The notes under the pieces: model-generated
The model's database searches: none
What the model saw: the letters and a program-made list of their open reading frames with translations, nothing else
Told to the model about the DNA's origin: nothing
NCBI GenBank assembly: GCA_042850255.1
Contig: AP031373.1
Location: 420,001-452,000, forward strand
Source of the DNA: Nanobdellota archaeon
Lineage (GTDB): Archaea > Nanobdellota > Nanobdellia > Nanobdellales > Nanobdellaceae
Direction: 5' to 3'
DNA: 32,000 bases
Part shown: positions 1-32,000 of the stretch, piece by piece
Position numbering within the stretch: position 1 is the stretch's first letter
How the letters are laid out: each line of letters starts with the position of its first letter
Position numbers and translations under genes: made by a program

Positions 1-149
1 ACAATATATCTAAAAATAATTTTGAAGTAAATATAGATGATAATAATAAAAAAATTGTTATTAATGTTAAAGATCTAAATTTAAGTAAGGAACAAAAAGA
101 AATAATAAAAAAGTTTATACCTGAGATAAAAGATTATAATATAGAGTAG
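1..149 (+). CDS. 3' end of an unidentified CDS entering from upstream of the window (partial)
   Basis: Frame 3 (codons from nt 3) is open for 48 codons from the window edge to TAG at 147-149 (NISKNNFEVNIDDNNKKIVINVKDLNLSKEQKEIIKKFIPEIKDYNIE*). Stop codons are frequent in DNA this AT-rich, so a run this long is unlikely by chance. No family recognised. The stop overlaps the first base of the tRNA. Confidence 0.45.
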   Translation, partial: NISKNNFEVNIDDNNKKIVINVKDLNLSKEQKEIIKKFIPEIKDYNIE

Positions 150-221
150 GGCCCGTAGCTTAGTTGGTAAAGCGTCGGGCTCTTAACCCGAAGATCGGGG
201 GTTCGAATCCCCCCGGGCCCG
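149..221 (+). tRNA. tRNA-Lys (anticodon CUU), no intron, no encoded CCA
   Basis: Hand-folded cloverleaf. Acceptor GGGCCCG/CGGGCCC. D arm GCTT-AGTTGGTA-AAGC. Anticodon stem TCGGG/CCCGA with loop CTCTTAA (anticodon CTT). Variable loop AGATC. T arm GGGGG-TTCGAAT-CCCCC. Discriminator G. All stems are fully Watson-Crick and GC-rich against an AT-rich background. Confidence 0.95.
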
Positions 222-431
222 GGTTCTTATTAAGGTTAAATAGAAAAAGGAATTTACGAGTATGTATATTAGAAGATTTTAAGGAATCCTATATCAAAAA
301 TTATTAAAACATATAAGATTTCTTGTACTTACTATTAGATATAATAATTTTTTGGAAGTTTATAATCTATAATATGTATAATTAGTCAAAACATTTATTT
401 GTTGTAATAACAATATTCTTTTATAATAAAG

Positions 432-920
432 ATGGTAAAAACAGCAATAGATTATTCGCATTCAAATATTGAACCAAAATATGTATTTGCCTTAGTGTCT
501 ACAGCAGATTCTATGATACCTAAATTATCTAATATGCTTATAAACCAATTAAGTATTAAACATTGGGCTAAACTTAGGAAAATAGAAAAGTCTCATTATG
601 CCGATAAGTTTTTAAGAAAATGGGATGATATAAAAGAGATTTTATATAGGGTAGATATTAAATTTTATTTTGATGATATAATAAAACAAAATAAGGATAT
701 AATAAATAATTCAACTGAAATTATAATTGATGATACTATATTTTCAAAGTATTTAAGAAAATATGAGGGAAAAGGAAAATTAATATTAGAAAAAGATGCG
801 CAAGGATTTAGAAAGGCATTTATAGATTTAGCAGATAATATATGTAATATTGTTAGATGGTTATGGAACAAAAAAGATAATTATAAAAAACAAATAATAT
901 TAGAAAAATTTATTAAATAA
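432..920 (+). CDS. hypothetical protein (162 aa), soluble, no recognisable family
   Basis: Long ORF in AT-rich DNA with K/I/N/D-rich composition like the neighbouring genes. No motif recognised. It lies in the tRNA-adjacent islet. Confidence 0.6.
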   Translation: MVKTAIDYSHSNIEPKYVFALVSTADSMIPKLSNMLINQLSIKHWAKLRKIEKSHYADKFLRKWDDIKEILYRVDIKFYFDDIIKQNKDIINNSTEIIIDDTIFSKYLRKYEGKGKLILEKDAQGFRKAFIDLADNICNIVRWLWNKKDNYKKQIILEKFIK

Positions 921-975
921 CTCCACCTCCCATTTCATCGCCCCTCCCATATAGGGAGGCCCGCTCCGGGAGGTG
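921..975. ncRNA. candidate small structured RNA (GC-rich island with nested helices); strand undetermined, minus slightly favoured
   Basis: This is the only majority-G+C non-coding stretch in the window apart from the tRNAs. CCTCCC occurs at 926-931 and 943-948, and GGGAGG at 954-959 and 968-973. The inner hairpin pairs 943-948 with 954-959 (loop ATATA). The outer 8-bp helix pairs 924-931 with 968-975. Asymmetric internal loops lie at 932-942 and 960-967. Confidence 0.45.
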
Positions 976-1139
976 TTAAATATAACTTTATATAGTTTAT
1001 AAACTTTATAAAGTTTATCTAAATTCAAAATGCTTAACAGCGAGTCTTTTATAAAAACTGATGTGAACAATAATATAAATTTATATAATTAAATAACTTA
1101 TAGAATATATTTAGGAGATAATACACAGAAATTAGAAAA

Positions 1140-1508
1140 TTATTTATGCTTTTTATATTCTTTTAATAATTCTTCATCAAATGTTTCTAAATTTGTATTT
1201 AACCTTAAAGCGGTATGTAATATTATATAATCGTTAAATTCATCATAACTTTTTGGTTTATTATTTATTGAAAAAATTATATCTTCTATTGAATTATCTA
1301 CAAATTCTACTTCTTCAGAATATAATAGATCTTTTATTATTGATAAATCGATATTGCTTTTCTTTAATATATATGTTAATTCTAAAATAGTTACTGTAGT
1401 CATTATTATTTTATCATATTTATTTATTATTTCTACAGCTTTTTTATGATTAGTATCATTTTTAACTAAATATGAAAATATAACGTTTGTATCTAATATT
1501 GAAATCAT
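1140..1508 (-). CDS. vapC: PIN-domain ribonuclease toxin VapC
   Basis: The N-terminal ILDTNVI motif carries the first PIN acidic residue. ILELTY supplies the conserved Glu, and the C-terminal half has D/E residues. Size is 122 aa. It overlaps the upstream AbrB-type gene by 4 nt, the classic vapBC layout. Confidence 0.85.
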   Translation of the reverse strand: MISILDTNVIFSYLVKNDTNHKKAVEIINKYDKIIMTTVTILELTYILKKSNIDLSIIKDLLYSEEVEFVDNSIEDIIFSINNKPKSYDEFNDYIILHTALRLNTNLETFDEELLKEYKKHK

Positions 1509-1762
1509 TTCTTTTCTATTTTATTTGTTAGTTCATTTATTATTTCATTAATTTCCCTATCAATATCCATACTTTTTATATTTGTACTTTCTATTATTCC
1601 TTCTAAATCTTTTAACTTTTTTCTTTTAGGTATTATTTTTATTTCATTATTATCATAAATCACAATAACTTTATCACCAATTTTTATTCCTAGTTCTTCA
1701 GCTATAATTTTTGGTATAGTAATTTGATAATTCCTAGTAACTTTTACTTCTTGCATTATCAT
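1505..1762 (-). CDS. vapB: AbrB/SpoVT-family antitoxin VapB
   Basis: The N-terminus VKVTRNYQITIPKIIAEELGIKIGDKVIV is a typical swapped-hairpin AbrB/MazE DNA-binding domain. It is 85 aa and translationally coupled to vapC. A TATA-like CTTTATATAC lies about 25-35 nt upstream on the minus strand. Confidence 0.85.
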   Translation of the reverse strand: MIMQEVKVTRNYQITIPKIIAEELGIKIGDKVIVIYDNNEIKIIPKRKKLKDLEGIIESTNIKSMDIDREINEIINELTNKIEKK

Positions 1763-1883
1763 ATAATAGAAATTATTGATAGTAGTATATAAAGTTTATT
1801 GAATACCTCCTTTATCGTATAAATTTTTATATTATTAAATTTATAATATAATACTTAAATTATCAAAAAATCTTAATAATATT

Positions 1884-1949
1884 ATGAAATCTATTTCTCC
1901 AATAATAGCAACCGTTATACTAATTGTTATAGTAGTTGCAAATTTTTAG
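1884..1949 (+). pseudogene. 21-codon stub encoding only an archaeal type IV pilin/archaellin-like class III signal peptide (MKSISPIIATVILIVIVVANF*)
   Basis: K-S/ISPIIATV(I/L)LI matches the conserved N-terminus of archaeal pilin-like proteins (prepilin peptidase site plus hydrophobic helix). The frame stops at TAG 1947-1949, directly after the helix. The +1 frame continues ...FRLVYVFLIDTLSGLFFFLQ..., which suggests a frameshifted or decayed gene. Confidence 0.5.
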
Positions 1950-1989
1950 ACTAGTATATGTATTTTTAATAGATACACTTAGTGGATTA

Positions 1990-2001
1990 TTTTTTTTTTT
2001 T
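1990..2001 (+). terminator. T12 homopolymer, candidate archaeal oligo-T terminator for the short plus-strand unit at 1884-1949
   Basis: An uninterrupted run of 12 T lies 40 nt downstream of the pilin stub stop. Archaeal RNA polymerase terminates at oligo-T tracts. On the minus strand the run reads A12 and is not a terminator for the convergent yjbQ-like gene. Confidence 0.45.
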
Positions 2002-2041
2002 ACAAATTCTAATATTAATAAAAAATCTATAATAGAATATT

Positions 2042-2449
2042 TTATTCTCCTATAATTGTTACAAATATTTTTCTTTCCCTTGGACCATCAAATTCTGCTA
2101 AAAATATCTCTTGCCAAGTTCCTTTATATAGATCTCCATCTTTTATTGGTAAAACATAAAACTGTTTAAATAATGAAGATAATAAATGAGAATCTGCATT
2201 ATTGTCTATTAAATTATGATAATATTTTTCATTTTCTGGAACTAGTTTTTCAAATAAATTTAAATAATCCTTTCTAATATTTTCTTCATCTTCATTTGCA
2301 AATAGACCTGCAGTAGCATGTGGTACAAATATTAATATTATTCCATTCTTTATTCCAGATTTTTTAACAATTTCTCTTATATTTTTAGTTATATTTATTA
2401 CTTCCTTCCTTTTATTTGTTTTTAAATAAAATTCTTCTTGATAGATCAT
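2042..2449 (-). CDS. YjbQ/UPF0047 family protein (secondary thiamine-phosphate synthase-like)
   Basis: It is 135 aa. The motifs GIILIFVPHATAGL...NEDE, ...NADSHL and ...GTWQEIFLAEFDGPRERKI are characteristic of UPF0047. Confidence 0.8.
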   Translation of the reverse strand: MIYQEEFYLKTNKRKEVINITKNIREIVKKSGIKNGIILIFVPHATAGLFANEDEENIRKDYLNLFEKLVPENEKYYHNLIDNNADSHLLSSLFKQFYVLPIKDGDLYKGTWQEIFLAEFDGPRERKIFVTIIGE

Positions 2450-2484
2450 TATATATTTTTAAGTTTATTATTTATAATGTTATA

Positions 2485-2688
2485 ATGAGATTTATTGAAG
2501 CTTTAAAGAAATCTTTTTTATTCATGGTTGGCGTGATAGGTTTTTTCATATTAATTATAATAGCTGCAGTGTTTATAACATTTGGTAGTATATATAATAG
2601 TCTATTTGGACAGGTTTTAGGATTTATAATATTATTTACAGCTATTGTATTACTTGTAGCATTAATTAAATGGATTAAGAAATCTTAA
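2485..2688 (+). CDS. small membrane protein (67 aa, two predicted TM helices)
   Basis: The tracked ORF starts at 2416 but overlaps the divergent yjbQ-like gene. The ATG at 2485 gives MRFIEALKK followed by two hydrophobic helices. No family recognised. Confidence 0.5.
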   Translation: MRFIEALKKSFLFMVGVIGFFILIIIAAVFITFGSIYNSLFGQVLGFIILFTAIVLLVALIKWIKKS

Positions 2689-2717
2689 TTTATATTATTT
2701 ATTTAAAATAAAAGATT

Positions 2718-3449
2718 ATGATAAAAGTAGGTACATGTGGTTTTCCAATATCAAGGAAAAAATATTATCAGGAATTCAATGTTATAGAATTAAATAATAC
2801 ATTTTATTCTATACCAGCTATAGAATGGGTTAAAAAAATTAGAAAAGAAGCACCAGAAAATTTTGAATTCACATTTAAAGCATTTCAAGGAATAACTCAT
2901 GATGTAAATTCATTTACGTGGAGAAGGTCTAATATAAAAAATTATAAAGAATTAAAGGGAAAAGTTGGATATTTAAGAAATACAAAGGAAGTATTTGAAT
3001 TTTGGGAAAAACAAGAAGAAATCGCAAATATATTAAAGGCAAAAATTATTGTAATACAATTACCAAATTCATTTAAAGATAATGAAGAAAATATAAAAAA
3101 TGCATATAATTTTTTTAATTCTATAAATAAAAAATATAAAATTGCAATTGAATTGAGAGGATGGAGTAAAGAAAATAGGAAAAGAATATGTAAAGAATTT
3201 GATTTAATAGATATTGTAGATATAAATGTAGAAGATCCTGTATATGATTCTAATATAAAATATTATAGATTACATGGTTTGCATGAAAATAATAAATTAA
3301 TATATAATTATGATTATTCTATCGAAGAATTAAATAAAATAAGAGAAAAAGTATTAAAATATAATAGAGAAGAAACTTATGTTATGTTCAATAATTCAAT
3401 GATGTATAAAAATGCAAAAGAATTTTTAGAATTAATAAAAAATGTATAA
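2718..3449 (+). CDS. DUF72 (UPF0759) family protein
   Basis: The N-terminal VGTCGFP... and ...YYQEFNVIELNNTFYSIP, and the internal FEFTFKAFQGITH, are typical of DUF72. Size is 243 aa. Confidence 0.75.
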   Translation: MIKVGTCGFPISRKKYYQEFNVIELNNTFYSIPAIEWVKKIRKEAPENFEFTFKAFQGITHDVNSFTWRRSNIKNYKELKGKVGYLRNTKEVFEFWEKQEEIANILKAKIIVIQLPNSFKDNEENIKNAYNFFNSINKKYKIAIELRGWSKENRKRICKEFDLIDIVDINVEDPVYDSNIKYYRLHGLHENNKLIYNYDYSIEELNKIREKVLKYNREETYVMFNNSMMYKNAKEFLELIKNV

Positions 3450-4203
3450 TTATTTATTAAGAATAAGATATAATGGAGAAAATTATCATGGAATTGCATA
3501 TCAAAAAGGATTAAAAACTATATCTGGAGAAATATTAGATTATTTTGATATAAAAAATTTTAAATTATCAATTGTATCTAGAACAGATAAAGGGGTAAAT
3601 GCAGAAGAAAATTATATTGTAATTTCTACGGATAAAAATATTGATTTTTCAAATTTTCAAAATAATGATATAAAAATATTAAATGTATATAAATTAAAGG
3701 AATATGTAAATATTAGAAAATTTTCTACAGGTAAACTATATGAATATAGGTTATCTAAAAAGTTAATAGACAAAAAATATAAACCAAAATATTTAATAAA
3801 TTCAGAAAAAATTATAATAAATTCTGAAGAAAAGGAATTTGATATAAATAAATATATAGAAGGATCAAAACATTTTATTGGTAAAAAAAGTTTTCATAAT
3901 TTTGCAAAAGGAAAAGTAAATAATCCTATATGTAACATATATAAATTTGAAGTAAAAGAAGAAAATGATTATTATATAAATATTATAGAAGGTAATAGAT
4001 TTTTATATGAAATGATTAGAAGAATTATTACATTTTTAATATCCGTAGGTTCCAATTTATTTCCATTAGAATTAATTGATAAGGTTTTTGAATATAAATT
4101 AGATCCAAAACCATTTCCTGCAGATCCTAGATATTTAACATTAAAGAAAGTATACTTAGATTGGAATCAATTATATAAATATATAGAAGATATATTATTA
4201 TGA
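3442..4203 (+). CDS. truA: tRNA pseudouridine synthase A (TruA/Pus1 family), divergent
   Basis: The N-terminal RIRYNGENYHGIAYQ matches Y.G..F.G.Q. The catalytic-loop motif SRTDKGVNA matches GRTDAGVHA with the Asp retained. The C-terminal FLYEMIRRI resembles FL..MVR. It overlaps neighbours by 8 and 4 nt. Confidence 0.7.
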   Translation: MYNYLLRIRYNGENYHGIAYQKGLKTISGEILDYFDIKNFKLSIVSRTDKGVNAEENYIVISTDKNIDFSNFQNNDIKILNVYKLKEYVNIRKFSTGKLYEYRLSKKLIDKKYKPKYLINSEKIIINSEEKEFDINKYIEGSKHFIGKKSFHNFAKGKVNNPICNIYKFEVKEENDYYINIIEGNRFLYEMIRRIITFLISVGSNLFPLELIDKVFEYKLDPKPFPADPRYLTLKKVYLDWNQLYKYIEDILL

Positions 4204-4523
4204 TTCTTGTACTAACAACAGTTCCATATGGAAAAGGTGAAGAAATAGCAAAAAAGATATTGGAAAAAAGATATGCAGCATGTATAAATATAAAAGAGGT
4301 AAAATCATTTTATTGGGAAGAAAATAATATAAAGGAAGATAAGGAAGAATTATTAATAATAAAGACTAGAGAAGAAGTATTTGATATGCTAAAAGATTTT
4401 ATAAAATCTATACATCCATATAAAGTTCCTGAAATAATAGAAATTAAAGTAGATGATGGAAATAAAGAATATTTAGATTGGTTGGAAAATGAAACATCAT
4501 TAAAGAAAATAAGAAATGCTTGA
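4200..4523 (+). CDS. cutA: CutA1 divalent-cation tolerance protein
   Basis: It is 107 aa. AACINI, ...SFYWEE, ...EELLIIKT and ...IHPYKVPEIIEI are the conserved CutA1 blocks. Confidence 0.8.
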   Translation: MILVLTTVPYGKGEEIAKKILEKRYAACINIKEVKSFYWEENNIKEDKEELLIIKTREEVFDMLKDFIKSIHPYKVPEIIEIKVDDGNKEYLDWLENETSLKKIRNA

Positions 4524-5397
4524 AGATTTAAAAAAGGCTGCTGAAATTGCAAAAAAGGTTAGAAAGGATGCAGAAAATTTATTGAAACCTGGGGAAAGTA
4601 TATTGTATATTGCAGAATATATTGAGCAAAAAATAATAGATCTAGGTGGTTTCCCTGCATTTCCAGTAAATATATCTATAAATAATATTGCAGCTCATTA
4701 TACTCCAAAGGTTGATGATAATACAATATTAAAAGATGGGGATGTAGTAAAATTTGATTATGGAGTCCATATAAATGGATACTCGATAGATACCGCATTT
4801 ACTGTGGAAATAAATGATAACAAATATAAAGATTTGATAGAAGCTTCTAGACAAGCATTGGAAAATGTAAAGAAAATAATAAGAAAAGACATAGAATTAT
4901 ATAAAATAGGAGAAACGGTAGAAAATACAATAAAATCTTTTGGTTATAAACCAATATATAATTTATCTGGGCATGGTATAAAAAGATATGTATTACATGC
5001 GGATATTATGATACCAAATTATAATAATAATTCTAAATCAAAATTATCTGAAGGAATTTATGCAATAGAACCATTTGCTACTAATGGATCTGGATATGTG
5101 AAAGATTATATACCTTCAGGAATATATGAAATAATATCAGATAAACCTATTAGAGATCCAACCGCTAAAAAATTATTCAATGAATTATATCAAAAGTATA
5201 ATACATTACCTTTTGCTTATAGATGGATATATAAAGATTATAAAGATAAAATAAACATAAAAATTGCTATGGAATATCTAAAAAGAAATGGTAATATTTA
5301 TGAACATCCGGTCCTAATAGAACAATCTAATGGAATAGTATCTCAATTCGAAACAACATTTTATATTGGTGACAAAGTTCTGGACCTCATGGAATAA
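4516..5397 (+). CDS. map: methionine aminopeptidase, type 2 (archaeal/eukaryotic type)
   Basis: It is 293 aa. FPVNISINNIAAHYTP, DVVKFDYGVHINGYSIDTAFT (the two metal-binding Asp), SGHGI and AIEPFAT (metal Glu) are present. The length and insert are typical of archaeal MetAP2. Confidence 0.9.
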   Translation: MLEDLKKAAEIAKKVRKDAENLLKPGESILYIAEYIEQKIIDLGGFPAFPVNISINNIAAHYTPKVDDNTILKDGDVVKFDYGVHINGYSIDTAFTVEINDNKYKDLIEASRQALENVKKIIRKDIELYKIGETVENTIKSFGYKPIYNLSGHGIKRYVLHADIMIPNYNNNSKSKLSEGIYAIEPFATNGSGYVKDYIPSGIYEIISDKPIRDPTAKKLFNELYQKYNTLPFAYRWIYKDYKDKINIKIAMEYLKRNGNIYEHPVLIEQSNGIVSQFETTFYIGDKVLDLME

Positions 5398-5491
5398 TTT
5401 TGTAGGGACATGATATTAAGATCATGTTAAATCTACTTCATCTTTCCTTAAAACCAAAAGATTTTTATATATCTTCATTAATAATAATATT

Positions 5492-5719
5492 ATGGCAAAA
5501 AGGACAACACCAATTCCAGTAGCACCATTGTACAGAGTTTTGAGAAAGGCAGGTGCATCTAGGATAGGACAAGATGCAAAACTTGCTATGGTAGAAGCAG
5601 TATTACAAGTTGCAGATGCAATAGCTGAAAGAGCAGTAGAATTAGCAAAACACGCAGGTAGAAAGACAGTACATGAGGATGATATAAGATTAGCAATTAG
5701 AGAATTAAGAGGCATGTAA
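5492..5719 (+). CDS. archaeal histone (HMf family histone fold)
   Basis: PIAPLYRVLRKAGASRIGQDAKLAMVEAVLQVADAIAERAVELAKHAGRKTVHEDDIRLAI is a near-canonical archaeal histone-fold sequence (RKTV and DI.LA motifs). A TATA-like TTTTTATATAT lies about 25 nt upstream. The gene is locally GC-richer because of its Ala/Arg content. Confidence 0.92.
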   Translation: MAKRTTPIPVAPLYRVLRKAGASRIGQDAKLAMVEAVLQVADAIAERAVELAKHAGRKTVHEDDIRLAIRELRGM

Positions 5720-5889
5720 ATTCTCTTTTTATTTTTTATATATTTATATAAAATTTTTGTTCATGCTTTCTATATTTTTAAATTCTCTTTTATTTATATA
5801 AAGTCATAAAATTTATTTGAATAAATTTTAATACTACTTTAAATTAGGTACAGTATCATCTTTATAAAACATTGTTATATATAATTATT

Positions 5890-6507
5890 ATGGCATTTGT
5901 TGAAAGAAAGCCAATAGACTTCAAAAAAGAAAGGCCACAATTATTTGAAATGAAAGGAATATCAGCAAAAACTATAGAAGAGCATTTAAAGATATATGAA
6001 GGATATGTAAAGAAATATAATGAAATAAGCCAAAAATTAGAAAGTTTAACAGATGAAGATTATAATGCAGCAAATGTTACATATTCTTTAATAAGAGAAT
6101 TAAAAGTTGAATGGACTAGGGCATTTGGTGGTATGATAAATCATGAAATATACTTTGGTCATTTAGGTGGCTCTGGAGGAAAACCTGGAGGAGCATTAGG
6201 AACACAAATAGATAAAGATTTTGGATCATTTGATAAGTTTGTAAAAGAAATGAAGGCAACTGCAATGGGCGCAAGAGGTTGGGCATGGTTATTATGGTCT
6301 GATGATTTGAATAAACTAATAATTTCAATATCAGATGAGCAAAATACATATATGGTACAAAATTCAAAATTAATATTAGCGTTAGATGTATTTGAACATG
6401 CATATTATTTAGATTATGGAAGCAATAGAAAGGGGTATGTGGATGTATTCTTTGATAATGTAGATTGGACAGTAGTAGAAAAAAGGTTTGATAAATTGAA
6501 AATATAG
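5890..6507 (+). CDS. sod: Fe/Mn superoxide dismutase
   Basis: TIEEH...Y..YV aligns with the first ligand His and Tyr34 region. GGMINHEIYF holds the second ligand His, and LDVFEHAYYLDY holds the Asp and His ligands. The ATG at 5890 is preferred over the tracked TTG at 5872. The usual GKHH dyad is replaced by KIYE. Confidence 0.85.
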   Translation: MAFVERKPIDFKKERPQLFEMKGISAKTIEEHLKIYEGYVKKYNEISQKLESLTDEDYNAANVTYSLIRELKVEWTRAFGGMINHEIYFGHLGGSGGKPGGALGTQIDKDFGSFDKFVKEMKATAMGARGWAWLLWSDDLNKLIISISDEQNTYMVQNSKLILALDVFEHAYYLDYGSNRKGYVDVFFDNVDWTVVEKRFDKLKI

Positions 6508-6527
6508 TTTTTTTAATTTCTTTATAA

Positions 6528-6935
6528 ATGGTTTATAAAATAGATACTAGTAAATATGAAAGATATGATAATAATGAATGTATAAGATATAAAAAGGATA
6601 TTGGAGGATACTTTATATATCTTGAACAATATTCAATTTGCAAGGATTATGACCTAAAAGATAATCTGTCCAAGTTAGTTGATGAAATATTAAAAAATAA
6701 TAAGAAAATGAATATAAATATAAACGTGCATTATCCAAATAATGAAGCTAGAAAAATAAAAGAACTTCAAATATATGAAAATAGAGGATTTTTAATATTA
6801 TTTATGTTAGATTATATTGATGAGAATATGGTTATACCTTTTTTTAAGACTTTTGAAAATAATGAACAATTAAGAAAATATATAAAATCAAAAGTAATAA
6901 AAAAAGATTTAAGATTTTACTTAAAAGGAAGTTAA
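6528..6935 (+). CDS. hypothetical protein (135 aa)
   Basis: Long ORF whose stop overlaps the next start (TAATG at 6933-6937). No family recognised. Confidence 0.55.
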   Translation: MVYKIDTSKYERYDNNECIRYKKDIGGYFIYLEQYSICKDYDLKDNLSKLVDEILKNNKKMNININVHYPNNEARKIKELQIYENRGFLILFMLDYIDENMVIPFFKTFENNEQLRKYIKSKVIKKDLRFYLKGS

Positions 6936-7594
6936 TGGAAAATATTTTTCCTTCAGGTTTAGATAAGATTTTAAATTCCCTTATTCGTTTTCCAGATTAT
7001 ATAAAATTTGAATATAATTTATCTGAAGGAAAGTTTAAACATGAAGCTTCTTATAAATTGGAAAGGAGATATAATGAAGATATAAAAATATGTTATAAAT
7101 CATATGTTATATCTGATACAAAAAGAAAAAAAGTAGCTTTTGAATGTATAGATAATAAAAGTTCTTATTACTATCCAGAATTAATAGAAGGAAGACATAT
7201 GAGAATTGCAGAAATAGATCTATCATTTATCTCTGAAGAGAATGGAATAGTAATTTTAATGGAACATAAAAAAGGAAAAAAATCTAATATTAGTATTTTA
7301 AAACAACTAGTAAGAGAAGTAGCATTAACTTCGGCAATATTTGAAGGATATTCTGTTATAGGTTATGGATATAAAGGGGTATTCCCATATGCATTTAAAT
7401 CTGTAGCTGCATTAAATAATGGAAATGTTTATTATTTTGTTATATATAGAATAAAACCGAATTATCATCCAGAAAAATTTTCTGAAATGAAGGTTTATGA
7501 AGTAAAAGCATATACTAAAGATTTTATAGAAAAAATAATATCAAATAATAGGAAAAAATCTGAAAAATTAATAGAAAAATATATATTGGATTAA
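6935..7594 (+). CDS. hypothetical protein with PD-(D/E)xK nuclease-like motif
   Basis: The segment PELIEGRHMRIAEIDLSFISEENGIVILMEHKKGK fits the E...hhD...(D/E)xK pattern of restriction-endonuclease-fold proteins: a D in IDL, then E-H-K on the next predicted strand. This is a motif-level call only. Confidence 0.55.
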   Translation: MENIFPSGLDKILNSLIRFPDYIKFEYNLSEGKFKHEASYKLERRYNEDIKICYKSYVISDTKRKKVAFECIDNKSSYYYPELIEGRHMRIAEIDLSFISEENGIVILMEHKKGKKSNISILKQLVREVALTSAIFEGYSVIGYGYKGVFPYAFKSVAALNNGNVYYFVIYRIKPNYHPEKFSEMKVYEVKAYTKDFIEKIISNNRKKSEKLIEKYILD

Positions 7595-7597
7595 AAT

Positions 7598-8230
7598 TTA
7601 ATGCTTTTTATAATATTCATATACTCTTCCTACTAAATTTTCTCCTGGCTTTAATGTAACATTTACATCTTTACCCCATTTTGCTGGGCATACTTCACCT
7701 GGATGTTCTCTTACATATTTAAATGCTTTTATTTTTCTTAATAATTCATCAGCATCTCTTCCAACATCATTTGAATTTACTTCTATACCAACAATTTTTC
7801 CATCAGGATCTACTATTATTGTAGCTCTATAAGATACTCCAGAATTATAATCATATACATTGAACATTTTTGCTATATTTCCATTATGATCTTCTCCCAT
7901 TAAATACTTTACATTTTCTAATAATTTTTCTGTAGCATGCCATGCTAAGTGTGTATAAACAGTATCTGTAGACATTGAAATTACTTCTGCTCCTTCCTTT
8001 TTGATTTCTTCATATTTTTCTGCCAAATCTTCTAATTCTGTTGGACATACAAATGTAAAATCTGCTGGATAATAAAATAATACCAAAAATTTTCCCTTAT
8101 TTAATATATCTTTGTATATATCTACTGTCTTAAACTTTTTTTCTACAGGGTCATATACATTTATCTTTAGTTCTGGTACTTTATCACCTATTCCTATTAC
8201 CTTTATTGTCTGCTGTATAGTTGCCTCCAT
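7598..8230 (-). CDS. typical 2-Cys peroxiredoxin (AhpC/Prx1 type)
   Basis: The peroxidatic motif is FYYPADFTFVCPTE. The resolving-Cys motif GEVCPAKW lies near the C-terminus. Size is 210 aa. A TATA CTTTATAAAAA lies about 25-30 nt upstream on the minus strand. Confidence 0.92.
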   Translation of the reverse strand: MEATIQQTIKVIGIGDKVPELKINVYDPVEKKFKTVDIYKDILNKGKFLVLFYYPADFTFVCPTELEDLAEKYEEIKKEGAEVISMSTDTVYTHLAWHATEKLLENVKYLMGEDHNGNIAKMFNVYDYNSGVSYRATIIVDPDGKIVGIEVNSNDVGRDADELLRKIKAFKYVREHPGEVCPAKWGKDVNVTLKPGENLVGRVYEYYKKH

Positions 8231-8288
8231 AAAAATATAGTATTTGATATTTTTATAAAGTAAATATTTAGTACTTATAGGTAAGAAT

Positions 8289-8720
8289 TTAATATATTTT
8301 CTCTATTGACACCGTAGGCCAAATTTCTTTTATATCGCTTATTTCTCTTATTTTATTTAAATAATCTTCTAATTCTTTATTATCTTTGTAAATATATTCT
8401 ATAATTATATCATGATCACCATATGTTAAGTATATTCCCTTTATATTATCATTTTTTGGTAGTTTATTTAATACATCAATTATCTTATTCTTTTCAACAT
8501 TTATTCCTATCCAGCATATCTTATATCCTAATAAATTATAATCTATAATTGTAGAAAATCCTTTTATGATCCCCAATTTTTTTAATTTTTGTATTCTTTT
8601 TCTTATAGCACCTTCAGATAAATTTAATTTTCTAGCGATATCCATATTAGATATTCTGGAATTTTTTTCTAACATTTTTATTATTTTTATATCTATATCA
8701 TCAACTCTGGGTTTTTTCAT
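8289..8720 (-). CDS. Lrp/AsnC family transcriptional regulator
   Basis: An N-terminal HTH (DIKIIKMLEKNSRISNMDIARKLNLSEGAIRKRIQKLKKLGIIKGF) is followed by an RAM/ACT-like C-terminal domain. Size is 143 aa. Confidence 0.88.
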   Translation of the reverse strand: MKKPRVDDIDIKIIKMLEKNSRISNMDIARKLNLSEGAIRKRIQKLKKLGIIKGFSTIIDYNLLGYKICWIGINVEKNKIIDVLNKLPKNDNIKGIYLTYGDHDIIIEYIYKDNKELEDYLNKIREISDIKEIWPTVSIEKIY

Positions 8721-8805
8721 ATATCCTATTTATGTTTATTAATCTTATATACTTTAACAAATTTCGTACCAATAAGTTTAAATTTATTATAGATAATTAA
8801 GAATA

Positions 8806-9249
8806 ATGGTAGAACAAAAAGCTATAGATTTTGAAGCAGAAAGTACAAAGGGAAAAATAAAATTGTCTGAAATATTAAAGGAGAAAAATTTTGTTGTATT
8901 ATATTTTTATCCAAAAGCTTTTACATCTGGATGCACTATGGAATTAAAAAGGTTTACCGAATTGTATGAGGAATTTAAGAAATATAATGCTGAAATAATT
9001 GGAGTTAGTAATGATAGTTTAGAAACACAAAAGAAATTTGCAGAAAAATATGGAGCACAATTTCCATTAATTGCTGATAAAGACTTAAAAGTAATTAATT
9101 TATATAATGCAAAAGGAAGGGGAAAAGGTGCTTCAAGAATTACTTATATAATTGATAAAAACATGAATATAATAGAAGTATTGAAATCTTTACCAAATGC
9201 AAAAGAACATGCAGATAAAGCTTTAGAAATAATAAAGAATCATTCTTAG
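8806..9249 (+). CDS. bcp: peroxiredoxin Bcp/PrxQ
   Basis: VVLYFYPKAFTSGCTMELKRF is the Bcp active site. ...GVSNDS....KKFAEKYG..FPLIAD is also conserved. Size is 147 aa. Confidence 0.9.
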   Translation: MVEQKAIDFEAESTKGKIKLSEILKEKNFVVLYFYPKAFTSGCTMELKRFTELYEEFKKYNAEIIGVSNDSLETQKKFAEKYGAQFPLIADKDLKVINLYNAKGRGKGASRITYIIDKNMNIIEVLKSLPNAKEHADKALEIIKNHS

Positions 9250-9311
9250 TTTTTTATAACATAGTAATTTAATTTAATTTTTTAAGGATATCATAAATAT
9301 TTTATAGTAAT

Positions 9312-10706
9312 ATGATCAATATGGTTAATTTTGATGCTGCATTAACAGGATTCTCTTTAGCAGTTCATATAATTTTTGCTTCTATAGGTATAGCTTTACC
9401 AATAATTATTGCTATAGCAGAATTTATTGCAATAAAGTATAAATCAAAATATTATGATATATTATCTAAAAGATTAACAAAAGCTTTTGCCGTATTTTTT
9501 GCTGTAGGAACTGCTAGTGGAATTGTTGTAGCTATAGAGTTATTAATTCTTTGGCCTAAATTTATGTCTTTAGTTAGTAAAGTTGCTATTTTACCTTTAT
9601 ATATAGAAGTATTTGCATTCTTTACAGAATCTATCTTATTAAGTATATATATTTATCTATGGGACAGATTTAAAAGTAGGATAAGACACTGGATTCTAAT
9701 AATTTTTATTGCTTTAGGTGCTTCTTCTTCAGGTTTACTAATAACAATGATAAATGCATTTATGAATACTCCAGTAGGTTTTAACATTCCTTATTATTTA
9801 TCAACAGGTAAAATAATAGATGTAAATCCATTTGCAGTATTTAATACACCAACTACATGGGTGGAAATTGGACATGTAATATTTTCATCAATATTTACTG
9901 CTTCATCTTTATTTTTAGCTTATGCTTCTTATAAAATATTAAAAAGTAATGGAGTATTAAAGGAATATTATAAAAAATTAGCAAAGATTTCTGGAGCAGT
10001 TGTTATAGTAAGTTTATATTTAACTGGAGTTTATGGAATATTATCTATACATAATTTAATGGTTAATCAACCAGAAAAATATGCAGCTTTGGAGTTAAAC
10101 TTTAATTATGGTCCAAATGTTCCAGAAGTAATAGGAGGAATTTTGGTAAATAATAGTGTAATAGATGCTATATATATTCCTGGATTAATGAGTTATTTAG
10201 CAACAGGAAGTTTTAATGGAGTTATACCAAAGCAAGATACCTTATTATATTATAACCAATCTACATGGCCTCCAGTTTCATTTGTCCATAATGGATTTGA
10301 CTTTATGGCAATATTAGGATTTGTAGAAGGAGCATTTTTCTTAATTGTTACAATTTTATGGATAATCAATATAGAACCTATAAAGAAAAAGATATATAAT
10401 AAATTACCTAAAAAAATATTTTCAGATCCTTTTGATAGTCCTCTATTTTTAAAATTATTTATCGTTTCTGGAATATTATCTTTAATATTACTAGAAGATG
10501 GTTGGATTACTGCAGAAGTTGGTAGGGTACCTTGGATAATATATAATGTAATGACAATTGCAGAAGCTGCAAATACATCTCCATCAATAATACCAATAGG
10601 GATTGCTATGATAATATTTTATATAGCAATTATACCATTAACATTTTGGTTTATTAAAGAAGTGTTGAAAAGGGAAAATTTGGAAAAAGAATTAGAAGAA
10701 GAATGA
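9312..10706 (+). CDS. cydA: cytochrome bd-type quinol oxidase subunit I
   Basis: His19, Glu99 and His188 fall at or near the E. coli heme-ligand and conserved positions by hand count. The signature AEVGRVPW (GRQPW motif) lies near the C-terminus. It has about 9 TM segments and a short Q-loop. Size is 464 aa. Confidence 0.88.
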   Translation: MINMVNFDAALTGFSLAVHIIFASIGIALPIIIAIAEFIAIKYKSKYYDILSKRLTKAFAVFFAVGTASGIVVAIELLILWPKFMSLVSKVAILPLYIEVFAFFTESILLSIYIYLWDRFKSRIRHWILIIFIALGASSSGLLITMINAFMNTPVGFNIPYYLSTGKIIDVNPFAVFNTPTTWVEIGHVIFSSIFTASSLFLAYASYKILKSNGVLKEYYKKLAKISGAVVIVSLYLTGVYGILSIHNLMVNQPEKYAALELNFNYGPNVPEVIGGILVNNSVIDAIYIPGLMSYLATGSFNGVIPKQDTLLYYNQSTWPPVSFVHNGFDFMAILGFVEGAFFLIVTILWIINIEPIKKKIYNKLPKKIFSDPFDSPLFLKLFIVSGILSLILLEDGWITAEVGRVPWIIYNVMTIAEAANTSPSIIPIGIAMIIFYIAIIPLTFWFIKEVLKRENLEKELEEE

Positions 10707-11626
10707 ATTTATATATAATTATAAATTATATAATTCTTTCAGTAGTATTTTCTCTATTATCTATAGAACTAATATCTGCACTAACATTATTTTATAATAA
10801 AAATAAGTTTAATGATATTAAAAATATAATCAGTCCAGTTTGGGAAATGGTTGGTACATTTATTATATTTTTTGTTGTAAATACTGAAGTCTTATATCCT
10901 GATTTATTACCAATAATAGCAAAATTATATACTATACCAATATTATTGATAGCATTATTTATTATAAGTAGAAACGCATTTTTAGCATATTCAGAACAAA
11001 TGTGGAAGGGAAATAAAATAGATTCTGTACTATTAGCTAGAATTTATTCTATATCTACATTAATTATATCTTTTTTATCATTAGTTGTACTTATTTCTGT
11101 TCTTACAGGTTCAGGTGTTAATAATAATTTGACTAATTTTAGTTTTATACAATTTTTTTCAAATTATTATACATTAACACTAATTTTAGGAGTAATATTA
11201 GTATTATTTGGACTTTCTTTTGTATTTTATAAATTAGAAAATAATAAAAAATTATCTCCAATATTTACATTGTTAGGATTAATAATTTTAATATTCTCTT
11301 TTTATAAGTTAGGATTATATATAAATTTTGTTATATATATTATTTCTATAATAATATTTTTGATATCACTTATTTATTATTTATATGATTTTTCAAGGAA
11401 ATATATTATATTCTTGATTAATTTAATATCCTTTTTGTCTATAGTAATACTAAATTATGGAAGAATATTTAATAATCAATCTTTACTAAATTATTTAAAT
11501 AATACCCCAGTTTTACCTGCATCCTTTATAATAACATTACTGGGAGGAACTTTATTAATAATAATGTTGACTTTATTTATTTATATGTTTAGCAGACCAA
11601 GTCAGGGAGGAAATAAATATTATTAA
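10703..11626 (+). CDS. cydB: cytochrome bd-type quinol oxidase subunit II (divergent)
   Basis: It overlaps cydA by 4 nt. ISPVWEMVGTFIIFF...YP...LY.P..L....IISRNAFL aligns with the CydB P.W..NE.WL...FP..Y..LY.P..L..LI.RG pattern. It is polytopic, 307 aa, and otherwise of low similarity. Confidence 0.7.
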   Translation: MNLYIIINYIILSVVFSLLSIELISALTLFYNKNKFNDIKNIISPVWEMVGTFIIFFVVNTEVLYPDLLPIIAKLYTIPILLIALFIISRNAFLAYSEQMWKGNKIDSVLLARIYSISTLIISFLSLVVLISVLTGSGVNNNLTNFSFIQFFSNYYTLTLILGVILVLFGLSFVFYKLENNKKLSPIFTLLGLIILIFSFYKLGLYINFVIYIISIIIFLISLIYYLYDFSRKYIIFLINLISFLSIVILNYGRIFNNQSLLNYLNNTPVLPASFIITLLGGTLLIIMLTLFIYMFSRPSQGGNKYY

Positions 11627-11627
11627 A

Positions 11628-12101
11628 ATGATCAATATATTTAATCAACAATTTTATTCTGGATATATAATAAAGGAAAATAAAATATTGGCATATTCTT
11701 TGAATACAAATCAAGAAAAATTAATAAAACAATTAGAAAGTATAGCAAGATTTCATAATCTAGATGGAGATTTAATATTTGATGAAAAATTGGATAAATT
11801 TTTTGAAGAAAAAATTAAGAAATTCTTAAATGGGGAAAGGTTTTCTTTTGATTTATCATATTATAGGAATAAAGAAGTTTATGAAGAATTATCAAAATTA
11901 GATAAGTTAATAACATATAAAGAACTAAAGGAAAAAGTAAATATTAGTTATATAGAATTAATAAGAACATTAAAAAATAATCCATTTATAATATTAATAC
12001 CATGTCATAGAGTAATTAAAAGTAATAATGAAGTTGGTGGATATACTCCTCTAGGAAAAGAATTTAAAATAAAATTATTGAAGATGGAAGGTTATTTATA
12101 A
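11628..12101 (+). CDS. ogt: methylated-DNA--protein-cysteine methyltransferase (Ogt/MGMT)
   Basis: The active site IPCHRVI (PCHRV) is followed by GGY....G...K..LL..EG. Size is 157 aa. It starts 1 nt after the cydB stop. Confidence 0.88.
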   Translation: MINIFNQQFYSGYIIKENKILAYSLNTNQEKLIKQLESIARFHNLDGDLIFDEKLDKFFEEKIKKFLNGERFSFDLSYYRNKEVYEELSKLDKLITYKELKEKVNISYIELIRTLKNNPFIILIPCHRVIKSNNEVGGYTPLGKEFKIKLLKMEGYL

Positions 12102-12862
12102 TTTTCTTTATATTGTTGATAAACATATATAGAAAATAAGTTTCCTATTGGTATTAATAAAAATGAGGAAATAAATATAAGTAATATTCTTATTATTAAA
12201 TGATAATTAGATACTTCTTGATATATTAATAATATTAAAGCTAGAGAATAAATTATTAGTTGTGCTATAAGTATTTTTGCAGCTTCTTTTATATTAATAT
12301 TTTTCCAGGATATTCTTAACGATTCATATACTCTATTTTTATTGAAAACAAATATTGGAGAAGATAAAAAGAACTTATTTGTAATTATTAATGATATTAT
12401 TGATAGAATAATAAACATAATTATATATACACTTAATCCAATAGACGTATTAAAATAAAAAGATATTAAAATAGAAATAAGTAAAGATATAAATGATAAA
12501 GAAATAATTATTATAGAAAAAATAAATATATTAAATAAGTATAATAATATCATACCAAAATAATATTTTATAGATTTCCTAAAAGAATCTTTAATATTCT
12601 TTTCTTCAAAATAAATATATATTGCAGTTCTAAAAAATGGGTATATTAATATATTAATTATGAATAATATTAGCAAATAATATAGAAAAGAATAATTAAA
12701 TGTTATATTATAAATATTTAAATTAACTTTTACTAATATGGATATTAATAAATTTGATATGAAAAATATCAAATATATTAAAATAATCTGAAAAAAATTT
12801 TTATAATAAAATATAAAACTATCTTTTAATGCTTTAAAAATATTAAATTTCAATTGATTCAC
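12092..12862 (-). CDS. polytopic membrane protein of unknown function (256 aa)
   Basis: It has 6 or more hydrophobic helices. The N-terminal amphipathic FKALKDSFIFYYKNF resembles DUF975/GDPD-membrane-domain-type proteins, but only weakly. The 3' end overlaps ogt convergently by 10 nt. The start lies 20 nt inside the upstream gene. Confidence 0.6.
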   Translation of the reverse strand: MNQLKFNIFKALKDSFIFYYKNFFQIILIYLIFFISNLLISILVKVNLNIYNITFNYSFLYYLLILFIINILIYPFFRTAIYIYFEEKNIKDSFRKSIKYYFGMILLYLFNIFIFSIIIISLSFISLLISILISFYFNTSIGLSVYIIMFIILSIISLIITNKFFLSSPIFVFNKNRVYESLRISWKNINIKEAAKILIAQLIIYSLALILLIYQEVSNYHLIIRILLIFISSFLLIPIGNLFSIYVYQQYKENYK

Positions 12863-13532
12863 CAGGATTTAATATTATGACTTCTGTATCTTTTGCTTTT
12901 TCCTTTAGTTCATTTGGATTAGATTTTATAACATTCCATGTATTATAATGCATTGGTATAACCTTTTTAGGTTTCAAATACTCTATTGCAATTAAAGTTT
13001 GATTTACATCCATAGTATAGTGTCCTCCTATTGGTAATAATGCCAAATCTATATTTCCAACAATTTTTGGTATTAATTTCATATCTTCAAATACCATAGT
13101 ATCTCCAGCATGATATATTATTTTATCATCAACTTTTATTGCAAATCCTCCAGGTTCTCCTAAGTATATAATATTATCTTTATCATCTATAAATCCTGAA
13201 GAATGTTTAGCTGGTAATAAATATATTTCAATATTATTATGTACATATTTTCCTCCAAAATTCATTCCTATAGTTTTTACTCCAAATTTTCCTAAATACT
13301 TTGATAATTCATATATCCCAACAATTGGAGCATCATTTTTTTCTGCAATTTCTATAGCATTTCCTAGATGATCGTTATGACCATGTGTTACTAATATTAT
13401 ATCTATATCATTCAAATCTTCTTCATTGTATTTTGCTATAGGATTTTCATATATGAATGGATCTATTAATACATTTCCATAACTGCTCTTTATCAAAAAA
13501 CAGGCATGTCCTATCCACTTTACATATACCAT
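12843..13532 (-). CDS. UPF0173 metallo-beta-lactamase-fold hydrolase
   Basis: The motifs are VKWIGHACFLIK, ILVTHGHNDHLG (HxHxDH), and the later HAGDT and PMHYNTW. Size is 229 aa. Confidence 0.88.
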   Translation of the reverse strand: MVYVKWIGHACFLIKSSYGNVLIDPFIYENPIAKYNEEDLNDIDIILVTHGHNDHLGNAIEIAEKNDAPIVGIYELSKYLGKFGVKTIGMNFGGKYVHNNIEIYLLPAKHSSGFIDDKDNIIYLGEPGGFAIKVDDKIIYHAGDTMVFEDMKLIPKIVGNIDLALLPIGGHYTMDVNQTLIAIEYLKPKKVIPMHYNTWNVIKSNPNELKEKAKDTEVIILNPGESIEI

Positions 13533-13542
13533 TCTAAAATAT

Positions 13543-14889
13543 ATGTTCTTTAAATTTTTGAACGATTTTAATTATATGAATATAATTTCAATAATAGTAT
13601 TAATAATAATATTTGTAGAATTATTAATTTCAATATATACTTTGTTATTCTTATTAAACTATAAAGAAGAAAATAGAGAGATTGAAATAAAAGAATATCC
13701 TAAAGTGTCTATTATAGTTCCTGCATACAATGAAGAAAAAAATATAAAGGAAACAATTGAAAGATTAATCGAGTTAGATTATCCAAAAGAAAAATTAGAA
13801 ATTATTGTTGTAGATGACGGATCTAAGGATAATACTTTTGAAATTGCTAAAGAATATGAAGATAAATATAATTTTATAAAAGTTTATAAAAAAGAAAATG
13901 GAGGAAAGGCTTCTGCATTAAATTATGGTATAAAAAGATGTACAGGAGATTATATAGTTGTACTAGATGCAGATTCTATCCCACAAAAAGATTCTTTAAA
14001 AAAGATGATAAAATATTTTTATTTATATCCAGATATATATGTAGTAGTTCCTTCAGTACAAGTAGATGAAACAAAAAATTGGGTAGAAAAATATCAATAT
14101 ATAGATTATGTAGTATATAATTTTTCTAGAATTGTTCTAGATCAAGTAAATGCTATATTTATAGCACCGGGACCCTTTTCTGTATTTAAAAAAGAAGTTT
14201 TTGAAAAGGTGGGATTATTTGATGAAAAAAATATAACTGAAGATATGGAAATTGCATTAAGGGTACAAAAAAATGGATTAAAAATAAAATATTGTCCAGA
14301 AAGTGTTATATATACAAAACCCCCAGATACTTTTATAAAATTATTGAAACAAAGAGCAAGATGGTTTTTAGGATTTATAGAAAATTATACAAAATATAGG
14401 GATATAGAAAATGAATATTTGAGAGAATTTGGATTTGGAATAAATTTAGTATTATATATATTATTACCTCTATATTTTTCAATAATAATCTACCTTTATA
14501 TATACCAATTATACAATTTTTTTGTTAATCTGTATTTGACAAATTTTGATATTATATATTTTATAAAAGGATATTTTTTATTTAATTCGAATATATATTT
14601 ATACCAATTGTTATCAACATCTGCTCTAATTTTATATATATTTTCAATAATATTACTGGTAGATTTTTCTTTATTTATTTCATTTTATAGAAAATATGAT
14701 AAAAGTAAATCATGGAAATCTATTATTTTATATTCCATAATTTATTTAATTTTTTCTTTATATTTTAATTCCATATTTATACTAGTAGCAATATATTATA
14801 AAATATTTGGAAGAAAATTAAGATGGGGTGGAATAGTATGGGATAATAGTTTAATAAATAAAATTATAAATAAAAATAAACATGGATAA
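13543..14889 (+). CDS. family-2 glycosyltransferase, processive (synthase-like) with C-terminal membrane domain
   Basis: VSIIVPAYNEE, VVDDGSKDNT, VLDADS (DxD) and QRARW (the Q-x-x-R-W motif of processive GT2 synthases) are present. TM helices occur at the N-terminus and in the C-terminal third. An alternative start at 13576 (MNIISII...) is better placed relative to the TATA-like tract at 13549-13559. Confidence 0.88.
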   Translation: MFFKFLNDFNYMNIISIIVLIIIFVELLISIYTLLFLLNYKEENREIEIKEYPKVSIIVPAYNEEKNIKETIERLIELDYPKEKLEIIVVDDGSKDNTFEIAKEYEDKYNFIKVYKKENGGKASALNYGIKRCTGDYIVVLDADSIPQKDSLKKMIKYFYLYPDIYVVVPSVQVDETKNWVEKYQYIDYVVYNFSRIVLDQVNAIFIAPGPFSVFKKEVFEKVGLFDEKNITEDMEIALRVQKNGLKIKYCPESVIYTKPPDTFIKLLKQRARWFLGFIENYTKYRDIENEYLREFGFGINLVLYILLPLYFSIIIYLYIYQLYNFFVNLYLTNFDIIYFIKGYFLFNSNIYLYQLLSTSALILYIFSIILLVDFSLFISFYRKYDKSKSWKSIILYSIIYLIFSLYFNSIFILVAIYYKIFGRKLRWGGIVWDNSLINKIINKNKHG

Positions 14890-15541
14890 GGCAAGGGATA
14901 TTATAACAATATCTGTAGTTATATCTGTGTTAACATTTTTCTTAGGATTATCATTAGGTTATATATTATATCAATACTCATTTCAACAAAATCTATTACA
15001 AATAAATCAAATAAATTCACTAGTTATTTCCGCTCAATATCTTGCTCAATCAAAAAAATTAGAATGTACTGATAATTATTTTTCATTTTTACAATATTTA
15101 AAAAGTCAAATTGCACAAGTAGGATTGGAATTAACATATTTAGAATCTCCTGATAATATATATTTTAATAGAGGAGAAGTTGAATATTTAAAATCTCAGT
15201 ATTTTAATTTAGAATATTTACATTTTTTATTAACTCGAAATTATATAGATCAATGTAATTATACAAACTTCACTTTAATATTATACTTTTATAATAATCA
15301 ATATTGTTCTACTGCATGTACTAATGAGGGAAATATATTAACTTATTTATATGCTCAAAATCCAAATTCTTTGTATATTTACTCATTTGATTCCGATTAT
15401 CCAAATTATTTTATTAGATATTATGATTTAAAATATAATATTACTACTTGGCCTTTTATTATTTTAATAAAATATAATGAAACATATATATTTAGAGGAT
15501 TTACAAATTTATCAACATTAGAACATTATTTAACCTCATAA
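14882..15541 (+). CDS. membrane-anchored hypothetical protein with Cys-containing, sequon-rich ectodomain
   Basis: It overlaps the GT2 stop by 8 nt. It has one N-terminal TM helix, four Cys residues including C-S-T-A-C, and several N-X-S/T sites. The C-terminal beta-alpha pattern (PFIILIKYNETYIFRGFTNLSTLEHYL) is vaguely thioredoxin-fold-like. No family recognised. Confidence 0.6.
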   Translation: MDKARDIITISVVISVLTFFLGLSLGYILYQYSFQQNLLQINQINSLVISAQYLAQSKKLECTDNYFSFLQYLKSQIAQVGLELTYLESPDNIYFNRGEVEYLKSQYFNLEYLHFLLTRNYIDQCNYTNFTLILYFYNNQYCSTACTNEGNILTYLYAQNPNSLYIYSFDSDYPNYFIRYYDLKYNITTWPFIILIKYNETYIFRGFTNLSTLEHYLTS

Positions 15542-16854
15542 CTATTTACTCTATATACATATATAGAACAATCATTTGGATCTATATAATAATATATTAA
15601 TGATATATTATAGTTTTCAGGATCGAAGGGAAATGGAGTTCCACAATTTGGTGAATATACAATAAATTGTGGATATACTCTTGGAATTAAATATGTAGCA
15701 TTATACATTATATATACCTGTGCATTAGTATAATATGCAATCATTGGCCAAAAAACATTTGTTAAAATTACTTTAGGTTTATATTGGTTTAAAAACATCG
15801 AAGCTTGATAAACATAATTTAAATATGTATTACCTAAATTTGTATTATAATTTAACAAAAATATAAAACCATAATACATTGATATAATACCAGATATAGA
15901 AAATAATAAAAAGTAGGGTAACCTTAATCCTTTTATATTCTCTATGAATTTTCTAGTAATTATCACAAATACTGGCAATAACATTAATATATATCTAGCA
16001 TCCTTTGCCTTTACAAAGAATGCCAAAAATATTAAAGATAAAATTATATATAAATATATTGCTTTTTCCGAATTGTTAAATTTCTTTGGATTTTGAAATA
16101 ATGATAATAGATATATTCCAGAAAAAATGAGTAAATTATATACTAATAATGTTATTGGTTGAGAAGATGTATAAGTATATACAACTTCTGCCTGCTTAAT
16201 AAAAATATATATTGGATTATGATATAAAATAATATTGTATAAAAAGTATGGTAGAGCAAATATTAATGAATAAATTATTGTTTTTATTCTATCTTTATTA
16301 TTTTTTAAAAATACTAATGATGATATAATCCATAATCCAAATTCATATTTTGCTAATATAGACAAATCTGAAAACAAAGAATATAATATTAGATTTCTTT
16401 CTTTATTATCTTCAAGAAATCTTGTGTAAAAGTATATTGAAAATATTAACATAGACATTGCCAATATATCTGGATATATTCTAGAACCCCATATTAATAT
16501 TAATCCATTTATTGAATAAAATAAAATTAATAGAAAATTTATCCAGTTATCATTATATTTTCTTAATATTTTATATAAAAATACTGTAGATAAGGAATAA
16601 ATTATTACTAAAAATAATTTAATTGCAAATATATTAAAATTAGTTATATAAGCAATTGGTGGCAATGTCCACCAGAGTAATGGGAATCTATAATATTCAA
16701 AGTAAGGAGTATTAAATAATATATGTTTTACATTGTCTAAATATGCATATTCATCCCAAAATAAAATTGGTGGAGAGGTTATAATTACTAATAATTGTGG
16801 AATAAATGATATAAGGAATATATAAATATATTTTTTTAGATCATCCTTATTCAT
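15526..16854 (-). CDS. GT-C fold glycosyltransferase (PMT/ArnT-like, family 39/83 type)
   Basis: It is 442 aa with about 11 TM helices. An acidic first-loop motif FWDEYAYLDN (the DE motif of PMT_2/ArnT-type enzymes) follows TM1. The 3' end overlaps the convergent gene by 16 nt. Confidence 0.7.
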   Translation of the reverse strand: MNKDDLKKYIYIFLISFIPQLLVIITSPPILFWDEYAYLDNVKHILFNTPYFEYYRFPLLWWTLPPIAYITNFNIFAIKLFLVIIYSLSTVFLYKILRKYNDNWINFLLILFYSINGLILIWGSRIYPDILAMSMLIFSIYFYTRFLEDNKERNLILYSLFSDLSILAKYEFGLWIISSLVFLKNNKDRIKTIIYSLIFALPYFLYNIILYHNPIYIFIKQAEVVYTYTSSQPITLLVYNLLIFSGIYLLSLFQNPKKFNNSEKAIYLYIILSLIFLAFFVKAKDARYILMLLPVFVIITRKFIENIKGLRLPYFLLFSISGIISMYYGFIFLLNYNTNLGNTYLNYVYQASMFLNQYKPKVILTNVFWPMIAYYTNAQVYIMYNATYLIPRVYPQFIVYSPNCGTPFPFDPENYNISLIYYYIDPNDCSIYVYRVNSYEVK

Positions 16855-16889
16855 TTTTTATTTATAAGGTAAATTTTTATATATTTTCT

Positions 16890-18407
16890 ATGAGAATAGA
16901 GAAACCTGAAATACACTATAATGCTTTAGATGTTTTGGCAAATCAAATTGTTGGTATGACTATAGAATATGGTGAGGTAGATATAGATTTTGTTTGGAAT
17001 ACTATAAAAAGATTATATATTTATAAAGATTTAAGTTATGAAGAATTTTTGGAAATTATAAATTTCCTAGATTCTATAAGAATATTAAGAAAAGATAATA
17101 ATAAATTAATAAAAACTAGAAAAGGACTGTTCTATTTTTTAGATAATATTTCTATGATACCTGATGAAAAATCTTATGATGTATATGATATAACTACTGG
17201 CCAAAAGATTGGGATACTACATGAAGAATTTGTTGCAAAGCATGGTAATATTGGTACAATTTTTATATTAAGAGGATTACCATGGAAAATTGAAAAAATT
17301 GATAAAAAAAGAATATATGTATCTTTACAAAACGATTTTGAATCTGCTATACCTTCCTGGGAAGGGGAATTATTACCTGTACCATTTGAAGTTGCACAAG
17401 AAGCTCAGGATTTAAAGAAAGAATTATTGGATCTAGAAGAATTAAGGAATCAAGAATTATACTTTTATCCAGATAAAAATAATATATATATTGAACAATA
17501 TAAGGATTGGTTCATAATACATGCTCCATTTGGGAATAAAGTAAATGATTCTATATCTAGAATATTATCTCAAATTATTTCTGATAAATTTGGTATAGTT
17601 GTAGGGATAAAAACAGATCCTTATAGAATATTACTAAAAGCAGGTTTTATTAAAAAAGAAGATATAAAAAATATATTAGAAAATATAAAACCTGAAGAAG
17701 TAGAATTAATATTGGAAAAGGCTATAGTAAATACTGATTTATTTTTATGGAAATTTTCACATGTAGCAAAAAGATTTGGAGTAATAAGAAAAGATGCGGA
17801 TTATTCTAGATCTACTTTAAGGAGAATACTAGAACATATTAACAATTCTCCAGTATATAAAGAAACATTAAATGAATTATTTATAGAAAAATTAGATATA
17901 AAGAATACCAAAAAAGTATTTGAAAAAATACAAAATGGAGAAATAAAGGTAAATATTGTTGATAAAGAAACTTTATCACCTTTAGGTGTATTAGGATTAG
18001 AACAATATGTTTCTGATGTATTAATTTCTGATAAATGGAGAGAAATATTAAAATTAGTAAAGGATAGAATAGAAAATACAGAAATGATATTGGTTTGTAT
18101 GGCGTGTAAATCAAAATATAAAATAAAAGTAAAAGATTATAAACAGGGATTTAAATGTAAAAAATGTGGTGGAGAATATTTTGGAGTTGCAAAAAATGAA
18201 GAAGATATTAAAGATGAAAAGAAACTAAATATTACTGCAGAATTATTAAAAAATTATGGATATAAATTTTTATTTATATATGCGGGAAGGGGAATTAGTT
18301 ATTTATCTGCAAAATTTTTGTTAAAAAAAGAATATAAAAATGAAGAAGAATTGTTATTAGATATAATTGAATATGAAAAAAGAGGATTAAAGTTTGCAAA
18401 AAGATAG
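16890..18407 (+). CDS. free-standing C-terminal module of an Lhr-type (large helicase-related) protein: winged-helix/DEAD_assoc domain plus Zn ribbon; no helicase core
   Basis: It begins ...YNALDVLANQIVGM, the LDVLAQ motif that follows the RecA-like domains in Lhr proteins. It ends with CMAC-x19-CKKC (a Zn ribbon). No Walker A, DEAD or motif VI is present anywhere in the ORF. The upstream neighbour is on the opposite strand. A TATA TTTATAAGG lies at -29 to -21. Confidence 0.65.
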   Translation: MRIEKPEIHYNALDVLANQIVGMTIEYGEVDIDFVWNTIKRLYIYKDLSYEEFLEIINFLDSIRILRKDNNKLIKTRKGLFYFLDNISMIPDEKSYDVYDITTGQKIGILHEEFVAKHGNIGTIFILRGLPWKIEKIDKKRIYVSLQNDFESAIPSWEGELLPVPFEVAQEAQDLKKELLDLEELRNQELYFYPDKNNIYIEQYKDWFIIHAPFGNKVNDSISRILSQIISDKFGIVVGIKTDPYRILLKAGFIKKEDIKNILENIKPEEVELILEKAIVNTDLFLWKFSHVAKRFGVIRKDADYSRSTLRRILEHINNSPVYKETLNELFIEKLDIKNTKKVFEKIQNGEIKVNIVDKETLSPLGVLGLEQYVSDVLISDKWREILKLVKDRIENTEMILVCMACKSKYKIKVKDYKQGFKCKKCGGEYFGVAKNEEDIKDEKKLNITAELLKNYGYKFLFIYAGRGISYLSAKFLLKKEYKNEEELLLDIIEYEKRGLKFAKR

Positions 18408-18436
18408 TTTATAAATATTTTTTATAAATAAACTTA

Positions 18437-19117
18437 ATGGCTAATGTAGTTAAAACGGCATATGATTTATATAAAAAAGATATAATATCTGGAATATTAT
18501 TTTCTTTAGCTATAACTGTTATGGGTTTACTATTTGTTATCCCAGTAATAGGCGCAATAATATACTCATTTGTTTTCCCAAGACTTTTAGTATGGTATTA
18601 TCAAAAATTATCTGGTGAAAAATTAAATCCAAACTATAAAGTATCATTTATATCAATATTTATTCCATCCCTAATATTATCTATTGGAATATTTTTATTA
18701 TTACTTGTATTAATTTTTGGAATATTTTCTTATGGATTAGGAGGAACGATTAATTCTAGTTATATTCTTAATACTCAATATCTTTATAACCAAAATATAT
18801 TTTCTACTTATTTAGGTATTTTATCAATTGTAATAATATTTATAGGTATTGTTATCTACTTATTTTCTTTATATTCTTTTTATGGATCATTATTTGGTAA
18901 AGTAGATAAATATAAATTAGATCTTTGGAATTCCATAGAAATATTTGTATATTATCTATCTATAGGACTTATAGTAAGTGTAATATTTGATATAATAGAT
19001 GCTTTATTTTCTTTAGCATCTCCAATAGCAGGTTTTATAATAGGATTAATTTTCTTGATATTATTTGGAATAGAAATACAATATTTAGTTCCAATGGTTG
19101 TTATGAAGAATTTATAA
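18437..19117 (+). CDS. paralog 1 of a tandem triplicated multipass membrane protein family (226 aa)
   Basis: It has about 5 TM helices. Blocks shared with the two downstream genes are AYxLYKKDI, P(I/V)IGAIIYS, FPRLLVWYYQKLSGEKLNPNYKVSFISIFIP, LFSLYSFYGSLFGKVDKYKLD and LVPMVVMKNL. A TATA TTTATAAATA lies about 25 nt upstream. Confidence 0.8.
   Translation: MANVVKTAYDLYKKDIISGILFSLAITVMGLLFVIPVIGAIIYSFVFPRLLVWYYQKLSGEKLNPNYKVSFISIFIPSLILSIGIFLLLLVLIFGIFSYGLGGTINSSYILNTQYLYNQNIFSTYLGILSIVIIFIGIVIYLFSLYSFYGSLFGKVDKYKLDLWNSIEIFVYYLSIGLIVSVIFDIIDALFSLASPIAGFIIGLIFLILFGIEIQYLVPMVVMKNL
18577..18666 (+). repeat. 90-nt tract 100% identical to 20094-20183 (copy in paralog 1)
   Basis: By hand alignment, cccaagacttttagtatggtattatcaaaaattatctggtgaaaaattaaatccaaactataaagtatcatttatatcaatatttattcc is identical in both genes. 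The flanking codons diverge immediately on both sides. Confidence 0.9.
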
Positions 19118-19257
19118 TTTTTTAAATATCTAGATATATTACATGGTTTTTTAAAAGTCTATTAGATTTGTAAAGGGGCTATATAGATTTAATATAAAGA
19201 AAGAAAGATAAAATTTACAAAAATATAATTTATAAATATTTCTTTTAAGTAAAATTA

Positions 19258-19917
19258 ATGACTAATATAATTCAAACAGCCTATAAATTATATAGAAAAG
19301 ATATATTGTCCGGAAGAATATTTTCTTTGGTTACCATATTATTGCAGACATTAGTTTTCTTTCCAATAGTTGGTGCTATAATATTCTCATACTTTTTTCC
19401 AAAGGTATTGACCTGGTATTATCAAAAATTATCTGGAGAAAAACTAAATCCAAATTATCATGTTTCGTTTATTTCTCTCCTTGTACCATCTATGATTGCT
19501 AGTATTGGGGGTATATTTTTGTTTTTGGGAATATTTAGTGTAATTGGTCTTTTATCTCATTCATCAAGTTATTCAATATATAATTTATCTGCTTTCCATG
19601 CATCTTCGGGATTTTTCTCAGTTTTTATGGTATTTGAGATAATTGCACTTATAGTATATATACTATCATTATATTCTTTTTATGGATCTTTATTTGGTAA
19701 GGTAAATAAATACAAGTTAGACTTTTCTAACTCTATTAAAATATTTGCATATGTTCTTTTAATAGGAATTGTTGTATATGGAATATACTATATATTAATT
19801 CTTGTATTTTCTCCTATGGCTGGTTTTGTAGGGGAGATAATTGGTACGATATTTATGATAATTATTGGAATACAGCTTTATTACTTAGTGCCAATGCTTG
19901 TTGCAAAGAATCTATAA
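19258..19917 (+). CDS. paralog 2 of the triplicated membrane protein family (219 aa)
   Basis: It has the same block structure (WYYQKLSGEKLNPNYHVSFIS, LSLYSFYGSLFGKVNKYKLD, LVPMLVAKNL). The 5' and 3' flanks are conserved with paralog 1. Confidence 0.8.
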   Translation: MTNIIQTAYKLYRKDILSGRIFSLVTILLQTLVFFPIVGAIIFSYFFPKVLTWYYQKLSGEKLNPNYHVSFISLLVPSMIASIGGIFLFLGIFSVIGLLSHSSSYSIYNLSAFHASSGFFSVFMVFEIIALIVYILSLYSFYGSLFGKVNKYKLDFSNSIKIFAYVLLIGIVVYGIYYILILVFSPMAGFVGEIIGTIFMIIIGIQLYYLVPMLVAKNL

Positions 19918-19947
19918 TTTTTAAATATCTATATATTAATATTTTTT

Positions 19948-20595
19948 ATGAACTTTACAGGGTATGTAAAAGATACCTATAATTTATACAAGAAAAATAT
20001 AGTTTTAGGATTTGCTTATGGTATATTAAAAAATATATTGGTTTTAGTAAATGCTATACCAATTATTGGTGTATATATTTATTCTTATTATTACCCAAGA
20101 CTTTTAGTATGGTATTATCAAAAATTATCTGGTGAAAAATTAAATCCAAACTATAAAGTATCATTTATATCAATATTTATTCCTCAGATATTACAAAACA
20201 TATTATTATTCGTATCATTCTTAGTTATAATCTATTTTTATTTATCTTCTTATTTTTTAACATTTAAATATAGTTTTTCCTCTTTATTATCCGGATTATC
20301 TATTTCATATTCTATAATGTTGGGTATATCTTTCCTTATCTATTTATTTTCTTTATATTCATTTTATGGTTCCCTATATGGTAAAGTAGATAAATATAAT
20401 TTTGAGGTTAATAATTCTTCCATTTTATTCTTTAATATATTATCTTTGTCATTGGTATTTGGAATAATAGAAATTCTAGTTTCTTTGATTGTTTTAATTA
20501 ATACTTTATTATTAATAGTACCTATATTAATATGGATACTTTTCTTTACTTCAATTTTAGATCTACTACCAATGATAGTTATAAAGGATATGTAA
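19948..20595 (+). CDS. paralog 3 of the triplicated membrane protein family (215 aa)
   Basis: It has the same blocks (YPRLLVWYYQKLSGEKLNPNYKVSFISIFIP, LFSLYSFYGSLYGKVDKYNFE, LLPMIVIKDM). The remainder is the most divergent of the three. It starts 30 nt after the paralog 2 stop. Confidence 0.8.
   Translation: MNFTGYVKDTYNLYKKNIVLGFAYGILKNILVLVNAIPIIGVYIYSYYYPRLLVWYYQKLSGEKLNPNYKVSFISIFIPQILQNILLFVSFLVIIYFYLSSYFLTFKYSFSSLLSGLSISYSIMLGISFLIYLFSLYSFYGSLYGKVDKYNFEVNNSSILFFNILSLSLVFGIIEILVSLIVLINTLLLIVPILIWILFFTSILDLLPMIVIKDM
20094..20183 (+). repeat. 90-nt tract 100% identical to 18577-18666 (copy in paralog 3)
   Basis: As for the partner copy. The homologous stretch in the intervening paralog 2 (about 19397-19486) differs at many positions, especially at both ends. 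Confidence 0.9.
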
Positions 20596-20636
20596 TTATC
20601 CTTTAGTGGTTATTATTTTTAATCAAAAAAAGAAAG

Positions 20637-20646
20637 ATTTTTAAAT
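20637..20646 (+). promoter_or_regulatory. TATA-box-like element upstream of the S-layer gene
   Basis: TTTTTAAATA is centred about 27 nt upstream of the ATG at 20669, the spacing seen at many other genes in this window. This is consistent with a leaderless or near-leaderless transcript. Confidence 0.5.
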
Positions 20647-20668
20647 ACTACCATAATCTTATTTAATC

Positions 20669-23347
20669 ATGGAAAAGAAATATAAAGGAGGACATAGAAA
20701 TATATCTTTTATGATGAAAGGTAAGACTTTGGCTGCCATAGGTGCATTAACAGCACTAGGTTTGGCAATATATGCACAATCTGGAACACCAACAATTGGA
20801 CAATTGGCTCAAGCAATGAAGACAAATCCAACAGCATGGACAGTAGTAGTAGGAGCAAATGCAAAGGCATCAGATGTTGTCGGGGCTTCAAATATAATTG
20901 CAGCTTTAGAAACATTTACTTCTGTACCAACAACTTCTTCAGTTAATACATCCTCATTACAAGTACAATTACAAGGAACAATTCCAGTATTACAAAATTC
21001 ATATCCATTATATACACAAGGACAACCATTGTACTTAGGTGATTCATTAAGTACATCAATACAAACAATACAAGTTGGATCAGGATCATTTACAGCAAAT
21101 TACAATGGACAACAAACAACATATTCATATACAGCATATGTACAAACACAACCATCATATACATTAAGTTATGTACAAGCAACACCGGGACAATCTACAC
21201 CAGAAGTTGCATTAGCAACAACCAATCCACAATCATCTCCAATTGCATTAACAGTATACTTCACTCCAGCATTAAACTTAACACAATTATCACAATCACC
21301 ACAACCAATACAAATATTTAATACAACATATTATATAGTACCATCTTCAAATTCTAATTATATTAACTTTGTACCAGCAGCACAAGTTGTAACATTAAAC
21401 GTAAACCAATCAACAACATTTAATGGTGTACAAATTACATTACAAGGTGTAACTGCTCAATATTCTTCAGGTACAACAGTTTCATCTGGAGTCCCAGCTG
21501 CAGTATTAAATATAAATGGACAAACATATACAGTACAAGTAGGTTCACAATTATATGTTGATGGAGTAAATATATTAGTAGTAAACATATATGGACCATT
21601 ATCAACAGTTGTAAGTACTACACAAACTGGATATGTTGAATTAGTACTAGGTACTTCTGGATATCAATTGCCTATATCAACAACACCAGCTAATATATTA
21701 ACATCTTCAGGACAAGTATTAGATAATGCACAAGTTCAAATGTCAGAACAAGGAACTAATTTAATATCATCAATTACATTCTTATTCCCACAATTACCAG
21801 AAATTGGAACATCAGGAAATTACGGAGTTGTTAATGGACATTCATATCCATTACCATTATTCAATTATGAATTAACATTCCCATCTGTAACAATACCAGC
21901 ACAAAATTCCGATTTAGTACAAGTACAAGCATCAACTGTTGGAAGTATGGAATATCAATTTACATTATCATATCCAGATGCAGTAACAGGAAAGACATAT
22001 TCATTCACATTATTCAATTATAATGGAGACTTAGTACCATTCCAAACTGGTACAGTAACCACATCAGCACCTGTTACAACTACTTATTACTATGCAGGTG
22101 AATTTGTACCAATAAACATGGCTACACCTATAAATGCAACTACTAATTATACTTCAATGACAATTACAACAGGACAATACTTCGCAGTATATAATCCAAC
22201 TGCTGGAGCATCACAAATATTCCAATTACAATCTATAACAACCGGATCAAATGGACAACCAGAAGCTACAGTAGAAGATGTAATATCTGGACAAACATAT
22301 ACATTATATCAAGGACAACCATTAATAGTTGCAGATGGTGTAGCAATAAATGTAACAGCAATTAATACTAATGAAAGTTATGTAACATTATCTGCTCCAA
22401 ATGGATATGGTGTAAATCTAAACTCATTATGGGTAGTACTACCAGGACCATCTCCAACTCAATCACCAGTACTTAGTTTAACAGGTTTTGGTAATACATC
22501 AGTATCTGTAGAAATATCTGAATATTATCCAGGATACACAGGATTAAATACTAATCCAGATAATGCAACATTTACATTAAGTGCAACAAACGGTATAGGA
22601 GCTCCAACTACAACAGATATACCAAAAGGTGTAGTAGAGCCTTTAACAGTAACATCAGGAACAACGACAGTAAGCTACTGGTTAGATATGGCAGGTACAT
22701 ATATAACGGAAACATCAACAGGAAGTTCAGGAACACAAACATTGGCAGTATATGTACCATTAACACCAATTACATATCCAATTTCATTAGCACCAACAGG
22801 TGCACAAACACAGCAAGAAACAACAACAGTAGGTGTTGGACAAACAATACCTGGAACTCAACTAACAGTTGTCGGAGTATCTGGTGTATCAACAACAGGA
22901 TATTCACAACCAACAGCATTAGTAGGAAAAGTAATATTAGATACACAAGTAACACCTTCAATGAGCGATATAGTAGTTGTAGGAGGACCAGCAGTTAACA
23001 TGTTAGCAGCAGATGCAATAAGACAATGGGTAGCTGAAATGAATTCAACATTAGCAATGCAATTACCATCTTCAGGATATATAACAGGTTCACAATTACA
23101 ACCAGTATTACAACAATTAGGAGTTGACTTTGGACCAGGTACATCATTAATATTTGTAGGAGGACAATATCCAAATGAATTAGTAATATTTGGATGGTAC
23201 GGAAATGATACAACAGAAGCAACAGAATTATTCGCAAACTACTTACTATATGGAACAGATGCAGCACAACTAAGCAATTACACATTAGTATTATTGAACG
23301 ATCAGCAAACAGTAAACGGTTTACCATCAGTTACACCAATTCAATAA
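20669..23347 (+). CDS. S-layer protein (Methanococcales/Nanoarchaeum-type S_layer_N and S_layer_C motifs)
   Basis: It has a signal-peptide-like MMKGKTLAAIGALTALGLAIYA. The N-terminal VVVGANAKASDVVGASNIIAAL and C-terminal DIVVVGGPAVNMLAADAI match the conserved ends of archaeal S-layer proteins. Composition is T/S/Q/N/V/G/Y-rich with few charged residues, and I hand-counted 13 N-X-S/T sequons. Codon use and GC differ from the neighbours, as expected for a highly expressed gene. An alternative start is at 20711. Confidence 0.85.
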   Translation: MEKKYKGGHRNISFMMKGKTLAAIGALTALGLAIYAQSGTPTIGQLAQAMKTNPTAWTVVVGANAKASDVVGASNIIAALETFTSVPTTSSVNTSSLQVQLQGTIPVLQNSYPLYTQGQPLYLGDSLSTSIQTIQVGSGSFTANYNGQQTTYSYTAYVQTQPSYTLSYVQATPGQSTPEVALATTNPQSSPIALTVYFTPALNLTQLSQSPQPIQIFNTTYYIVPSSNSNYINFVPAAQVVTLNVNQSTTFNGVQITLQGVTAQYSSGTTVSSGVPAAVLNINGQTYTVQVGSQLYVDGVNILVVNIYGPLSTVVSTTQTGYVELVLGTSGYQLPISTTPANILTSSGQVLDNAQVQMSEQGTNLISSITFLFPQLPEIGTSGNYGVVNGHSYPLPLFNYELTFPSVTIPAQNSDLVQVQASTVGSMEYQFTLSYPDAVTGKTYSFTLFNYNGDLVPFQTGTVTTSAPVTTTYYYAGEFVPINMATPINATTNYTSMTITTGQYFAVYNPTAGASQIFQLQSITTGSNGQPEATVEDVISGQTYTLYQGQPLIVADGVAINVTAINTNESYVTLSAPNGYGVNLNSLWVVLPGPSPTQSPVLSLTGFGNTSVSVEISEYYPGYTGLNTNPDNATFTLSATNGIGAPTTTDIPKGVVEPLTVTSGTTTVSYWLDMAGTYITETSTGSSGTQTLAVYVPLTPITYPISLAPTGAQTQQETTTVGVGQTIPGTQLTVVGVSGVSTTGYSQPTALVGKVILDTQVTPSMSDIVVVGGPAVNMLAADAIRQWVAEMNSTLAMQLPSSGYITGSQLQPVLQQLGVDFGPGTSLIFVGGQYPNELVIFGWYGNDTTEATELFANYLLYGTDAAQLSNYTLVLLNDQQTVNGLPSVTPIQ

Positions 23348-23392
23348 ATTTTTTCTTAAACTTTTTATTTTTCCTAAACTTATTTTTATAAT

Positions 23393-23488
23393 ATGGATAC
23401 AGATGTTAAAGAAGCATTTTATGATTTATTGATTTTAATGATCGCATTGGGATTAGTAATATTTGCATATTGGTTATCATCTTTATAA
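23393..23488 (+). CDS. possible 31-aa single-TM micropeptide (MDTDVKEAFYDLLILMIALGLVIFAYWLSSL)
   Basis: This small ORF is not in the supplied track. It lies 45 nt after the S-layer stop. It has an acidic N-terminus followed by one clean hydrophobic helix. There is no homology evidence. Confidence 0.3.
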   Translation: MDTDVKEAFYDLLILMIALGLVIFAYWLSSL

Positions 23489-23514
23489 ATATTCTTTATA
23501 AATCATTTATAAAT
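23481..23514 (+). promoter_or_regulatory. three tandem TTATAAAT TATA-like units with 13-nt period, immediately upstream of rrp42
   Basis: CTTTATAAAT occurs at 23481-23490 and at 23494-23503, and TTATAAAT at 23507-23514 running into the ATG at 23513. The first copy sits about 28 nt upstream of the start codon. Confidence 0.45.
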
Positions 23515-24304
23515 GGATGTTGGTATAGAGGATAATATAACAAATTATATAAGAAAGATTATAAAAAAAGATCTAAGGTTTGATGGGAGGAAATTATTAG
23601 AATATAGAGATATAAAAATTATAAAAGATTATACAAAAAATGCAGAAGGTTCTTGCTATTTGGAATTAGGAAAAACAAAAGTTTTGGCTGGAGTAAAATT
23701 AGAAATATCAGAACCTTTTCCTGATAATCCAGATTCTGGAATATTAGTTACTAATGTAGAAATTTCTCCTGTATCAGATTTTAATGTAGATTTAGGTCAA
23801 TCTGAAGAATCTGTTGAGTATTCTAGGGTAGTAGATAGAATTATAAGAGAATCTAGGTTTATTGATGATAAAAAATTAGTAATAGAACCTGGAAAATATG
23901 TTTGGACAGTTTTCTTAGATATATATGTATTAAATAATGATGGAAATATAATTGATGCATCTACTTTAGCATCTGTTTGCGCATTAATGAATACATACTT
24001 TCCAAAATTAGAAAAGATAAATAATGAATACAAGGTAAATTATAAGGAAAAAACAAATAATAAATTGCCTTTAAATAAAAATATTCCAGTAATGGTTTCT
24101 TTTGCTAAAATTGATGATAAATTTATCTTAGATCCTAATAAATATGAAGAAGAAGCTGCTGATATGATAATACATATAGGATTATCAGATAATATTAATG
24201 CATTACAAACCAGAAAATCAGGATCAATATCATTGGAAGAATTTACATATTTATTATCGGAAGCTGAAAAATTTAAAGATTATCTGTTAAAAAAGATACT
24301 ATGA
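23513..24304 (+). CDS. rrp42: exosome complex component Rrp42 (RNase PH-like, non-catalytic)
   Basis: RFDGRKLLEYRDIKI, AEGSCYLELGKTKVLAGVKLEISEPFPDNPDSGILVTNVE and VWTVFLDIYVLNNDGNIIDAS are present. The length (263 aa) and the PF.D.P..G block fit Rrp42 rather than Rrp41. Confidence 0.82.
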   Translation: MDVGIEDNITNYIRKIIKKDLRFDGRKLLEYRDIKIIKDYTKNAEGSCYLELGKTKVLAGVKLEISEPFPDNPDSGILVTNVEISPVSDFNVDLGQSEESVEYSRVVDRIIRESRFIDDKKLVIEPGKYVWTVFLDIYVLNNDGNIIDASTLASVCALMNTYFPKLEKINNEYKVNYKEKTNNKLPLNKNIPVMVSFAKIDDKFILDPNKYEEEAADMIIHIGLSDNINALQTRKSGSISLEEFTYLLSEAEKFKDYLLKKIL

Positions 24305-24504
24305 CAAATAATATTTCTAGATTTGCTTTAGCTAGATTAATTGGTGCTAGAGCATTGCAGATCGCTATGGGAGCTCCTATGTTAGTAAAATTATCAAAAG
24401 AAGATTTAGAAAAAATAAAATATGATCCGATAAAAATTGCAATGATAGAATATGAAAAAGGAGTTTTACCTCTAAAAGCTGTTTTTAAAAAGAAGTATCT
24501 ATAA
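24301..24504 (+). CDS. rpoK: DNA-directed RNA polymerase subunit K (Rpo6/omega-like)
   Basis: RFALARLIGARALQIAMGAPMLV and the later DPIKIAMIEYEKGVLPL are the conserved RpoK/Rpb6 blocks. Size is 67 aa. It overlaps rrp42 by ATGA. Confidence 0.88.
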   Translation: MTNNISRFALARLIGARALQIAMGAPMLVKLSKEDLEKIKYDPIKIAMIEYEKGVLPLKAVFKKKYL

Positions 24505-24639
24505 TTTTAAATATTAAAGTTGGTTTTATAAAATATTGATAAGTAGATAAAATTAATTAATTATACAGAAATAGAAACAAATATTAAGGATTAATAATTA
24601 GAAGTGATTTTTAAGTATAATATTTTTTATTTTAATTTT

Positions 24640-24711
24640 TGGGACCGCGGGGATTCGAACCCCGGACCACCGGCTAGTCAGGCCGGCATCATACCACTAG
24701 ACTACGGTCCC
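24640..24711 (-). tRNA. tRNA-Val (anticodon GAC), no intron, no encoded CCA
   Basis: The reverse complement is GGGACCG-TA-GTCTAGTGGTATGATG-CCGGC-CTGACTA-GCCGG-TGGTC-CGGGG-TTCGAAT-CCCCG-CGGTCCC-A. Acceptor, anticodon and T stems are fully paired. The anticodon loop is CTGACTA (GAC). The D stem is weak and position 37 is U, which is unusual, so the isotype is slightly less certain than the gene itself. Confidence 0.88.
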
Positions 24712-24756
24712 TTTATGGAAATATTGAATAATAAAATTTATTAACATATATAATAT

Positions 24757-25140
24757 ATGAAAGATGAAATAAAAATGTTTTTAGAAAGAGCTGAAGGATT
24801 CTATGATAATGCTATATATAATTACAATAACGGAAGATATGATTTAGCATTATTTAATATAGAACAGGCAATACAATTATTAATTAAAGCAAAGTTATTA
24901 GATTTAAAAGGTTACTATGAAAAAACTCATAATTTAAGAAAATTATTAAGCGATTTAAATAATATATTAAATAGTAGGGAATTAGAAGAATTTATTAATA
25001 AAAATATAGAAATAATAAAAATAATAGAGTTATCCTATATTGGTGCTAGGTATTTATTTTATGAATTTGATAAAACTGATGCGGAAAAAGGGATAAAAAT
25101 ATATAAAGAATTAAAAGAAATATTATGGAAAATTTATTAA
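24757..25140 (+). CDS. HEPN domain protein (KNTase_C/PF05168-like)
   Basis: It is a 127-aa all-helical protein. F..A...Y..A.....G.Y..A.F...QAIQLL.KA, ...THNL..LL and ...ARY are typical of the small HEPN proteins paired with minimal nucleotidyltransferases. It overlaps the MNT gene by 16 nt. Confidence 0.78.
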   Translation: MKDEIKMFLERAEGFYDNAIYNYNNGRYDLALFNIEQAIQLLIKAKLLDLKGYYEKTHNLRKLLSDLNNILNSRELEEFINKNIEIIKIIELSYIGARYLFYEFDKTDAEKGIKIYKELKEILWKIY

Positions 25141-25451
25141 GAAAAGAATATTTTGATAATTATTTAAAATATGTAAAAGAAATAGAAGAATTTGCAAAAG
25201 AATATTTTGGCAACAATTTTTATCAGTTAATACTATTTGGCAGTATAATAAATGGCAACTATTCTATAGGATTATCAGATATAGATATAGCAATAATATT
25301 AAGAAAAGATATTGATTTAAAAGAAAAGGTAAAATTTTTGGTTGAAATAGATAAAAAATATAAAGATCATCCATTTGAAATACATATAATTGATATAAAT
25401 AAATGGGAAAGTTGGTATAAAAGATTTGTAAAAAATTATAAAATAATCTAG
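25125..25451 (+). CDS. minimal nucleotidyltransferase (MNT, Pol-beta superfamily)
   Basis: LFGSIINGNYSIGLSDIDIAIIL matches the GS-x(n)-SDIDL nucleotidyltransferase signature. Size is 108 aa. Confidence 0.82.
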   Translation: MENLLRKEYFDNYLKYVKEIEEFAKEYFGNNFYQLILFGSIINGNYSIGLSDIDIAIILRKDIDLKEKVKFLVEIDKKYKDHPFEIHIIDINKWESWYKRFVKNYKII

Positions 25452-25708
25452 TAAATTATTTTAAAATCTTTATATCCTTTATCCTCTATATTTATAATAT
25501 CTATTTTATCAACCCTTGCTCTTTCAGGTCCCTTTTTACATAATTCAACCATTTTATCTATATTTTCTCCTTCAAATACTGCTTCAACAGTTCCATCTGG
25601 GTTATTTTTTACATAACCTTTTATATTATATTTTAATGCATTTCTATATACGAAATTTCTAAAACCTACTCCTTGTACTTTTCCGTATATAATTACCTTG
25701 ACACCCAT
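25448..25708 (-). CDS. acyP: acylphosphatase
   Basis: GKVQGVGFRNFV (the V.G.VQGV.FR phosphate-binding loop) and ...GYVKNNPDGTVEAVFEG are present. Size is 86 aa. Confidence 0.9.
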   Translation of the reverse strand: MGVKVIIYGKVQGVGFRNFVYRNALKYNIKGYVKNNPDGTVEAVFEGENIDKMVELCKKGPERARVDKIDIINIEDKGYKDFKIIY

Positions 25709-25755
25709 AGATTTATAAATTATTCAAAAAACATAAGTACTTATGGATAGTCGGA

Positions 25756-27096
25756 ATGATGAAAACAGTATTTATTAAAGATCTTTTTAAAGAGGAATTA
25801 GTAGGAAAGGAAGTGAGTATAAAAGGTTGGGTTTATAGAATGAGAGATATGAAGGATAAAGTTTTCTTTGTTATAAGAGACTCTTCAGGAATAATACAAG
25901 CAGTTGTAAGAAAAGAGAATGTTGATGAAAAAACATGGAGTGATGCGATAAAATTCCAAATTGAGGGTTCTTTGGAAGTAAAAGGAATATTAAGAAAAGA
26001 TGAAAGAGCACCGGGAGGATATGAGATTGATGTAAAAGAAATAATAGTATATGATTATGGACAACCATTCCCATTAAAGGGAGATGAAGATGTAGATACT
26101 ATACAAAAATGGAGACATTTATGGATAAGAACCAGATGGTTTGCAGATATATTAAAAATAAAGCATAGTTTATTAAAGAACTTAAGGGATTGGTATATAA
26201 AAGATGGATGGTTTGAAGTAAACCCGCCAATATTAGTAGGAAACGCTGCAGAAGAAACTACAACATTATTTGAAGTAAAATACTTTGATGAAAAAGCATA
26301 TTTATCGCAATCTGCGCAATTATATTTAGAAGCATTAATATTTGTATTAGAAAAAGTATTCTCATTAACTCCATCATTTAGGGCAGAAATGTCTAGAACA
26401 AAGAGACATTTACACGAATACTGGCACTTTGAAATAGAAGCTGCATGGTATGATATGGATGATTTAATGAAAGCAGTAGAGGAATCATTAAAATATTCTA
26501 TTGAAAAAACTATTGAAGAAAGAAAATCAGAATTTGAAGATTTGGAAAAGATTACTGGAAGAAAAATTGAAGAATTAAAAGCATTTGTAGAAAAACCATG
26601 GAAAAGGTTAGAATATAAAGAAGGTATAAAAATATTACAAGATAAGGGGGTAAATATAAAGTATGGAGATGATTTAGGATCTGATGAAGAAAGAATATTA
26701 ACAATGGAATTTGATACTCCAATATTCTTAATGTATTATCCAAGAGAAGTTAAAGCATTTTATATGTATGAAAAAGGAGATGGTACAGTTAAAAACTTTG
26801 ATTTATTAGCACCAGAAGGATATGGGGAAATAATAGGAGGATCAGAAAGAGAATGGAGGTATGATATATTAGATAAAAAGGTAAAAGAATGGGGATTGGA
26901 TAAATTAAAAGTAAAAGTCGGAAATGAAGAAATTAGCGCATATGAATGGTATGAAGATTTAAGAAGATATGGTTCAGTACCACATTCAGGAATGGGATTA
27001 GGATTAGAAAGATTTACAAGATGGATATGTAAATTAGATCATATAAGAGATACATTGCCATTCCCAAGATTAAGAGGAGGCTGGTTATATCCATAA
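25756..27096 (+). CDS. asnS: class IIb aminoacyl-tRNA synthetase, most likely asparaginyl-tRNA synthetase
   Basis: It has an N-terminal OB fold (VSIKGWVYRMRDMKDKVFFVIRDSSG). Motif 2 is SFRAEMSRTKRHLHEYWHFEIEAAW, with an E-x-E pattern as in AsnRS. QSAQLYLEA and YGSVPHSGMGLGLERF (VPH as in AsnRS) are present, and the C-terminus has IRDTLPFPR. AspRS is not fully excluded. Confidence 0.7.
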   Translation: MMKTVFIKDLFKEELVGKEVSIKGWVYRMRDMKDKVFFVIRDSSGIIQAVVRKENVDEKTWSDAIKFQIEGSLEVKGILRKDERAPGGYEIDVKEIIVYDYGQPFPLKGDEDVDTIQKWRHLWIRTRWFADILKIKHSLLKNLRDWYIKDGWFEVNPPILVGNAAEETTTLFEVKYFDEKAYLSQSAQLYLEALIFVLEKVFSLTPSFRAEMSRTKRHLHEYWHFEIEAAWYDMDDLMKAVEESLKYSIEKTIEERKSEFEDLEKITGRKIEELKAFVEKPWKRLEYKEGIKILQDKGVNIKYGDDLGSDEERILTMEFDTPIFLMYYPREVKAFYMYEKGDGTVKNFDLLAPEGYGEIIGGSEREWRYDILDKKVKEWGLDKLKVKVGNEEISAYEWYEDLRRYGSVPHSGMGLGLERFTRWICKLDHIRDTLPFPRLRGGWLYP

Positions 27097-27234
27097 TTTT
27101 TTATAATTTTTTATATTATACTAGTTTTAAGTAATTATATATTAGATTATTTAAAAAGAAATATAAAATAAGTTATTTTGGTTACTAATTTTAGATAATA
27201 TTATATTTCCTATAAATTCAAATAAAAATATCCT

Positions 27235-27882
27235 TTATTTATATCCTGTAAATACTTCAAGATATATATTTTTTAATCCATTATTTTTTAACATTCTAAA
27301 CATGGATAATGTAAAATTAACAGATCCACAAATATAATAATCATACTTATATATATCATCTACATACTTTTTTATCATATCCATATCTATATGTTTATTT
27401 TCATAACCTGGTATATTTTCTCTAGTAATTGTTAAAACTAATTTTACATTTTTTAATAAATCTAAATATATTGCTTCTTTTAAATATCTGACAGAATAAA
27501 ATAAAATTACATTATAATCTAACTTATGTTTTATAATATATTTTATATTAGATAAAAAAGGAGTAATTCCTATACCTCCAGCAATAAATACAACATTTCT
27601 ATTTTCCTTTAATGATAGATTACCACCATAAGGTCCATCAATATATATTTTATCTCCAGGATTCAGATTTTTCATTTTTTTCTTATAATTACTCTCTGTT
27701 AATAATGATATAATTGATAAATAATTATCATCAGGTATTGATGTTAGGGAAAATTCTCTAAATTCATTGTCAATATATAATCTAATAAATTGACCAGGTT
27801 TAAAATCAATTACCTTCTCAAATTTTAATTCTAGTATATCATCAGTTAAGAATCTCTTATCTAATACTTTTGATTCAAGCAT
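27235..27882 (-). CDS. ferredoxin-reductase-type FAD/NAD(P)-binding oxidoreductase (FNR family, no Fe-S domain)
   Basis: FKPGQFIRL, REFSLTS (the R-x-Y/F-S FAD motif), VFIAGGIGITPF (G-G-x-G-x-x-P NAD(P) motif) and YICGS are present. Size is 215 aa. Confidence 0.75.
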   Translation of the reverse strand: MLESKVLDKRFLTDDILELKFEKVIDFKPGQFIRLYIDNEFREFSLTSIPDDNYLSIISLLTESNYKKKMKNLNPGDKIYIDGPYGGNLSLKENRNVVFIAGGIGITPFLSNIKYIIKHKLDYNVILFYSVRYLKEAIYLDLLKNVKLVLTITRENIPGYENKHIDMDMIKKYVDDIYKYDYYICGSVNFTLSMFRMLKNNGLKNIYLEVFTGYK

Positions 27883-27958
27883 GAACTTATATTATCAGCA
27901 AAAATTTTATATTGCAATGTTATACTGATTTATTGTAAAATAAAAACTTCTATAAAAA

Positions 27959-28906
27959 CTATCCTAATAATTCCTTTATATATCTTAATCCAACCTCTGT
28001 TTCTTTTATATCTACTTTATCAATAGTATCTATATCTGAATGATATATTGGAAATAAATCATCTTGAGTTACTGTTATTTGTGCAATTTTTTCTCCAAAT
28101 ATTCTATATACTTCATATACAACTTTTTCTGCAAATGTTTCTGGCTTTTTATTTCTTAAATCTATTAATAACGTTTTTCTATATCCAAAACTATCTATTA
28201 TTATATTTTCTTTTTCTGGCATAAATTCGAAGTTTTCTATGATTCTTCTAGATGAATAGATCCAATAATCATAATAAAAGCTTATTTCTTCAAATCCAAA
28301 CAATATTATCATATTATCTTTTAAATTAATCATATTATTTTTTATCATAGTTAATATTGATGCTACAGATAAACTATTGTCAATTGCTCCAGTCCATAGT
28401 GCATCATAATGTATTATACCAATTCTTTTTGGATTTTCTATATTTCCAAATATAAATACTTTATTCTTTACATCTTTTATATGTACTTTTAAATATCCAT
28501 CTATATCTTTTGCATTTAACACTTTTGGTAAATCTTTTTTTGATATTGCTAACGCTGGAACTCTATAAAAATTTGGCGTAGATATGCTTTCACATTTTGA
28601 ACTAAAATTAATGTTTGGGTAAGAATAATTAACTTCTAAATCTATGGAATCTTTTATATTTAATTCTACTTTACCAGATTCTAAACCATCTGGTAATACT
28701 CTTATTTTCTCTCCATCTGCATATAAATAATATTCTTTAAAATCTGGAACAGGAACAAAAAATTCTATTGTATGATAATCAATTTTATTTTTTTCTAAAT
28801 ATTTTTCTATATATTCCATTCTATTTAAATTTTTCCTAATATAGTTTTCATCCATTACTACAAAATCTTCTAAAAATTTCATTATTTCTTTTATTAATTC
28901 TTCCAT
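27959..28906 (-). CDS. M28-like metallopeptidase homolog (tentative)
   Basis: IGIIHYDALWTGAIDNSLSVASILTMIKN resembles the M28 H-x-D....GA.DN.SG.A.LLE block. The following IILFGFEEISFY resembles the F..F..EE.G block. The rest is not recognisable, and completeness of the active site is unverified. Confidence 0.5.
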   Translation of the reverse strand: MEELIKEIMKFLEDFVVMDENYIRKNLNRMEYIEKYLEKNKIDYHTIEFFVPVPDFKEYYLYADGEKIRVLPDGLESGKVELNIKDSIDLEVNYSYPNINFSSKCESISTPNFYRVPALAISKKDLPKVLNAKDIDGYLKVHIKDVKNKVFIFGNIENPKRIGIIHYDALWTGAIDNSLSVASILTMIKNNMINLKDNMIILFGFEEISFYYDYWIYSSRRIIENFEFMPEKENIIIDSFGYRKTLLIDLRNKKPETFAEKVVYEVYRIFGEKIAQITVTQDDLFPIYHSDIDTIDKVDIKETEVGLRYIKELLG

Positions 28907-28922
28907 ATTATTTTTAAAAAAT

Positions 28923-30185
28923 TTATTTTTTAAAGGATTGAGCTAAACATATTTGCTTATAAAGACTTAGAGGTGATAGTCCATCTTCATATAATGTAGA
29001 TACTTTTATATACTCTGGAGCTATTCCTTCTTTTTTAGTTATACTGTTTGGTTTTATTATATATGTTCTCCAGGGTTCCATTATTCCTTTACAAAGTTCT
29101 TCTGTATATATATGTTTACCCGGTAATTCTTTTCCATATATTTCTTTATCTTTTCTGTCGAGTCTACCATCTAGAAATATTAATTTTCCATCTAGATCTT
29201 TAACAACACCAGCTGTCAAATAATATCCATCTATACCATCTATTGATTTTTTTCTATCTTCTTCTTTTGCTATAATATAATCTTTAATATGTTTATAGAA
29301 ATAATCTCTACTTATAGTTTTTCCATCTTTTTTATCCGTTACTAATTTTTGGAAATCTACTATAAATATCCTTGCTTTATATTTTTCTCCTTCTTTTTCA
29401 AATCTTTCTGCAGATTCTTTGTCATATACTGTTAATATTTCATCTTCTTTATATCCAAGATCTTTTAGTATCTTGCTTATATATTTAGCATCATCTTTTA
29501 CTGAAGCTTCTATTAATGTTTTTCCTTCATATTCTTTTAGGAAATCTTTATGTTTTTCAATGAATTCATATATTCTTTCTAAGTATGTTAAATCTTCATA
29601 ATCTTTAGGGATGTCCTCTGTTATTTTATCTACGAATCCTTCTATTACATCTTTTATAAATTCTTCCTTACTTGAATATTTACCTTTATCATATTTATAT
29701 ATAAAGCCCCCCAAAGTTTTACTTCCGATTCCAGATCCAGGTTTAACTTTTATATATCCTTTTTCTATATATTTCTTATCTCTAATTTCCTTTATTAAAT
29801 CATATAATTCTTTTGATGCTTTATCTATATCCTCTATTTTAGATTCTTTATACTTTATTTTATATTCGTATAATTTTCCTTTTATTATTTTAGGTCTTAA
29901 TAAATCTTCATATTTTTCAATAGGTACTCTTATCTTATAACTTCCATAATCTTCTCTACTATCTATTTTTTCAAATTCTGGAACAATTGCTACTAAAGTT
30001 TTTTCACCTATTAATGTTATCCATTGAAATGCATATGATTTATAATGATCTCTATCAAGAATTGGTGTATCCTCTACCCATCTTGCTATTATTATATCTA
30101 GAGGACCTCCTTTTGTATCTTCTACCATATATTTTATCCTATGTAATAAATCCAATTCTGTAAAACTTGCCTGTTCTGTTACCAC
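28923..30185 (-). CDS. hypothetical K/E/D/Y-rich soluble protein (420 aa)
   Basis: This is a long uninterrupted ORF 16 nt upstream of the M28-like gene on the same strand. The tracked start is GTG, and the first ATG codon is residue 20 (MVEDTKGG). No family recognised. Confidence 0.6.
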   Translation of the reverse strand: MVTEQASFTELDLLHRIKYMVEDTKGGPLDIIIARWVEDTPILDRDHYKSYAFQWITLIGEKTLVAIVPEFEKIDSREDYGSYKIRVPIEKYEDLLRPKIIKGKLYEYKIKYKESKIEDIDKASKELYDLIKEIRDKKYIEKGYIKVKPGSGIGSKTLGGFIYKYDKGKYSSKEEFIKDVIEGFVDKITEDIPKDYEDLTYLERIYEFIEKHKDFLKEYEGKTLIEASVKDDAKYISKILKDLGYKEDEILTVYDKESAERFEKEGEKYKARIFIVDFQKLVTDKKDGKTISRDYFYKHIKDYIIAKEEDRKKSIDGIDGYYLTAGVVKDLDGKLIFLDGRLDRKDKEIYGKELPGKHIYTEELCKGIMEPWRTYIIKPNSITKKEGIAPEYIKVSTLYEDGLSPLSLYKQICLAQSFKK

Positions 30186-30325
30186 ATATACTTTTCTTAT
30201 TTTTTTATCTAAATCTTCAATTCGGCAAGAAAGATTTTGTGTCCATAGTTTAGTATATAAATAGAAAGATTTATAAGTTTAACTGTTTATATTTTACTAA
30301 AAGATAGTTACATAAATTTAAAAAT

Positions 30326-31042
30326 TTATCTCAACCTATATCCACCATCTACTGGAATTACTACTCCATTTATCCATTCCGATTCTTCACTCATTAACCA
30401 AGCACCCACTATTGCAAAATCTTCAGGTGGTGCTTTTGGATCTCCTAGTTTTCTTAAAGATCTCCAATCTCTTTCAGGTATAAATTCTCCGTCTATCCAA
30501 CTTGGTGCAATTCCAACAACTCTTATTTCTTTATTTAATAATTCTGAAGCTAATACTTCTACAGCTTTGGCAATACCTGCTTTTGCTATAGAATATGATA
30601 ATTGGTTTGGTAATGCTTTGTCTATACCTTTAATAGCAGAAATTAATAATATTGTAGATCCTTTATCTAATATATCTAAAAATGTATTAATAATATTTAT
30701 TGGATATTTAATATGATTATTTATCATTTGATCTAATGCATATGGATTTTCTATATTATCTTCTTCATATCCTCCAATCATTATTGCTATTCCATTTATT
30801 TTATCTTTTATTTTCTTAACTTCATTTTTTAATTTATCTAAATTTTCTTTTAAACTTATATCTGTAGATATTATATATACTTTTCCATATTTTTCTAAAT
30901 TATTTTTTATATATTCCAGTTTTTCTTTATCTCTAGATACTAATATTATTTCTGCCCTATTTTTAACTAAAAAATAACTTAACGCATATCCAAATCCTTT
31001 ACTTACTCCTATTAAAAGAAATGTTTTTCCATGAAAGTCCAT
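30326..31042 (-). CDS. short-chain dehydrogenase/reductase (SDR)
   Basis: The N-terminal GVSKGFGYALS is a variant of the TGxxxGxG Rossmann motif. The catalytic YSIAKAG (YxxxK) and the upstream SAIKG (Ser) are present. Size is 238 aa. It starts 1 nt after the upstream gene's stop. Confidence 0.85.
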   Translation of the reverse strand: MDFHGKTFLLIGVSKGFGYALSYFLVKNRAEIILVSRDKEKLEYIKNNLEKYGKVYIISTDISLKENLDKLKNEVKKIKDKINGIAIMIGGYEEDNIENPYALDQMINNHIKYPINIINTFLDILDKGSTILLISAIKGIDKALPNQLSYSIAKAGIAKAVEVLASELLNKEIRVVGIAPSWIDGEFIPERDWRSLRKLGDPKAPPEDFAIVGAWLMSEESEWINGVVIPVDGGYRLR

Positions 31043-31043
31043 A

Positions 31044-32000
31044 TTAAATATTTAACAACCATTTATATAAAGGTATAAATTTAATTTTCCCTTTTTTATT
31101 GAACCAAGATATCTCTTTTTCATCTTCATAATCCCAGGTAATAATTATTAATTCTGGATTATGTTCTTTAAATAATTCATAAGAATGAATTAGAGATCTA
31201 ATTTCTCTTTTATCTATTTCATCAAAGTTATTAACATAACTAACATTAATTAATTTAGTAATTCTATTACCTTCTTTTATTAAAAAATCTATTTCATAAT
31301 TATTATTTTCAAAATAAAATATATTTTTATTTATTTCTAGTCCATTTTTTATAAATTCTAAAAATACTATATTTTCTAATGTTTTTCCAATATCTTTTTC
31401 TATTATATAATTATACAATCCCGGATCTACTAAATGTATTTTTGGTATAGATAATTCTAATTTTCTTAAACTTTTAGAATAATTTCTTAAAAAGAAAAAT
31501 ATTTGTATATCTTCTAGAATTTTTTGAAAATTATATAATAAATTTTTTGATACTTTTATATTTTGAGATCTTAATGTATTAAATAATTTTCTAATAGAAA
31601 ATTCTTTCGTAAAAGATGTAATAGCACTTTTTATAAATAATTCTAATGCATATCTATTTTTTATTCCATATCTATCTATAATATCTTTATATACTATTAG
31701 ATCTAAATATATTTTAAAAAAATCTGAAGGATTTATATTATTAAAAATTATATCTGGAAATTGTGAATAAATATATTTATTTACTATATTTCTTATTTTT
31801 CCCTCTTCATAAATGGAATATAGTTTTTTATTTTCAACATTTTCATAGAAGAATATTTCCTTAAAACTTAAAGGATATATATTTATTGATATAGATCTTC
31901 CCCTCAAACTTGTAGCAATTTCTTTTGATAATAATTTTGATGAAGAACCTGTAATAAATATATAATATCTTTTTGACTCATACAATGTATAGACAAATTT
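31044..32000 (-). CDS. AAA-family ATPase with DUF4143 domain (COG1373-type), 5' end outside the window
   Basis: ITGSSSKLLSKEIATSLRGRSISINIYPLSFKEF is the conserved central block of this family, followed by a DUF4143-like C-terminal half. The tracked start is TTG. The frame stays open to nt 32000 (...KFVYTLYESK), and the Walker A region is missing here, so the gene continues beyond the window. Confidence 0.8.
   Translation of the reverse strand, partial: KFVYTLYESKRYYIFITGSSSKLLSKEIATSLRGRSISINIYPLSFKEIFFYENVENKKLYSIYEEGKIRNIVNKYIYSQFPDIIFNNINPSDFFKIYLDLIVYKDIIDRYGIKNRYALELFIKSAITSFTKEFSIRKLFNTLRSQNIKVSKNLLYNFQKILEDIQIFFFLRNYSKSLRKLELSIPKIHLVDPGLYNYIIEKDIGKTLENIVFLEFIKNGLEINKNIFYFENNNYEIDFLIKEGNRITKLINVSYVNNFDEIDKREIRSLIHSYELFKEHNPELIIITWDYEDEKEISWFNKKGKIKFIPLYKWLLNI

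What the first reader, a model, noticed from the sequence alone, without database searches (positions are those of the whole stretch)
921..975. Isolated 55-nt GC-rich island with nested and alternative CCTCCC/GGGAGG helices: candidate unannotated structured RNA
Apart from the two tRNAs, this is the only non-coding stretch in the window that is majority G+C.

Sequence elements:
- It starts 1 nt after the stop of ORF 432-920.
- CCTCCC occurs twice (926-931, 943-948) and GGGAGG twice (954-959, 968-973).

Fold:
- The nested fold has a 6-bp hairpin (943-948 with 954-959, loop ATATA) inside an 8-bp helix (924-931 with 968-975).
- Two asymmetric internal loops lie at 932-942 and 960-967.
- Either CCTCCC can pair with either GGGAGG, so mutually exclusive folds are possible.

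Minus-strand reading:
- One internal loop is GCGAUGAAAU (a near C-box GAUGA core) facing GGAGCGG (which contains GA). That could form a K-turn of the kind bound by L7Ae.
- The minus strand has TATA-like sequence upstream (986-1018) and T5/T6 runs just downstream (rc of 880-915).
- The plus strand has neither.

In AT-rich hyperthermophiles, local GC enrichment is the classic predictor of structural RNA genes (the GC-content screen of Klein, Misulovin and Eddy, PNAS 2002). I cannot match it to tRNA halves, C/D, H/ACA, SRP or RNase P by eye. No ACA box follows the helix and no canonical C+D pair is present.
Basis: partly seen in the sequence, partly recalled or inferred. Interest (0 to 1): 0.62.

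Follow-up and report, generated by a model that had tools for sequence, protein, structure and literature searches.

The report
Kink-turn RNA paired with nuclease gene
The GC-rich island is a real, conserved structured RNA element, a hairpin with a kink-turn-like internal loop best read from the minus strand, that is found next to an uncharacterised RNase-H-fold gene in Nanoarchaeota (with related hairpins in Thermococcus and a Thermococcus virus), so the two look like one small mobile cassette whose function is still unknown.

Summary
Window 921-975 is 65% G+C against 20% in non-coding DNA. It carries the stated CCTCCC/GGGAGG repeats and folds as a nested hairpin (z about -4.4). It matches no Rfam family.

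Nine close homologues exist: this genome, Nanoarchaeum equitans (two copies), another Nanoarchaeota MAG, and metagenome contigs. Both helices covary (7 of 14 pairs change on both sides; 94-96% paired). The two internal loops stay nearly invariant: GGAG(Y) facing GC-NAU-GA-A. That is almost the sequence of ribosomal Kt-7. G.U pairs and folding energies favour the minus strand.

The element is not isolated. Every fetchable homologue of ORF 432-920 has such a hairpin on the opposite strand 1-25 nt (one case 70 nt) after its stop. These include Thermococcus chromosomes and virus TPV1 gp25. The ORF models confidently as an RNase-H fold closest to RNase HII (pLDDT 91) but has no sequence-family assignment.

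Best reading: a small kink-turn RNA gene, probably bound by L7Ae, convergent with and genetically coupled to a nuclease-like gene in a rare mobile cassette. It may act as a cis-antisense or antitoxin-like regulator.

The alternative-fold idea is not conserved.

The parts
922..976 (-). Core of the structured RNA (covariance-model match): 5'-ACACCUCCCGGAGCGGGCCUCCCUAUAUGGGAGGGGCGAUGAAAUGGGAGGUGGA-3'
   Evidence: R1 79.5 bits and R2 69.5 bits. Homologues score 47-69 bits in N. equitans, L027/L087, L102, L109 and L117.
968..975 (-). Outer helix H1, 5' arm (CACCUCCC). It pairs with 924-931.
   Evidence: Minimum-free-energy fold. Pairs 4-9/56-61 of A7 are Watson-Crick in 47 of 48 cells, with compensatory U-A to C-G, C-G to A-U/G-C, and C-G to G-C at pair 5/60 in L106.
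960..967 (-). 5' internal-loop strand GGAGCGGG. This is the non-bulged K-turn strand: G(3n) G(2n) A(1n), then G-C (C-stem).
   Evidence: GGAG is invariant in 9 core members. It matches GGAGC of the Kt-7 lower strand GGGGAGCC.
954..959 (-). Inner helix H2, 5' arm (CCUCCC). It pairs with 943-948.
   Evidence: 5 of 6 pairs show changes on both sides across homologues, for example CUCGGG/CCCGAG in L102 and CCUACC/GGUAGG in L109.
949..953 (-). Apical loop UAUAU. Sequence and length vary between homologues.
   Evidence: The loop is 5-10 nt in core members and carries 65-70-nt insertions in L107 and L108.
943..948 (-). Inner helix H2, 3' arm (GGGAGG)
   Evidence: As for 954-959.
932..942 (-). 3' internal-loop strand GGCGAUGAAAU. 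This is the bulged K-turn strand: G-C (C-stem), GAU (L1-L3), G(1b) A(2b) A(3b), then AU.
   Evidence: C, AUGA and the following A are invariant. L1 varies (G to U in L102) without disturbing the register. It matches Kt-7 GGCGAAGAA.
924..931 (-). Outer helix H1, 3' arm (GGGAGGUG)
   Evidence: As for 968-975.
996..1018 (-). Candidate archaeal promoter for the minus-strand RNA. Two TTTATAAA boxes start 30 and 39 nt upstream of H1, inside a 20-bp palindrome (999-1018).
   Evidence: Direct reading. TATA-like boxes lie 30-49 nt upstream of H1 in 7 of 8 core members. Inferred, with no transcript data.
870..908 (-). Candidate terminator: T5 (904-908), T6 (885-890) and T6 (870-875) on the minus strand, lying inside the last codons of ORF 432-920.
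   Evidence: T-runs of 4 or more occur within 1-38 nt of the hairpin in all 8 core members (within 1-14 nt in five), partly forced by the conserved C-terminal Lys codon plus stop of the ORF. Inferred.
432..920 (+). Partner gene: a 162-aa protein of an unnamed family with an RNase-H-like fold. Conserved acidic residues are D7, D100 and D135.
   Evidence: AlphaFold2 pLDDT 91.2, pTM 0.89. Foldseek top hits are archaeal RNase HII (prob 1.0, TMq about 0.5). No Pfam or NCBIfam family; phrog_31239 matches. Homologues are always followed by the hairpin.

Best explanation
Window 922-976 encodes, on the minus strand, the core of a small non-coding RNA of roughly 60-85 nt.

Proposed anatomy:
- It is transcribed from the TTTATAAA boxes at 996-1012.
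- It ends in the T-runs at 904-908 or 885-890, which lie inside the last codons of the convergent ORF 432-920.
- The RNA is a GC-clamped hairpin: an 8-bp outer helix, a Kt-7-like kink-turn (GGA|GC facing GC|GAU|GA-A), a short G-rich internal loop, a 6-bp inner helix and a variable apical loop.

Proposed mechanism:
- The kink-turn most likely recruits L7Ae, which the genome encodes, giving a stable RNP.
- The RNA is the obligate neighbour of an RNase-H-fold (RNase HII-like) protein gene.
- Together they form a rare, horizontally mobile two-part cassette. It is found in a few Nanoarchaeota, and with related hairpins in Thermococcales and the Thermococcus virus TPV1.
- The two genes converge and their 3' ends overlap, so the RNA probably acts in cis on the nuclease mRNA, as an antisense or antitoxin-like control, or as an RNA partner of the protein.

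Shown: conservation, covariation, motif identity and gene linkage.
Inferred: transcription, L7Ae binding and the regulatory role.
For: Real structure:
- z about -4.4 on both strands.
- 9 core homologues score 32-69 bits.
- 94-96% of cells are paired. 7 of 14 pairs change on both sides, which 0 of 500 shuffles reach. Slid controls drop to 43-69% paired.

Loops conserved while helices change: GGAG, C, AUGA and A are invariant.

K-turn register:
- The C-stem pairs G13-C47 and Y14-G46 are kept. They include U-G in N. equitans copy 2 and G016, and a flip to C-G in L107.
- The rival CG/CG register of the minimum-free-energy fold breaks (A.C) in two members.
- The L1 G-to-U change in L102 is tolerated.
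- The published Kt-7 strands are GGCGAAGAACC / GGGGAGCC (PMC4382518).

Strand:
- There are 4 G.U against 1 A.C in 112 helix cells.
- All 8 members fold better on this strand, mean -3.4 kcal/mol.
- In Thermococcus the difference is -13 to -17 kcal/mol in two loci and -3 in the third.

Other support:
- An L7Ae gene is present.
- Linkage: the hairpin follows the stop of every ORF homologue examined. These are the window, L102/L103, L104/L105, L106, L107, L108, L109 (twice), L110, L117/L118, N. equitans, three Thermococcus loci and TPV1 gp25.
- Co-occurrence: in 151 genomes of the class, the ORF is in 2 and the RNA in 3, and they overlap.
- The RNA is retained where the ORF is broken (N. equitans: 1 TGA, 1 TAG/frameshift) or missing (G016).
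Against: - No transcript evidence was obtainable. Randau 2012 lists no sRNA at these N. equitans coordinates.
- The kink-turn is not textbook. Two to three extra nucleotides (A-Y) lie between the G.A pairs and the outer helix, and the C-stem is only 2 bp before a G-rich internal loop.
- The distant versions (L110, L108, Thermococcus, TPV1) keep tandem GA/GA but lack the 3-nt bulge or have U at 2b.
- G-rich strands tend to fold better anyway, so the energy argument is weak.
- TATA-like and T-run signals are cheap in 20% G+C DNA. The T-run is partly dictated by the ORF's Lys codon.
- The core set is small and partly related (the two L109 copies are about 96% identical; L117 and N. equitans are kin).
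- The covariance-model alignments lean towards the modelled structure.
- The antisense/antitoxin role is pure inference.
Confidence: 0.55

Rival explanations
1. The functional molecule is the plus strand. The hairpin would be a 3'-UTR element of the ORF 432-920 mRNA, serving as a stabilising or processing hairpin, or as a binding site for the ORF's own product. The kink-turn resemblance on the other strand would be incidental.
For: The element starts 1-25 nt after the ORF stop in nearly every locus. The plus strand has no T-run of 4 or more before about 1047, so the ORF mRNA should read through it. In the L109 tandem array the hairpin sits between same-direction ORFs. It also folds well on the plus strand (z -4.28).
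Against: Four helix pairs would be A.C mismatches on the plus strand, against one on the minus strand. All members are less stable on the plus strand. The plus-strand loops (UUCAUCGCC / CCCGCUCC) match no known motif, whereas the minus-strand loops match Kt-7. N. equitans copy 1 and the G016 copy persist without an upstream ORF.
Confidence: 0.12
2. It is a DNA-level site: a structured single-strand DNA hairpin used for recombination or mobility of the cassette. It would be analogous to integron attC sites or REP/RAYT hairpins and recognised by the RNase-H-fold (integrase- or transposase-like) protein.
For: - The distribution is patchy and mobile, including a virus.
- The ORF fold also resembles retroviral integrase cores.
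- The architecture is attC-like: two helices, conserved unpaired bases and a highly variable apical segment of 5-70 nt.
- In L109 the element plus spacer is about 96% identical between two cassettes whose ORFs are divergent.
- In N. equitans two copies in inverted orientation flank the ORF.
Against: - Only N. equitans has two flanking copies. Other loci have one.
- There are no target-site duplications and no conserved R-box-type core.
- No tyrosine-recombinase or HUH gene is linked consistently.
- The best fold matches are RNase HII, not transposases.
- The conserved loops are a near-perfect RNA kink-turn, a motif that depends on 2'-OH contacts (established knowledge).
Confidence: 0.13
3. It is a generic bidirectional transcription stop or insulator hairpin between convergent genes, with no dedicated RNA product.
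For: It lies between convergent genes in the window (ORF 432-920 and vapBC) and in TPV1 (gp25 and gp26). It sits just past the CRISPR trailer in N. equitans and L117. T-runs follow it on the minus strand.
Against: Archaeal termination is not known to need hairpins (established knowledge). A terminator would not require invariant asymmetric loops across genera. The element is tied to one gene family, not to convergent gene pairs in general, and it is single-copy in this genome.
Confidence: 0.08
4. It is a divergent guide RNA (C/D or H/ACA type) or a split-tRNA leader.
For: A GAUGA core and a K-turn are features of C/D and H/ACA RNPs. N. equitans uses GC-rich complementary leaders for tRNA halves.
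Against: There is no D box (CUGA), no second box pair, no 10-12-nt guide spacers and no ACA after the lower stem. The K-turn occupies the would-be pocket. The apical loop is variable and the internal loops are invariant. There is no Rfam or ARAGORN hit. No complementary partner exists elsewhere in the genome.
Confidence: 0.03

Closest known systems
Ribosomal kink-turn Kt-7 (Haloarcula marismortui 23S rRNA) and simple K-turns bound by L7Ae
   Same: The bulged strand here is GGC-GAU-GA-A, against GGC-GAA-GA-A in Kt-7. The non-bulged strand is GGA-GC, against GGA-GC(C). The -1b.-1n pair is C-G and the 3b.3n pair is A.G in most members. That is the combination reported to fold in Mg2+ alone (PMC4382518).
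   Different: It lies in a free-standing 55-nt hairpin, not in rRNA. The C-helix is only 2 bp before a G-rich 3x1 loop. The NC side carries 2-3 extra nucleotides before the outer helix. Three members have 3b = C. The 3D kink and protein binding are untested.
U4 snRNA 5' stem-loop, box C'/D' motifs, and the K-turn hairpins in archaeal l7ae mRNA leaders (PMC5539422, PMC6298567)
   Same: The topology is the same: the NC helix is at the base and a short C-helix is capped by a loop. Small hairpins of this kind have the K-turn protein as their main ligand. L7Ae is known to bind mRNAs and sRNAs of unknown function and to regulate translation.
   Different: It is not in a 5' leader and has no start codon or SD in the helix. 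There are no guide regions. It is linked to a nuclease-like gene rather than to l7ae.
Type I toxin-antitoxin loci with convergent, 3'-overlapping antisense RNAs (e.g. Bacillus subtilis txpA/RatA, bsrG/SR4; from my own knowledge)
   Same: - A convergent small RNA has its 3' end overlapping the 3' end of a protein gene.
- The distribution is patchy and associated with mobile genetic elements, including next to vapBC and in a virus.
- Tandem duplications occur.
- The RNA is retained where the protein gene has decayed (N. equitans, G016).
   Different: The protein is a 160-aa soluble RNase-H-fold protein, not a short hydrophobic peptide. Toxicity is unknown. Thermococcus versions also have an upstream 66-aa partner protein.
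Type 2 RNase H (RNase HII/HIII), for the partner ORF
   Same: Foldseek prob 1.0 to T. kodakarensis, P. horikoshii and A. fulgidus RNase HII. Conserved Asp residues at 7, 100 and 135 are spaced like the catalytic Asp residues of RNase HII (the comparison of spacing is from memory).
   Different: No sequence-profile similarity: Pfam PF01351 does not match, and hhalign against the genome's own RNase HII gives nothing. The DE dyad is DW/DY. It is shorter (160 vs about 210 aa). The genome has a separate canonical RNase HII.
Integron attC sites / REP-RAYT hairpins
   Same: An imperfect nested palindrome lies at the 3' end of a cassette ORF. Structure is conserved more than sequence, the apical part is variable, and near-identical copies occur in a tandem array (L109).
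   Different: No integron integrase and no R'/R'' core sites. The cassette ORF is always the same family. One copy per ORF is the rule. The loops form an RNA motif.

Membership tests
Simple kink-turn (Kt-7 type) | A three-nucleotide bulge preceded by a Watson-Crick C-helix whose last pair (-1b.-1n) is usually C-G | tested here: met
   G13-C47 is invariant. Y14-G46 is kept (C-G x5, U-G x2, one U.U) in 8 members. It flips to C-G/C-G in L107. The bulge is N-A-U.
Simple kink-turn (Kt-7 type) | Tandem G.A / A.G pairs at 1b.1n and 2b.2n immediately 3' of the bulge | tested here: met
   G51, A52 and G11, A12 are invariant in all 9 core members at sequence level. Sheared geometry itself cannot be seen.
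Simple kink-turn (Kt-7 type) | An NC helix continuing directly from the G.A pairs (3b.3n, 4b.4n ...) | tested here: inconclusive
   3b.3n = A.G (5 of 8) or C.G (3 of 8). Then 2-3 unpaired nucleotides (A-Y) lie on the bulged strand before the 6-bp outer helix. Alternatively, G10 pairs with Y55 in 7 of 8 members.
Simple kink-turn (Kt-7 type) | A kinked 3D geometry with A-minor contacts, and binding by L7Ae-family protein | not testable with these tools
   Only an L7Ae gene in the genome could be shown.
Box C/D sRNA | C (RUGAUGA) and D (CUGA) boxes plus C'/D' boxes, with 10-12-nt guides between them | tested here: not met
   There is one CGAUGA only, no CUGA, no second box pair and no guide-length spacers. 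No Rfam C/D hit. It is unlike the 26 N. equitans C/D sRNAs.
Archaeal H/ACA sRNA | Lower stem, pseudouridylation pocket, upper stem with K-turn or K-loop, and an ACA box directly 3' of the lower stem | tested here: not met
   No ACA follows H1 in any member. The K-turn occupies the internal loop itself. The upper stem and loop lack a K-motif.
Any Rfam 15 family | Score at or above the gathering threshold | tested here: not met
   Only the tRNAs reach threshold in the window. The best local hits are below 18 bits. There is nothing in the N. equitans, G016, L109 or L117 loci or in two of the three Thermococcus loci (L114, L116; L119 was not scanned), apart from tRNA and CRISPR repeats.
Type 2 RNase H (partner ORF) | RNase H-like alpha/beta fold of the RNase HII type | tested here: met
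   AlphaFold2 pLDDT 91. The Foldseek top 8 hits are all archaeal RNase HII, prob 1.0, TMq 0.44-0.54.
Type 2 RNase H (partner ORF) | Sequence membership (PF01351) and the catalytic D-E...D...D set | tested here: not met
   No PF01351 hit and no hhalign similarity to the genome's own RNase HII. The motif-1 DE is DW/DY. D7, D100 and D135 are conserved.
Type I toxin-antitoxin | A cis-encoded antisense RNA overlapping the toxin mRNA, and a small toxic (usually membrane) peptide | tested here: inconclusive
   Convergent geometry with 3' overlap is conserved. The protein is not a small hydrophobic peptide. Toxicity and RNA-RNA pairing were not tested.
Integron attC | R''-L''...L'-R' with a conserved GTTRRRY core, arrays next to an intI gene, and diverse cassette ORFs | tested here: not met
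   There are no such core sites in the alignment. No intI is linked; only a xerA-like gene appears in L102. The ORF is always the same family.

The most novel reading that the evidence does not exclude
The RNase-H-fold protein and the kink-turn RNA form a previously undescribed kind of mobile RNA-protein module of hyperthermophilic archaea and their viruses. Two versions are possible. In one, a structured L7Ae-bound RNA keeps a nuclease in check, as an addiction or abortive-infection device. In the other, the small nuclease uses the adjacent structured RNA as cofactor or scaffold. The module recurs next to CRISPR array ends: in N. equitans, in its relative L117, and independently in T. nautili.
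Probability: 0.25. Interest if true: 0.85.

Novelty: new variant of a known kind. Interest (0 to 1): 0.68.

Why it matters
- It adds a covariation-supported structured RNA family, absent from Rfam, to Nanoarchaeum equitans. This is one of the most intensively studied minimal genomes, and its published small-RNA catalogue does not list it.
- It ties that RNA to an unnamed protein family with a confident RNase-H fold.
- The same gene-plus-hairpin arrangement occurs in cultured Thermococcus species and in virus TPV1. The Thermococcus genus has genetic tools, so the function is directly testable.
- If the RNA is an L7Ae client that controls a nuclease, it would be a new use of the kink-turn/L7Ae pair outside ribosome and guide-RNP biology. 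It would also be a new type of archaeal mobile-element module.

Tried and rejected
- Rfam at gathering and permissive thresholds gave nothing.
- ARAGORN found no tRNA, half or tmRNA at the element or in homologous loci.
- Recurrence of the CCTCCC/GGGAGG module in this genome was tested by BLAST, regular expressions and the covariance model. The element is single-copy, so it is not a repeat family or a split-gene leader.
- A crude scan for CRISPR arrays in this genome found none and no N. equitans-like repeat. The CRISPR adjacency seen in N. equitans and L117 is therefore not general.
- No ORF in any relative extends through the element. All homologues stop at the same place.
- Exact-pattern scans of the metagenome, genome and viral collections gave only chance hits in GC-rich bacteria, plus the known members.
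- Protein-seeded scans of viral contigs and a plasmid search found nothing. Only the phage-record search found TPV1.
- The MAFFT alignments of four sequences were out of register in helix 2, so I bootstrapped a model from two sequences instead.
- The N. equitans coverage supplement is held only for the first 1.4 kb.
- Fitting L104 to the kink-turn template failed. I treat it as a divergent hairpin.
Full report
**1. The observation**

The window is G000:C1:420001-452000 of a single-contig genome of 773,326 bp and 23.4% G+C. It belongs to the order that also holds Nanoarchaeum equitans.

- The sequence 921-975 reads ctccacctcccatttcatcgcccctcccatatagggaggcccgctccgggaggtg.
- CCTCCC lies at 926-931 and 943-948, and GGGAGG at 954-959 and 968-973.
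- ORF 432-920 ends one base before the island.
- In a 55-nt sliding scan the only non-coding stretches above 50% G+C are the two tRNAs and 910-993. The peak is 65% at 921-975. Non-coding DNA averages 19.6%.
- The nested hairpin is the minimum-free-energy fold on both strands: -26.2 kcal/mol (z -4.28) on plus and -30.7 kcal/mol (z -4.50) on minus. No shuffle of 200 folds as well.

**2. What it is not**

- Rfam 15 gives only the two tRNAs at gathering threshold. Around the island, nothing scores above 18 bits at E up to 10.
- ARAGORN finds nothing there.
- The island is single-copy in its genome by BLAST, regular expressions and covariance model. It is therefore not a dispersed repeat or a complementary leader of a split gene.
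- This genome has no CRISPR array by a simple periodic-k-mer scan.

**3. Homologues and covariation**

BLAST in relatives hit one genome at E 1.7e-8. A collection scan later named it N. equitans Kin4-M, AE017199. N. equitans has two copies, at 488409-488461 (-) and 487436-487492 (+). Another MAG (G016 = CAYXSZ010000008.1) has one.

I built a model from two sequences (R1), then from four (R2). Further members came from contigs that encode homologues of the neighbouring ORF:
- L102/L103: 47 bits.
- L106: 32 bits.
- L109: two copies, 62 bits each.
- L117/L118: 64 bits.

On five sequences, 94% of cells pair and 7 of 14 pairs change on both sides, which 0 of 500 shuffles reach. Sliding the partners by 1-3 columns drops pairing to 43-69%. 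On eight sequences there are 105 Watson-Crick, 4 G.U, 1 A.C and 2 other cells.

Inner-helix sequences differ completely between members: CCUCCC/GGGAGG here, CUCGGG/CCCGAG in L102, CCUACC/GGUAGG in L109, and CCCACC/GGUGGG in G016 and L106.

By contrast, the loop nucleotides GGAG on the 5' side and C, AUGA, A on the 3' side never change.

Caveats:
- The set is small.
- Some members are kin.
- The alignments were fitted to the model.

**4. Strand and motif**

The four G.U pairs would be A.C mismatches on the window's plus strand. Only one cell argues the other way. All eight members fold better in the minus orientation, by a mean of -3.4 kcal/mol. G-rich strands tend to fold better anyway, so this second argument is weak.

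In the minus orientation the internal loop reads as follows.
- 5' strand: H1-G-G-A-G-Y-R-G(G)-H2.
- 3' strand: H2'-(G/A)-G-C-N-A-U-G-A-(A/C)-A-Y-H1'.

The published Kt-7 strands are GGCGAAGAACC and GGGGAGCC (PMC4382518). The match covers C-helix GC/GC, bulge GAU against GAA, the G.A and A.G pairs, and A.G at 3b.3n.

Three observations favour this register:
- The C-stem pair Y14-G46 changes C-G to U-G, and flips to C-G in L107.
- The alternative CG/CG pairing of the minimum-free-energy fold becomes A.C in two members.
- The only change in the bulge (G to U at L1 in L102) leaves the G.A pairs untouched.

Departures from a textbook K-turn:
- Two to three extra nucleotides sit before the outer helix.
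- The C-helix is only 2 bp.

The genome encodes L7Ae. L7Ae is known to bind sRNAs of unknown function and mRNAs through such motifs (PMC5539422). Binding here is inferred, not shown.

**5. Transcription signals (inferred)**

- Two TTTATAAA boxes start 30 and 39 nt upstream of the outer helix on the minus strand.
- Seven of eight core members have a TATA-like box 30-49 nt upstream.
- All eight have a T-run of 4 or more within 1-38 nt downstream of the hairpin, and five of them within 1-14 nt.
- The first T-run lies in the last codons of the convergent ORF. It is partly dictated by the ORF's conserved C-terminal Lys codon and stop.
- No reads could be examined.
- The N. equitans sRNA tables do not list these loci.

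**6. The element is half of a cassette**

ORF 432-920 (162 aa) has no Pfam or NCBIfam family. Only 11 relatives appear among 1.8 billion representatives. A profile finds 29 among 5.8 billion proteins. These include hypothetical proteins of Thermococcus barophilus, T. thioreducens, T. nautili, T. prieurii, T. sp. LS1 and Palaeococcus ferrophilus. phrog_31239 matches 4 of 9 members.

AlphaFold2 gives pLDDT 91.2 and pTM 0.89. Foldseek places the model with archaeal RNase HII (prob 1.0, TMq about 0.5), then RNase HIII and integrase cores. D7, D100 and D135 are conserved, but the RNase HII DE dyad is DW/DY. There is no profile similarity to the genome's own canonical RNase HII.

In every locus that could be fetched, a GC-rich hairpin with the GA...GA loops lies on the opposite strand just after the ORF stop:
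- The window: 1 nt after the stop.
- L102: 3 nt.
- L106: 6 nt.
- L109a: 6 nt.
- L109b: 70 nt, after an extra 70-nt GC-rich element 'X'.
- L117: 5 nt.
- Weaker, divergent versions: L104, L107, L108 and L110.
- Three Thermococcus chromosomes have a longer nested hairpin with tandem GA/GA. It folds 13-17 kcal/mol better on the minus strand in two of them and 3 kcal/mol better in the third.
- The same holds for gp25 of Thermococcus prieurii virus 1, where the hairpin lies between gp25 and the convergent RecB-like nuclease gp26.

Among 151 genomes of the class, the ORF is found in 2 and the RNA in 3, and the sets overlap. Twelve other species representatives of the same genus were searched (10 of them in the class-level searches), including two single-contig ones. 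Both parts were not found in any of them.

In N. equitans the ORF is broken, with TGA at the conserved Trp and a frameshift (profile E 1.8e-26), yet both RNA copies are intact. In G016 no ORF was found, but that genome is 69% complete and the contig begins 81 nt upstream of the element.

**7. Context**

Around the window copy lie tRNA-Lys, a vapBC pair and other accessory-looking parts. Earlier first-stage notes made the same point.
- L102 has a xerA-like gene nearby.
- L104 and L108 have AAA_14/DUF4143 and DUF234 ATPases.
- In N. equitans and its relative L117 the element sits about 100-110 nt past the last CRISPR repeat, in the direction of array transcription.
- In T. nautili a 20-repeat array ends 290 nt upstream of the ORF.
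- T. prieurii and T. thioreducens show no array nearby.

All this fits a mobile accessory cassette.

**8. Mechanism**

The best-supported reading is a small minus-strand RNA whose kink-turn recruits L7Ae, encoded convergently with a nuclease-like gene so that their 3' ends overlap. Three features resemble toxin-antitoxin behaviour with a 3'-overlapping antisense RNA:
- The conserved convergence.
- The retention of the RNA after decay of the ORF.
- The company of mobile genetic elements.

The protein, however, is unlike type I toxins, and nothing has been tested.

Rivals:
- A plus-strand 3'-UTR element.
- A DNA-level recombination hairpin. The attC-like architecture, the 96% identical element+spacer copies in L109 and the inverted pair in N. 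equitans speak for it. The single copy elsewhere and the RNA-specific motif speak against it.
- A generic terminator.

C/D, H/ACA and split-tRNA readings fail their membership tests.

**9. Verdict**

- The element is a new RNA family with a known motif, in a new and apparently undescribed gene-RNA pairing.
- Function is unproven.
- Decisive tests are available in cultured Thermococcus and in existing N. equitans data.

Noticed in passing
L109:1031-1102; N. equitans L010:735-805 (AE017199, about 487647-487717): A second GC-rich structured element 'X' lies between the P0012-type ORF and its hairpin. It has the closing stem ACGGC/GCCGU and a compensatory inner helix (CCCGG/CCGGG vs CGGGG/CCCCG). 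It has no Rfam match.
   Followed up: partly
own genome G000:C1:414399-414450 (5.5 kb before the window); L102:3391-3444: A GC-rich hairpin next to a xerA-like gene is conserved between this genome and the L102 contig. It contains a K-loop-like GGA...AAUGAA.
   Followed up: partly
L010:1470-1495 and L010:313-335 (N. equitans): Solitary partial CRISPR repeats (23 of 28 nt and 19 nt) lie outside the array and flank the cassette region beside the CRISPR trailer. One sits 5 nt after hairpin copy 1.
   Followed up: no
L117:3680-4210 (GCA_054016815.1 JBPMCH010000006.1); L116:1469-2709 (T. nautili CP007264): The cassette lies directly beside CRISPR array ends in two unrelated lineages. L117 shares the N. 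equitans repeat, and T. nautili has a CRISPR-DR6 array. It is unclear whether this is chance or association.
   Followed up: partly
L116:2804-3004; L119:3804-4004: In T. nautili and T. prieurii the ORF homologue is the second gene of a two-gene operon. The first gene encodes a conserved, basic 66-aa protein with no Pfam family. The 4-nt overlap gives a type II TA-like layout.
   Followed up: partly
window 1140-1762 (-): A vapBC pair (PIN-domain toxin 1140-1508; AbrB/MazE-type antitoxin 1505-1762) lies immediately upstream of the RNA on the same strand.
   Followed up: yes
own genome G000:C1:492819-492893: An orphan GC-rich fragment looks like the 3' half of a tRNA (T-arm and acceptor) without a 5' half beside it.
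   Followed up: no
L102:3716-3758: The metagenome contig ends in Nextera adapter sequence (CTGTCTCTTATACACATCT...), which the gene caller translated into the end of the integrase-like ORF.
   Followed up: no
L106:813-1270: A second paralogue of the ORF family starts 150 nt after the hairpin (MGKEDKILRDLITGIDWSGS...). As in L109, this shows that the cassettes occur in tandem.
   Followed up: no

What the first reader, a model, noticed from the sequence alone, without database searches (positions are those of the whole stretch)
18437..20595. Tandem triplication of an uncharacterised 5-TM membrane protein directly upstream of the S-layer gene, with conserved K-rich loops and a divergent S/N/Y-rich loop
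Three consecutive same-strand genes (226, 219 and 215 aa) are clear paralogs that I cannot place in any named family.

Conservation is concentrated in five blocks:
- an N-terminal amphipathic A/TYxLYKKDI
- P(I/V)IGxxIYS in TM1
- a loop FP(R/K)(L/V)L(V/T)WYYQKLSGEKLNPNY(K/H)VSFIS
- a second loop LYSFYGSL(F/Y)GKV(D/N)KY(K/N)(L/F)(D/E)
- the C-terminal L(V/L)PM(V/L/I)V(M/A/I)K(N/D)(L/M)

The two conserved loops are Lys-rich and separated by two TM helices. By the positive-inside rule they face the cytoplasm. The loop between TM2 and TM3 would then be external, and it is unalignable among the copies:
- SYGLGGTINSSYILNTQYLYNQNIFST in paralog 1
- LLSHSSSYSIYNLSAFHASSG in paralog 2
- SSYFLTFKYSFSSLLSG in paralog 3

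The last two helices also diverge. A constant interior with a variable exterior, tandem amplification and a position next to the major envelope protein are what one expects of a diversifying surface or contact system. Examples would be host recognition or attachment in an episymbiont, or a receptor under phage or host pressure. The invariant WYYQKLSGEKLNPNY loop suggests a conserved cytoplasmic partner or catalytic site.
Basis: partly seen in the sequence, partly recalled or inferred. Interest (0 to 1): 0.72.

Follow-up and report, generated by a model that had tools for sequence, protein, structure and literature searches.

The report
Tandem orphan membrane genes, gene-converted
Three neighbouring genes in the tiny symbiotic archaeon YN1 encode fast-evolving copies of a membrane protein found only in its close relatives, and the loop that looks "invariant" between copies is identical because DNA was recently copied from one gene into another, not because it is deeply conserved.

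Summary
Three same-strand paralogs (226, 219 and 215 aa; YN1_4970, 4980 and 4990 of Nanobdellota archaeon YN1) lie directly upstream of the putative S-layer gene YN1_5000. They match no Pfam, NCBIfam, PHROG or PADLOC family and no solved structure. They belong to a small family: 29 cluster representatives among 1.84 billion proteins, and every named member is from Nanobdellota.

The interpretation needs three corrections.
- The AlphaFold model (pLDDT 93.8) and the K/R distribution fit three helical hairpins with N- and C-termini inside, not 5 TM helices. The variable, uncharged, S-layer-like tip of hairpin 2 does face outward.
- The "invariant" WYYQKLSGEKLNPNY loop is a gene-conversion product. 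Copies 1 and 3 share a perfect 90-nt tract although they are 62% identical overall. Nanobdella MJ1 (69 nt) and Nanobsidianus Nst1 (51 nt) have independent tracts at the same place. Between genomes the loop differs.
- The whole protein evolves 2-6 times faster than the flanking genes, but allelic variation is not concentrated in the external tip. Copy number at this slot is 1-3. Distant members are single-copy and located elsewhere. Each gene has its own TATA-like box.

Function remains unknown. My best guess is paralogous subunits of one envelope-associated membrane complex. A host-contact role is unsupported but not excluded.

The parts
18437..19117 (+). Paralog 1 (YN1_4970, 226 aa), type-A-like copy. 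It is the recipient of the conversion tract.
   Evidence: AF2 model pLDDT 93.8.
19258..19917 (+). Paralog 2 (YN1_4980, 219 aa), a YN1-lineage duplicate of paralog 1.
   Evidence: 49% identity to p1 outside the tract. The duplicated 5' flank is shared with p1.
19948..20595 (+). Paralog 3 (YN1_4990, 215 aa), type-B copy. It is orthologous to L001_b (P0004), and MJ1_0159 carries the same type-B sequence features. It is the probable donor of the tract.
   Evidence: 63% identity to L001_b outside the tract and 77% within it. MJ1_0159 sequence.
18577..18666 (+). Gene-conversion tract, copy in paralog 1. It encodes P48-P77 (PRLLVWYYQKLSGEKLNPNYKVSFISIFIP).
   Evidence: 90 nt are 100% identical to 20094-20183. 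The genes are 62% nt identical overall, and the 99.9th percentile of shuffles is 24 nt.
20094..20183 (+). Gene-conversion tract, copy in paralog 3.
19398..19487 (+). Equivalent stretch in paralog 2. It is not part of the recent tract.
   Evidence: 23 of 90 nt differ from p1 and p3. Nine codons differ synonymously only.
18400..18512 (+). 5' flank plus start of paralog 1. It is duplicated at 19221-19333 (81% identity), so the promoter was duplicated along with the gene.
   Evidence: family D3
18408..18416 (+). TATA-like box (TTTATAAAT) at -29 of paralog 1. Equivalent boxes are at 19229-19237 (p2, -29), 19918-19926 (p3, -30) and 20638-20646 (S-layer gene, -31).
   Evidence: This is sequence inference only, and the genome is 23% GC.
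20669..23347 (+). Putative S-layer protein YN1_5000 (892 aa). It has a signal peptide and I see no C-terminal hydrophobic stretch in the translation (not formally tested). A conserved TTTTAATCAAA motif lies at 20617-20627.
16890..18407 (+). Stand-alone C-terminal half of an Lhr-type helicase (WH_Lhr + DEAD_assoc). It forms the conserved upstream border of the slot.
13543..16854 (.). Conserved neighbouring glycosylation genes: membrane GT2 (13543-14889 +), a 219-aa unknown (14882-15541 +), and a PMT_2-type GT-C (15526-16854 -).
   Evidence: The same block is present in L001, MJ1 and Nanoclepta.

Best explanation
The three genes are a lineage-specific tandem expansion of a membrane-protein family found only in Nanobdellota.

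Structure. Each protein is about 200-235 aa and is built from three helical hairpins:
- HP1 is H16-32 / IPxIG turn / H38-59.
- HP2 is the two long helices 67-102 and 109-143.
- HP3 is 163-192 / PxxG turn / 196-225.
Both termini and both K-rich loops lie on the cytoplasmic side. Only the short, uncharged S/T/N/Y-rich tip of HP2 faces the acidic exterior.

History. The ancestral state in the Nanobdella/Nanopusillus clade is a slot between the Lhr-C gene and the S-layer gene. In several lineages (L001, L005, MJ1) it holds a type-A plus type-B pair. YN1 duplicated the A copy together with its promoter, giving A-A'-B. The copies diverge quickly. A roughly 50-130-nt segment (end of HP1, cytoplasmic loop 1, start of TM2) is repeatedly homogenised between copies by short-tract gene conversion. 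In YN1 the direction was most probably B (p3) into A (p1).

Function (inferred, not shown; my probability about 0.3). The paralogs are non-catalytic subunits that assemble side by side in one cytoplasmic-membrane complex. They would share a common cytoplasmic interface, which would explain why the same segment is kept identical between copies. The complex would serve an envelope function linked to the neighbouring glycosylation and S-layer genes. A host receptor role is less likely.
For: Shown:
- Paralogy and motifs.
- The family is small: 29 representatives at E<=1e-3 in 1.84 billion proteins. All named members are Nanobdella, Nanopusillus, Nanopusillaceae, Nanoclepta or Nanoarchaeota NZ13-N.
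- AF2 model with pLDDT 93.8 and pTM 0.87, giving the helix boundaries.
- K/R alternation fits N-in/C-in with six membrane helices.
- hhalign of the N-terminal part against the C-terminal part gives probability 72.8%, P=3e-5. This suggests HP1 is a repeat of the clear two-TM hairpin HP3.
- External-tip composition equals that of the S-layer protein.
- Conversion tracts: YN1 90 nt, Nst1 51 nt, MJ1 69 nt (about 130 nt at 96-100%). All lie at the same place in genes that are about 64% identical, and the 99.9th percentile of shuffles is 24-26 nt.
- Copy 2 has 9 synonymous-only codon differences in the tract region.
- Natural alleles of the Nst1_a-type gene are mosaics of a-type and b-type states at the tract border.
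- The tract is B-type: 77% identity to L001_b against 49% to L001_a.
- Copy number in the slot: 1 in L007, 2 in L001, L005, Nst1 and MJ1, 3 in YN1.
- Fast evolution. YN1 against L001: flanking proteins are 73-91% identical, p3 is 63%, p1 and p2 are 37-45%. YN1 against Nst1: neighbours 77-83%, S-layer 63%, family 33-40%.
- dN/dS is 0.2-0.8, so the genes are functional.
- No conserved D/E/H.
Against: - The functional part is inference from neighbourhood and from the conversion pattern.
- Conversion may target this segment simply because it is the most conserved stretch and offers the homology that recombination needs.
- L001, L005 and Nanoclepta pairs show no tract.
- Neighbourhood conservation can be explained by general collinearity. 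The unrelated Lhr-C gene is conserved there as well, and in Nanoclepta the pair sits on the other side of Lhr-C, 5 kb from the S-layer gene.
- Distant members are single-copy next to tRNA-modification, Hjc or RLI genes.
- Model coordinates could not be inspected. The hairpin reading of HP1, as opposed to a kinked single TM, rests on DSSP, charge bias and a moderate hhalign score.
Confidence: 0.55

Rival explanations
1. This is the first reader's model: a diversifying surface or contact system. The paralogs would present alternative external loops for host recognition or attachment, or to escape a virus or host factor, and positive selection would act on the exterior.
For: - The external tip is the least conserved and most length-variable part (4-35 aa; column identity 0.22 against 0.4-0.6 elsewhere).
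- The family is the fastest-evolving gene set in the block and varies in copy number.
- In the closest pair (Nst1_b against L004_b) the tip has about 5 amino-acid differences and no synonymous differences, and overall omega is 0.8.
- Hypothetical surface proteins of Nanoarchaeota carry more non-synonymous SNPs in general (PMC6142677).
Against: - Among 10 alleles, variation is not enriched in the tip (Fisher p=0.8). TM4-TM5 varies most.
- Omega is below 1 in every deeper comparison, and dS is saturated there.
- The exposed part is at most about 35 residues on a membrane protein that would lie beneath an S-layer.
- Candidate adhesins with large Ig, lectin or pectin-lyase folds exist elsewhere in these genomes.
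- The counts are very small.
Confidence: 0.15
2. The protein is a small-solute channel or transporter, or a lipid-handling protein, built from membrane hairpins. It would be distantly like CysZ/EI24-type proteins, with the paralogs forming a hetero-oligomeric pore. This could matter for a symbiont that imports metabolites and lipids from its host.
For: - There are weak sub-threshold Pfam hits to EI24/CysZ in 3 of 27 members, covering the same region (protein about 16-115, profile about 54-161; E 0.03-0.5).
- Pro/Gly hairpin turns and interfacial aromatic plus Lys motifs (WYY, GK) are conserved.
- The gene pairs are in tandem.
Against: - All hits are below gathering score (best 14.8 bits against 32).
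- hhalign against E. coli CysZ gives probability 0.4%, matching only the IPGIG turn.
- CysZ structures are absent from the Foldseek PDB hits listed (top 50 of 89; best overall E=1.2).
- No polar or charged residue is conserved inside the membrane helices.
- TM4-TM5 is the most variable part.
Confidence: 0.12
3. The family is a very divergent member of the widespread class of uncharacterised small membrane proteins typified by GPDPase_memb (PF10110), DUF975, DUF4013 and YciC. It would have a generic membrane role, and the tandem copies would be neutral duplicates.
For: - UniRef names the Nanoclepta member (P0042) 'Glycerophosphoryl diester phosphodiesterase membrane domain-containing protein'.
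- From my own recollection of these families, not tested here: the N-terminal amphipathic 'F..YKK' helix followed by hydrophobic hairpins is typical of that class.
- Weak hits to DUF624, DUF898 and DUF4112 all fall on the same N-terminal hairpin.
Against: - No hit to PF10110, DUF975, DUF4013 or UPF0259 at E<=10 in the 31 members scanned.
- No precomputed Pfam hit for P0042.
- hhalign against E. coli YciC gives probability 0.5%.
- Purely neutral duplicates would not be retained as A plus B pairs in several lineages with dN/dS below 1.
Confidence: 0.18

Closest known systems
GPDPase_memb (PF10110) / DUF975 (PF06161) / DUF4013 (PF13197) / UPF0259 YciC class of uncharacterised polytopic membrane proteins
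   Same: Similar size (about 200-250 aa). An N-terminal cytoplasmic amphipathic helix is followed by hydrophobic helical hairpins. No catalytic residues and no known function. One member (Nanoclepta, P0042) carries the GPDPase_memb name in UniRef.
   Different: No member reaches any of these Pfam models, even at E<=10. hhalign to E. coli YciC gives probability 0.5%. The family is confined to Nanobdellota and sits in tandem arrays.
CysZ / EI24 family (PF07264)
   Same: A membrane protein built partly of short helical hairpins with a Pro-x-x-Gly turn. There are weak, co-located sub-threshold hits in 3 of 27 members.
   Different: Scores are far below gathering. hhalign gives probability 0.4%. 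There is no Foldseek match to solved CysZ structures among the listed hits. No conserved polar pore residues.
Tandem paralog arrays kept partly identical by short-tract gene conversion (concerted evolution), for example duplicated surface or membrane gene families in bacteria and archaea
   Same: There are perfectly identical tracts of 51-90 nt inside genes that are otherwise about 62-64% identical. They recur in three lineages, and the tract borders are polymorphic in natural alleles.
   Different: Here the homogenised part is the conserved cytoplasmic face, not a variable antigenic cassette. No silent donor cassettes or recombination signals were seen.
SlaB-type S-layer membrane anchors of Sulfolobales
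   Same: Membrane proteins encoded next to the gene for the major S-layer protein.
   Different: SlaB-type anchors have one C-terminal TM helix and a large glycosylated extracellular stalk. In Nanobdella the proposed anchor is MJ1_0707, encoded elsewhere. The proteins here are polytopic with at most about 35 external residues.

Membership tests
CysZ/EI24 (PF07264) | Pfam HMM score at or above the gathering threshold (32 bits) | tested here: not met
   Best score is 14.8 bits (E=0.032). Only 3 of 27 members give any hit.
CysZ/EI24 (PF07264) | Profile or structural similarity to a bona fide CysZ | tested here: not met
   hhalign of A2 against E. coli CysZ gives probability 0.4% over 13 columns. 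No CysZ chain appears among the Foldseek PDB hits listed, and the best hit has E=1.2.
GPDPase_memb (PF10110) / DUF975 / DUF4013 | Pfam HMM match | tested here: not met
   No hit at E<=10 for the 27 members of A2 or for P0042, P0017, P0005 and P0041. No precomputed Pfam hit for P0042. Only a UniRef name points to the family.
GPDPase_memb (PF10110) / DUF975 / DUF4013 | Shared fold with family members in AFDB | not testable with these tools
UPF0259 (YciC) | Profile similarity to E. coli YciC | tested here: not met
   hhalign probability 0.5%.
DUF4112 (PF13430) | Pfam HMM score at or above 23.3 bits | tested here: not met
   Best score is 20.7 bits (P0031), covering only the 36-residue IPxxG hairpin.
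SlaB-like S-layer anchor | Single C-terminal TM helix plus a large extracellular domain | tested here: not met
   The AF2 model and hydropathy show a polytopic protein with an external segment of 4-35 residues.
Tandem paralogs under gene conversion | A tract identical at synonymous sites, flanked by diverged sequence and far longer than chance, recurring in independent lineages | tested here: met
   Tracts of 90 nt (YN1), 51 nt (Nst1) and 69 nt (MJ1), against a 99.9th percentile of 24-26 nt in shuffles. Alleles are mosaic at the tract border.
Diversifying surface/contact system | Excess non-synonymous or allelic variation concentrated in the exposed segment | tested here: inconclusive
   Among 10 alleles, 4/34 tip sites vary against 31/201 elsewhere (p=0.8). 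One close pair shows about 5 amino-acid differences and no synonymous differences in the tip, but the counts are tiny. Deeper comparisons are saturated at synonymous sites.
S-layer operon (co-transcription) | No promoter between the genes, giving one shared transcript | tested here: inconclusive
   Each gene has a TATA-like box at -29 to -31. The S-layer gene has a lineage-conserved upstream motif. This is sequence inference in a 23% GC genome, and no RNA data were available.

The most novel reading that the evidence does not exclude
The A- and B-type paralogs are subunits of a Nanobdellales-specific membrane complex at the symbiont's envelope. It might be a platform that couples the cytoplasm to S-layer or glycan assembly, or to uptake of host lipids and metabolites. 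Recurrent gene conversion of one cytoplasmic segment would then be selected, so that all subunits stay compatible with a fast-evolving common partner. That would be a new envelope or symbiosis machine with no counterpart outside this clade.
Probability: 0.15. Interest if true: 0.75.

Novelty: new variant of a known kind. Interest (0 to 1): 0.45.

Why it matters
Cultivated Nanobdellota such as YN1, Nanobdella and Nanopusillus are the main experimental models for archaeal ectosymbiosis. Almost nothing is known about their integral membrane proteins.

This family has four notable properties. It is clade-restricted. It is retained in 1-3 copies in a conserved envelope-gene neighbourhood. It is the fastest-evolving gene set in that block. 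It is confidently foldable yet has no relative among solved structures. It is therefore a concrete candidate for envelope or symbiosis-specific biology.

The gene-conversion result is also a caution. Identity between tandem paralogs cannot be read as functional invariance without looking at synonymous sites and at other genomes.

Tried and rejected
- Word-indexed homolog searches found only the window's own proteins and two others, because hydrophobic words saturate the candidate list.
- The search for related loci with the 27-sequence alignment failed because it had no conserved 7-10 column stretch.
- The genome-contig scan anchored on the S-layer protein returned only Nst1.
- Foldseek against PDB and BFVD gave nothing (best E=1.2 and 1.4).
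- PADLOC and PHROGs gave no hits.
- An HMM search of PDB sequences gave only a marginal match (E=0.006) to the hydrophobic hairpin of the botulinum neurotoxin A translocation domain. I regard this as motif and composition convergence.
- hhalign to E. coli YciC and CysZ, and to the neighbouring 256-aa membrane protein, was not significant.
- Rfam found only two tRNAs, and nothing in the 140-nt p1-p2 spacer.
- The expression tables of the Nanobdella transcriptome paper are not held, so MJ1_0158 and MJ1_0159 expression could not be read. The journal version of that paper is not held.
- A literature search for DUF975, DUF4013 and PF10110 gave no functional information.
- The bacterial promoter/terminator scanner was not used because it does not apply to archaea.
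Full report
**Source and observation.**
The window is from Nanobdellota (formerly Nanoarchaeota) archaeon YN1, an ectosymbiont of Sulfurisphaera ohwakuensis. The three ORFs are YN1_4970, YN1_4980 and YN1_4990. The organism and its putative S-layer gene YN1_5000 are described in PMC11420986. The ORFs lie at 18437-19117, 19258-19917 and 19948-20595 on the + strand and encode 226, 219 and 215 aa.

They are unmistakable paralogs. Identity to copy 1 is 52-54%, and phmmer E-values are 2e-52 and 4e-35. The next ORF, 20669-23347, matches Pfam S_layer_C above threshold.

**Is it a known family?**
None of the copies matches Pfam, NCBIfam, PADLOC or PHROGs. I ran an exhaustive HMMER search with the three-sequence profile against 1.84 billion cluster representatives. 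It found only 29 proteins at E<=1e-3. Every one that carries an organism name is from Nanobdella, Nanopusillus, Nanopusillaceae, Nanoclepta or Nanoarchaeota NZ13-N.

I scanned 27 members against Pfam at E<=10. That gave only scattered sub-threshold hits: EI24/CysZ in 3 members, DUF4112 in 3, and DUF624 and DUF898 in one each. Nearly all fall on the N-terminal hydrophobic hairpin.

UniRef calls the Nanoclepta member a GPDPase membrane-domain protein. I could not reproduce this with the current Pfam or with the precomputed hits. hhalign of the family profile against E. coli YciC and CysZ gave probabilities below 1%.

**Structure and topology.**

K+R counts across the family, by segment, are as follows.

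| Segment | Mean K+R |
|---|---|
| N-terminal helix | 3.0 |
| Residues 48-66 | about 3 |
| Loop 153-162 | 2.3 |
| C-terminus | 1.0 |
| Turn 33-37 | 0.04 |
| Variable region | 0.48 |
| Turn 193-195 | 0 |

This alternation fits six membrane helices in three hairpins with both termini inside. Three further points support the hairpin reading:
- There is a 5-residue non-helical break at the conserved IPxIG motif.
- hhalign of the N-terminal part against the C-terminal part gives probability 72.8%, P=3e-5. It aligns helix-IPxIG-helix with the clear two-TM hairpin helix-PxxG-helix.

The composition of that segment is 0-6% charged and 57-74% S/T/N/Q/Y/G. That matches the mature S-layer protein (5% and 53%) and is unlike the cytoplasmic neighbours (33% and 25%). 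This is the pattern I would expect for acid-exposed protein in a thermoacidophile.

**The 'invariant' loop is a gene-conversion tract.**
A codon alignment shows that copies 1 and 3 share a perfectly identical 90-nt stretch, at 18577-18666 and 20094-20183. It encodes PRLLVWYYQKLSGEKLNPNYKVSFISIFIP. Overall these two are only 46% identical in protein and 62% in DNA. In column shuffles the longest identical run averages 12 nt, with a 99.9th percentile of 24 nt.

Copy 2 differs from this stretch at 23 of 90 nt, including nine synonymous-only codon differences. Copy 2 therefore shows what ordinary purifying selection looks like there.

The same phenomenon occurs independently at the same place in two other genomes:
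- Nanobsidianus stetteri Nst1 has a 51-nt identical run, and 155 nt at 89%.
- Nanobdella aerobiophila MJ1_0158 and MJ1_0159 have a 69-nt identical run, and about 130 nt at 96-100% in genes that are 64% identical.

The loop itself differs between genomes:

| Genome | Loop sequence |
|---|---|
| YN1 | WYYQKLSGEKLNPNY |
| Nst1 | WYYTKVTGDNINPDY |
| MJ1 | KYYYEKLTKEKLDSKL |
| Nanoclepta | WYYNKTIGNIKTDY |

Family-wide, only P48 and S166 are invariant, and no Asp, Glu or His is conserved.

The YN1 tract is of type-B origin. It is 77% identical to the p3 ortholog L001_b and 49% identical to L001_a. The direction was therefore probably p3 into p1.

Ten natural alleles of the Nst1_a-type gene are mosaics of a-type (TSSKSLLIPTIL) and b-type (TAFLSLLIPNLL) states at the tract border. 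Conversion is therefore ongoing in populations. The pairs in L001, L005 and Nanoclepta show no tract.

**Genomic context and copy number.**
The slot between the stand-alone Lhr C-terminal gene and the S-layer gene holds a variable number of copies.

| Locus | Copies in slot |
|---|---|
| L007 | 1 |
| L001 | 2 |
| L005 | 2 |
| Nst1 | 2 |
| MJ1 | 2 |
| YN1 | 3 |

Outside the tract, p3 groups with L001_b (63%) and L005_b. p1 and p2 are each other's closest relatives (49%) and share a duplicated 5' flank (81% over 113 nt). Nst1 carries two A-type copies. The array has therefore been remodelled repeatedly.

However, the whole 10-kb block is collinear between YN1, L001 and MJ1. It runs AhpC, AsnC, MGMT, metallo-beta-lactamase, GT2, an unknown gene, PMT_2-like GT-C, and Lhr-C. 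Adjacency to the S-layer gene is therefore not strong evidence of functional linkage on its own.

In a Nanoclepta-like contig the pair sits between PMT_2 and Lhr-C. The S-layer gene lies 5 kb further on, after GatD and GatE. Distant members are single-copy in unrelated contexts.

Each of the four YN1 genes has a TATA-like box at -29 to -31. The S-layer gene also has a TTTTAATCAAA-like motif at about -52, with its AATCAAA core present in all seven lineages examined. This suggests independent, leaderless transcription, but it is sequence inference in a 23% GC genome.

**Rate of evolution.**
Protein identities between genomes are as follows.

| Comparison | Flanking proteins | S-layer | Family |
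|---|---|---|---|
| YN1 vs L001 | 73-91% (dN 0.05-0.16) | not compared | p3 ortholog 63% (dN 0.24); p1 and p2 37-45% to anything |
| YN1 vs Nst1 | 77-83% | 63% | 33-40% |

dN/dS is 0.2-0.6 in these comparisons, where dS is near saturation. It is 0.8 in the closest pair, Nst1_b against L004_b. The genes are therefore functional but weakly constrained or partly positively selected.

The external tip is the least conserved and most length-variable region over long distances (4-35 aa). Among 10 close alleles, however, variable sites are not enriched there (4/34 against 31/201, p=0.8). TM4-TM5 varies most. Focused diversifying selection on the exterior is therefore not demonstrated.

**Interpretation.**
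Shown:
- This is an orphan, clade-restricted, three-hairpin membrane protein family.
- It forms a tandem array with lineage-specific duplication.
- It evolves rapidly overall.
- It undergoes recurrent short-tract gene conversion of the HP1-loop1-TM2 segment.

Inferred:
- There are no conserved catalytic-type residues. A- and B-type copies are retained together in several lineages. The same cytoplasmic-face segment is repeatedly homogenised.
- From these three points, I think the copies are most likely non-catalytic subunits of one membrane complex that share a cytoplasmic interface or partner.
- That complex plausibly serves the envelope, given the conserved GT2/PMT_2/S-layer neighbourhood. 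I give this functional reading about 0.3.

Alternatives are a host-contact or diversifying system (0.15), a CysZ-like channel or transporter (0.12), and a divergent generic DUF975/GPDPase_memb-class protein (0.18).

In Nanobdella the S-layer protein MJ1_0160 is the most highly expressed gene and lacks a TM anchor. The proposed anchor is MJ1_0707, encoded elsewhere. These polytopic proteins, with at most about 35 external residues, are therefore unlikely to be the S-layer anchor themselves.

**Verdict.**
The 'diversifying contact system' remains speculation. Interest is moderate. The finding is a good experimental candidate for DPANN envelope biology and a clean example of recurrent gene conversion, but it is not a demonstrably new system.

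Noticed in passing
window 16890-18407 (+): A stand-alone gene encodes only the C-terminal half of an Lhr-type helicase (WH_Lhr + DEAD_assoc + zinc ribbon), with no helicase core. It looks like a split gene of the kind reported for Nanoarchaeota (my recollection, not checked here). It is conserved as such in Nst1, MJ1, L001 and Nanoclepta. The N-terminal half was not looked for.
   Followed up: partly
window 20617-20627, and the equivalent positions upstream of the S-layer gene in L001, L005, L006, L007, L015 and L016: A TTTTAATCAAA-like motif lies about 52 nt upstream of the S-layer start codon and about 10 nt upstream of its TATA-like box. Its AATCAAA core is present in all seven lineages examined. 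It may be a promoter or regulatory element of the most highly expressed gene.
   Followed up: partly
window 12092-12862 (-): This is another uncharacterised polytopic membrane protein (256 aa) with a similar N-terminal amphipathic start (NIFKALKDSFIFYYKNF). It has no Pfam hit. hhalign to the family is not significant (probability 3.4%, N-terminus only). It is conserved next to the metallo-beta-lactamase gene in L001, MJ1 and Nanoclepta.
   Followed up: partly
protein P0026 (136-aa metagenomic fragment): The N-terminal part resembles the Nst1 b-copy and the C-terminal part resembles the a-copy. It is either a natural b/a recombinant from unequal crossing-over in the array, or a chimeric metagenome assembly across the repeat.
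   Followed up: no
family residues about 13-53 (window about 18473-18595): The family profile gives a marginal HMM match (E=0.006) to the hydrophobic hairpin of the botulinum neurotoxin A translocation domain ([39 protein letters not shown]). This is probably convergence of a helix-IPxxG-helix membrane hairpin motif.
   Followed up: no
window 9312-11626 (+): Cytochrome bd oxidase subunits I and II are present. For terrestrial Nanoarchaeota, no quinone synthesis was found, and this gene was flagged as rich in non-synonymous SNPs (PMC6142677).
   Followed up: no
window 21000-23000: The S-layer gene has a clearly higher G+C content (0.32-0.36) than the rest of the window (about 0.18-0.30). This is consistent with its T/S/Q/G/V/P-rich, charge-poor composition.
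   Followed up: no
window 19118-19257: The 140-nt spacer between p1 and p2 starts with a copy of the p2-p3 spacer (TTTTTAAATATCTA...) and ends with a copy of the p1 promoter region. The duplication unit therefore included both flanks. There is no Rfam hit.
   Followed up: partly

Follow-up and report, generated by a model that had tools for sequence, protein, structure and literature searches.

A 90-nt identity island in tandem membrane-protein genes of a nanoarchaeon: probable footprint of recurrent short-patch gene conversion

Duplicated prokaryotic genes evolve in concert by gene conversion that depends on RecA-family proteins, as exemplified by tufA and tufB in Salmonella. For archaea, gene conversion between paralogs encoding chaperonin (thermosome) subunits was reportedly described by Archibald and Roger in 2002. 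In the pilE/pilS system of Neisseria and the vlsE system of Borrelia, a single expression site receives its variable segments from truncated cassettes that are silent. The GOT1 paralogs of Tigriopus illustrate how islands of divergence or identity can arise in partially converting paralogs (PMC3728101), and the general properties of interlocus conversion have been described (PMC3966223). Here we analyse a window of 32,000 nucleotides from a nanoarchaeon, in which two tandem paralogs share a tract of 90 identical nucleotides. We regard this locus as a new example of a known process; no description of it, or of gene conversion in Nanoarchaeota, was found in the literature.

Like tufA/tufB-type concerted evolution, the process at this locus leaves paralogs within a genome more alike than orthologs, synonymous sites included, and it would be non-reciprocal and identity-dependent. 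Unlike that type, it homogenises only ~75–130 nt of a ~650-nt gene whose remainder is diverged almost to saturation, and the genes lie next to each other as direct repeats in a genome-reduced archaeal ectosymbiont. The thermosome case likewise involves archaeal paralogs that convert repeatedly, in a lineage-specific manner and over only part of the gene, but the present family is uncharacterised, and its tracts are much shorter. The thermosome paralogs are subunits of one hetero-oligomer, which provides a precedent for reading the identity itself as selected. As in Tigriopus GOT1, converted and unconverted parts form a mosaic in one paralog pair, with boundaries there thought to be due to selection or divergence barriers; unlike those eukaryotic nuclear genes, the present pair shows the inverse arrangement, a small island of identity amid divergence. 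The pilE/pilS and vlsE systems also combine short-tract conversion with conserved blocks that flank variable blocks in tandem envelope-related genes, whereas here all copies are complete, the conserved block moves, and the variable blocks stay.

The three paralogs, par1, par2 and par3, lie on the plus strand between a split Lhr-helicase gene and an S-layer gene, and synteny is conserved on both sides. The left flank is a stand-alone C-terminal half of Lhr helicase (Lhr-C; 16890–18407; Pfam WH_Lhr and DEAD_assoc) with 88% amino acid identity to L002/L006 and 77–81% to Nanopusillus, Nanobsidianus and Nanobdella. The right flank is a gene for an S-layer-like protein (20669–23347, plus strand; Pfam S_layer_C) that is placed identically in L002 and L003. 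Par1 (18437–19117; 226 aa; family HMM score 276 bits) is an A-type member of the tandem membrane-protein family, and its C-terminal 'SPIxGxII' region resembles the A-type genes of relatives. Par2 (19258–19917; 219 aa), recognised by the family HMM, is a tandem duplicate of par1. Sequence comparison identifies par3 (19948–20595; 215 aa) as a B-type gene, the ortholog of P0004/L002_B: outside the tract its p-distance is 0.30 to L002_B versus 0.44–0.50 to par1 and par2. All three are full-length open reading frames with start codons, and reading of the sequence places a separate TATA-like TTTWTAAATA upstream of each. The upstream region of par1 (18366–18436, plus strand), comprising the last 42 nt of Lhr-C and the TATA-like TTTATAAATA, was copied with the gene to 19187–19257 (56/71 identical); the corresponding repeat family, D3, covers 18366–18512 and 19187–19333 at 79%. 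An origin of the third copy by unequal crossing-over at the tract was rejected: par2 is A-like over its whole length and has par1's upstream region.

Par1–3 belong to a small, unannotated family of 6-helix membrane proteins from Nanopusillaceae-like nanoarchaea. Pfam and NCBIfam searches found no family for the paralogs: par1 and par3 had no Pfam match, and par2 had one unrelated sub-threshold match only. The label DUF4013, which UniRef gives to a Nanoclepta homolog, derives from the source name only; the Pfam gathering threshold was not reached, and DUF4013 was absent among the Pfam families matched by 28 family members at E≤1. A protein search with par1 matched the three window proteins only, an exact look-up of par1 matched no contig, and a profile search added a few further homologs, from Nanoclepta and NZ13-N. 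The alignment of 28 family sequences was too diverse for deriving scan patterns, and a genome scan with window-specific peptide patterns gave no matches. The sole match of the metagenome scan, L001, is a 2725-aa phage-like protein with YYQKFSGEKLNPN, which we take to be a chance match, the search having been pattern-driven. The more distant family members L019–L021 are single genes or lie on short contigs and proved uninformative. The AlphaFold2 model of par1 (pLDDT 93.8) has 8 helices, and Foldseek against the PDB returned no structural relative (best E 0.85).

The identity that the preliminary description had reported between par1 and par3 was confirmed in full: positions 18577–18666 and 20094–20183, both on the plus strand, agree at 90/90 positions, synonymous sites included. 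It also ends as sharply as described, the next base differing on each side (par1 continues ATCC, par3 TCAG). This pair is the sole exact repeat of at least 25 nt in the 32-kb window. In par1, the tract runs from the third base of codon 47 to the second base of codon 77 and encodes PRLLVWYYQKLSGEKLNPNYKVSFISIFIP; in the model, residues P48–P77 form the C-terminal end of helix 3, a loop at 60–66 and the start of helix 4. The loop is charged and, by the positive-inside rule, probably cytoplasmic. Outside the tract, par1 and par3 share 59% nucleotide identity, and 56% of their identical amino acids share a codon. Against this background, the agreement of all 29 degenerate tract codons has P ~5e-8 even given an identical peptide, and a permutation test of the longest identical run gave P<0.001.

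Contrary to the earlier statement that par1 and par3 are the most divergent pair, that pair is par2/par3: outside the tract, nucleotide identities are 0.50 (par2/par3), 0.59 (par1/par3) and 0.64 (par1/par2) (par2 p-distances 0.50 to par3 and 0.36 to par1). The many nucleotide differences ascribed to the intervening copy, most at both ends of the segment, are present. The homologous segment of par2 (19398–19487, plus strand) matches the tract at 67/90, and its longest exact run in common with the other copies is 23 nt. Its 41-nt core (19414–19454) matches at 39/41, probably left over from an earlier homogenisation that included par1, par2 and par3.

We compared the locus with 12 further assemblies, amounting to 10 distinct relatives (L006 is almost a duplicate of L002, and L003 and L010 are one record). 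All 12 carry two tandem family genes, A and B, at the locus; the tandem pair is present in Nanoclepta too and is shown to be old. A and B have diverged by ~40–50% in nucleotides almost everywhere. Nevertheless, nine of the ten relatives have a near-identical A–B tract of 76–133 nt at the same position, the best-scoring A–B segment in each corresponding to window positions from 18535/18593 to 18666–18687. Tract identities were 130/133 (Nanobdella aerobiophila MJ1), 84/84, 91/92, 92/93, 83/84, 82/84 (Nanopusillus acidilobi 7A), 91/95, 77/81 and 71/76, with a permutation P<0.001 for each. Some relatives are short-read metagenome-assembled genomes, where near-identical repeats may be over-homogenised, but the two complete genomes of cultured strains, N. 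aerobiophila MJ1 (AP019769) and N. acidilobi 7A (CP010514), keep the pattern. Each of the three tract mismatches in N. aerobiophila is synonymous, which fits drift since an older conversion event. In 8/8 Nanopusillus and Nanobsidianus genomes the 5′ tract boundary falls at the same nucleotide. L002/L006, L004 and Nanoclepta have both genes intact with clearly different segments; in these non-homogenised lineages we counted 25/74 and 32/74 nucleotide differences, and the longest exact runs are 9–15 nt.

Tests of phylogenetic conflict separate the tract from its flanks. Across a 74-nt core, A and B of the same genome differ at 0–5 positions versus 2–10 between orthologs; outside the tract, A–B p-distances are 0.39–0.50 versus 0.06–0.35 between orthologs. 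Among the eight Nanopusillus and Nanobsidianus genomes, the tract has 0 paralog-fixed and 7 genome-concordant sites, and the flanks have 80 sites that are paralog-fixed or disjoint and 1 that is genome-concordant. At 6 tract sites, a minority state is common to both paralogs of a genome, and these shared states include synonymous ones: the two L011 copies both carry TAC, the pairs of L008 and of L009 carry TTC, and the L012 pair carries CTA. Variable sites thus sort by genome inside the tract, synonymous sites included, and by paralog type outside it. For all sites, the true A–B pairing was the single best of 40,320 possible pairings (P=2e-5); for synonymous differences only, the same test gave P=1e-4.

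A second, weaker homogenised region, with the motif IYLFSLYSFYGSLxGKVDKY, lies at 18852–18915 in par1 and 20336–20399 in par3 (both plus strand; 58/64 identical); the par1 segment matches the par2 equivalent at 52/64. The preliminary description had put a second tract at about 85% identity. This value holds for 18861–18924 against 20345–20408 (55/64, 86%), but the par3 coordinates given there were off by one: at that offset the match falls to 22/64 only, the correct offset being 1484. The region is also near-identical between A and B in relatives (39/39 in L007, 69/72 in L011 and 60/65 in L008). One segment and, to a lesser extent, a second motif have been repeatedly re-homogenised within each genome; like the loop of the first, the second motif is predicted to be cytoplasmic.

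The direction of the last event in the window can be suggested from the differences between the shared tract and its homologs: 16–17/90 to B orthologs, 23/90 to par2 and 30/90 to L002_A. At the tract ends there are 5/16 and 5–6/33 differences to L002_B/L006_B versus 9/16 and 12/33 to par2, and in the central 41 nt there are 2 differences to par2 versus 6 to L002_B. Because the tract ends are B-like, par3 was probably the donor and par1 the recipient, an assignment based on few sites.

Taken together, these results make it very probable that the 90-nt identity was left by a gene conversion between paralogs, a short and non-reciprocal homologous-recombination event of very recent date and the latest in a long-running concerted evolution. 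The initial proposal of recent short-patch conversion that homogenises a constant segment while the rest drifts is strongly supported, and the process also recurs across related genomes. The zero-difference count in the window itself could have been polished by the assembler. Some within-genome similarity at non-synonymous sites could come from parallel selection on the peptide, which cannot, however, account for synonymous changes common to both paralogs. In the proposed mechanism, a strand of one copy would invade the other copy at the only stretch similar enough for pairing. The heteroduplex would be unable to extend into flanks of ~55–60% identity, or selection would remove longer tracts; either would explain the sharp, recurrent boundaries. 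Each event would restore the identity that enables the next, so that the island would be self-sustaining, and lineages drifting too far (L002/L006, L004 and Nanoclepta) would escape homogenisation. Par2 would have been skipped in the latest conversion. Recombination machinery presumably acts on the tract; Nanoarchaeota are reported to have kept a complete complement of genes for recombination and repair (PMC6142677).

Other origins of the identity were weighed against this evidence. The 90 nt could be conserved as functional DNA or RNA, for example as a regulatory-RNA target, a structured RNA or a site-specific recombination site, an idea raised in the preliminary description and compatible with the identity of all synonymous sites in the window and with tracts at the same position in many genomes. 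The tract differs between genomes, however, and evolves at normal synonymous rates in relatives (ortholog synonymous codon differences of 0.134 versus 0.137–0.152 in the flanks), the outcome that the preliminary description had named as a refutation; its folding is no better than that of shuffled sequences (z −0.08 on the plus strand, +1.5 on the minus strand), and par2 and the L002 and L004 pairs lack the identity although their genes are intact. An Rfam search of the window found two tRNAs elsewhere only and no match in the tract; a promoter and terminator scan found nothing terminator-like, and promoter-like sites were not in excess; the viral contigs scanned contained no tract copy. We therefore consider such a functional element highly improbable. 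A collapsed or chimeric repeat in the assembly is scarcely credible as the source of the identity. Small bubbles in repeats that are nearly identical can be popped during assembly, but here this could at most have erased one or two remaining differences. The tract sits in frame within two intact open reading frames that otherwise differ, on a 773-kb contig. Independent assemblies show the pattern again, among them two complete genomes that keep a few mismatches (CP010514, 82/84; AP019769, 130/133), and this excludes an artefact as its origin. Variable segments might be shuffled around fixed anchors, as the preliminary description had suggested, in the manner of pilE/pilS- or vls-like cassette swapping, or the tracts might be the template and variable repeats of a diversity-generating retroelement (DGR). 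Either would fit the conserved blocks between variable blocks and the tandem surface-associated membrane-protein genes beside an S-layer gene, and DGRs are known in nanoarchaea (PMC4372165). Such programmed variation found no support and has a negligible chance of being correct: flanks follow orthology (80 versus 1 sites in 8 genomes) with no A/B chimeras, par1–3 are all full-length with no silent truncated donor cassettes among them, and no reverse transcriptase domain was found in window open reading frames of at least 100 aa. In addition, transitions of both directions prevail among the tract mismatches of relatives, together with some transversions; the changes are not adenine-specific, and the window has 0 mismatches.

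A further reading accepts that conversion is real but holds that persistence of the island is adaptive, in that A and B must share the helix-loop-helix segment, either as a pseudo-symmetric A/B heteromer or for docking to one shared, evolving cytoplasmic partner, with conversion serving as a co-evolution device and not arising as a neutral side effect of the remaining homology. Between genera the peptide of the segment changes markedly (window, WYYQKLSGEKLNPNY; Nanopusillus, WYYTKVTGDNINPDY; Nanobdella, YYYEKLTKEKLDSKL), yet the two paralogs of any one genome carry the same version, and roughly half of the changes at genome-concordant sites alter the amino acid. The tract also spans the family's most conserved motif, including the invariant P48, its 5′ boundary is fixed in the eight genomes noted above, and of the three window copies it was par1 and par3, the A/B pair that looks functional, that were converted, and not the extra copy par2. 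However, homology-limited conversion alone predicts the same pattern, and in three lineages (L002/L006, L004 and Nanoclepta) neither gene is disrupted and the A and B segments differ clearly; A–B identity is therefore not obligatory, and we rate adaptive persistence as possible but unlikely. We are more doubtful still of the specific form in which the selected trait is A–B identity of the probably cytoplasmic helix-loop-helix, the proteins forming a pseudo-symmetric heteromer or sharing a partner that evolves rapidly, and in which the 90-nt direct repeats could also yield par1::par3 fusion or deletion variants. If persistence were adaptive, conversion would be a means for a genome-reduced ectosymbiont to keep two fast-diverging envelope proteins co-adapted.

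Read as recurrent gene conversion, the locus offers a clear and well-replicated case, from nature, of a conversion island that would sustain itself (10 distinct relatives, two with complete genomes). Its hosts are archaea with some of the smallest known genomes, which have few paralogs and whose recombination has received little study. A practical warning follows for this family: trees or orthology calls built from its conserved motif will group sequences by genome, not by gene. The family fold is confidently predicted, without a solved structural relative, and the locus flags a conserved, uncharacterised tandem pair of membrane-protein genes beside an S-layer gene as a candidate for envelope or symbiosis biology.

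The segments at 18577-18666 and 20094-20183 were identical at 90 of 90 nucleotides and the next base differed on both the 5′ and 3′ sides, as the preliminary description had claimed. No other exact repeat of at least 25 nt was present across the 32-kb window, which has a G+C content of 23.7% and lies on a 773-kb contig. Three tandem plus-strand ORFs are involved: par1 (18437-19117, 226 aa) and par3 (19948-20595, 215 aa), which carry the tract in frame, and par2 (19258-19917, 219 aa) between them. They are flanked by a stand-alone gene for the C-terminal half of Lhr helicase (Lhr-C, 16890-18407) and an S-layer-like protein gene (20669-23347). The tract product corresponds to par1 P48-P77, PRLLVWYYQKLSGEKLNPNYKVSFISIFIP. 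Beyond the tract, par1 and par3 showed 59% nucleotide identity and used the same codon at only 56% of positions with the same amino acid, indicating that 30 successive identical codons are not explicable by peptide conservation and codon bias (P ~5e-8 for all 29 degenerate tract codons matching; P<0.001 for the longest identical run, permutation test). The par2 counterpart (19398-19487) matched at 67/90 positions, with a 41-nt core at 39/41 and mismatches mostly at the two ends, also as first described; the most divergent pair, however, is par2/par3 rather than par1/par3.

Syntenic loci were retrieved from 12 further assemblies, which reduce to 10 distinct relatives because L006 differs little from L002, and L003 and L010 are a single record. 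Nanobdella aerobiophila MJ1 (AP019769) and Nanopusillus acidilobi 7A (CP010514) are represented by complete genomes. At every one of these loci exactly two tandem genes of the family were present, A lying upstream of B; of the distinct genomes compared, the window alone had three copies. Of the window genes, par3 is orthologous to B (nucleotide p-distance to B of L002 beyond the tract, 0.30), and par1 and par2 are A-like duplicates of each other (p-distance 0.36). Par2 originated by tandem duplication of a unit of ~800-821 bp including the last 42 nt of Lhr-C: the left end lies within the 3′ end of Lhr-C (18366-18436 versus 19187-19257, 56/71), and the right end ~20 nt beyond the stop codon (19119-19137 versus 19918-19936). 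Nanoclepta minutus and NZ13-N (L016-L018) also carry a tandem pair, upstream of Lhr-C and between Lhr-C and a PMT_2 glycosyltransferase gene, indicating that the pair is ancient; its position away from the S-layer gene indicates that local gene order has been rearranged.

The best-scoring A-B nucleotide segment lay at the position of the window tract in 9/10 distinct relatives (permutation P<0.001 each). The N. aerobiophila tract matched at 130/133 positions, with all three mismatches synonymous, and shared its 3′ boundary with the window tract. Nanopusillus and Nanobsidianus tracts matched at 84/84, 91/92, 92/93, 83/84, 82/84, 91/95, 77/81, and 71/76 positions, and their 5′ boundary fell on the same nucleotide in 8/8 genomes. 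L002/L006 and L004 were without the tract (25/74 and 32/74 A-B differences), and Nanoclepta showed similarity at this position at the peptide level only.

Within one genome, A and B differed at 0-5 positions of a 74-nt core, versus 2-10 between orthologs; beyond the tract, p-distances were 0.39-0.50 for A-B and 0.06-0.35 for orthologs. Across the 84-nt tract of eight genomes, no site was fixed between A and B, the paralogs agreed in every genome at 7 variable sites, and at 6 further sites the minority state was common to both paralogs of a genome. Among these sites were the synonymous changes TAT>TAC in the L011 pair, TTT>TTC in the L008 and L009 pairs, and TTA>CTA in the L012 pair. In the flanks, 80 sites were paralog-fixed or disjoint and a single site was genome-concordant. 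The true A-B tract pairing gave the fewest differences among 40,320 pairings of 8 A with 8 B genes (P=2e-5; P=1e-4 when restricted to synonymous differences). Homogenisation within genomes is recurrent, sharply delimited, and inclusive of synonymous sites, which upholds the proposal of short-patch gene conversion and extends it further than the window alone could reveal.

The alternative first put forward, a functional RNA or DNA element, is contradicted by the frequency of synonymous codon differences between orthologs, which was similar in the tract (0.134) and flanks (0.137-0.152); drift of this kind had itself been named as evidence against nucleotide-level constraint, and it indicates a sequence free to change and repeatedly copied between paralogs. 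The tract also showed no RNA fold signal (z -0.08 and +1.5), Rfam match, terminator-like site, excess of promoter-like sites, or copy in viral contigs. An assembly artefact is rejected because independently made assemblies show the same pattern, as do complete genomes of cultured strains. The suggested shuffling of variable segments around fixed anchors was not observed: variable parts track orthology, no chimeras occurred, and every copy is a complete gene. A DGR was likewise rejected, as no reverse transcriptase was found among the window ORFs and mismatches were not adenine-specific. Selection for a matching segment in the co-resident A and B proteins may contribute to the within-genome identity, given that the tract peptide evolves fast between genera yet is matched within genomes; identity is nevertheless not obligatory, since three lineages are without it. 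Separately, a 2725-aa phage-like protein on a marine metagenome contig (L001, 6539-6637) contains LLPYYQKFSGEKLNPN, matching the tract peptide core at 12/13 residues, which is probably a chance product of a pattern-driven scan.

A second motif region displays the same homogenising tendency more weakly. Its reported identity of about 85% was reproduced (18861-18924 versus 20345-20408, 55/64), at an offset of 1484 nt, not 1483. The top par1-par3 segment (18852-18915 versus 20336-20399) reached 58/64, versus 52/64 and 49/64 for the remaining window pairs, and A-B identity in relatives reached 39/39, 69/72, and 60/65. The A genes of Nanobsidianus stetteri (L011, L013) carry the B-type SIYFEKSLIL after the motif YGSILGKVNKL (69/72 and 66/72 nt to B), where other Nanopusillus A genes have SIDAEKSLTL, indicating that the second conversion tract has been extended in this lineage.

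None of the three window proteins belongs to a Pfam or NCBIfam family, and only 29 relatives emerged when 1.84 billion representative proteins were searched exhaustively with HMMER. A Nanoclepta homolog carries the label 'DUF4013 domain-containing' in one source; the family does not match the Pfam DUF4013 model. An AlphaFold2 model of par1 built from 31 family sequences was confident (pLDDT 93.8, pTM 0.88) and predicted an 8-helix membrane bundle (helices 2-14, 16-32, 38-59, 67-102, 112-143, 145-152, 163-192, and 196-225), with no fold match in the PDB by Foldseek (best E 0.85, TM <=0.28). On this model the tract peptide comprises the second half of helix 3, loop 60-66, and the initial third of helix 4. 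The K/R distribution, under the positive-inside rule, would place loop 60-66 and the second conserved motif (GSLFGKVDKYK) on the cytoplasmic side; loop 103-111, uncharged and variable in length, would face outward.

Per 90 nt, the par1/par3 tract differed at 16-17 positions from the B genes of L002/L006, 23 from par2, and 30 from the A gene of L002. Its ends are clearly B-like, with 5 differences to L002/L006 B versus 9 to par2 in the 5′ 16 nt, and 5-6 versus 12 in the 3′ 33 nt; the central 41 nt are nearly the same in all three genes. The simplest reading would be an older event homogenising the core in all three copies, followed by a very recent 90-nt copying from par3 to par1. Par2 shares an exact run of only 23 nt with par1 or par3 within the tract, which would have made it a poor conversion substrate. 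Transfer would be non-reciprocal, by homologous recombination between direct repeats 0.7-1.5 kb apart, with divergent flanks presumably bounding its extent. Each event would renew the identity needed for the next, and lineages such as L002/L006, L004, and Nanoclepta may have escaped once divergence exceeded pairing tolerance. Recombination and repair genes are reported to be retained in Nanoarchaeota (PMC6142677).

The window Lhr-C protein showed 88% identity to 'Nanopusillaceae archaeon KM4331-08', 77-81% to Nanopusillus, Nanobsidianus, and Nanobdella, and 68% to Nanoclepta, indicating a Nanopusillaceae-like nanoarchaeon. Stand-alone Lhr-C (winged helix and DEAD-associated domain, 505-509 aa) is kept in all relatives retrieved, indicating a stable split gene, and no N-terminal helicase half was seen in the window. 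The window also encodes cytochrome bd oxidase, peroxiredoxins, and SOD. Its cydAB genes (subunits I and II, 9312-11626) lie between peroxiredoxin and MGMT-like genes that adjoin without cydAB in L002 (2110-3030), the closest relative, indicating insertion in the window or loss in L002. A toxin-antitoxin-like HEPN and nucleotidyltransferase gene pair and a PIN-domain gene occur at 24757-25451 and 1140-1508 of the window, in this very small genome.

Literature searches found no published description of the locus. What it adds is a new and well-replicated example of gene conversion, itself a known process, in an uncharacterised gene family from archaeal symbionts with reduced genomes.
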